64,000 nucleotides of DNA from Magallana gigas. Lineage: Eukaryota. The position numbers and the translations under genes are program-made. The stretch is taken from NCBI RefSeq assembly GCF_963853765.1, contig NC_088861.1, positions 40,796,001-40,860,000 of the forward strand. The letters run 5' to 3'. Of this stretch, positions 1-64,000 are shown piece by piece (the first letter of the stretch is position 1; every line of letters begins with the position of its first letter). Below the pieces are notes generated by a model. That model did not search any database, had not been told where the DNA came from, and was given only the letters and a program-made list of their open reading frames with translations.

Positions 1-111
1 TTCTTCTAAAATCTCCTCCTCCTCTTCTTCTTCTTCTTCACTTGATGATGTCCCCCTTTCCTCTCTCAAGAATTTCTCTTCACTGTTTGTTGATTTCAGC
101 TCTTCCAATTC
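1..111 (-). CDS. PARP4: PARP4 next coding exon (Glu-rich, truncated by window edge)
   Basis: tcattaaag|ELEELKSTNSEEKFLREERGTSSSEEEEEEEEEILEE. Confidence 0.7.
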
Positions 112-3100
112 CTTTAATGAAAACAATTTCATGTAAAATTGATTGCTAAAATGAAAATGAACCGATCTCAATGACATTTAATTCAGTGCCTATGGCATTA
201 AACAGTCAGACTATACTGTGTACCAGTTAATGGTACAGTATGTTAATTAACAACCCTGCAGGGAATATAACTATCGTTGAAACTTCATTTTCCATAATAT
301 GCATCTTCCCAGCACCCAAATTTGACAACAGTAGAGCAAGTTATGAATCTTGAATACCTATGGTAAATGACACGGAATAACGGTAAACACTTGAGGTCTG
401 CAGTGTCTCAGTGTTCCGACCCCCACTACCTTATCTTAAGAAGTAGAAGATACACTGTCAGGCTTGTACATGTAGGTGTGAAAGTTAAAAACCAAGTGGC
501 AAGCCAGAGACAGGCTGAAAAAGCTATGCCATTATATGTGCTATGTCATTATATGTGCTATGTCATTATATGTGCTATGCCAATATGCGTGTCAGGCAGG
601 GGTTTCCATGGCATTCGCATCTAAGTGAGACCATGACTCTCATCAAGACATAAACAGAGCAACCTATATGATGTATTCTGGGATATCAAACCATGGTATT
701 AGGTACCATTAGGTAACAAACATGTTTTAAGATGACTACAGATAACTATACAGTATAAACATTGTTTCTCAGATTAATCTTTACATGTATATATAATAGA
801 TATATACTATAAGACAGAGCTAATTTTAAATAGCTAGTGAAATTTCATTGGTTCAGAACTGTTTTATTTGTTTAATAAACAGCATTAATATGCTGAAAAT
901 CTTATGGATTAACTACAGTTAGCACAGATTTAAATGGTAACCTCATTATCCGATGATGCATAAAAATTATTATACAGCATGTCTACACCCCCCATCGCTG
1001 GAGAAGAATCTGGGACTGCCTCATCCTGAAATACAAAACAAGAATCTTGGTTAGATCAAAAGGTGAAAGATAAAGCTTCAGAGCTGTTGGAATTTTGTTT
1101 ACCCCACCATATTTTCACTCTTCCTCAATTATCTCCCCTTTAAAGGTGACCTTGCCCTTCATTTGAACAAAACAGGACACCCTCCCCCCAAAAATGTTTT
1201 ACGCATAGTTTGGTTGAAATTAACCCAGTGTTCTGAAGAAAAGATAATGTGAAAAGTTTACAATAAAGACAAAATAAACGCTGACGTTGAAAGGCAATAG
1301 ACATATTTTAATCAGGGAAGCTTACTGGAGCCTTTATTAACTCAGCTAGGTGAGCTAAAAAATAAAATCATTGGCTCAAATCTCTAAGTTTTCAAAGATT
1401 TGATTGGACTGTTACCTCATTGTCCCAAGATAGGTAAGTCAGCACATCTACATCCTCCTTGGTCAGTAAGTCCTTTATAACTGGGGCAGAGTCCGAGACA
1501 ACCTCATCCTGAAATATTGTACAAATTATCGACCAATGAATTGATTTACTGATCATATGGAGTCTAACTATAACCAATCATCTACACTATTTTGAGGAAT
1601 AGAATATCTTCAAATACTGAAGTACTTAATAGAAATGACATTTCTTCATATTCTCTAATTAATAGGGATGGGACGATATTTGGATCGATACATTTTCCAT
1701 TAATACAACGATACCTTACCGAACTTTTTTTAATTTTACCAGGATGCGTAATTTTAGTTACTGACAGTGTGCTAAATTTTTAGTTATTGAACAAATTAAG
1801 AAAGTGGGCCCAGTTATTATTAACTTTTCACCTCAAGTTTCAAAGTGAAACAAATTTTATCGGATCCCAATCATAAAAGTAAACAACATTTACCTTTTCT
1901 CGTTTTTCAATGGCTACAAAGCTGGTCAGTGAGGTCACAATGGAGTACCTCTTGCTCAGCTCAATGACGTATTGTTTCAGGTTCATTTTCTTAACCTGTG
2001 GGTGCAAAAAGTGCAAAAAATGAAATACTGTATACAGGGTTATTTTAGCCCCGAGTAATTTTCGCCCTTCTACACTTGCAAACAGTTTCGCCCCATATTG
2101 AATTCACCCAGACACAGTTGTATTTAAAGAGATAATATAAGACTGTCACATTAGAAATCCCCAGTCTTGAATTCGCCCACAGACATGAAGGCGAAAGGGG
2201 CAAAAATAAAACGGAGAGGGATATTTCCCAGTATACAGTAATCATACTCTAAATCTCAATAGTCTTCCCTGAAGTCCCTTCTTCTGTTATTTTGTAGGCA
2301 CACAAGACAGAATTTTCCATGTGAACTTTACACAAAGATCTCAGAAAGGGAACAGGAAAAAAAAAAATGGACATTATGTGTAAGTACTGCATTGTTTACC
2401 TCATGGCCGGTCCTATCAGGGGAGAGAACTCCGTCCTCCCAATCTCGGATCACTCCCTTGGCAGTTAATCTGTGCAGCATCTACAAGCAGAATCTCAACA
2501 ATGACACGCAGTGTTAAAATGGTATCAGTTGTATATCATCTCACAAGATGGTATGTTATTGATAAACCACAGTGTACATTATTAAGAAAATCTGCTTATA
2601 TATCAATAAATACTAGTTGTTATCAATTTATACATGTACCATTTTTCTGAAATCTCTGAATTATAACAATGTAACTATGATAATTAAAAGCATTATATCC
2701 TTTAGATAAGAATCTAGCTTTTATGTACCAGTAGTTTGAACTCTTACCTTGCCCTTTGTAACACTGAGGTCAGAGGTCGAGACAATAGTAGATATCTCTT
2801 GAACACCAATCTTTGCTTTTAGGGTAGCCTAATATATGTAATATACCAATAATTAACTTACAGCTGATTGGATTAACTGTTAAAAATTGAGACAAAATAC
2901 TGCCAAAGTGGCACCATTTATATTCATATTAGCTCAATTTCTGGGGATTTCCTCCATACCCCTTACTCATAAAATTGCATCCTCTATAAAAAGTTGGTTA
3001 CAGTATAAAATAAAGCCAGTCACCATGTAGCAGTTGTCCACGAATCCGTAGACCACTTGGCGTGAGCCGTTGAACAGAGCGGTGATTTGCTGTGGAGCTT

Positions 3101-4919
3101 GTATTGGTGCAGGGTGCTGGTCGTCATGGCGCCAGTCAACGGACACCGAGGTCAGCACTGGCTGGGCCGCTTTCTGTAACTGGGATCTGACCTGACAAGA
3201 CAAATAAAAAACATATGACTGCCGTCATGAGAAAAGGGCCCTTATCTTTTGACGTCACAATGCTCAGAAAACGACGTCAAAGTAGCGGCATTGTAAACGC
3301 AGTTTTCCTATTTGCTCTTTTTATTTTTTTTCTGCGTCTGTGTTGTGCTTCTTGAATAACTAGAGTCTGGCCTTGTTTTGATACCGCGATTAATATTTTT
3401 TCAATAAAATATTACATGTTGATCTAAAAAATAATCATTTTATAAATGAAATATACAAATGTAACGTAAATATCTACACATTTCTAACGCGTAATATTGC
3501 ACTAAATTTGATGTTGAAATGTCATAAAAATGCTGCTTTTGCATCAGCTATGAAACTTAAACACCACATTTTCCATTCAAGTGTGTGATGAAAATATATA
3601 TGCTCTAATTGGGATATTACTTTATTTTGTTTTTGTAAATCGTCGTTAGTCACCAAAGGCCCGTCTCGCATATGCGTACTTATTGCGTGTGATTGAATGC
3701 GACTGATCGTTGATTTACGATGATGATTTATAAAGAATTCTGAGTAAAAGTGTACAACTTTAGTTTGCATTAGCAATACATGTATGATTTTTTAAAGTGA
3801 AAAACAAAAACTACACTGCATACTCGTAGTTGATAAGAGGGGTTGAAGGCCGAGACATACCGAATCGATGCAGAGCAGTATTTCTCAAATCAAACAGTTA
3901 TCTGCGCAGTAATTACTGTGAAACAATACAAGTCAAATATTTCAAAAGATTTTTTTTAAATAGCTCACCTCACGGAATACGATTCTACACCATTTCTTAA
4001 ATAATTCAGAAGGAACAAGAGAGAAGCGGCTTTATCTAATTATAGTGCTACGACCAACATGCAAAACATTTTTCCCATAATTCTATTACTAAAGAATTTG
4101 CGATCAAATTTTGAAATTATTTAACAAATTAAAACGCATGTAACTAACGGATTCGAAAAGTTTGAGATTTTTTTTTCACAGCGTAAAAATCAACTCTAAT
4201 ATATCGCATTTGATCTCATGGAAAAATCTTCGTGACATTTTCATGTAAAGTGCCTTTAATGAAACGACATAAAATTATATTTGCCTGTACGAATGAAAAA
4301 CACTTGTGTATTTTTTCAGCGCAACATATTTTATTTTCTTGTGCAATTTAACAACCCAGATCCACTTGTTGTGTGTACTTTTTGAGCTATTTTACGTAAA
4401 ATTAAAAAAAAATCAATCACAACATGCCTGAAAACTCATCACACATTTTCATGGATTTCTAGCATTTTTATATGATTATCAATATTCATCTCAAATCAGT
4501 AACGTACATGATTCAAAATTCCTTAAACTAAAAGGTTTGTAAATGCAGTCATTATACTACTATACTTTTGATATCAAGTCGATAAAATTGCCGTTTTATA
4601 CATAAACAATTCATGTTTATTGATAAATATAATTAAAATACTTACAATTCATAGCATGCATGGACGTACAATTCATCTTCATAAATGATTGTTTTTCATC
4701 CTTTCTTTTATATACAAGAAACAAATTTCGATGATACTGAAGTCAGTGTTTATGTGTGCGTGAATGTTACAATGTACAGCAATAAAAAAATCTGAGAATC
4801 GCGATATTTCTTAAAACTTCGGAATACCGTATGCAACTGTATGCACTCTATAAACGACCTTTATTTAATTTTTCATCTTTTTTTAAATTGATAATCACTC
4901 GGCCGATATTTGTATTTAA

Positions 4920-4956
<37 letters not shown>

Positions 4957-7900
4957 ATATAAGCTACGTCTATCGGCACTGAACTATCGATTAGTGAAAA
5001 AAAATTGGACATAATAAATGCAGAAGTCTTATTGAAAGTTACATGAACATGTAATCTTGCATTTTGAAGAAAAAGATTGTAAATAATGTTTACAATGTAT
5101 ATATAATAAATTATTTCAACGATTATGGTTTATAAAAATCGCATCACAAAAATACAACGGTACGCATGAACAAAGCAATTGAATAAAATTGTAGATTCAG
5201 TACGTTTTTTTTTTTTTTGGGGGGGGGGGGAGTCTGTCGTATTTGATACATTTAATTAGGTGTGTACGAGTATGTTTAAACAATAAACATAAACAAAAGG
5301 TAGCGATTAATACCGAAAAGATTAACGTAACCCGCATTCTGTAATGTGGCTATCTCTATAGCCCGCATGTATCACCAAAAAAGCATTTTATTGTTTATAT
5401 GTACATCTTTCTTTTAATGAATTAATGAATTGATTTGATCGTAATAAGTAAGTGAAAGTCACTAAATTATTGCTAATGTACACCAGTGCGTTAGATAAAA
5501 GCTGTAGCCAAGCGTCTTATATGGGAATTTGAGTTTGACATTATCATGATTAGTTCGTGCAATCCGTGATATTTCTTAGGTTTCTGAAGATTTCGACCGA
5601 TCGATAAACTGCATGGTTAGAACTTGACCGAGGAGATTTCAGTCTCGATACAGCTGTGAATTACAATAAATTTTCGTAAGAAATAGAGGGAATCATACTT
5701 AGTGGATGTAAATTTAAATCTATAAATATAAGATGCCATTTTTTTGTAAAATCTTTTCTCCACATTTTTGTAGTTGGAACTTTCCAGTGAGACAATCAAA
5801 GCAATTTTTTTCACCAGCAATTTCATAAGAATAAAGTATTGGTAACGTACAAAAGAGAAGAGAAATCGGGAAAATAATTTAACACAATATAATTCCGAGT
5901 TTCAAAAACAGCTATTGATTTTAAACTTGCATCAGAACTATAAAGATACTTAAAATTTAATATCGGTAAATATGCGATAAAATTTCCGTGCAAAAGGTTG
6001 ATAAAAAAGAATAAATATTTCTCTTTTTGAAAAGAAACTTGTGTTTGCCCCAAAATTGTGGAAACATAGGCATCGATTTTGACAGTCTATATCTTTGTTA
6101 CATGTTTGCTAATTTGCCTCTCTGCAGCTAATATAACTTTGATGCATTTAAAGGTTGGGGAGAAGATGATATTTGTTTTCTTTAAATATCCTTTATCTAT
6201 CTATTTATCTTATTTTTTTTGGGGGGGGGGGGGGGGTTGCATGTGGATTTATCGGAAGTGTTTCTGGATTAGCTGCAGAACTTAAAATATATCTGGATAT
6301 TCAAAATGTTTTGCTCTCTTCTGTTAAAATTGTAAGAAATCTAGAATTGTAGAAAATTATTATTTAATTCTACTTCAAACAATTAAAGACGGTGTGAAAG
6401 GAACCATTATGATAGAAGAAAAAAAATGCAAAACAAAATTTGACGTTCGTGACGTCGTGACGTTTTCGACCAGCTACGTCAAAGTCGTGTTAACATGTCG
6501 TCTTAAAATTGTCATAAAATGCTTAAAACACATAAGATCTTGGATATCTTTGTATATTTGTATTCAGAAAGAGTTGACAAATCGGAATTGACAAAAAAGT
6601 AAGTTTGTGAAATTTTGACCTTAAGGGCCCTTTTCTCGTGACGGCAGTCATATAATTATTGAAAGTCTCCATTACTTTTTAGTAATATAATGGCATATTC
6701 TATAAAATTCTACAATTTGGATGAATTGTAAATGTATACATACCGTTACATGGTGGTAGATTTTAGTGCAATAGAATTGCTTTTTAATATATTCATAACT
6801 GCTTAATTATATCATTCTGTCACCTTATTTTGAATTCCCAATTGGATTTGAACTTAGAACCATAGAACTTACCTTATCTTCCCACTTGGATTTGAACTTG
6901 GAATCATAGAATTCATTAGAGCCTGCTCCAACTCTGGCTATTGCTTTCAGGAGATGACGATTTGCTACAGAGCTGTTGGTGAGAGAAATTACAACATTGT
7001 AACTTCTCATTATGCTTGCAAACTTAAGATTGTTTTATGTTTCATAAATATTATCAAAACATAGAAAAGTTCCACCAATTTGAGGCCAATATTGCAGTTA
7101 TTATGTTGCTATTTTACAATTATGGCTCTTCCAAATCATGACACATATTGTAGTATAGAAGAAATGAAACAATTCAATACTTTATCATTAAGTATTGGTA
7201 AAAATATTTCTAGCAAATATGGAGATTTTTAATCCAATAGAATTTCATGACTCTAAGTATCTTTACTTGACAAACAATCAAAACATGTAATTCTGACAGC
7301 AAAAGGATCAGAGACAAATTTGACATTGCCCTGTGCATTACACTGTGATTTTCTCTACTCTTTTCCTTCTTGATGGGACGCCATTCCATCACAGGTATCC
7401 CTAACTACTGGCATAAGCCAGCTAGTACCCATTGAAACTAGGTTGACCGAAAAAATACAGATAAAGTGCCTTGTCTAACAACACAGCACACAACATCAAG
7501 TGACCAAAGCAGGCTTGAACCAGTGACCTTTAGGTTACTGGCTTAACATGTATGACCACTGAGCCACATACAGAGCTTAACTCGTTCTTTACATACTGTA
7601 GATTCCTAATTACAAGCGAGGAGTTAATATCCTTGTAAAATCGCGAGAAAAACATCTTGCGAATTTTAAAATTTCGCTTTCATTTTTCGGACATATGTAA
7701 AATATAAGTAACTTTGACTAAAATTCGGCATTCGCGATTTTATGTTCTTGCGATTTAGTGGAAAACGGATGAATCACGGAATTAGGTACTCACGTAAAAT
7801 AAGGAATTTATAGTACCTGATTCCTATAGTGAAGACCCTTGTGTGTTGAGAGTTCTGGGATATTTTGACCAGAGTATCCTCATCATTGTTGATATAGCCA

Positions 7901-8712
7901 TCAGAGAAAAGGAAGATGTTCCTGGTGGAACTCTCTGATTTAAGGAGGTAGTAAGAGTGTAAAGGCCTGCAGAGTTCAGTATTACCCTGGTTTGCTTGTA
8001 ATTTCTGCAATAAATGTCAACACATTCATAATTTTTTTTACAATGTTTTCCTTACTTTTGTGGTATATCTACATGTATATGTATTTGCATATGTTTGATT
8101 CCGGAAATTTATAGTCCGTCTATATTTTTGAAAAAAAAATATTGATGCCTTGTCTATATTTATTTAATTTTTTTCATCTATAAACCTTCAAATATCACCA
8201 TCATCGGTCTCTCAACAGACTCTCTTGATGGTCTTCAGACCAAGTTCTCCCCTCTCCCTAGCTTCTTCAGCAATAATTAAGATGATAGATATTATAATAT
8301 CATTTCTCTCTCTTAAGTTTTAAAATGAATAGAATTTCATACAATCTCTGTTATCTATGTTCAATATTTCATTTAGTCTAAGATTAATAAATTTGCAAAT
8401 CTGCGTTTTATTTTTCGACATTTTGTAATTCAGAGGCAAACTGAATATAATGGACCTGAGTTGGTGTTTAAAAGATGTTTTTGTCTTGTTTTATTATATT
8501 ACACGTCTTTTCATGACTACATGCTTGTACATGACTAGTACAAATACATTTGTTTGTGTAACTGGCAGACCTGAATATGCTGCCTTGCTGTCTGTACATT
8601 GAATTTATTGGCTGGTAGACTCGATGGGAAAAGTTCTCTGAATGCTGAAAAGACAAAAAACCATAAAATTTTACAACTACATGTACCTAATAATTTCCAT
8701 TTTGGACTAGCT

Positions 8713-8783
<71 letters not shown>

Positions 8784-11700
8784 AACTATACCTGTCCCGA
8801 ATGAGACCACATTGAACCTCCATGTTGGATCCATGAGATGTAACACAAGGAGAGCAGCCTTTTTGGCATCACGGTGGGAGGAGTCCTTCATTGAGTTGGA
8901 GCTGTCAATCATCAGGATGACCTCAACCTCTGACTCCTCATCAGCCTCAAACTCCGGGTAAAAGGTCAACATGCATGCCTAGTAAAGTCACAAGCTGTCA
9001 GATTGACTGTCACTTTAGGTTATTTGAATGTTCAAAACTTTAAGATCCAAACCAAGCTATAGAGCTATAACAAAGCCCAATGGTGAGGACTTACATAACT
9101 AATGCCTGATGTCTATTTCAATAATGTTTATTCCATTAAGATACCAGTAATATAATTTTTCAAAATGTATAAAAATGTAAAATGTAAAAAATGTAAAATG
9201 TATAAAAATGTAAAATGTATTTTAAATGCAATACTACGCAATCAGCTTTGCCTCCAAAAAAAGCTGCTGTCTTGTGGACAATGAACTTGCTCTCGTCCTC
9301 TTGCTGGATAATGGGTAAAATATTATATTTCATCTTTCTCTGCTTTCTAAATTTTATCTTTATTTAATCATCATTTTTACAAGCAACCCAATTGTAAATA
9401 TAAATTAAATTAAAACTATTCCCTGAGAATTCCATATATTTCCAGACTCACCTGTGACCCTCCTTCATCGGACTCGACCCACATCCGCGGAACGTGGATT
9501 TCTGCTAGACCGATCAGAAGCTGGAATCCATCCTCCAACATCTGATTGTCTTTCATCTGCACCACGGCCTTTGTAGCTGTCCTCTGTGAATAATATAATT
9601 AGTAATTTTGTAGTGTTTTTAATACATAGGAAAATTGCCAGCTTGCTTTTAGAAGTTTTGACAATGTACATCTTATTTCAATATGTGCAATGTATCTTCT
9701 CTTCCTATCACAAGTTTAGCCTACATGTGAGTTAAACAGAATAATCCTGTTACAACATAATTATAACATTAAACCAAAATCATTACATGTATAAGAAAAG
9801 TGGATAATGTCCCCCTCATCCAAGCATTCCCCCGGATGTGATGGATGAGGGGCATTCTTGGAAGACAGCCTGAGGCTGAGGAGTATCAAGTAGCATTATT
9901 TCCTGGCTATTATGCTCGGGATCGCCCTTCAAAAAAGCTAAAAACCTACCTGGAAGTGACGTCACATACCGTATAAATAGTGCTCCCACTGTGATAAACA
10001 CTCATAATTTTAAAGCAGATTTATTGTCAAATATGTATTTTAATTTGAGGTGGGATAAACAATTCTCAAAACCCATACAGGGAGGGAACCTTGATACTCC
10101 TCAGCCTCAGGCTGTCTTCCAAGAATGCCCCTCATCCATCACATCCGGGGGAATGCTTGGATGAGGGGGACATTCTTTTCATCCAGCCTTCGGCATATCG
10201 GAGTATCAAGTAGCATCTTCAAAGTATTTGACAATAAATAAAAAATCCTTCCAAATAGAGAAGATTCTCAATCAATGATATAAATAAACATAGACCATTT
10301 TAATAAATCAACTTTGGTTTCATCATGTGGAAACACAAAATTGCTTGATCATCTTAGCCACAAAACACATCAAATGTACCCATTATTTTCCCCACCAATT
10401 TCTTTAATAATTGCGCATGTCCATATTGTGGCTGCATGATTAATGTTTTCTCAGAAAATAATGTTTTAAAACCATTCTGCCTCATTTCTCTGTGATATAA
10501 ATAAATACATTGTTTGTAAAATCCAAACTATATCTAATTTTCTGTCTGTAAGATGTTAATAGAAAAAAGAATGAATTGCATTCATTGAAATGTCAGATTT
10601 TACTGTCTGATGTATATAGGGTACATATACACTTATAATACAGCTATAATGTAATCAAATGTATGATCTTCTAGCTTCCAATGTAATGTAGAAAACAAAT
10701 GTTTTCTTCCTTGAATATAAAGTACCTGTATCATATTCATGTATGATTAAGTTTTGCAACATAACTAAGGTACAATGACCCTCTGATCAGAAAAATATTC
10801 ATTCTTCATGAATTACCTATATGTCAATCATTCTTTTGTAAACTAAAATCATATTTATATTACATGTATGTCCTATTTTGTCTAGCTCATATAGCTATAT
10901 ATTAGGATAAGTTAAGTTTTCTTTGAAACTTTAGATATTATCAGTAAAAGCAATATAGTATTCACTTGTGTACAGAAGGATGTCAGGTATAATCTTGTCT
11001 GATGTCTTTGAACATCAACGTTCCTTCCTTTGAAAATTCTTAAATCAATATCTATGACTTTCCTGGTATGTGGTATTTATACAAAAATCAAAATGCTAAT
11101 CTTTCATAACACATCCATTTTCAATTGATATATTAATACACTGTACAACCAAACTCTGCATGAATTAATTAGTTTTAAGAAAACTAATCTCAAAACTTGC
11201 AATCTTTTCTAAATTTGATAATTATATCTTCAATATGATTTAAGTTAATATAAATGACCTATAAAGATTTTAACCTCTAGCTAGGTACTGTTTTCTCTAA
11301 GAATATATGGAATTCACATTGCATTGTCCATAAATCTAATATATGTATCATAATAAACAATCTATTACATGTATTTACATATACATGTATATTCATGGAG
11401 TATATATAACTTTTCCCTATAAAGTGGGAACATTGTATGACATTAATTTTTTGTGTATTAACAATTTATGACAAGATATGAAATCTAATATTAAGTTCTT
11501 TGTAATGTCATTTTTTGGTCGTCAATATATCTATATTCATGTAATCACAACAAGACCAACAATTGGGAACTGTAAACAGAACTATTTTTGCCCCATGTTA
11601 TTTTCTTAGATTGTAAACAGTTTTGTCCCAATTAAAACTTGCCCAGACAAAGCTTTGTTCATCGAGAGACAATGTAGGGCATTGTAATTCGCCTATAGTC

Positions 11701-14700
11701 TTTATTAATTCACCCACTGGCAAAAAGAGGAACAAATGTGTTCCCTGTAATCTTTCTTGGAATTTATGAATCAGATATGTTATATCTAGTGTAACATTAT
11801 TTACATATATGCCAGCAGCTAAATATGAGTAAACATTTCTTCAATAGTAAATATTGTACTATAATATCTTTGTCCTTTGATCGAGTGATATGATTAAACA
11901 CAATCACTATCTTGAAATAACTTATTATAATCAAATTCCATAATATGAAATAAGCGAAAGTATAAATCTTGTTAATTCATATATTCAATCAATATAACAC
12001 AATTAGAAAATACAGAAAAAGAACTTTCTCAATCTTTTGTAAAGAAATTCAATCATCTTTAATATTTAAAAGTTTTTCCATCATTTTAATTTTCTGTTTC
12101 AGCTACTACATAGCCTTATTTCCGATTCAAATTCTAAATATTACCAGAAACGTTCTAAAATCTGTTTTAAATTTGTAGTATCATATATACTAAACACCAT
12201 TAGCGAGTAAATACATACACTGTAACATTTGTCTTTTCATGAAGACTTCAGTTATGATGATAAGTTCTAAAGAGATAATCAATAATTATTCACATATACT
12301 GGAAACCATTCCAATGCATCAACTAATACATATATGGTAAGTATATAATAAATGTATGAAAATCAGCTTGTTCTTTGCTTTTTCTCAATATGAACATTGT
12401 AAACATGGTACTTGCTAGTGTATCGTAATTCCAAATTAAAGTTACTCATGTAACCCATCTTGTATCAAGAGAATCTCAAAAAATCAAATTTCAGTGTCTC
12501 TATAAATATATAATCAAACATATTCTCATGTTTCAGTATATTCAATACTCTATTCAATAACTTATAACTGTTTATTGCCAATTTACCATTCAATTATATC
12601 TCTTCCATTGCAATATTCTATTACAGATGTATTTTTACATTTATAATCCTTATCACTGGATTTTCCCTAAAGAGGAAGGTTGTAAAACAACTGATCTCCA
12701 TTGACAATTTGTCTTGGTATAAAATTGCTTGCATTTCATGATCTAGACAGGCTAGTATATATAGCTTTTATATTTGATCTAATTCTACATGACATATGGT
12801 AAAAATTTAATTCACCAAATTCTTAGGATAGAAATAAAAGATGGTCACATATAGTCTCTTTCTTTAATATATACCATACTCTTTCATTTCAATCTAATTG
12901 AACATGTACCATACTTTGGTAATAAGTTTTAATGTTTATTGTTATAACAAATAGGGTTATAGTGAACATTGTATTATTTATGGATTTTCATTCTCATCAC
13001 ATTGATCCTCTTTCACTCTGAACCTTTTCTTTTGTATTATATCTCAGGATTTCAGCAATGTATCAAACAACTTCATTTCTTTATGTCATACATTGTCATA
13101 ACAATACTTATCAAGCCTTAGTTTCCATGAAGTCGATCTTCATTTAAATTAGCTTAAAATAAATTCATGTATTGTGTCTGAAATCAAATCATCTAAGTCA
13201 ATAAGTGTTTGGTTCTTTGTTCCTCAAATCATTCCCATGAATCATATAATGATGTGCAGGTTTATGACTTTTGTAATAATTATGGATGCAAAAAACAATT
13301 AAATAGTAAAACCATATTACTAGTAATTATTTGACTGAATACATGTATATTACCGGTACATGTACTTGTTTTAAAAGTACTTTTCAAGTCAAGTATCCTA
13401 ATGTTTGTTTGATTTCTCTCTATTACTAACTTAGACATATATATGTCTTTCATTCAAATTTTTTAATCAATACCGGTACTCCTGTTTTCAACATTCACTG
13501 TCACTTCAGTCAAACTTTATAACTCTTAACTCAAACTTTATATCTGAATAAAACTGCACAAACAATTGATTTGATTCAAAACACTGCATAAATTGTCTTT
13601 TGCACCCATTCCAAACAGTGATCAATTGAATTCTCTAATATTTTATGAATCAGTTCGTCTTTCAAAAAATTTATGATTCTCCAAGATTTTAAGTTTCTTT
13701 CTTCCAAACTTCACAACATGTATAACTTCGTCTGTACAATGTAATATAAATAAATGTAATGTAGACAATCATCTTTTCTGTGACAACAATAACTTGAAAA
13801 CACCATATATTATGTGGTATAGAAAACATATGTATATGTAAGCTTCTCATCCCAGAATTAAAACATTTTACAGCCAATGTATAAATGCTCTGAGAAGCAG
13901 AATAAATTCAAGTTCATTTGTGCAATTTCTTGTTTGGTCTTCAATGACACCAAATTATATTACTGATATCATCAGTTGTACTTATTTCAATCATGTGCAA
14001 ACTGATGCCTTGAATACTTCTTTTTTTTTTTTTTTTTTTTATGATCAATAAACCAACATTAATTTCATGTAAAATATTGCATCAGCCTGTTCAGATGTTC
14101 TAAATTGACATCTTCTTTCGCTACATGATTTTGTACAGTTGTATTATTAACCTGACTGTTATTTTGTTCAAACTTCAGACCTTTGGTCATTTTACTATGA
14201 TCACTACATTTTGTAAATTATATGTCGTAAACCAATTATCTCCAGTATCAGTCAGCCGTTAAGAGAAATTCCATCTCTTGTCTCATTTATATCCGTGATA
14301 TTGAGATCAATAAAACCATAAGAAATCTGAACACAGCGTGTTCTAATTGTACTGTACTATTTAATATATATGTACACAGCGTGTATATTATTCAACTTGC
14401 GATGTAAATTTTTTTTTTTATAGTAGTCAAATTTCTGAACACAACGTGTTTTATAAACGTACTATCAACCAATACACAACGTGTACTGTAAAACTTGCGG
14501 TAAAATATATTCACGACAAAATTCTGAACACAGCGTGTTCTAATCGTGCATTCAACAAATACACAACGTGTATTGTACAACTTGAGTTGTAAAACCACAT
14601 GAACCATGTGTAAAACGAAATGCACGGATTATCAATCCTTTCAAACCAAGACTTCGTCATTGGTAGATTTAATTCGTTTTTAAAGGCTTTACAAACCTTG

Positions 14701-17700
14701 CAACTAAGACCACGTCTTAGAAAATTTATTAACACCGCAATAACCATATAACCGACAAGGGCTCATGTCCCGATGTCGCCAGAAAAAATATGAGTGTTTA
14801 TCACAGTGGGAGCACTATTTATACGGTATGTGACGTCACTTCCAGGTAGGTTTTTAGCTTTTTTGAAGGGCGATCCCGAGCATAATAGCCAGGAAATAAT
14901 GCTACTTGATACTCCGATATGCCGAAGGCTGGATGAAAAGAATGTATCTATAGATTACCTTGGAGAGTACTTTATGCGTGGGACACTCCAGACTCCGGAT
15001 GTCAAAGGGCATGTCTACATACACCTGTACACTACAGCAGGTGTTTCCCACCTGTACTGTATCCCAGTCCTATAACACGGAGTAGACAGTAATACAGACA
15101 TATAACAAAGGGCATGTCTACATACACCTGTACACTACAGCAGGTGTCTCCCACCTGTACTGTATCCCAGTCCTATAACATAGAGTAGACAAAAATACAG
15201 ACATATAACAAAGGGCATGTCTACATACACCTGTACACTACAGCAGGTGTCTCCCACCTGTACTGTATCCCAGTCCTATAACATAGAGTAGACAAAAATA
15301 CAGACATATAACAAAGGGCATGTCTACATACACCTGTACACTACAGCAGGTGTCTCCCACCTGTACTGTGTCCCAGCTCTATGACAAAGAGCAGACAGAC
15401 AGTAAAACAGAAAATTATTTATCAATAATATATAAACAAAGACTATCTCCCCAAAATGGCCACTAGGAAAAATAATGGTTCCACAGTGTTAACACCAAAT
15501 GACCATAAAAATCTATATTTTATGTTCATGAGTTATCAACTGAAATATAGACTAGACATATAGCCAATGGCACTTGTTTTTGATATTCACTGCTTTATTA
15601 AGAACTTGTCTGCTACAATTAAACATTAAACCTTGTCTTTGAATTCTGGTGCGTCAACAAATTTTTGTTTCCATGGTGCCACGCTGCCTGGGAGACGGAA
15701 GTTGATGAGATCACCGTCCACCTGTAGCTCTGTGACATAGGTGATCTTGATGACCACCACAGCCCCCGTGGGGAGGTTCCCCACGCTGACCGTGAACACC
15801 TCCTGTAACAAAGAAAAAGTCCGCCAATTGTTAAATATGTACGTGATAAATTCTAAATCAAGTCTATGAGGAGTAAACTGATATAAATACATCCTGATTC
15901 AACTAGACACTTTTAGTTGAATCAGGATGTATTTATATCTATTCTCTTTTTAAACTTAGCTTTCACAATATCCCAACTAGCTTTTTGAGAAAAATGCAAT
16001 GTTGTTTGACCTTAACCTTGCAATTGCCAATTACTCAAATTACCATGGTTCAAGGTCATGACACAATGACATAAACAACATTAACCTTGGTTCCAAGTAT
16101 GAGTATTTGCTGTTTTAATGGGAATGGACCGATAGACAAACACAAAAACAGGAGAGGATAACTCTTAATACATGTACCTCTTTGTAAATGTATGAGGGGT
16201 ATGGCAGTGAGGAAGCATAAAATAACAATCAATCTCATGACTACGGTCAGATTCATTCAACAAAATCGGTCTCTCTGTCTCTTTTTTTTTTAACCTTTTT
16301 TCAGTTTTACCTTCATGAATGTCTAATATTTTTTTAAGGCATAAAGGAATATGATCATTTACCCCTACCTTCAGAATGTTCACCATACTTACTGCATTAT
16401 CTAACAACTTATTGTTAATCATGCTAAAATGAAATTAAATTTGATTTTAAAAACTGCATCATGTATACCGGTGTTTCTTTGTCCTGGTCCATGAGGTACG
16501 CCCCATGCCCCTCCTGGACGGCCCGCTTGTATTCCCGGTGGGCCGTCTCTTTCTCCTTCACCTCCCCAACGATGTGTTTCCCGTTGATAAACGCCTCAAA
16601 GCCACACACCGCCGCCATTTCATCCAGCGGGAAGACGTACTTAGCCTCCAGGGCCTGGTCACTATTGTTGTGGTACTCTTGTAACACCACCACCTGACAA
16701 CCGAACAAAATACTGATGCAGTACTTGTACTACAAATGTTGATACATCAAAATCAGTATGTGTTTGCCACTTCAATCAAATTTTACTTGTCAATGACCAA
16801 GTTGCATTGATCATGATCATCGATTTCATATTTTAAAAAGACTGTAAAAAGTTAAACACATTTGAAGTTATCATTAATTATTGAATACAATTTTACCCTA
16901 CTGTAGTGTCTGATTGACTGCATGTGTACAAGCATATTAAATGTAATCAATAATCAAAACTTTTCTTAATTAATTTGAGCTGATAAAACTCTGCTAAAAA
17001 ACCCTCAATTAAATGTTTAACACCGCGCTATGTTGCGTATCTCTTTATTTTTAAGGGAATGTTTTAGGAATAGAATGTTTATCAAATCTAAGGGGAGATA
17101 AAATTATGAATTCAAAGTTACTTTTTTCAACTTAAACTGTTTACCTCCCCTGCCAAGTCGATCACTTTAGCTCGGATATGGGCTTCAAGTAGAGTAACAG
17201 GGGTGTTGTCATTAGAAACCAAGCCAGCCTTGACCTTTGTCAATGGGTTTGTGACATCATGTACATCGCTGATGTCTGCAAAATCAACCAGCAAAATATC
17301 TTGAAATTTTATCTATAATAGTTACTGTTCTTAAATTACTGTTTAGTCAAAATAACACAGATGAAAAAAAAAATTTCATATACATTTTCATTTTTTGTTT
17401 ACTTGTATTAATACATTTGTAGGTATACAACTATACATGTATCTAAATTAAGTCCTATTCTCAAATTAAAAACATGAACAGCCAAGTAATTTCTTATTCC
17501 ATGTTATTGTTTTATTATAATTTTATACTAAAAAGGCTTGAATTGGGCATTATGAGTGATTCTCTTTTGTATTTTAAAATATTTTCTATCACTGACCAAT
17601 AATGGTCTCTTCTGGAGTTTCCTCCCTTTCCAAAACCTCTTTTTCAACAGAAATCTCGACAGGAATCTCGCTGCCAATGGTGAACTCAACGAGATAACTC

Positions 17701-20700
17701 AGCATCTGTTGGTCTGTGTTGTACACAACAAACTCATCGTCCTAAAGCCAACATGATGAAAACATTAATTTTGTGAGTTATTATTGATACCAAATTCATA
17801 CCAAGAAACATAATAAAAGTTAAAATCAGTCTTTATCATGATCATAAGTTCATTTTTGATGGTTCAGCATAGTGCAAAAATCACAAAGAAACATATGCAT
17901 GCCGTGAAGTACAAAAACCTGATAAAATTAATACAAAATAATAAAGAGCAATCAAACAAAAATTTTGGTGGTAGAAACATTCATGTCAGGCAAATACATG
18001 TAGCATCAGGGGGCCAGGGCGGCTTTTTTATCACAGCAAACATTTTTTTTTTTTAATTTACATAGAAAAAGTAAATTGAGATGGAGTTGGCCCCCACTTT
18101 TTTGGGAGCATGTAAAAAATTGTATTGAAAGGAAGGAAATTAACAGTGAAATTGCTGTTATATGAAGTTATACGTACGATATGCTCTGAATTTCAAAAAC
18201 TCCCATTATGTTGAGCATTAAATATCAGAAAACTTCATTTTTAACAGATGAATCCCCCCCCCCCCCCAACAGTAAAATCCACTTACATCCCTAAAATCTA
18301 CTGACCTGAAAACTTCATCTCTCCAAAGTGATGTCCACTAAAAAATCTACTCACCTGAAAGTCAGACTCCACCCCCTCTGTGGCAGCCACCCCATGGACG
18401 CTGTGGTAGCCACTGGGTGGTTCTGTAAGGTCCCACTGATGTTTGTACACATCCAGCGTGGTTCCTAGCGCCACCTGGCTGACAAGCATCATCCGTGTGT
18501 TTCTGGTTTTGCTTGGTTTGGAGTATTTTATGCTCGTACTACAAAGTTATGAGAGAAAACATATGGGTCAGGAAATAGACTTTAAAAATGTCATGATCAT
18601 TAATACAGGTGAATTTTGATAACTCTTATCAAACTTCAGGGGACCTTGATGAATCTTTTTTTACTACAAAAAATTGCATAAGTATCTCCTGTCAAATTTA
18701 TGTATCACAACAAAATAACTAGCAAGAAAGCCATCGAAATTTACCATCATCATGACTGTGTGAGTTTTAAGAACGTAATCATTATGATTGAAAACACACC
18801 TTGCGGAGCTTGCAAAATAGATCCCATGTCCCAGCATTCCTGGATCAGTTCTCTTTCCTCCGTAGTCATCGACGACGACCTTTGGCATCAGGAGACCTCT
18901 GTAATATTATATTAACCATAACAACACTATAATTTCTCTCATTACAACAAAAACTGAACATTTTGGACAACCAGGTAATTAACTAGTTTTTACCTGGAGA
19001 GAATTCCAACAAAGTTTTCTGCATTGGAGGCATGAAACAGCAGCCTGGAACTCAGGTCTGAGCGGAAATTCTCACTCTCTGAGGGCCGATGTATGGCATA
19101 TACATTCTGAATTCTCATTTCTTCCCCTCTAAAACATTACATAATCCATAAAACAGATAATTAGAAGATATCCTCAAATGTAATGTTTATGAAGAAAATA
19201 ATGTGTCATCATCATAATTCAGGTTTTATTGTACCATCACTGAGGTCACATGACATCATCAGTGAGGGCATTTCACCAATATTCATGCCAAAATCTCTTT
19301 TTGACTGAGTCGGTGAGTATTTTTAAATTATTTTGAAAGGCTTTACATTTTGAATGATCAGATATCTAAAATCCTGACTCTGATAACACCATCAACGACG
19401 TTGAACTCACTGTTTCAGGTTGAGGATATCTAGGACCTGTCTGGGTAGGCCTCCTGATACGTGGGATATCTGACATCTGAGGGCCTTGTACTGAGCCTCG
19501 GCATTGCCTCGCGTCGACCAATTCGTGGCCTCACTTACTGACACCACGTCCTTGATTAGCTGAAAGGCAACAATATAAAATGTTTAATTGATAATTACAA
19601 AGAGAAGTAGCCTAAGGGTAAATACAGTGTTTAACCAAGTAGTGATAGAAGTCAGATATCTACACTCATATGTCATAAAAAAACAGATTTATTATGACAT
19701 ATTATGAAAATACACATGGATCTTTATCAATTCCTTTGTCCCCTGTAATTTGGAAAAAGAAGTTTGACAGCAATGGAACTTTTAAGTTACAAATGTATTA
19801 CTAAGACGATTCAAAAAATACAGGTCTGGCAGCTTTTCAGTTATTGTTTTGAGAAATTTTTCAACACTGTTGTTTTTTTCAATTAGCCTAGTACCATGAA
19901 CTTGTCTGTACACTATTCTCTGTGTATAAATGTGTTGACATTGCGGTGTATCTGATGAACTGAAATAATGGCATACCTCATGTAAGACATAGTGGTATAC
20001 AAATGTATAATACATGACATGGTGGTATACCTAGCATAATACCATATCTGATATATAGAATACCTGGCATAGTGAAATAGACTCATACCTGAAATAGTGG
20101 CATACCTGAGTGACATAGAGTCATACCTGACATAGGTCGAGTTTCCTGGCCAGCCATGACATGGAGAAGCTGGTTGTCCTGTATTGAGGTCGGTGAGGGA
20201 GGGCCGTGTAGAACTCATCAAACAGAGCCTGGAGTTTGCTGTTGTCTGATTGGCTCTCCTTCATCTGGGTCAAAATGGCTGTAGCCTTCTCAACCTTTGT
20301 GTCAAAATTTAATTTTGAAAGAATTTTATCTAATTTTAGGGAATGCTTACAGGAAAATTGATGAATTTAAGCTTTCAAAATAAACAAATAAGACTTAGTA
20401 TTACATATATCCTCTGAGCTGTAGATCTCTTTATAATAATTATATCATGGATGTCAATAATTGAAATTAAAACTGCATGGTTCTTTTAACCTGCCTTTCC
20501 TATCAACTACAGTAGCATGAGTACTCTTGAAATTATTGCCAGCTGACACAGTATATTTTTTTCTAATACAAATGGCCCTGTAAATTTTGTGCTCACCTGG
20601 TCAAGTTTGATGGACTGTAGTGGACTACTCAGGACTTGCTCGATCTCTCCCCCTGCCTCCCGCCAAATGTGCTGCGTCAACTCTGCCACAGGAGCAGATA

Positions 20701-23700
20701 ACTCTGTCTCTTCCATTCCATACTCCAGTATTAGCTGTTTTATTTGTGATTAAAAAAAAATGTAACATTATGAATATCCTCCAATTCGAGTTGTGTTTGC
20801 AGTACTTTTGAAAAAAAAAGAAAACGTTCAGCAGCTAATCAGAGTTGAGTCAACAATGTTATTAACTATGAATGTAATATAATAGGCTGAATCAAAACTC
20901 GTACCTTCTGGAGCTGTTTGGTTCCAATATTCTGACAGGGAGGTTTGTGACAGACATTCATGCCACTCGGGGGGTCCTTCATCTGTTTATAGAGGGCGCT
21001 GTACACACACAGAGCCTCCTCTGACGTCTGCACGAAGCGGAACTCCTTGCTTCCACATTCTGCTTTATTCTGGGGAATCAAAATACAAAATACATGATTG
21101 TACTTCATTTAACCAGATATTGTTATTTAATTTAAATCTGCCAAGTTGTAAACAGATTAAATCAAAATCTGCATGGGTTTCTTTTACATACATTTTCTAA
21201 TTTTCTACCTCATTGTAATATATATAGCATGAGGATTACAATTTTTAATAATTCAGTAATTTTTTGTATTCTTTGAAAACAATTTGTATGCGCATGGCTT
21301 CAGTAAGTTTCAACAGTATCTATTGTTCCAACACCGCAGTCTCACCTGTAAATCCTCTACACTGCCTCTGTGAGAACAAACACAGAATCTCGGTGTGGCA
21401 TCCTTATTTTCAAGGGCAGTAACTCCTCTAAAAGCACAAATTTCCAGAACTCCAAACTGTGTGGTGTGAGTTTTCTTGTCACCAATCTGTAATCATAGCA
21501 ATGATTAAACATAGGAATGTGACAGTGCTATGTAGTATAATGAAATTAAACTCTTTAAATTTGTAATTATTAACCTTTTATTTAAATGCTGTAAAGCTGA
21601 ATCAGAAAATGTGCATTTATTTAATGATTACTGTAAACGTACTACATTTGGCTGTGTATTCTATTTAGCGCTATTAGCAGAATGCAGCTTCCGTTAAATC
21701 ATTTACAAGTACATTGCCAAATGCCATTCATAAATGTATATGAATAGTCAAATTCAGAAATATGCTAATTCAAATACAAGCCAACTTGTTCAAAAACTAA
21801 TTTCCACCAAATATCGTACAAACCAAATATAATATGATTACAGTATTGTTGAAAAATCCCAGACTCTTGGATAAATATTCACTTCAAATATAATGAACTA
21901 ATCTATACAACTCATCAAATGTACTAGAACATATAAGAACTTAGTCTACAACATATACATTTTTTTCTTCATGTCATTTTTATTAACAGATGTTAATTTA
22001 CCTGAAACATGGCAAACTTTGCAACATCGCTTTCATCGTCAAATGGTGGCATGTTTTTGTCTTTCTCCTTCCATGCTTTCACAGACTTTGGGTTAAAAGT
22101 AAAAAAAGTTTTCCTATTCTTTCCTTTTGGCTTCAACTCAGATTTTTCAGCTTCAAAAGGAAAACAGTTAAATTACTGCATGATCCAGAAAAACGTTGTA
22201 AGATCTGTCACAGATTTCTGTGTTGTCAGTTTTTGAAAGTTTCACAAGATTTATTGCATGATACAGTTTACTGTGGAATCATTAAAATTCGTGGGGGCCA
22301 ATTTTCGTGGATTGTTTAAATTTTACAGGTTTGTGGGGACGTAATTTCGTGTATTTTCGTATACATGCAAGAGGAAGATGACTTTATAGCCCTAATTTAT
22401 TAATTCGTGGGGGATGTTATTTCGTGGATGAGAGGTACCCACAAATTCCACGAAAATTGAGCCACCACGAAATCTAATGATTCCACAGTAATTTTGGTAC
22501 ATGAATGTCAAACATCGGTACAATGTACATTTGTAGATGTATGTACCTGTACGATAGCAATGCGAGTTGAAAGCCTCAACCACCGTTTCTGTATGATTTT
22601 CAAAAATAAGCTTTGCATGATATCATTATTTTGAATTTTTCCCCAAATCCCATCATGTTGAAGATAATAGAGAGGATAAATTGTACATGTACATAAACAT
22701 GCACATGAATGAGATTCCTACTGTATACAGGGTTATTTTCGCCCCATGTAACTTTCGCCCTTTTTACACTTGCAAGCTTTTTCGCCCCGTCTTGAATTCG
22801 CCCAGATGCAGTTGTGTAATCAGAGATATTAATTGCAACATAGAATTCGCCCAGTCTTAAATTTGCCTTCTGACAATGAGGGCGAAAGGGGCAAAAATAA
22901 AACGGGGCAAATATTTCCCTGTATACAGTATTTTATGAAAGTCGGTCCTCAACATGTGATTTTTTTAATAAAAACAATTCAGCACAGGTGCTCTTTTTGA
23001 TTTGACAACAATACAGCAGGGCATGGGTTAATCTTTATTGAATGATTTTCACTTAAAGTGAAATAAAAGTAATGTGTACAATGGTAGAGGGGGGTTACAT
23101 TCTTATTATTATATTAAATATGTGACCCTAGATGAGACCCTGTATTTCACCGACCTTGACTTTTGTCAAAAAGGTCAGGGCCATGACACACCCTCAGGTC
23201 ATGAGCACTCTTTGTCCTCTTTTTGAACTTCTAATGACGTATGATCAAAAATGTAATACAATCTGATTAAAATCAGATCCTCGATCCGCTCCATGTTTTT
23301 TCTATTGTCACTACTCATGTAGCGACAATTAAAAATCAAGGATCTGATTTTAATCAGATTGAATTGTAATACATGTATAGACATACAGAAAGACATGATA
23401 ATTCCTACAAACCCCCAGACTCTGTTTGCTATATACATACTTTATAATTAAGGATAATGATGTTTGTGAAAAAACTGAATTATTTTTTTTTTCAATTTAA
23501 CTTAACCACAACCCCCTTGTAAATTTTTTCAGGTTTGTTAACTTACCTGAAATTTTGCCTGAGCTGAATTCCCGTGCTTTTGTTTTTCCAACCAGAAGGT
23601 AATTGTCTGTGTCCAGTAGCTTCCCTTGACTGATACAGTCAAAAATAAAATCCAGCGAAACCACAGGGATGCAGAACTTTGCTGCCATTTTACATTTATA

Positions 23701-24156
23701 GCTGACGTCTGCTTTCTCTGCATCATTCAGCACAACATGTGTTCTCTAGAGGTATCAAAAAAATCAAAGATTATACAACTTAATCATAATTAAAATAATA
23801 ACAAGCATTCTGGGAAAAATGTATAAGCAATACATGTCCCTAGCTGCTGACAACACCAATTGTCATTTTATGTGCTAAATAGATTTTGAGAGCATTTGAT
23901 CAAAATTTTTTACAGGACGAACTTGACAAGTAAATTATAAAAACAAGTCTTTTAAAATTTCTTTATCATCTGTTGATCTTAAAAAAACGATCTCTTAAAA
24001 AACTCCAACACGATCTTACGTTCTTAATTATAAAGCTAAACAGAAAATTTTAAATCATTTTCTCACACATAATGTAAAAAGTCTGGAAATTGAAGAAGGG
24101 ACATAATGATTTCACTGGTATGGGACTACAACCGAATTTGATAAATGTGTAAATAG

Positions 24157-24214
<58 letters not shown>

Positions 24215-24684
24215 CATGACAATTATGAAAAGATTTTTTAAATTTTATGAATCAAAATTTACCTATTCTTTCCTTATGTAACCTAAAGCACTAACGTCTT
24301 TCTATTAGATATGCATATAATGGGTATATAAGAATGAACAAGGAAATATTAAAAGTAATCTCCTGAAATGGATATCAATTTCCATTATAGCATAAAGTAT
24401 TGTGAATGTGTAATTATGTTGCACTGAGAGGACAGCTAGTGTAAATATCAGTCTCAACTAGACAACTGCATGACACTGTAATCTGCCTGGTTTCTACAGA
24501 AGTCTGCAGACTAAGGTTGTCTCACTTTGCAAGGAAGTATTACATTGTGTACCTTCTTGGTAACTATGTAGGAGATGACTCCTCCATTTTGTGTGATGGT
24601 ACTCCTGACTTCCCGTTTCTTCTTGAAGCCAACACTGGTGCTGAGGTCCAGGACGATCTGGCACCCTGCCAACACGCCCGCCAT
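1..24684 (-). CDS. PARP4: Poly(ADP-ribose) polymerase 4 / vault PARP, spliced CDS of 28 coding exons, 3' end outside the window
   Basis: Hand-spliced GT-AG exons with consistent phases total 3843 nt (1281 codons). Domain order is BRCT, PARP regulatory, PARP catalytic (LLFHAS / GIYFA..STSIKYS / DDEFVVY), VIT, VWA (DSSNSM MIDAS). This domain order is diagnostic of PARP4. Confidence 0.96.
523..589. repeat. 17-bp minisatellite (GCTATGYCATTATATGT) x~3.9
   Basis: Seen directly. Confidence 0.9.
942..1025 (-). CDS. PARP4: Candidate PARP4 exon 27, diverged tandem duplicate of exon 26
   Basis: ttgtatttcag|DEAVPDSSPAMGGVDMLYNNFYASSDNE|gttacc, open frame, phase 0 to 0. Confidence 0.55.
1140..1362 (+). 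mobile_element. 3' fragment of a Helentron/Helitron-N2-like non-autonomous repeat
   Basis: cttcatttgaacaa...tttggttgaaatt..ccagtg.ttctgaagaa...gtgaaaagtttac...ggtgagctaaaaa resembles an abundant oyster repeat as I recall it; not database-checked. Confidence 0.5.
1416..1508 (-). CDS. PARP4: PARP4 coding exon 26
   Basis: DEVVSDSAPVIKDLLTKEDVDVLTYLSWDNE, phase 0 to 0. Confidence 0.88.
1894..1995 (-). CDS. PARP4: PARP4 coding exon 25
   Basis: VKKMNLKQYVIELSKRYSIVTSLTSFVAIEKREK. Confidence 0.92.
2026..2240. mobile_element. MITE with TACTGTATAC...GTATACAGTA ends (TA-flanked, Tc1/mariner-like)
   Basis: Terminal inverted repeats; second copy at 22719-22930. Confidence 0.8.
2400..2480 (-). CDS. PARP4: PARP4 coding exon 24
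   Basis: MLHRLTAKGVIRDWEDGVLSPDRTGHE. Confidence 0.92.
2748..2828 (-). CDS. PARP4: PARP4 coding exon 23
   Basis: ATLKAKIGVQEISTIVSTSDLSVTKGK, donor GTAAGA. Confidence 0.9.
3024..3191 (-). CDS. PARP4: PARP4 coding exon 22
   Basis: VRSQLQKAAQPVLTSVSVDW...IQAPQQITALFNGSRQVVYGFVDNCYM. Confidence 0.93.
3213..6653. mobile_element. 3.4-kb TIR DNA transposon relic in the PARP4 intron between exons 21 and 22
   Basis: ATAT-GACTGCCGTCATGAGAAAAGGGCCCTTA ... TAAGGGCCCTTTTCTCGTGACGGCAGTC-ATAT (one mismatch); no intact transposase. Confidence 0.85.
6873..6972 (-). CDS. PARP4: PARP4 coding exon 21 (VWA)
   Basis: SVANRHLLKAIARVGAGSNEFYDSKFKSKWEDK, donor GTAAGT. Confidence 0.93.
7385..7572 (-). mobile_element. 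Degenerate tRNA-derived SINE
   Basis: Minus strand A-box GTGGCTCAGTGGT and B-box GGTTCAAGCC, followed by ...gacaaggcacttt core-like motif. Confidence 0.65.
7817..8004 (-). CDS. PARP4: PARP4 coding exon 20 (VWA)
   Basis: KLQANQGNTELCRPL...RNIFLFSDGYINN...HTRVFTIGI(S). Confidence 0.93.
8571..8644 (-). CDS. PARP4: PARP4 coding exon 19 (VWA)
   Basis: (A)FRELFPSSLPANKFNVQTARQHIQ. The donor GTCTGC is weak but the phase fits. Confidence 0.8.
8718..8780. repeat. (CT)n microsatellite; others at ~4923-4954 (GA), ~24159-24212, ~37699-37783, 60401-60468 (CT), ~45353-45439 (TA)
   Basis: Seen directly. Confidence 0.95.
8792..8978 (-). CDS. PARP4: PARP4 coding exon 18 (VWA, MIDAS)
   Basis: ACMLTFYPEFE...EVILMIDSSNSMKD...FNVVSFGT, phase 0 to 1. 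Confidence 0.95.
9452..9583 (-). CDS. PARP4: PARP4 coding exon 17
   Basis: RTATKAVVQMKDNQMLEDGFQLLIGLAEIHVPRMWVESDEGGSQ, donor GTGAGT. Confidence 0.93.
9806..14945 (-). mobile_element. DIRS1-like (tyrosine-recombinase retrotransposon) non-autonomous element
   Basis: Identical 127-bp ITRs (9880-10006 / 14789-14915) with non-identical outer ends. Internal complementary region 10090-10216 is the exact reverse complement of the joined ends. AATGT at both boundaries. No intact ORFs. Confidence 0.8.
14329..14572. repeat. Three degenerate ~90-110-bp units with six ACAC-(A[AG]C)-GTGT palindromes
   Basis: GAACAC AGC GTGTTC and TACAC AAC GTGTA sites at ~14329, 14373, 14437, 14473, 14526, 14560. Confidence 0.8.
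14959..15069 (-). CDS. PARP4: PARP4 coding exon 16
   Basis: DWDTVQVGNTCCSVQVYVDMPFDIRSLECPTHKVLSK, donor GTAATC. The acceptor region is repeated four times upstream. Confidence 0.85.
15004..15412. repeat. 103-bp tandem repeat x~4 containing the acceptor and first 66 nt of PARP4 exon 16
   Basis: Unit starts at 15004, 15107, 15210, 15313; AG acceptors precede 15069, 15172, 15275, 15378. Confidence 0.95.
15632..15802 (-). CDS. PARP4: PARP4 coding exon 15 (VIT)
   Basis: EVFTVSVGNLPTGAVVVIKITYVTEL...LPGSVAPW...EFKDK, 57 codons. Confidence 0.94.
16469..16693 (-). CDS. PARP4: PARP4 coding exon 14 (VIT)
   Basis: VVVLQEYHNNSDQALEAKYVFPLDEMAAVCGFEAFINGKHIVGEVKEKE...GHGAYLMDQDKETP. Confidence 0.96.
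17145..17275 (-). CDS. PARP4: PARP4 coding exon 13 (start of VIT)
   Basis: (D)ISDVHDVTNPLTKVKAGLVSNDNTPVTLLEAHIRAKVIDLAGE. Confidence 0.92.
17597..17741 (-). CDS. PARP4: PARP4 coding exon 12 (catalytic Glu)
   Basis: DDEFVVYNTDQQMLSYLVEF..., phase 0 to 1. Confidence 0.93.
18355..18538 (-). CDS. PARP4: PARP4 coding exon 11 (catalytic domain)
   Basis: (S)TSIKYSKPSK...MLVSQVALG...PPSGYHSVHGV...SDFQ, donor GTGAGT. Confidence 0.95.
18800..18898 (-). CDS. PARP4: PARP4 coding exon 10 (catalytic domain)
   Basis: GLLMPKVVVDDYGGKRTDPGMLGHGIYFASSA, phase 2 to 2. Confidence 0.95.
18994..19128 (-). CDS. PARP4: PARP4 coding exon 9 (catalytic His)
   Basis: GEEMRIQNVYAIHRPSE...RLLFHASNAENFVGILS(R), phase 2 to 2. 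Confidence 0.93.
19411..19559 (-). CDS. PARP4: PARP4 coding exon 8
   Basis: LIKDVVSVSEATNWSTRGNAEAQYKALRCQISHV..., donor GTGAGT, phase 0 to 2. Confidence 0.9.
20127..20294 (-). CDS. PARP4: PARP4 coding exon 7 (regulatory domain)
   Basis: VEKATAILTQM...FDEFYTALPH...WLARKLDLCQ, donor GTATGA. Confidence 0.92.
20597..20734 (-). CDS. PARP4: PARP4 coding exon 6 (regulatory domain)
   Basis: LILEYGMEETELSAPVAELTQHIWREAGGEIEQVLSSPLQSIKLDQ, donor GTGAGC. Confidence 0.9.
20905..21069 (-). CDS. PARP4: PARP4 coding exon 5
   Basis: NKAECGSKEFRFVQTSEEALCVYSALYKQM...NIGTKQLQK, 55 codons. Confidence 0.85.
21346..21486 (-). CDS. PARP4: PARP4 coding exon 4
   Basis: IGDKKTHTTQFGVLEICAF...RFCVCSHRGSVEDLQ, donor GTGAGA, 47 codons. 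Confidence 0.8.
22002..22150 (-). CDS. PARP4: PARP4 coding exon 3
   Basis: (A)EKSELKPKG...PPFDDESDVAKFAMFQ, AG/GT bounded, phase 1 to 0. Confidence 0.85.
22269..22490. mobile_element. MITE with TACTGTGGAATCATT...AATGATTCCACAGTA ends
   Basis: 15-bp terminal inverted repeats; related element at 58476-58680. Confidence 0.75.
22719..22930. mobile_element. MITE, same family as 2026-2240
   Basis: Same ends and alignable interior. Confidence 0.8.
23547..23745 (-). CDS. PARP4: PARP4 coding exon 2 (BRCT C-half)
   Basis: RTHVVLNDAEK...IPVVSLDFIFDCISQGKLLDTDNY..., donor GTAAGT, phase 0 to 1. Confidence 0.9.
24553..24684 (-). CDS. PARP4: PARP4 coding exon 1 (start, BRCT N-half)
   Basis: MAGVLAGCQIVLDLSTSVGFKKKREVRSTITQNGGVISYIVTKK, donor GTACAC, phase 0. 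Confidence 0.9.
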
Positions 24685-25558
24685 ATTGTCTACACAGCTA
24701 TAGCACAAGTGTCAATCTGTAGCATAAAACAGTTTCAATATACATGAAATTAATACTGTAACAGTAACTATATATGTCCCAAGTTTCCGCTTCCACCACT
24801 TTTTGCTTAATAATATTTTGATAATTGTAAATACCTTTGTGTCCATGCAAGCTATGTTCATCTACTAAAATGAAAAAAGTCCAGATTTTCTGTTTTTAAA
24901 ATGCTCGGCTCTCTACCAGTTTGTTTTCAAAACACAACCAAATATAGAAAGTCTATGGGGATTTTGCAATTATATTTAAATAAAGAGTGCTATTGTTCTG
25001 AATACACAACTGTTGTGTAGGTTACTTTGCGGTGGTAAAAGTTTTCGAGACAAAGCCAAAGTTTTTTGGTAAGGGCAAGTCCATGCGGGTTGCATTTAAC
25101 AATGATGACACATGTGTGGTTCCTTCTGCGCTCGCCCCAACAGTCACACCGTAAAACATATTATTCCTTATTTGGAGTTCAAATTTTAATAAAAATCTTT
25201 GGTTTTAGATATATATAATATAAACAACATCACACTGTTGATTTGATCTCGTCCCTGGTATCAGCCCTCGCATGGTATCGGTCCATGGGCAGATACCAAC
25301 TACTCAGGCCGATACCAGGGTCGATATCATGTAGAAAGAATAATCTTACCGTGACCAGGCTATGGGTCCGTAGGACATCTGTCATCTTAATGATAGAACA
25401 TTCTATCTAGATATCATGGACATCAAAACAACAGTGTGATATTCTGTACGTACATGTAGGTTATATCCATAACATCACCACGTAGTTGTTTGTGAAATGA
25501 TAAGTTTTATTTTAAAAAAGTAGTGTTTATGAAAATTTCTACAACAATTCAGACTTAC

Positions 25559-25830
25559 CCTACAGAAAACTCAGCGAATGACAAGTTGACATTTTAGTGA
25601 AGTTCATGATGAACAGTCGTGCATAATGATTATTTTCAGCAATTTCCTCATGGTGGACTCTGTTCGGAAGTTCGTGCTGTCATCATTTATGTACACTGTA
25701 TTAATATTGGACTTAATTATTTAGTTTTATCATTATACTTAAAAGTCAGTGTACAGGTCTAATAATTGATGCATTGTTCAACTTTCTTCAATCCATCGTC
25801 CCATGCAGTCGCTGCAAGAAACACCGGAAC
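25559..25830 (-). other. PARP4: Probable non-coding first exon of PARP4 (5' boundary uncertain)
   Basis: Strong donor AGG|GTAAGT at 25559/25558. Acceptor tacag lies ~30 nt upstream of the ATG exon. The transcription start cannot be determined. Confidence 0.45.
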
Positions 25831-25845
25831 TCCTCGTCGTTTTTA

Positions 25846-25857
25846 GAAAGTGAAAGT
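25846..25857. promoter_or_regulatory. IRF-binding element (ISRE/IRF-E-like) GAAAGTGAAAGT
   Basis: Exact GAAA-GT-GAAA-GT tandem in the putative PARP4 promoter. Confidence 0.5.
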
Positions 25858-26698
25858 AGAAAAGTTTCCAGGTCGTAGGTGTCACTACAGTATTAAATTT
25901 TATTATATATTCTTACCAAAATTGCACAACTTTACATACAGATTAAAAATTCAAAACGAACTTCTGGAAAAAATCCTCTTGACATCTTTTTGAACAACGC
26001 TTCATTTACAATTTTCTAGCAAAATACACACGTGCATCCAGCAAGGCGTGAGACTTTGTTTACCTCGAAGTTACACATGTGCTTGAAAATCAAGCCCGGG
26101 CCTTTTCATCCCCCTCCGGAAACAACACGCATCAAAAATTCAAATGACCTCGCATTATTACAAAAATGGGATAGTTAGACCTCTTACACATTGTTTTTCA
26201 TCTCATAAAAAAAATCAGCTCCTGTCGCGTGCGCAAACGCCCCGAATTCAAAGGAAAATTTGGGAATTATTTTGGCTCAGCTGAACCTTCAGTGAAATAC
26301 TGTTATGACACCTGCAGCAGCTAGCCTAGCCGCTAGGTCGTAGATATCTAGGTCTATAGAACGGACCGCTAGGTCTCAGATTTGAAGTTGGAAATATTCA
26401 ACTAAAGAATAATTTCATCGACCTAAGATTTTTAATTTCAAGTGGAAATATACATGTTAAAATTCATTTTATAACTGAAAGGATGAACAAAATAATATTC
26501 ATATATATATATAATAAGTTCATATATATTTAGTTATTTTATAACGTTGGTGGAAGTGGGTTCTATTCATTCAAATTAGTATTATTGTGCACTATTGCAA
26601 CTGAACATCAATATTATATTTAACGTTACAACAATCCTCAAGCAAACTGATATATATATATATTGTGCTATGTAATAATTCAGCATTCCTTTTAACAG

Positions 26699-26811
26699 TG
26701 ATCGAAACTACAACAACTACAACAGAGAGACCAGGAATAAATTTGGCTCTGTTGTTGGGAGCCTCGGTACTTCCTTTACTGCTTCTTGTACCAGCCGGTC
26801 TCGTGGGCTGA
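26699..26811 (+). pseudogene. Orphan terminal exon of the EGF-family gene
   Basis: ttttaacag|(V)IETTTTTTERPGINLALLLGASVLPLLLLVPAGLVG*; 15-nt deletion vs 46591-46718; no upstream EGF exons. Confidence 0.75.
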
Positions 26812-28125
26812 CACAGTGCACTGTTGTATGAAGCCCATTGATAATGGCATGTCTTGAAATAAAAAAAAATTGCATTCTTAGAGTTCATATAATTATAAAT
26901 TGCGTCAAACGTGAAACAAAGTAAGTTAATGAGAAATAGAAAGTTCTACTTTTGAAATGCACCAGATCGGTTTAAAAATCTATATAACTGTCGACAAATA
27001 CACCCCTGCGAATGTGTTCGGAATGTTTTCCTTATCGTTGCTTAGTATGTAATAAATCCAGAGGTGCTCGAATGAAAGCTCTCGAGACTTCCCCGAGATT
27101 TGTTCAGTTCCTGTGAAATTTTGAGCGGAAGTATAAGTGTTCGGAAAATATTCTTAAAATATAAACATTGGGTTGCTTTTAATAATAAAATCATAGCCAT
27201 GTTTGATGCTTATGTGTGCATTACCATGCTTTTCAAAAAATAAAAGAATGTCTGTTTTGAATTAAAACATAGTTTATCGAGCCAATTTCAAGGAACATCC
27301 TTCATAAAATAGTATAGTCTGTTTCACTACTGATGCTATGACTCGGTCAGGCGCGGATTGAAAATTAATCCGGGGGGGGGGGGGGGGGGTCGCTTCTAAG
27401 CATGTTAATTGTTGCAAGATGATAAAAACCTATTTCTATTGTCCCATTTCTTTCTAGAACTCATTGTACAGCGTATCCACCAATAAATGGATATAAAGTT
27501 TAGAATAAAAAAAAGTCTAGATTTTATATTTGACTGCAAGTACATGTAACTAGATTCTAGGAAATAGAAACTGAAAGGGTCAAGTAAAACCACGTGGTCT
27601 AAATTTAAATGACAAAAACATTCGCAGGGGTGAAATATTTCAACCGAAAAAACTGTTGTACTGGTCTAAATATTCTGGGTATGCCTTTACTATAAGTTTA
27701 CCATAAATCTTGAGCAATCTACTATTTTAGTCAAATATAACTTTAAAAAAAAATTTTAATATATGGCCTATAAGGGACAATAAGTGAGGAATTGCGTTTT
27801 TTTTTATAAGACAATTGTTGTCTTTTATTGCTGCATTCATGTATTTTTACATCACAACTTACACTTTCTTAGTATTGGTGTTTCAAAAGCATTTATATAT
27901 ATTAAACATAAAATACTTTTTAAAAACCTGACCATTTTAAATAACATATTTCTAGTAAACCCATAAACACCTGGTTGTCAATGTTAATAGCAAACATATT
28001 TAAATCATATTTAAAAAAATTAAAAGAATAAAAAAAGACCTGACCATGGTAAGTAACATAGTAATCCACAACCACGTGATAAAACAACCTTCAAGTTACA
28101 AACTATTTAGCTTTACACATCTTTA

Positions 28126-29695
28126 GGCCAAAAAAAATTAATGATTTGTTTCTCAGGCACCGCCGCATCAGTAAAATTATCGCCGCATCAAACTTTTTTA
28201 TCGCTATTTTTCCGGATTTTTCATATCTTGTCATTATCGGTTTTCTCTATTATGGAATCAATGTAAACAAATGCTCAGAACAAATGCTTGTTTCCGTCAG
28301 TGAAAACGTTATTTTATTTGACACATCTACCCAGCGACAAACCTAGGGGGCTACTTGGGCTAAATACAAGTTTATGTAAATATAAGTACGTGCTTTGTGG
28401 TCGGTAACTTCGCCAGAATTTCCTCAGAAAGTGAGGTTGAAGTTGCCCTGTATTCTGATTTCACGATCGTGAAAATTAACCCCAAATGCAATTAAATGAT
28501 AATTATCTAATTCAAAAGACATTTTCATAGCCTAAGATAACCTCTATTATGATTAATAACTACCGACTGTCTTATCTTTAGAGGTTATAAATACGGTTGA
28601 TGCAACCACTTACTGTGCACTGAAAATTACAACCGATGTTTATAACTTTAGGTGCTGATATTATTATTAGTTGGTAACTTGTAATTAGTTAATAACTTTG
28701 CCAAGTTAACGCTAAAATAATCATAAAACCGTTTGTCTACAGTTATCTTTAAAATTAAAAAGATCCAACTATATGACGGTTGTAATTGGGTCAAAGGGTT
28801 GGACTAATACCTCCAAAATACACTGAACACACATAGTCTGGTTTATTTGTCATTTAGCCAACACAATTACGAAACATTTCATCTATAAAATGTATGAATA
28901 CACCTAATAAATTAGATTTAAAAAATTGGATAAGATTTTAATTTTTTTTTTAATTGACTTGGTTCTAATCCAATTTAAATTAAGGTTGAATCTGTGTACA
29001 TGCATGTATTATCATTAGCATTATGCCATTATCAAAGAATGGAAGTCTACCTGATTTCTCAAACTTCTCCTTATCTTTCTGTGATGGAAAATTTCAGAAG
29101 TGAAGTCTCCCTAAACTAAATTTGCCCTATGTTGGTCCCTGTTAACACTACCACTGAAATTTCTCTGTTATCTTCAGAAATTGAAGCCTCTGTGATATTG
29201 CCTAGTAGCAGGAATAAAGGACAATTCTATTGTTTGAGAATTTTTTGATGACTTATTTACTTTTCCTTGATTTCTGTCCTTAAGGCAATGAAGATTAATA
29301 AGAATGCTTTATTTGATAAATTTTTATATGGCAAATTCAACTAGTGAAATGCCATAAGAAGTCCCCTATTTCAGTTCAGACTTGTGTTATTCTTGTTGAG
29401 GGGAAAGATGGGCTGCAAAATGAAGCAGGGGCACAAACCATTTGTCATTTTTTGTTCATCTGCAAAAACTTAACCTTTGAAAAGGAAACAGAGACAGTTT
29501 AAACTAAAAAGAACAAATTAAAAGAAATATTTAAACTTAGCCAATGTATCCGCTTGATGAATAAATCATAAAATATGGGTTACCGTCACTGTAAATTTTG
29601 TCCTTTAAAAAAAAAAAAAAAAAAAAAAAACCTGCCTGCCTCATCAATATTTCAAAATTTTGGCCCGAGAAACTAATGATTAATTTTTTTTGGCC
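28126..29695. mobile_element. 1570-bp non-autonomous DNA transposon, GGCC termini, TTA target duplication (Zator- or PIF/Harbinger-like)
   Basis: TTA|GGCCAAAAAAAATTAATGATT..GTTTCTC ... GAGAAAC..ATGATTAATTTTTTTTGGCC|TTA; empty site at ~48197-48200 in copy 2. Confidence 0.85.
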
Positions 29696-32056
29696 TTACA
29701 ATACAGTATGCATACTAGAATCCAGAGAGTATTTCAATTGCTTTTTTAGTTAGGGTACATTCGTTTCTTATGCATGTATCTATAAACAAATCTTTTCAAA
29801 AACTGATCTTTATTATAGATAAAGGATGTTTATTTGTGTACGATCACTAAAGTAAACCCTTTAAAACTTGATCTTCCATTGTTCAAGATCTATTTAATAT
29901 TTTTACCTTCTCATAAAAAGGGTTCTATGAACGAATACAATTTTTTTTATGCAATTATGTTAAAAAAAAATGTTAGCAAAGGAATCAACGAAATCTTCCT
30001 TTTTGTAAAAGACAACGTCTTCTTTATTTTTGCTGCAGAAATGAATGTAAACAGAACTTTAAGTGTAATGCGTACAGAGCTTGCAGCCAGATAATTAACA
30101 TAAACATGCTTATACGTGAATTGACAGGATTATAATCGATTACATGTATATGATTAATACATAGTGTTTTATCATTTCTTTATTCGTGCGATAACATCCT
30201 TTTGCCCAGTGAACCCCCCAAAAATGATGTTAAAACAACCAGTCAATAGAAGAACCGATCTCTCAGCAATTCATTTTTACAAATAGCTTATAAACAATTG
30301 ATTTTTATATTTCTTGTTCTGCAACTATTGTAAGACGTACAAATACGGCCAAACATTTTACCACATTGTTTAAGATTGGAAGGAGTCAGATGATGAAACA
30401 GAAGGGTACTGAATAACACAGTCAAAGCAATCACACATTAGAAAGGTTCAAATAATTAATACTTAATTACAGCTAACCAAGATTAAATAAAGATATTGCA
30501 CCATTTCTCTTTTTGGAAATTACACGGAAAAAATAGTTGCTAGTTGATATTAAAAGCACAATGTTAAAGTACATTGGTATAATATGGACAAATGCTTTTA
30601 ACCCTACTTCTAATGTTGATCTTTAAAAGAAATCGTGATCCCAAAAACTAAATTATCTCCGCTCTTCTCGAATTCCATTTTCTGATTTTGCAACTTTTAA
30701 AGCTGCTGCAGGAATATAATTGCGGTTCAGGATAGCATTTGTACCATGTTGACTATGTCCAGGAAATGAAGATAGCTTTTGAAATGGCATAGGAAATATA
30801 ACGAACACTAGCACCAGAAAAAAGTGTATGTTTCATCATTTTTGGTGAAGATTTTATTTTCAACCATTAAGTAAATAAATATGTTCGTTTAACCTGCATA
30901 AGTACGGCGACCGTGTTTTCATTCTCTTTATTGGCTGTCTGCATCAACGGGCTTCGTGACTCTCATCTGCCAGAAGATTAATGATAACTACGTAATCTAG
31001 TGCGATTGGTGCGTACAGACTCAAATAACATTTAGCTGCTTGATGCCCTCGATACCTGGCGTTTTCCTATTGGCTTGTTTTAATACATCAGGCGGTAGAT
31101 GTCTGACGCTCGGAGACGGAACACTGATCGTATTGGATGCCTGGGTGGGCAGCATGTACCTACACCAGGAGCCGTGTACCTACCAGGAGCCATGTATCGG
31201 TGTCCTTATAACTTAAAACATATTTATATACGTAGTGAATCAATGTATGTAGCGACCAATATTAACTCAGGTACCTAATATTTAATAAGAAAGTTATTAA
31301 TAAGCATTTCAATGTTTCATATACACTTCTGATCGACCACGGGCCAAAATATGTCTACAAGCTCACATTGTTTCTTATTATGTTTACATTTTCAAAGTCT
31401 TTTTGATTAAACTTTTAATCAAATTTGATAAATGGCTGATAATGGACCACTTTAAAACATTTACTTGATTGTTTTGCGTCCCCTTTATGATGTAAATACA
31501 TGTAGTGTGCACAACGCGAGAAAATGATACGTCACATGTACCTCGGAGCAACAAGCATGGTTTCCATCATTAAAATCTGTAAAATTATATTCAAGCGTGA
31601 TTGAATTCATTGTATTCATCTTACCAACTTAATATTGTATCAAAATGACACTTATATAATAAATCATATCAATGTCAAAGTTTACGATTTGTACCATACG
31701 TTATCTTATTTTCAAATGTACATACCGTATGATGAATGCCTTAACATAAAAATATAAATACCGAAATATGCATGTCAGTGCGTAGAGTTTATTCTGCATG
31801 TTAGTGTAATATGCTGTAAATGAAAAGGGATCTCACCTAGTGATACATGTACGGTAAAACAGTCTACATAATATTTTTTTTACACACTGCAATCACTGTC
31901 ATGTTCATCAAAAATTGCTATGGAGTAATCTGTGTTACATCACCCAAGTACAGTGCAGTAAATAAAGGACAATAGTAGAACATCACATCATTCATTACAA
32001 ATTACGTGTTCATGTATATTTAATAATTACAAATTACTTGTACATGTATATGTACT

Positions 32057-34088
32057 GATTTGTTAACTAATGAATATTTCATTGAGTTTAAAGATTATCT
32101 TGTTCCAATTATACTAAGATTATTCAATAGAAAATTGTCTTCTGGTTTTTCCCCTAATATGTGGGCACAGTGTATTATAATACCAGTTTTTAAAAAGGAT
32201 GATGCATTAGACCCCACTAATTATAGAGGCATTAGTCTTGTCAGTTGCTTTTGTAAATTATTTACATCTATTTTGAATCAAAGATTGTTAACATGGTCTG
32301 ACGCAAATGATGTAATCACTGATGCACAGTTTGGATTTCAACCCAAACGAGGTACAGCTGAGGCTATATTTAGCCTTTCAAATATTATTAATATGTCAAT
32401 AAGAAAGTAAAAAAGGATTGTATTGTTATTTTGTTGACTTTAAGAAAGCATTTGACACTGTTGAAAGATTGAAATTATGGGAAAAATTGTCTAACGTTGG
32501 TATTAGAGGAACATTGTTGAATTTCATTCGTAGTATGTATAATAATATGAAATCATGTGTTAATTCAGCAGGAAAGTTATCTGAGTTTTTTAAAAATAAC
32601 AAAGGACTTTTGCATGGAGAAGTGCTAACTCCAATATTGTTTTCATTATATGTGAATGATTTTGAAATGAAATTTTTGTGTAAAGGTAACATACCAATAC
32701 AAATTCAAGAGTTAAATCTTTTTGTTTAAATGTACGCAGAGGACATGGTAATTTTCTCCGAAACTGCACATGAGCTTCAAGAAATGTTAGATACATTGTA
32801 TTCTTACACATCTGTCTGGGATCTTACTGTAAATGTACAAAAAACCAAAATTGTCATTTTTAGAAATGGTGGTAAAATTCACAATAATGAAAGGTGGCAT
32901 TTAAATGGCGAGCCAATTGAGGTTGTCGATAGCTTTACATATCTGGGCCTTTTGTTACAATATAATGGAAAGTTTAACAATACACAGAAACAGTTGGTGA
33001 GCCAAGGGAGAAAAGCCATGTTTTCTTTAAAGTAAAAAACAAGTCAATTGTATCTGAACACTGAAACAATGCTGTCAATTTTTGATACTTATATTGCTAG
33101 TATATTAAATTATGGCTGTGAGATATGGGGCATGCATGCTGCAAATGATATAGAAAAAGTGCATTTAGAATATATTAAATTTGTGTTAAGTGTGAAGAGA
33201 AATACAAACACTGCAATTGTATATTTTGAAACTGGGAGGCTACCTATGAAAACTATACGAATGTTTAGAATATTCAAATTTTGGTTCAAATTGTTACAAA
33301 GTCAGAATTGTATTTTGCAGTCCTGTTACAAAATGCTGTATGATGACTGTGAATCGCCTTTGGCACCTGCTGAAAATTGGGTTACTGTAATTAAAAATAA
33401 ACTTTTTGAAATAGGTTTAGGACATATATGGTATGAACAGGAGTATATACATTGTGCAACCTATTTTCCTTTAATTAAGCAAAGAATCATTGATCACTTT
33501 ACTCAACATCTTGTAGAACAGATTAATTCCTTCATCTCGATGTTATTTTTACAAGCATATTATTGACCAGTTTTCATTACAATATTATTTAACAAAATCA
33601 ATACCTTCTACATATAAGAAACACATTACAAGAATTAGATTGTCATCTCATAGACTTGCAATTGAAAGTGGACGACACACTAATGTACCAAAAGAAAGAC
33701 ACTTATGTAAATTTTGTTCAGATATTGAAGATGAATTCCATTTTGTTTTGAAATGTCAGCAGTATAGAGAAATCCGAGTAAAATATATTAAGAAATATTA
33801 TTGGAAAAAACTTCTGTATACAAATTTATACAATCATTCAGTGTTCAAAATTTTAAAGAACTGTGTAATTTGGGGAAGTAATTCAAATTAGCATTCAATA
33901 ATCATGATAATTAAGAAAAATTCTCTGGTTTTTTCGCCTGTTAGCAAAATTTTATTTTATATATATTGTTAATGTACTTTACATGTACATGTACCATACC
34001 ATTATTTCAATATTGCTATTAATAATATGTAATAACCTATGCCATCAGATGTATGTCTTGTGCAAATAAAGAATGAATGAATGAATGA
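32057..34088 (+). mobile_element. 5'-truncated, inactivated non-LTR retrotransposon (RT + C-terminal Cys/His motif), copy 1
   Basis: PTNYRGISL, QFGF, FVDFKKAFD, GLLHGEVLTPILF, YAED (YADD), YLG, YGCEIWG, CKFC..EDEFHFVLKC; stops and frameshifts; AATAAA + (GAAT)n tail. Clade (RTEX/CR1 group) unresolved. Confidence 0.92.
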
Positions 34089-36957
34089 TTACAAATTACT
34101 TGTACACGTATATTTAAAAATTACAAATTACTTGGACATGTATATTTAATAATTATAAATGACTTGTACATGTATTTAAAACATGGTTTGTTTTTTTTAT
34201 ATTAGGATTGGATAAAGAAATAGTCGAAGAGTAGTTAATTAGAGTTTGGTTTTAATATTCCGTGTATATTTCAAAATAGGTAATGATAATTATGTATATG
34301 TATAATTTCCATTTTACATGTAAATGGACCTTTACATTTTGAAATATTATAAAAAATAATAATGTGAAACATTGTTATGTTTTGTGTTCCTGGATGGATA
34401 CCTGTTACATCTTATTATTGTTTCAATTATGGAGTACTACGTTTTCATCAAAAGATAGAAGCACAGACTTATAGATATTACTGGCACTTGTTTTGTCAGA
34501 TGTTGACGTTGTAAATTTTAAACATAACACATATTTATGATAAGACACCCTACAGTACTCGTTCATTTGGTATCCATCCGACCTTAAAGTTACCCTTAAT
34601 CTTATCAATAAAAGATCATACATTGATATTTGTATACACTTTATTTGAGGGGGGGGGGGGGGGATTACATTATGATAGTGTATTGAATGTTTATTTAGAA
34701 CGTAAGTGATAACAACTGGGTCAGTCTATCAACATAATTGAACCTCGATCGTTGGAAAATTATCTAATTATGTCAGTTTTCGTTGATAACTTTTCTTGCA
34801 AACAACTTAATAGGCTGGGTCGTCAAAATGATTTCCATCAGTTCAACCTTCAACATGCAGGTATGTTTTGTTACTCTAAAAGAAATATTAGATACAGAAA
34901 AAATTCTCTAGATTTTAGCTTTTAAGTATTTTTCATTACCTCTATTCAAAACTGTTCATCTTAAAGAGATCAATACAGTCTAAAATGGCAACAATCATCC
35001 ATCCCTCTTGCAAACATTGCTTTCAATAAAATGTTTACAATAAATGACTGCCGAGGATCCCGGAGTACTTAACATTGCAAATAAAAATCGCAGATGCGGA
35101 GTCACCTTTTGTTACTTACTAAAAACTATTTATTGTTTAATACATAATTGCACAACTGTACGGAAAGTGCTGATAGAAATGTTTGATTACTTCATATACA
35201 ACTAGCAAAACTTTTGAGGAATATTTCATTTATGACAATCATGTTTACATGTAATCGTTTGATAAAGAAAGTGGATATTATTCTAATACGATAACTACTT
35301 CAGGGGACTTGGTATCTTCTTGTTAAATTAAAGAAAATCTTTTAGATTAAATTTCTTAAACTAATTATTACATGTAATTTATTACCCAGTTAAATTTACA
35401 AAAATAACAATTTAATAAATACCCATCACATTCAATGTCCAATACGAAAACGACCAGATAGAATAAGTATATAGATCATTATGATAGGATCACATTGTTG
35501 ACATACAGTTTGCATATAGACAAATAGTTTCGCGCTGCATTTGAAAACCCTTAAAATACTAGAAAAAAATTAAAAACATTTTGGTGATTAAGTTATTAAA
35601 CGTTTATTATCAGATTATTCAAAGATGCACAAATCAATTTTGCTTGTTACGGATGTTGTTTGCCAGGGGTTAACTTGCTCTTAGTTTGATATAATGCTTC
35701 ATGTGCTTGCCAAGTGTATCACGTAATATGCATTTTTGAAAACATGATCGACGTGACTGCATATTCCATTTCTCTTCATTTATTCAAATATATTGTATTG
35801 CTTGCAAACTGTATTTTCAACATACATGTATCTTGTTTCTGATAACTAATTTTTGGATCGGTTATATAAAGATTGAGGGCAAATTAACAAGATCAGGTTA
35901 TATGTATACATATTCTTTCTTATATATTATATCAATACGCAAAAGGCCCAGCCACTCTGTTCATTTTTATTTAATTAAAACAAGAGGGTTGTGTATGTAC
36001 AAACCAGAGTATAATTTTCTGTTCTATAGTTTAAAGGTAAAAGGTAAAAAAAAAAAATAGATATTTAACAATGGAAGATAAAGTTAATTTTCTTTAATTG
36101 TGATTGTACAAAAATAAACGTCCTTCATTTACACTAAAGAGCAGTTTTACATAGGAATTGTTTATGCTAGCTTAAAGACATGTGTAAGAAACTAAAGTAC
36201 CCTATCTGAGGGGCAATTAAAATACTCTCTGAAATCTTTCATATATATTAATAGTAAGTTAGGATATGTAAAACAAAAATTGTTTGTAAGGTTGTTTTAT
36301 TATCTTATAAAAAAGGTTCCAACATACATCATTAACAAGTCTGTAAAAATATGAAAGTACCTTCCACAATATTTAAAAATTATCTGAAGTCCATGTGGAA
36401 TGTAAAATGATACAAGGTGCCCATTAGATGTGTTTGCTAGTGGTAAACTAGAAATTCATGTCTTTTAAGATGGTCAGATTTTTTTTATTGTGATTTTATG
36501 TTTCATAAAGGTAATTAAAACAACAATACTAAGATAGTGTTGTGTTGCAAGAATATGTGAATGCAGCAATAAAAGACAACAATTGTCTTGTAATAAACGC
36601 AGTTCCTCGTTTATCGTCCCTTATCACAAGAGGACAAATATTAAATGCTTTTTTAAAGCTTGGTATGACAAAAATGGCAGATTGCAAAAACGTTATGGTA
36701 AACTTTGGTACGGTCACACTCAAAATAGTTGGACCTTTACAACAGTTTTTTTAATTGAAATATTTTTTGTTATATGATAATTAAAGAGATATTTTAATTC
36801 TGATCAGGTGCAATTCTAAACTAAAAATTTTTATTTCACTTTACTTATTTTGTTTCACGTTTGAAGCAATAAAATCAAAATAACTATAACAAAGCGTTTT
36901 CTTCATCGATTAAGGACATAACATTGACCAATGGGCTTCATACAACAGTGCACTGTG

Positions 36958-37698
36958 TCAGCCTGATGTTAGGGCGCTCAGGAAAATGGTGGGCACAAGA
37001 AGCGGTAGAGAAAGTACCCCGGCTCCAAACAACAGAGCCAAATTTATCCCTGGTCTCTGTGTAAGGGTTTCCTTTGATTCAGAGATAACTGTAAAAAGGA
37101 ATACTTATTTTTGCAAGCATATAACAGTTTGGATCTACACTGTTGTAACGATTTTAAGAAATGTATGCACCATCTCCACAAGCATTGTAAAATAACTAAA
37201 GATCGATATATCAATTTCTTTCCACAAATTGCACAAATCAGATATATAGTTGTAGATAAGAAATAATGATGACACTTTACATTTAGGCCTTAGTCTTGTT
37301 CTAAAATCACCCTCACAATATTTTTCTTCATGCCTAGGAAACCCTTCCAGTCACCATTCTGACAGTCACCGCGGTAACTGCATTGTACATTCGATTCACA
37401 ATCATCTAAATCAGTACAATTAATAGATATTATTTCACTGAACAGGATGTGTTGTATTTTGAAAAAAAAGAGAGAAAATATATGTTACCGAGACATGGAG
37501 GTGGTCCGTAGGTGTGCGCAGGACATACACATTTTCCATTTTCTTACTACGTGAACACACATTACGTTTTGCACTCGTTGTGGTCAGTTTCTCCCAAATC
37601 ATTACTCTCGCCTAAATTCAGTTAATCTGCGACGTGAAAAAGTAATAAAATTTGTATTAAACAATTAGCTAATTTAAAATTGCCATTACCCGCAAATT

Positions 37699-37785
<87 letters not shown>

Positions 37786-37945
37786 TCCTGATACTTACCC
37801 AAACATCCATCGCTTTTAGTAGTACTGGAGATAAGTCGTAAAATCTACTTTAACCTTCACAATTAGCTGCGCAATTGTCTTTTTCGCCACACTTGGTATC
37901 GTGATTACCATAATCCTCCTCAGAAGCCATCGTTTAACAAACAAA
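36958..37945 (-). pseudogene. Inverted degenerate copy B1 of the EGF-family gene
   Basis: Four exon homologues in order with splice sites; last exon 36958-37088 open (VISESKETLTQRPGINLALLFGAGVL...TSG*); EGF exons have stops, indels and lost cysteines. Confidence 0.8.
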
Positions 37946-38844
37946 AAATTGGAAAACGCTAGGGTTTGGCAAATTGAGATGGCAAAAAATATTTAGTTTA
38001 TTCTGTTCAAAACTTCTCTTTATTGCATTGTATTGGTGCATTTGAGGATTTTCATAGTTTATATACTTTATTGATTAAAGAAAGCCTTATTTGTACTGGA
38101 TATTAACTGAACATTTTTGCAACACCTGCACTTCTCAAATTCAGAGTAATAAAATGTATGTTTGCCTTATATTTCAATTTTGTTTGCTACACAAGTAAGT
38201 CTTGCAAATATTATCTTATAACTAGATCTTTGCAGTATCTGGGTTAGAGAGTGCATGGGGATCCTTATCCGTACACGTAGGGATTTTCTTGTCAGATAAC
38301 TTTTTCATTAGTTCAAATTACTTAGACTTAATCGGACTTAACTTGATATGAGATATCCAGTTATTGAGATAAATGGGTGGCTATCTGATCCACGAAAGAT
38401 TACTCTCAATTACCTCCATTGGTCTCATATACATGTACAATTTGGAGTTATCGTTTTGATGTACCGACGATTTCTAGATCAGTTAATAAATTTCACGAGA
38501 TTGTTAAAGATTACCACTGATCTGAGAGAAACATTAAAGAAAAGGAGTTTGGGAAATGTTATACGTCCCTGGCGAAGTATACTGTTTTATTTACTTAAAA
38601 AGCATGATGCTCTTAAAATTACACTTCTGATATGTACTTTGATTCTCGCGAGAACGTGAGGTTGGAAACCATTGGTACTATGAATTGTGGGTCAAAATTT
38701 ACTGACGCCGAGAAAATCTAGCTACCGGATCAATGTGTAAACCTTTGTGACGTCATTCGATTATTTTTTTATTGAGAGTGTACTGATGTGAACTTTAGAG
38801 GTACCATTGACTGTAACGTTATGTCGTATACATCGTTATTGGTT

Positions 38845-39732
38845 TTATTAGGGTCTTCCGTTTTCAACGGAAGACCCTCTTGTTATTCTTCGGTTTCTTT
38901 CTATTATTATACTTTTTCTTTTTTTTCTGACTTCTTTTCGGCTTCATAACTCAAAAAGTTTTTGACCGATTTTTATGAAACTTTCAGAGATAATGTGAAA
39001 TTATAATGGCTCAAAGATGTTAAAGTTTCTATAGCAAGGTCACGTCCGTTTTTACGTTACGTCATTTTTAAAAATTTCAAAAAGTCATTTTGTCCGCGGC
39101 TTTTTTCAAAAACGACTCAAGATGGAAAGTTGAAATTTTTCGAGCTTATATATTGATCGTTTTGCCTCTGTAATCAGGCTGGAAATGAAAATCCGTCACT
39201 TCCGGTCGAAACCGGAAGTAAATCAAATTTTTCGAAAATTTTTGATCAAATAAAATAAAATTTTTCGAGAATTTTTGATCAAATAAAAAACGTATATGTA
39301 TTTTGTAGAGCTTAGTAAGCTGAATATAACACTGAAAACCGTTTTTTAATCGGATGATTTATAACAGAGATATTGGGGTTTAAACATTGATTTTTCCGGA
39401 AATTTTGATTCCACGTTCTTGGTTTAAAAAATAGCATAAAGTTAAAAGTTAAATTAACTCGTACCAAAAATAATTGTTAAGTCGTACTTGAACACATTCG
39501 GATTTTTTTTGCTAAGTCGTTTTTGAAATCGAAAAGGTTTTTGTTAATTCGTACTTATAATCATTCGGGTTTTGTTAAGTCGTACCAGGAATAATTCGAT
39601 TTTTTTCATCTTTTTATTTAATTTACTCTTGTTATTTGTTTAAGAGCTCTGCTTCATACAGGAACTTCAAGCTTTGCTTCCTACATTAACGGAAGACCCA
39701 CTCGTTGCTTTGCAACGAGCTTTGCTCTAGTT
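38845..39732 (+). mobile_element. Helentron-associated non-autonomous element (HINE-like)
   Basis: 5' hairpin GGGTCTTCCGTT-ttc-AACGGAAGACCC, 3' repeat AACGGAAGACCC then hairpin CTCGTTGC-tt-GCAACGAG, T-rich flanks. Confidence 0.75.
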
Positions 39733-41228
39733 GTCTTGCTGATTCTCGTGAGAGTGTGAAGTGATAAAAATTGCCATGATTACAGGGAACTACTGGGACG
39801 ATTAAAACAATGCATTACTGGTCCGATTTCTGACGCTAAAAAAATCCGTTGAATGAATGTGCAACTAGTCCGAATTTTCTATTCACACACGCCTTGCCGG
39901 TAGAGCTCGCTTCGCGCCGGCGCTGTGAACCGGCGAGCTGCGCTCGCTATCAATAAGTAAATATGTTTGTAACATATGATAGCCCTACGTAGCAGCTACG
40001 ATCTTGAACGCAGCCCAGAAGTCTAATAAGCCTTTTAATTCCAAAAACTGTTTTGATTATAATATGTTAACAGATAAATACTTATAAAATGGCAATTTAA
40101 CAAAAATTTGAGCTGTTTAACTTTATTCTATGTTTAACTTCACCATTGAAGTTTGTTCACCGTCTCCATGTACGCCGCCATAACTGATGCTAAAAATGGA
40201 TATGTGCCTGTTATCACTCGCTAAAGCTTTTTAAAAATTTAAATATCAGGCTTAATATGATTTAGATATCATAAGTCTAAATTAAACAACTCACTGAAGA
40301 TTCATTTCACCTTTATTTTTAACACCTCTGTGGCCTTATTGAAACCACGGTTGTGAATGCGTGTGCGCTTGTCACCTATTATCTCGGACATTCACCTAAG
40401 GTGAAAGAAATGATCAAAACAACCAACATTGTTAATAAAAATGTTTATTTTCTTTTTATTTTACCTTTAGAACAAATCTAATTAAATATCAATATGTAAA
40501 GTGTTGATTTTTTTAACACATTCTCGAGAAAACCGAAGAGGAAGAGATGTTAAATACAAACCATATATATTTCATAAAGAGTATTAAAAGTGGGAAAATT
40601 TAAAATAAAGGGCAAAAACATCGTACAGTATATGTATTGTTTATTTTTAATCACATTAAAGAATTTGGTAGGGCTAGTAGATATTGAGGTAGGGCAAGTA
40701 AATTTTACCCAGCCACTTGGCCGAGGGCAAGTGCTTAAAAAATGTATTTGTCAGCCCTTAATGGTATCAATAAGTGCTTTTATTTAAGTCAAATGACCGT
40801 TTTTATCTGCGATGAAGAGTAAAAAAATTAAATCATAAGCAATGAATTCAATATTTATTAGTTTTATACTCGTCAATATAAAATGGTTTGAAACAGTTTA
40901 CGCTTTTTTTTATAAACCGCTTCGCCTTGAGCGGGCGCAAAAATGCCACGTACTTGGCACTGGCATAATTATCCGGCACAGTGTTATAAAATATATAACG
41001 TGTAATAGTAATAATCGTATTAAATTGCCCTTAAAATATTAGGAATATGATTCAAACGTATTTTATAGATAAGTGAAAAGTATTAAAAATCCAAAGAACA
41101 ATTCTGTCGTCTGCATGTGATATTCCTTTGATCGATACACATGTAAACATTACTAACAAACCCGTTGGGGTTACACGGAACAGCCCCGTCAAAATGACCT
41201 ATATCGTCTCTCTATAAGAGAAATATTG

Positions 41229-41432
41229 GGCTGTTAGTAGAGTAGAAATAAAGTTCTTGTTATCGTTAATGTTGCAGGATAACCTCCTCGGTCTCGAAAT
41301 ATTGTTTGAAATATTAAAGCCTCGGCTTAATAACGCCTCGGCTTTTATATTTCAAAAGAACATTTCTAGACCTCGGAGCTAGGTTATTCTGCAACATTAA
41401 CGAAAACCCTTACTTTATTTTTTAAATAACAG
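41229..41432. mobile_element. Long imperfect hairpin with GCCTCGGC direct-repeat core (possible Crypton-like non-autonomous element)
   Basis: Arms ...GTTAATGTTGCAG...GAAATAT / ATATTTC...CTGCAACATTAAC...; core GCCTCGGC-ttaataac-GCCTCGGC. Confidence 0.55.
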
Positions 41433-43563
41433 CGTAAACAGCTGGCAAAGGGTGTTATATATGGGAAAACATTTGCAATTGCCTGCGTTTTTGAAAAATT
41501 GTGTCTAAATTGCAACCATGGCACTTTAAATCATTACTTTTTGGAAGCCATTTTGCCATTTTGGTTATATGTGACACTGAAAAAAAATCATGCCATCAGT
41601 AAAAAAAAATAAAATAGTATTATACAGAATTTCAAAAAATCGTAGAAGGGCCATTGAGTTGCTGTAATGTATAATGAATAGGAATCATGGTATAGAAAAC
41701 CGTTTAAAACAATCCTGGGGAAATTTTTTGGAAAAGAGAAACTGCTGCAAGATAATGTATGGATGTGACCTACCCTCAACTGGAGAAGTATGAAAACGAG
41801 AATCTTTGGTTTAAAAAAAGCTACGGTGGCCAAAGGTAGATATAGACCCTCAGGTGACCGATGTGGCCCATTGGTCTCTTCTTTTATTTCTTCGACACTA
41901 AAAATAATTTACCTTGTACTTTTAACTGCTTCGATTATAGTGCAAATATTTTTTACGTTTTGGTTAAGGATGTTATTTTTAATCATCATTAAGTAGATTT
42001 AATGTTTGTTCATATGATTCATATCGCTGGCCTTGTTGACATTCCCTCCCGATTAAGAAATTTTTTTTCTTTACAAATCAGTTGATATAAGTCTGAATCT
42101 CGGACATCGAACAATTATTTTATAATAGCCAGGATGGACAGTATGTTTCACATAGTTATGTTTAAAATACATATTGTGCTCAAAACGACATGTTCAGTTT
42201 GATTGTAGAGAACCTATGACAGCGGCCTACGACGTCTCATATGCAACTTTCCTTTTATTGGCTGCTTGCTTTAACGGGCATCCCGAATCTTATCTGTCCG
42301 AGGATATAGAAAGTTATTTGTAATCTATTGCGCGATTCAGATATTCAAAAACACTCAGTTGCATGATGATCTCAATACCTGAAATTCCCTTATTTATTCT
42401 TTATTGACAAGGTGATACAAACCTGATGTTCGGAAACGAACACAGATCTATTCCTAGCCAGGATGGGTAGGATTTACCTACATGTACCAGGAAACTCGTA
42501 TTGACATCCTCATAAATTAATGATTAATAATATACATGTGCGCTCACAAAAAAGATAGACGTAGCTCGCTCAAAACAACGTCGCAAGTTATCAATGTCCT
42601 CTGTTAAAATACGAAAAAGATGTTCTATGTATGTGTCTAATATTCAGAATTTTGCTGAGAGTAAGTAACACAAATAGCCTGGTAAAATGCGTGATCGAGC
42701 ATGAGGCCAAAGACCTCGACTAGTTCACATTATTTTGAAGTATTTTTATTTTCTTGAATAGCGGTAAAATTTTAAAAAGTTGACCCCCCCCCCACCCCAT
42801 TTGAATTTTTTCCTGTCATTTTCAATTCCAACACATGCTAGAAATCCATATCTTTAAGTAATTTAGAAGAATGGACTTGTATGCAGAACTTTTCCCAGGT
42901 GTGTTGAGGACCCTTAACGTTATTGTTATTGTATTGATACACCAACGATCACGCTCGATACACATTCATTTCGTTTGTTATTCATTATAGATAACTAATT
43001 ATTCAACCAGTCAAAAAACAGAATAAGATTATTTTGCAATGAAGTAATGATAAATCTAATTAATAATAAAGTTGTTGGACCATAATAATCCCTACAGATA
43101 TAGATATAAGGATTCTCGTGCACTCTCTAATCCAGATACTACACAACTTTACTAAGTATTACAGAAGTTTTGCAAGATTTATTTAATTGTGAAGCACAAG
43201 CACGTGGGTACACGTAGTTATCCAATAGAATATACCTTGACTGTAGGTGTCTGGGTGGATGATAATATACCTACATGTTAAAAATATCGTTAATGTATAG
43301 CTTGCAAACTTGTGTGTCTATGTAATACAAACTAAAATTGAAATAGAAGGCAAACATTCATTTTATTACTCTGCATTTAAGAAGAACACGCGTCTCAAAA
43401 CTGTTCCGCTGATATCCAACACAAATTAGGATGTCTTTGATCAATGTAGTATATATTCTATAAAAATCTTCAGATTCACCAAAAATGCAATAAAGAGAAG
43501 TTTTAAACAGAATAAATTTAACACATTTTAATAATACTTCGATTATAACATAAAGAGTACTGG

Positions 43564-44332
43564 TACTGTACCAGTTATCGGCTAAGACCAGTTATCGGCT
43601 AAATTGAGAGTTCGGGTTTATAGCACGCGAAAATCCAATATTTTTTAATTCAGTCGTCTTTTTCGAATAAAGAAAAGTAAGTATTTGCTTGAAAACTTTT
43701 TTGAATATGTTTTATACATGAGCTTAAACGATCATCGTTTACCGCTGATTTTACATCTTTGCACTTTCAGCAGTGGGGGAAGTGACATAATAAGTTAAAA
43801 ATAGAATATTACCTCTGTGTGATACGTTATTATATCCCTTCTTTGATTTGACATATAAAATCAATATATTTAACATGTATAAACAAAAGGAATTCACGAA
43901 TTTCCGAGAGATTCGTAGCGTAATTGAACCCCTGATTGCACAATTATGTATTGAATAGTATACGATTTGGTGTATTACCGTATGGTAATAAACGAATTAT
44001 TTTATGAGTTTTGTTTATAATGTAACATGACCCCGAATACGTTAGTATGACCTCACAAGGGGCACAATTCAAACTACATTTAGCAGAGTATAAAATCAAC
44101 ATGAACACGGATTTTTACTATGTTATTATCACGAAGCCGATAACTGGTACAGTAAATCGTAAACACTCGGCAAATTCGGGTCGTACTTAAAAGCACAAAA
44201 CAAGATATAAACTAACAGATTAATAAATAAGGAGTTCCCTTTTTAAAGTATGCCAAGTTTTATCCAAAAATATCAAGAAATAAGGAATTACGAAAAGAAA
44301 ACGTTAAATTTTAGCCGATAACTGGTACAGTA
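43564..44332. mobile_element. ~770-bp MITE with TACTGTACCAGTTATCGGCTAA terminal inverted repeats
   Basis: 22-bp perfect TIR, extra internal copies at ~43590 and ~44140; ends ~85 bp upstream of the EGF-gene TATA box. Confidence 0.85.
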
Positions 44333-44416
44333 CCAGTATGCACGCCTTAACTCAAAATGATTATTACAGTAGTAGTCAACAGATTTACCTTTCTGCCTTA
44401 AGGTTATTTTTCGTTA

Positions 44417-44426
44417 TATATAAAAG
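44417..44426 (+). promoter_or_regulatory. TATA box of the EGF-family gene
   Basis: TATATAAAAG 66 nt before the first ATG (44492); homologous motif in copy B2. Confidence 0.6.
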
Positions 44427-44491
44427 TTGCTGTTGAATAATTCGTTCTTCATATACCAGTGCACCGCAAAGAGACGACAAGTGTGCTAGGG

Positions 44492-44700
44492 ATGCAGTAT
44501 TGTTTGATTTTCTCCTTCATTAGCATTTTCAATTTGTTTGTTTGGGGGAAAGATGACTATGGAGGTAGGTTGTACGGGCAATACCGACTGTCGCAAGAAT
44601 GCCATTTGCAAAACTGTCATGTACAATACTGAATGTGAATGTGAAAGTGGGTTTTACGACTTTCCTCCATTCACTACTGCTGAAAACCAGGGCTGTCTGG
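44492..44700 (+). CDS. EGF-family gene exon 1: signal peptide + EGF-like domain 1 (1-nt frame offset between them)
   Basis: MQYCLIFSFISIFNLFVWG from 44492; MTMEVGCTGNTDCRKNAICKTVMYNTECECESGFYDFPPFTTAENQGCL from 44553; donor G|GTAAGT. Confidence 0.7.
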
Positions 44701-44808
44701 GTAAGTAGCAGAAACAGAGAGAGACTGGCGGCTAATGACGATTTTGAATTAGTTGATTAATAAATATAAATTTTGTTATTATTTCACGTCGCAGTTTTAC
44801 TGATTTAG

Positions 44809-44931
44809 GTGAGTGTAATGATGTGGGAGAGACTGATCAGTGCAAAGGAAATACACAGTGTGAGTTGACTACGCAAGGATACGGAAAATGCGTATGTCCT
44901 GCGGAAACCTTCGGGCCTCCTGAATGTCTCG
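44809..44931 (+). CDS. EGF-family gene exon 2: EGF-like domain 2
   Basis: (G)ECNDVGETDQCKGNTQCELTTQGYGKCVCPAETFGPPECL, six Cys, phase 1 to 1. Confidence 0.85.
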
Positions 44932-45014
44932 GTAACATATTTTCTCTTTCTTTTTTTTTCAAAGTGCAATGAATCCTGTTGAATAAAATTGTAGTCATCA
45001 ATTTTATTATTTAG

Positions 45015-45110
45015 ATGATTGTGAATCGAATGTACAATGCAGTTATCGCGGTGACTGTCAGAATGGCGAATGTGTTTGTTTCCCGGGGTATGAAGGAAAA
45101 TACTGTGAAG
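45015..45110 (+). CDS. EGF-family gene exon 3: EGF-like domain 3
   Basis: (D)DCESNVQCSYRGDCQNGECVCFPGYEGKYCE, canonical CxC..GY.G..C, phase 1 to 1. Confidence 0.88.
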
Positions 45111-45346
45111 GTAATTTGAGAACAAGACTAAGGCGCTCATCTACAATTTTATAGCATATTGGTTCGATGTTTGGTTAAAATTTGTAATGAAAAGTTCATA
45201 TATATTTAGTTATTTTATAACGTTGGTGGAAGTGGGTTCTATTCATTCAAATTAGTATTATTGTGCACTATTCTGCGATGTTTGGTGGGGATTGCAATTG
45301 AACATCAATATTATATTTAACGTTACAACAATCCTCAAGCAAACTG

Positions 45347-45440
<94 letters not shown>

Positions 45441-45579
45441 CGGAAGTATAAGTGTTCGGAAGATATTCTTAAAATATGTAAGAACTGATCTTTTTTTCAT
45501 ATCATATCCTACTTTGATTTATGTTAAAGTGCAATGAATCCTGTTGAATAAATTTGTAGTCATCAATTTTATTATTTAG

Positions 45580-45675
45580 ATGATTGTGAATCGAATGTAC
45601 AATGCAGTTATCGCGGTGACTGTCAGAATGGCGAATGTGTTTGTTTCCCGGGGTATGAAGGAAAATACTGTGAAG
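45580..45675 (+). CDS. Identical second copy of exon 3
   Basis: Same 96 nt with intact AG/GT; flanking intron differs by a few bases. Confidence 0.6.
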
Positions 45676-45764
45676 GTAATTTGAGAACAAGACTAAGACG
45701 CGCATCTACAATTTTATAGCATATTGGTTCGATGTTTGGTTAAAATTTGTAATGAAAAGTTCAT

Positions 45765-46297
45765 TTATCACATGTTTATCCCAATATACGGTGGATATCA
45801 CTCATGGGATAAAATTTTGATATTCCACTGTGTGTTCTTACGCCACGTGACGTCATAGTTAATCATTACGTAGGTTTAGACGGTTGATTGACGTAGAATG
45901 AAAAAGTAAATAATTAATTCAGTTGAGGGGTGTTGAGATATAAATTTGAAACATTTAATGTTGTTTCAGTTGTTTGTCATAAATTCATAAAAAATTGATC
46001 CAAAATAAATGTCTGTTTGTTAAACTTCAAGGAACTTTTTTTCCATGCGTAACGTTGTTGACGTGTTGAAAATAATGTGTTGTGCGGCTCACAATCACAA
46101 TTTTTACAGAAAAAGTTGGGATTAACAAAATATTTGGTAAAACATGTGATAAAAAGAATCTCTCATGATTTGCGATGGTATATGATTTTTATCCAACTCC
46201 TTGTGTGTTTTCTATCCCCTCGCCAAGGCTCGGGGATAGAAAACACACAACTCGTTGGATAAAAATCATATACCATCGCAAATCACGAGAGATCCTA
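45765..46297 (+). mobile_element. ~530-bp insertion ending in a long hairpin (possible Crypton-like)
   Basis: Absent at homologous empty sites (~45197 and ~26520); short IR TTTATCACATGTTT / AAACATGTGATAAA; hairpin 46158-46293 with core TCGCCAAGGCTC. Confidence 0.7.
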
Positions 46298-46428
46298 TAT
46301 ATATATTTAGTTATTTTATAACGTTGGTGGAAGTGGGTTCTATTCATTCAAATTAGTATTATTGTGCACTATTCTGCGATGTTTGGTGGGGATTGCAATT
46401 GAACATCAATATTATATTTAACGTTACA

Positions 46429-46577
46429 NNNNNNNNNNNNNNNNNNNNNNNNNNNNNNNNNNNNNNNNNNNNNNNNNNNNNNNNNNNNNNNNNNNNNNNN
46501 NNNNNNNNNNNNNNNNNNNNNNNNNNNNNNNNNNNNNNNNNNNNNNNNNNNNNNNNNNNNNNNNNNNNNNNNNNNNN
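46429..46577. other. Assembly gap (149 N)
   Basis: N run; flanks match sequence around the (TA)n tracts at ~26650 and ~45350. Confidence 1.
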
Positions 46578-46590
46578 TTCCTTTTAACAG

Positions 46591-46718
46591 TGATCGAAAC
46601 TACAACAACTACAACAGAGAGACCAGGGATAAATTTGGCTCTGTTGTTGGGAGCCTCGGTACTTCCTTTACTGCTTCTTGTATCAGCCGGTCTCGTGAGC
46701 GCCTTAACATCAGGCTGA
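46591..46718 (+). CDS. EGF-family gene last exon: Thr stalk + hydrophobic C-terminus
   Basis: (V)IETTTTTTERPGINLALLLGASVLPLLLLVSAGLVSALTSG*; phase-1 acceptor; AATAAA at 46765. Confidence 0.8.
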
Positions 46719-60472: not shown

Positions 60473-60780
60473 CTTACCCAAACATCCATGGCGCTTTTAG
60501 CAGTGGTATATGGAAGAGGAAAATCGTAAAAATCATTTTTCACAATTAGCTGCGCAATTGTCATTTTCGCCACAGTTGGTATCGTGATTACCGTAATCCT
60601 TCTCAGAAGTCATCGTTTAACAAACAAATAAAATTGTATCTCCTCATGAAGGAGACAATCAAGAAAAACTGTCTGCCTAGCACACTTGTCGTCTTTTTGC
60701 AGGTACATGAAGTACGGTATTAATCAACAACAGCTATTATATACGACCAAAAATACCATGTAGGCAGAGAAGTAAATATG
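59657..60780 (-). pseudogene. Inverted degenerate copy B2 of the EGF-family gene including promoter remnant
   Basis: Last exon 59657-59787 open; exons 1-3 have frameshifts and TAA/TAG/TGA; ATG lost; 60640-60780 aligns (reverse) to 44380-44520. Confidence 0.8.
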
Positions 60781-62529
60781 TTTTAAATTACAAACATTTA
60801 GGGTTTGGCGAATTGAAATTTGGTCTTGATACCCTTAATGTTAGCAAAAGAAAAATGGCAAAGAATATTTAATTTACAAAATACATCTGTTCAAAACTTC
60901 TCTTTAATGTATCTTTGATGCATTTGAGGATTTTCATAGTTTATATACTTTATTGAATAAAGACACCCTAATTTGTAATGAATATTAACGGAACATTTTT
61001 GCAACACCTGCACTTCTCAAATGCAGAGTAATAAGATGTATGTTTGCCTTATATTTCAATTTTAGTTTGCTACACAAGTAAGTCTTGCTAATATTATCTT
61101 ATAACTAAATCTTTACAGTATCTGGGTTAGAGAGTGCATGAGAATCCTTACCTGGATACGTAGGGATTATCACGGTCCGATAACTTTATCATTAGTTCAA
61201 ATTACTTCATAGTTTAAAAATCATACTTAACTTGATATGAGATGCATAGGTATTGAGACAAATAGATAACTGGGTGATCCACGAAAGATTACTCTCAATT
61301 ACCTCCATTAGTCTCATATACATGTACAATTTAGAGTTATCGTTCCTGGTTAATAATTTGCACAATCATGTGCAACAACCAGCTTCCTTTTTTGGACTTC
61401 GCCTTCAAGCAAATAGTTTGATCATTCCGATTCCCAACGATCAGGAATTATCTATCCTTCAACCTAACCAAGTACTAACACAGTTCGTAAGTTAACTTTG
61501 TAGAAAACATCACTGCCTCCAATCCAGCGGCCTCAAGATTGGGAGGTGGCCAGAGAAAACAGCCGCAACCCCAGCCTGGTTCGTCCACCTCTGAGGCCCC
61601 TGCACAACCGAAATACCGGTGCCAGATGCCACCTGTCAAAACACAAACAGTTAAATCCCGCAACTTTAGGTACCACAGAACTTGCACACGTTATGTCACA
61701 ATGTGACTCTCTTGCAAAACGTATTAATCCGCTTGAAGTGTACAATTCAACGTCATTTTTCAAAACAATATAGTCTTATTTTCTGAACACGGTTATAGAT
61801 GCAAAAAATTCAACCATAACTAATAAATTCAATAAAACAAAAGTGTTTAATACATGTACCTCCCAGAAAGTTTCGAGTCTCTTTTACGTCCAGAGGGTGC
61901 TTCTACTTTACTGATCAAATGGTAAAAAATACTTTAATTGATGAAATTGATAAACCACTTGCAAGTTGCAAACATATGTATTCTTTTGCAAATTCCACTC
62001 TTTATGCAACTTCTTTTGGAAAAACATAATTGAACATTTGCCCAATGTATGTATGTACCATACATACCGTGACAAAAGGGATGCCGAACATTTTAACAAT
62101 ACATTCAAATAGTGTATACCTTGAAGACGATATAATTAAAAAACAATTAAAAAAGATTTTTATAGTCTCATGTCAAATTCAATCCCGCATTGCAGCCTCG
62201 TCCTACCCCAGGGATCATTTATTGAACATACTTAGAATTAAACTCTCAGAGGATGGTTTCAAATTGATTCTGGAATCCGATAAAATAAAATCCATATTTG
62301 CTGTACCCCGATTAAGAAACAATTAATATAAATCAGAAATGTCACAATAATTTTAAAATTACTGGCGTTACTGTTCTATCAGAGAATTAAATTTTTGACA
62401 ACGGAATTTTCAATAGTTTAAATCAAAAGATTGTATTTTTTACGCGCTGCACTTGCACCAAAGGTATATGACAACAAAACCCGAAAAACCTTGCTGTGAT
62501 ATTATGACTTGAATATTAGCCTGATAAAG

Positions 62530-62760
62530 TCATCTCAGGTGTAACGACGAATATTGACCCGGGTTGAAAATTGACCCGGGGTCATTTTTTCAACATTGAA
62601 TATTGGTCCGGGGGGTCATTTATCAACGTTGAAAATTGAGACCAAAGTCGTGAAATTTATACCCGGCGTCATTTTTCAACGGTATGAGATAGATTTTTCT
62701 CAACTCTGATGACCTCGACACGTTGAAAATTGATCCTGTTGAGAATTGACCCCAACCTCA
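62530..62760. repeat. Cluster of TTGAAAATTGACCC(GG) motifs in both orientations
   Basis: At least six degenerate copies seen directly. Confidence 0.75.
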
Positions 62761-63078
62761 GAGTTTTGATCTGAACTGGAACTTACTCTACACGGTTTAA
62801 ATGTACAATCATGCATATATCTGAAAATTTCAGTTATAAAATTTTCATACTTTCCGATACATATGCGGACGTGGCTGATTTCTTTTAGGTTGATATGTAC
62901 GATTTATCATTTAATTTTGAGACTGAAAATATGATATTCATTTATTTTTACAATACTCTGTACGTAAATAAAGCTAAGAAGGTGACAGTTTCCTTCGGAA
63001 TGGAACAGGCGAGTCGGGCTAGAATACTTTTTAACATAGAATTGACTTTCATTCCCTCGTGTGACAGAATTTAAACTT

Positions 63079-63177
63079 GTGTCTTTCCACAAATTTATTT
63101 AAAAATTAAATTTGTTGTTATGACTACTTCAGTAATAACAACAAATTTAATTTTTAAATAAATTTGTGGAAAGACAC
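63079..63177. repeat. Perfect 43-bp inverted repeat with 13-nt loop
   Basis: 63079-63121 is the exact reverse complement of 63135-63177. Confidence 0.95.
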
Positions 63178-64000
63178 TTGTCATAATCTCTGATAAATAT
63201 ATCTAACAAATATATAGCCCGTTATCGTTACTTTTCAGGCAATCCAACAGAGCTCTATTCGACAAGCACCTGACGAATATTTCTCTAATTATTGAAAATA
63301 TATAACCTCTATACACTTTTATTTGGTAAAGGGTATGTATATCTATATAAAGACAAAAAGATATAACGTCAGGTGTCTGTGCTTAATTTGAAGTAGAATA
63401 TTTCCCTGACAAAATAATAAATGAATAATATTCTTATCCTTTTATATATACATGTATATTATACATACATATACAGCATATACATATTTACACTTCTTTT
63501 TTTTACGACTTTACAATTTTTCATATACTTGCCAGATTAAATTTGAAGCACCATCAAATTTTCTTATGTGACATTAAATTTACTTATGTGACATAAAAAG
63601 TAATTTGAAATATCCTTTTAAGAAGCACATGATCACGGTTATGGTCAACTTTTATTTACCCGATTTTAATGTAAAAATGCATCAGTAAGGCTTTATTAAT
63701 AGTAAACCAAAATTTGAGTGTCAGCTGCATGTCGGGATATCAGCGAGATACAGATCTCAAAATTCTTTATTATGTAAACATACAATATCAAAAGGAAAGC
63801 AAAATTCTGCTCATATTTTATATTCAAGCGATAAGTACAAGTAGTACCGTAGTTGGGGCCCTGGTCTCACAACCTTACATAATATTGCATAATATATGAT
63901 TCAAGCTTAGGGCACTCAATTTACTACATAACATGTACATTTGATTTCATATGGAGTAAAGTTAAAACAATCAAATCTTTATATAGTAAATCATTCAATT

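Follow-up and report, generated by a model that had tools for sequence, protein, structure and literature searches.

A PARP4-like gene with a 5.1-kb intronic insertion

The 64,000-nucleotide stretch of Magallana gigas DNA analyzed here (the window) carries on its minus strand a gene with the domain order BRCT, PARP catalytic, VIT, and vWA, as identified by exon-by-exon Pfam matches. This is the domain architecture of PARP4, the host gene proposed in an earlier note on this DNA; the matches come from single exons and not from a joined spliced model:

23500-23745, minus strand: BRCT_2 (Pfam)
18993-19136, 18301-18546, and 17592-17741, minus strand: PARP (Pfam; 17592-17741 below the Pfam threshold)
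16427-16729 and 15629-15898, minus strand: VIT (Pfam; 15629-15898 below the Pfam threshold)
8538-8978, minus strand: VWA-type (Pfam, below threshold)

Sub-threshold scores such as those of the VWA-type, PARP, and VIT pieces are usual for short single exons.

One intron of this gene, with the donor at 14958 and the acceptor at 9584, contains an insertion in the sense orientation relative to the PARP4-like gene. The insertion lies 13 nt from the donor, and the intron, which spans 5375 nt with the insert, measures 240 nt without it, both as described previously.

Repeat architecture of the inserted element

The features of the insertion and of the adjoining intron sequence are as follows:

14946-14958, minus strand: 13 intron nucleotides between the donor (CAAG at the exon end, gtaatc at the intron start) and the element, before ACATT
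9806-14945, minus strand: whole element, most probably of the non-autonomous DIRS1 type, with the 5' end at 14945 and the 3' end at 9806
14916-14945, minus strand: outer 30 nt of the 5' (left) terminus, which with 14899-14915 complements the left half of the internal complementary region (ICR)
14784-14915, minus strand: left inverted terminal repeat (ITR), forming an inverted repeat with 9880-10011
10217-14783, minus strand: AT-rich non-coding interior of ~4.6 kb, unrelated to the coding region of autonomous elements
10170-10216, minus strand: left ICR half, complementary to the 5'-terminal 47 nt (47/47)
10090-10174, minus strand: right ICR half, complementary to the 3'-terminal 85 nt (85/85)
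10012-10089, minus strand: spacer of 78 nt between the ICR and the right ITR, carrying a conserved block
9880-10011, minus strand: right ITR, inverted repeat of 14784-14915
9806-9879, minus strand: right extension (rE), 74 nt past the ITR at the 3' end, within the 85-nt ICR match

The two ITRs (9880-10011 and 14784-14915) are 132 nt long and match at 131 of 132 positions, and the outer sequences of 74 nt and 30 nt differ. The perfect 127-nt inverted repeat reported in the earlier note (9880-10006 and 14789-14915) is correct and represents the core of this longer repeat with its single mismatch. The other two repeat pairs are likewise exact: 9806-9890 is the reverse complement of 10090-10174 over 85 of 85 positions, and 10170-10216 is that of 14899-14945 over 47 of 47. 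Because of these two matches, 10090-10216 can be recognized, as proposed, as an inverted copy of the joined ends, in which the ICR halves overlap on ACATT (CATT family-wide), the circular junction. Thus, the full set of cis-acting parts is present, namely, the left terminus, the ITRs, the 74-nt right extension, and a two-part ICR mirroring the joined ends.

The left ITR holds TGACGTCA followed by TATAAATA, both pointing inward, and this combination is a candidate promoter, judged by motif content; a bacterial-type promoter scan of the left end is uninformative for a eukaryote. The spacer block TTGACAATAAAT.TGCTTTAAA, shared with the autonomous element described below in a spacer that is otherwise 53% identical overall, includes a sense-strand AATAAA that could serve as a poly(A) signal. 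The rE was predicted to form a hairpin with an 11-bp stem (9812-9822 and 9840-9850), the sequence of which is kept in five relatives. Given that covariation was not found among these relatives and that the fold z-score is only -1.46, we treat this 3'-terminal hairpin as a lead, not as a supported structure.

A family of copies with nearly invariant ends

The whole 5.1-kb unit is represented by ~25-30 genomic copies with unrelated flanks, which fall into three subfamilies diverging by 3.1-3.9%. A genome search with an end probe, which returned 89 first-look candidates (49 of these unscored), found no fewer than 21 full ends, 94-100% identical, with the far ITR of each ~5.1 kb away. Other copies with the same ITR/ICR layout, which the earlier note had called for, therefore exist. 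The 13 full-length copies measure 5087-5149 bp, and the interior is common throughout. The flanks are unrelated for all copies except one pair, which rules out segmental duplication as the origin of the copies. An ICR complementary to the ends is found also in 17 other copies, and half of the copies compared (9 of 18) combine end-ICR matches of 85/85 and 46/46 with the fixed 131/132 ITR pair. Because the layout recurs at no fewer than 20 other loci, the repeat arrangement is no chance feature.

Diversity across copies is 0.42% in the rE and 0.48% in the ICR, compared to ~3% in the interior, and the outer 30 nt of the 5' terminus are invariant. End-ICR identity is perfect in young copies, and the ends are invariant across subfamilies that have diverged by 3-4%. 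The termini and the ICR are under clear constraint, remaining nearly invariant while the interior varies.

Empty allele, junctions, and target site

The empty allele predicted in the earlier note, ...gtggatAATGTatctatag..., is present in contigs from four runs that belong to four studies. In three of these (X1, X4, and X16), contigs cross the site unbroken through the joint 9805->14941, with 5135 nt absent and AATGT shared; depth at the empty site compared to a neighboring single-copy contig was 26.2 vs 21.5, 64.4 vs 58.9, and 129.4 vs 129.9, respectively. The fourth run (X2) is also empty, on an indel-bearing allele. Contigs of this kind show the presence of an allele, not its absence, and the filled allele is seen only in the assembly itself. 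Considering that the exact empty site is found in four runs, the insertion is polymorphic and recent, and the empty site fixes the element boundaries to the base: the inserted length is 5135 nt plus one shared AATGT. Insertion occurred at an identical target motif with no target-site duplication, the empty allele having a single AATGT and the filled allele exactly 5135 nt more.

Two independent short insertions followed by a local template switch, or an assembly artifact, would be compatible with the filled allele at the PARP4-like locus having been seen only in the assembly. However, no fewer than 13 full-length copies of the identical 5.1-kb unit exist, lying in unrelated flanks, and the deletion-free empty site fits the AATG rule of the family exactly. 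As an origin of the architecture, two insertions and a template switch are refuted by the recurrent unit and the empty site, and the probability of any such explanation is negligible.

The shared 5-bp AATGT proposed as the element boundary holds at this locus, whereas the family-wide overlap is AATG, that is, 4 nt (18-21 copies). In 17 of 18 copies, both junctions show AATG, followed by a variable base. The fifth base, T, belongs to the end of the element that lies to the left in the window; its presence at both boundaries of this copy reflects a target that chanced to read AATGT. Upstream of AATG, A is enriched at positions -4 (14/21), -2 (19/21, P ~1e-7), and -1 (17/21, P ~1e-5), so that the preferred target is A-N-A-A before AATG.

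A non-coding interior

The interior (10217-14783) has a GC content of 26-31% and contains no open reading frame (ORF) longer than 78 aa. No interior ORF is conserved across the subfamilies, the five longest being interrupted in other subfamilies, in agreement with the earlier claim that the interior has no intact ORF. We attribute to chance, the copies being young, a 61-aa ORF that stays open in 11 of 13 of them. Searches of the element interior for Rfam or tRNA matches detected no known RNA gene and no tRNA-like primer site. Two possible origins of the interior were rejected. Comparison with the interior of autonomous elements by blastn and tblastx yielded one 48-nt blastn match (E 4e-5) and short, low-identity tblastx fragments, nothing credible as leftover coding sequence. 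Capture from elsewhere in the genome is incompatible with the occurrence of this sequence only inside copies of this non-autonomous family.

Autonomous relatives and the possible helper

Two coding elements of 4.85 kb (4847-4860 bp) are present in the same genome, one at L034:501-5347 and the other (C6) as a copy on L033 plus L056. Both have an ITR/ICR layout like that of the non-autonomous family, with CATT...CATT ends, and encode a gag-like protein, reverse transcriptase (RT)/RNase H, and a tyrosine recombinase (YR), as indicated by profile matches to RVT_1 (E 3e-23 and 7.5e-24), RNase H, and Phage_integrase (E 1.5e-12). A weak Dam-like match (E 0.0037) was also detected, and the motifs ARAQTL, HSIRG, and RRFY were read by eye in the autonomous translation. 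One copy of the L034 lineage has all three frames open. With the ICR taken as reference, the ORFs of these relatives lie on the same strand, so that the sense of the inserted element is the minus strand of the window, the orientation given in the earlier note.

Homology to the autonomous element does not extend beyond element positions 1-434 and 4972-5139. Identity amounts to 89-93% in the termini and the ICR (93% for the outer 30 nt of the 5' terminus, 92% for the left ICR half, and 89% for both the right ICR half and the rE) and to 63-65% in the inner ITR; there is none in the interior. The TGAC(G/C)TCAC and GTATAAATA blocks are retained in the autonomous ITR despite 65% overall identity. 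The cis-acting termini, then, are common to a coding element of the same genome, and the coding sequence is not. The YR-encoding relative anticipated in the earlier note, thus, exists with respect to layout and to the gag-like, RT/RNase H, and YR proteins, but it shares the "same ITR" only loosely because the ends are 77% identical overall (over the 3' 430 nt, against the closest autonomous elements) and 89-93% identical in the ICR-paired termini.

Coding for gag, RT, RNase H, methyltransferase, and YR is absent from the inserted element and is found in the autonomous relatives that share its ends; accordingly, we class the element as a non-autonomous derivative and not as an autonomous member. 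Since the exact empty site persists in other oysters, the family is a mobile one that has to rely on borrowed enzymes. In the earlier proposal of recent mobilization in trans, recency is supported by the polymorphic empty site and the perfect end-ICR matches, and action in trans is what we infer from the enzymes being encoded elsewhere. The copies, the coding relatives, and the empty allele all support the DIRS1-type end architecture and the reading as a non-autonomous DIRS derivative put forward at the outset. The element is, with high probability, a non-autonomous member of the DIRS1-like superfamily, comparable to LARDs (large non-coding derivatives of LTR retrotransposons), and is mobilized in trans in the manner of the published DIRS1 model. 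No new kind of mobile element is revealed.

Among the scored end-probe candidates (49 of 89 being unscored), no coding copy with near-identical ends was found. A 10.3-kb copy was rejected as an autonomous partner, its long ORF being that of a nested LINE (APE and RT). With no near-identical coding copy among those scored, and with the closest autonomous ends at 77% identity, mobilization may depend on a different lineage or on one missing from the assembly. Under this alternative, the classification is kept, and the enzymes come not from L034/C6 but from a different autonomous DIRS1-like lineage, such as a sister lineage with a YR 68% identical, or one absent from the assembly or extinct. The divergence of the ends, particularly of the inner ITR, is in its favor, as are the more than 100 YR-like matches in the genome, with several lineages retaining open frames. 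Conversely, the four next-best end-probe matches all belong to the L034 lineage, with no other lineage among the candidates scored, and the parts that L034/C6 have in conserved form (termini, ICR, junction CATT, and the TATA and AATAAA blocks) are the ones expected to be recognized. We consider a helper other than L034/C6 possible but unlikely.

Comparison with known systems and a model of mobilization

DIRS1-like elements of mollusks (LgDIRS1-3 of Lottia and AcaDIRS1-2 of Aplysia) have an ITR, two ICRs, an rE, and a 3-bp circular junction, and insert with no target-site duplication (Piednoel et al. 2011, PMC3266345). Like the oyster element, they combine adjacent ICR halves near the 3' end with a right extension and generate no duplication; their ICR halves are 39-46 and 67-88 nt long (86-88 in 4 of 5), compared to 47 and 85 nt here, and their size is ~4.7-5.8 kb, with ATT instead of CATT at both ends (PMC3266345). 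The oyster element departs from them in lacking gag, pol, and YR and in having unrelated AT-rich DNA as its interior, a junction of 4 nt instead of 3, and a right extension of 74 nt instead of 46-49 (PMC3266345). The autonomous L034/C6 elements resemble the non-autonomous family in total length (4.85 vs 5.14 kb), and they keep the layout, the CATT junction, and the TATA and AATAAA blocks.

In DIRS-1 of Dictyostelium discoideum (model of Cappello et al. 1985; Malicki et al. 2020, PMC7192593), the inverted termini are non-identical and their outer parts lie side by side in the ICR, as here. DIRS-1 differs in belonging to another host kingdom, in being autonomous with ICR halves of 33 and 55 nt, and in its tendency to insert into DIRS-1 copies (PMC7192593). 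Comparable retroelements are TOC1 of Chlamydomonas, a non-autonomous element of the DIRS order, and LARDs, which are helper-dependent and have terminal cis sequences, a long non-coding interior, and polymorphic copy number (PMC9940879 for TOC1). In our phrase search of the literature, with Repbase outside its scope, TOC1 was the only non-autonomous DIRS mentioned. LARDs have LTRs and depend on a DDE integrase, unlike the oyster element. TOC3, the coding relative of TOC1, has the split direct repeats of the PAT-like type and not an ITR plus ICR.

On the published DIRS1 model, the element would be transcribed from the left ITR; conversion of the RNA to cDNA would depend on the RT of an autonomous DIRS1-like element that resides in the same genome and acts in trans. 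The ICR would then serve as a template for exact restoration of both termini, and integration by YR would follow, through crossover of the joined-end form at its 4-nt AATG junction (CATT in the element sense) with an identical target AATG, preferentially in A-N-A-A-AATG, producing no target-site duplication. Passage through RNA, a circular or joined-end form as intermediate, and the choice of helper lineage are the inferred parts of this scheme. Indirect evidence for replication through RNA and cDNA comes from the perfect end-ICR identity in young copies and from the invariant ends of the diverged subfamilies. Work on DIRS-1 shows that retrotransposition depends on the ICR, which is needed at a stage following cDNA synthesis, and that RT is able to function in trans; the circular replication route is a published model that experiments have not settled (PMC7192593).

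Movement at the DNA level, with YR excising and reinserting the element as in Cryptons and no reverse transcription, would also account for short-homology crossover with no target-site duplication, a feature of YR DNA transposons. However, recombination between inverted ends such as these would flip the element and not excise it, and the ~25-30 copies, with ends and ICR perfectly identical within a copy, agree with copy-and-paste in which the ICR templates end repair. Moreover, only DIRS1-like retroelements have an ICR architecture of this kind, RT/RNase H is encoded by the relatives, and the post-cDNA role of the ICR in DIRS-1 points the same way (PMC7192593). Such movement is highly improbable.

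Returning to retrotransposition in trans, we tentatively suggest that the whole DIRS1 cycle, from reverse transcription through ICR-templated end repair to YR integration, might operate on an RNA whose cis sequence is limited to ~170 nt on the 5' side and ~430 nt on the 3' side, and that the 4.6-kb interior might be held near the autonomous length (5087-5149 vs 4847-4860 bp) by a size or packaging constraint, a speculative combination that we would not rate as probable. Among the major classes of retrotransposons, the DIRS1 type is the least understood: neither integration nor full mobilization of a DIRS element in trans has been demonstrated experimentally, and the oyster family implies that the complete cycle in trans occurs in nature (PMC7192593 for DIRS-1). 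A protein-less element with complete, clearly constrained ITR/ICR ends that has multiplied to ~25-30 copies is clean natural evidence, its presence/absence polymorphism shows integration by 4-nt homology with no duplication, and the family delimits the cis sequences sufficient for mobilization and provides a target-site rule. If the reading of a cycle in trans is correct, the family would be its natural proof and, because it is still segregating in oysters, a natural system for mapping the YR crossover at AATG and the A-N-A-A-AATG rule. For the host, this 5.1-kb structural variant, so close to a splice donor, may affect splicing or termination in carriers.

Organization of the element and its host gene

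The repeats that an earlier note had read from the sequence were recovered as described, and the features of the element, whose sense lies on the minus strand, are as follows.

Features of the window element
9880-10011 and 14784-14915: pair of inverted terminal repeats (ITRs), 132 nt each, matching at all but one position and with a perfect core of 127 nt
9806-9890: right end, exact reverse complement of the right half (10090-10174) of the internal complementary region (ICR)
10170-10216: left half of the ICR, exact reverse complement of the left end (14899-14945)
10217-14783: interior, 26-31% GC

Given these two exact end matches, the segment 10090-10216 corresponds, in inverted orientation, to the element ends joined via ACATT. 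A joined-end junction would read ...gaaaagAATGTccccctc..., the reverse complement of which is present in the ICR. No open reading frame (ORF) longer than 78 aa was found in the interior, in line with the reported lack of an intact ORF, and Rfam and tRNA searches of the element gave no match.

The host gene was searched for domains exon by exon; some pieces scored below Pfam thresholds, as is often the case with short single exons. Exon-sized open segments on the minus strand correspond, in order, to a BRCT domain, a PARP catalytic domain in three pieces, a VIT domain in two, and a vWA-type domain, which, judged by these predicted domains, is the architecture of PARP4. The upstream exon ends with the donor CAAG|gtaatc at 14958, followed by 13 intron nucleotides and then the element, which points the same way as the gene. 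The next acceptor, at 9584, closes the intron, which measures 5375 nt with the insert in place and 240 nt once it is removed, so that both the distance from the donor and the intron length of about 240 bp proposed for the unoccupied gene hold. Directly upstream (in gene sense) of the exon with the 14958 donor are 3.8 copies of a 103-bp unit (15003-15397; 96% identity), each unit duplicating the acceptor and the start of that exon. Long (TC)n/(GA)n runs are present at 8718-8781 and 37680-37800, the former adjoining the vWA-type exon segment 8538-8978 or lying inside it, where that frame reads (ER)n.

An unoccupied allele at the window locus

The public sequencing runs found to contain the left flank come from oysters; they were analyzed as contigs, and four runs from four studies were compared over 9150-15105. 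In three of these (X1, X4, and X16), a contig leads directly from 9805 to 14941 and lacks the intervening 5135 nt; 5 letters at the joint fit either side. The empty-site contigs, which start at 9495 or 9478, are unbroken across the joint, and their depth equals that of the adjoining single-copy contig (26.2 vs 21.5, 64.4 vs 58.9, and 129.4 vs 129.9). In the fourth run (X2), the empty site is likewise present, on an allele that differs by a small indel beside it: 26 intron nucleotides (9780-9805) are replaced by 15 nt, CCAAGAAAAGTGGAT. The predicted empty allele was therefore found exactly, in contigs of all four runs, which shows that the insertion is polymorphic; the contigs attest the empty allele but cannot prove that the filled one, seen in the assembly only, is absent from these samples. 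The joint also fixes the element boundaries, with no duplication beyond the shared AATGT.

A dispersed family with constrained ends

In the genome searched (564 Mb, 29 contigs), where the window corresponds to C9:40796001-40860000, the 411-nt end comprising the right extension, ITR, spacer, and ICR is complete at 21 loci (94-100% identity), most of which have a partner ITR at a distance of about 5.1 kb. When the entire element was compared by BLAST with the retrieved loci, the interior proved common to them over its whole length (92-98% identity), and the genome search did not find it outside this non-autonomous family, which totals about 25-30 loci with fragments included. Thirteen copies are full length (5087-5149 bp). 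Local rearrangement, which the earlier note kept as an alternative, is contradicted by such a dispersed family sharing a 5.1-kb unit: other copies with the same ITR/ICR layout exist, and their flanks are unrelated with the sole exception of one pair. In this pair, L045 (C2:14.29 Mb) and L047 (C4:33.96 Mb), the right flanks are about 80% identical, beginning no more than 3 nt from the junction, which, on the evidence of these flanks, means two insertions of different lineages at the same site of another dispersed repeat and hints at target choice beyond AATG. One further copy (L031) is 10.3 kb long owing to a nested LINE with an APE and RT ORF (L031:3461-7267, C1:57687757-57691563, minus strand; 1269 aa, open, with Exo_endo_phos, RVT_1, and zf-RVT), which is preceded by a 257-aa ORF nested in the same copy.

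Substitution distances define three subfamilies (0.6-1.9% within, 3.1-3.9% between), and the window copy clusters with the loci L037 (0.79%) and L038. None of the five longest interior ORFs is open across all subfamilies. The ends are constrained: they and the ICR are identical to the letter in nearly all copies, and 9 of 18 copies combine perfect end-ICR matches (85/85 and 46/46) with one and the same ITR pair, fixed at 131/132.

Diversity across copies
Right extension: 0.42%
ICR: 0.48%
ITRs: about 1.5%
Interior: about 3%

Such a pattern would be expected if cis-acting ends are under purifying selection and are rebuilt from the ICR at every round, and if most copies inserted recently.

Junctions and target choice

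Read in the orientation of the window, each copy has flank|AATGTccccc at one of its junctions and ...gaaaagAATG|N at the opposite one, and the ICR of the family is the reverse complement of gaaaagAATGTccccc. Because N is variable, the family-wide overlap is the 4-nt AATG (CATT in element sense); the 5-bp AATGT previously assigned to the boundaries holds at the window locus but not across the family. Target sites are enriched in A at positions -4 (14/21, P 0.002), -2 (19/21, P about 1e-7), and -1 (17/21, P about 1e-5), and the same comparison showed no base preference downstream of the junction. In published DIRS1-like elements, the two ICR parts have 3 bp in common, the circular junction, and this trinucleotide (ATT in molluscs) also begins and ends the element; such elements integrate by recombining with an identical motif in the genome and leave no target-site duplication (PMC3266345). 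The junction of the oyster family matches this arrangement and is longer by one base.

Autonomous relatives

Four loci matched the end probe at 76-78% identity, of which two are degenerate. The other two are autonomous copies, both bounded by CATT...CATT. The copy on contig C3 (L034:501-5347, 4847 bp; ITRs 574-693 and 5198-5317) has an ICR at 783-910 composed of reverse complements of both its ends, a layout as in the window element. On the strand with the ICR at the 3' end, it encodes a 455-aa gag-like protein, RT/RNase H (RVT_1, E 3e-23), and a 348-aa tyrosine recombinase (YR; Phage_integrase, E 1.6e-12), with the pol frame broken into 561 and 140 aa. In the C6 copy (L033 and L056), which is 98.9% identical to that on C3, all three frames are open: one of 455 aa, one of 701 aa (with RT, RNase H, and, at E 0.0037 and below the Pfam threshold, a weak Dam-like match), and an overlapping 348-aa YR with the motifs ARAQTL, HSIRG, and RRFY, as read by eye from the translation. 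The position of these ORFs relative to the ICR confirms the minus-strand orientation proposed for the window element. The expected YR-encoding relatives thus exist with the same layout, but they share the ITR only loosely, and homology with the non-autonomous family is limited to the ends.

Identity of the non-autonomous to the autonomous element
Right extension: 89%
Right ICR half: 89%
Left ICR half: 92%
Left outer 30 nt: 93%
Inner ITRs: 63-65%
Spacer: 53%

Short blocks are retained within the less conserved parts. In the ITRs, both elements have TGAC(G/C)TCAC and after it GTATAAATA, a candidate for an inward-directed promoter. A second shared block, TTGACAATAAAT.TGCTTTAAA, lies in the spacer, adjoining the right ITR upstream, and contains AATAAA (~10025), for which a function is likewise only a candidate. 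Closest by its ends, the L034/C6 lineage is most likely the helper, although this assignment is uncertain; a sister lineage, with elements for example near C5:11495240 and C8:10594038, is a less likely candidate. Tyrosine-recombinase matches number more than 100 genome-wide, many with open frames of 350-1300 aa, indicating that YR elements of several separate lineages, DIRS-like and other, coexist in the oyster genome.

Relation to known elements and possible replication

DIRS1-like elements have been described from molluscs (PMC3266345) and are routinely annotated in bivalves, and the DIRS order has non-autonomous members, such as TOC1 (PMC9940879). The oyster element belongs to this already known type and is not a new type of element. 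In the searchable literature, with Repbase outside this scope, we found neither an account of a large non-coding DIRS1-type derivative with complete ITRs and ICR nor a description of empty-site polymorphism for one.

By analogy with the model of, and experiments on, Dictyostelium DIRS-1 (PMC7192593), transcription would proceed from the left ITR, possibly starting just inside it, downstream of TATAAATA at around 14790, and ending past the AATAAA at ~10025, in or close to the right ITR. The helper's RT would then reverse transcribe this RNA, both termini would be restored from the ICR template, and YR would mediate a crossover at AATG. In DIRS-1, the steps that follow first-strand synthesis cannot proceed without the ICR, and RT works in trans; the extrachromosomal cDNA is mostly linear and single-stranded, and a circle junction could not be amplified (PMC7192593). 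Replication via a circle, which the earlier note took as established, is therefore a model and not a fact.

The ITRs also carry CAGGTAGGT, a near-consensus 5' splice site (14843-14851, plus strand; 9952-9944, minus strand), which is absent from the ITR of the autonomous element. Its opposite strand, ACCTACCTG, resembles the 5' end of U1 snRNA. The copy at 9952 (CAG|GTAGGT) lies within the intron of the PARP4-like gene, in the gene's sense orientation.
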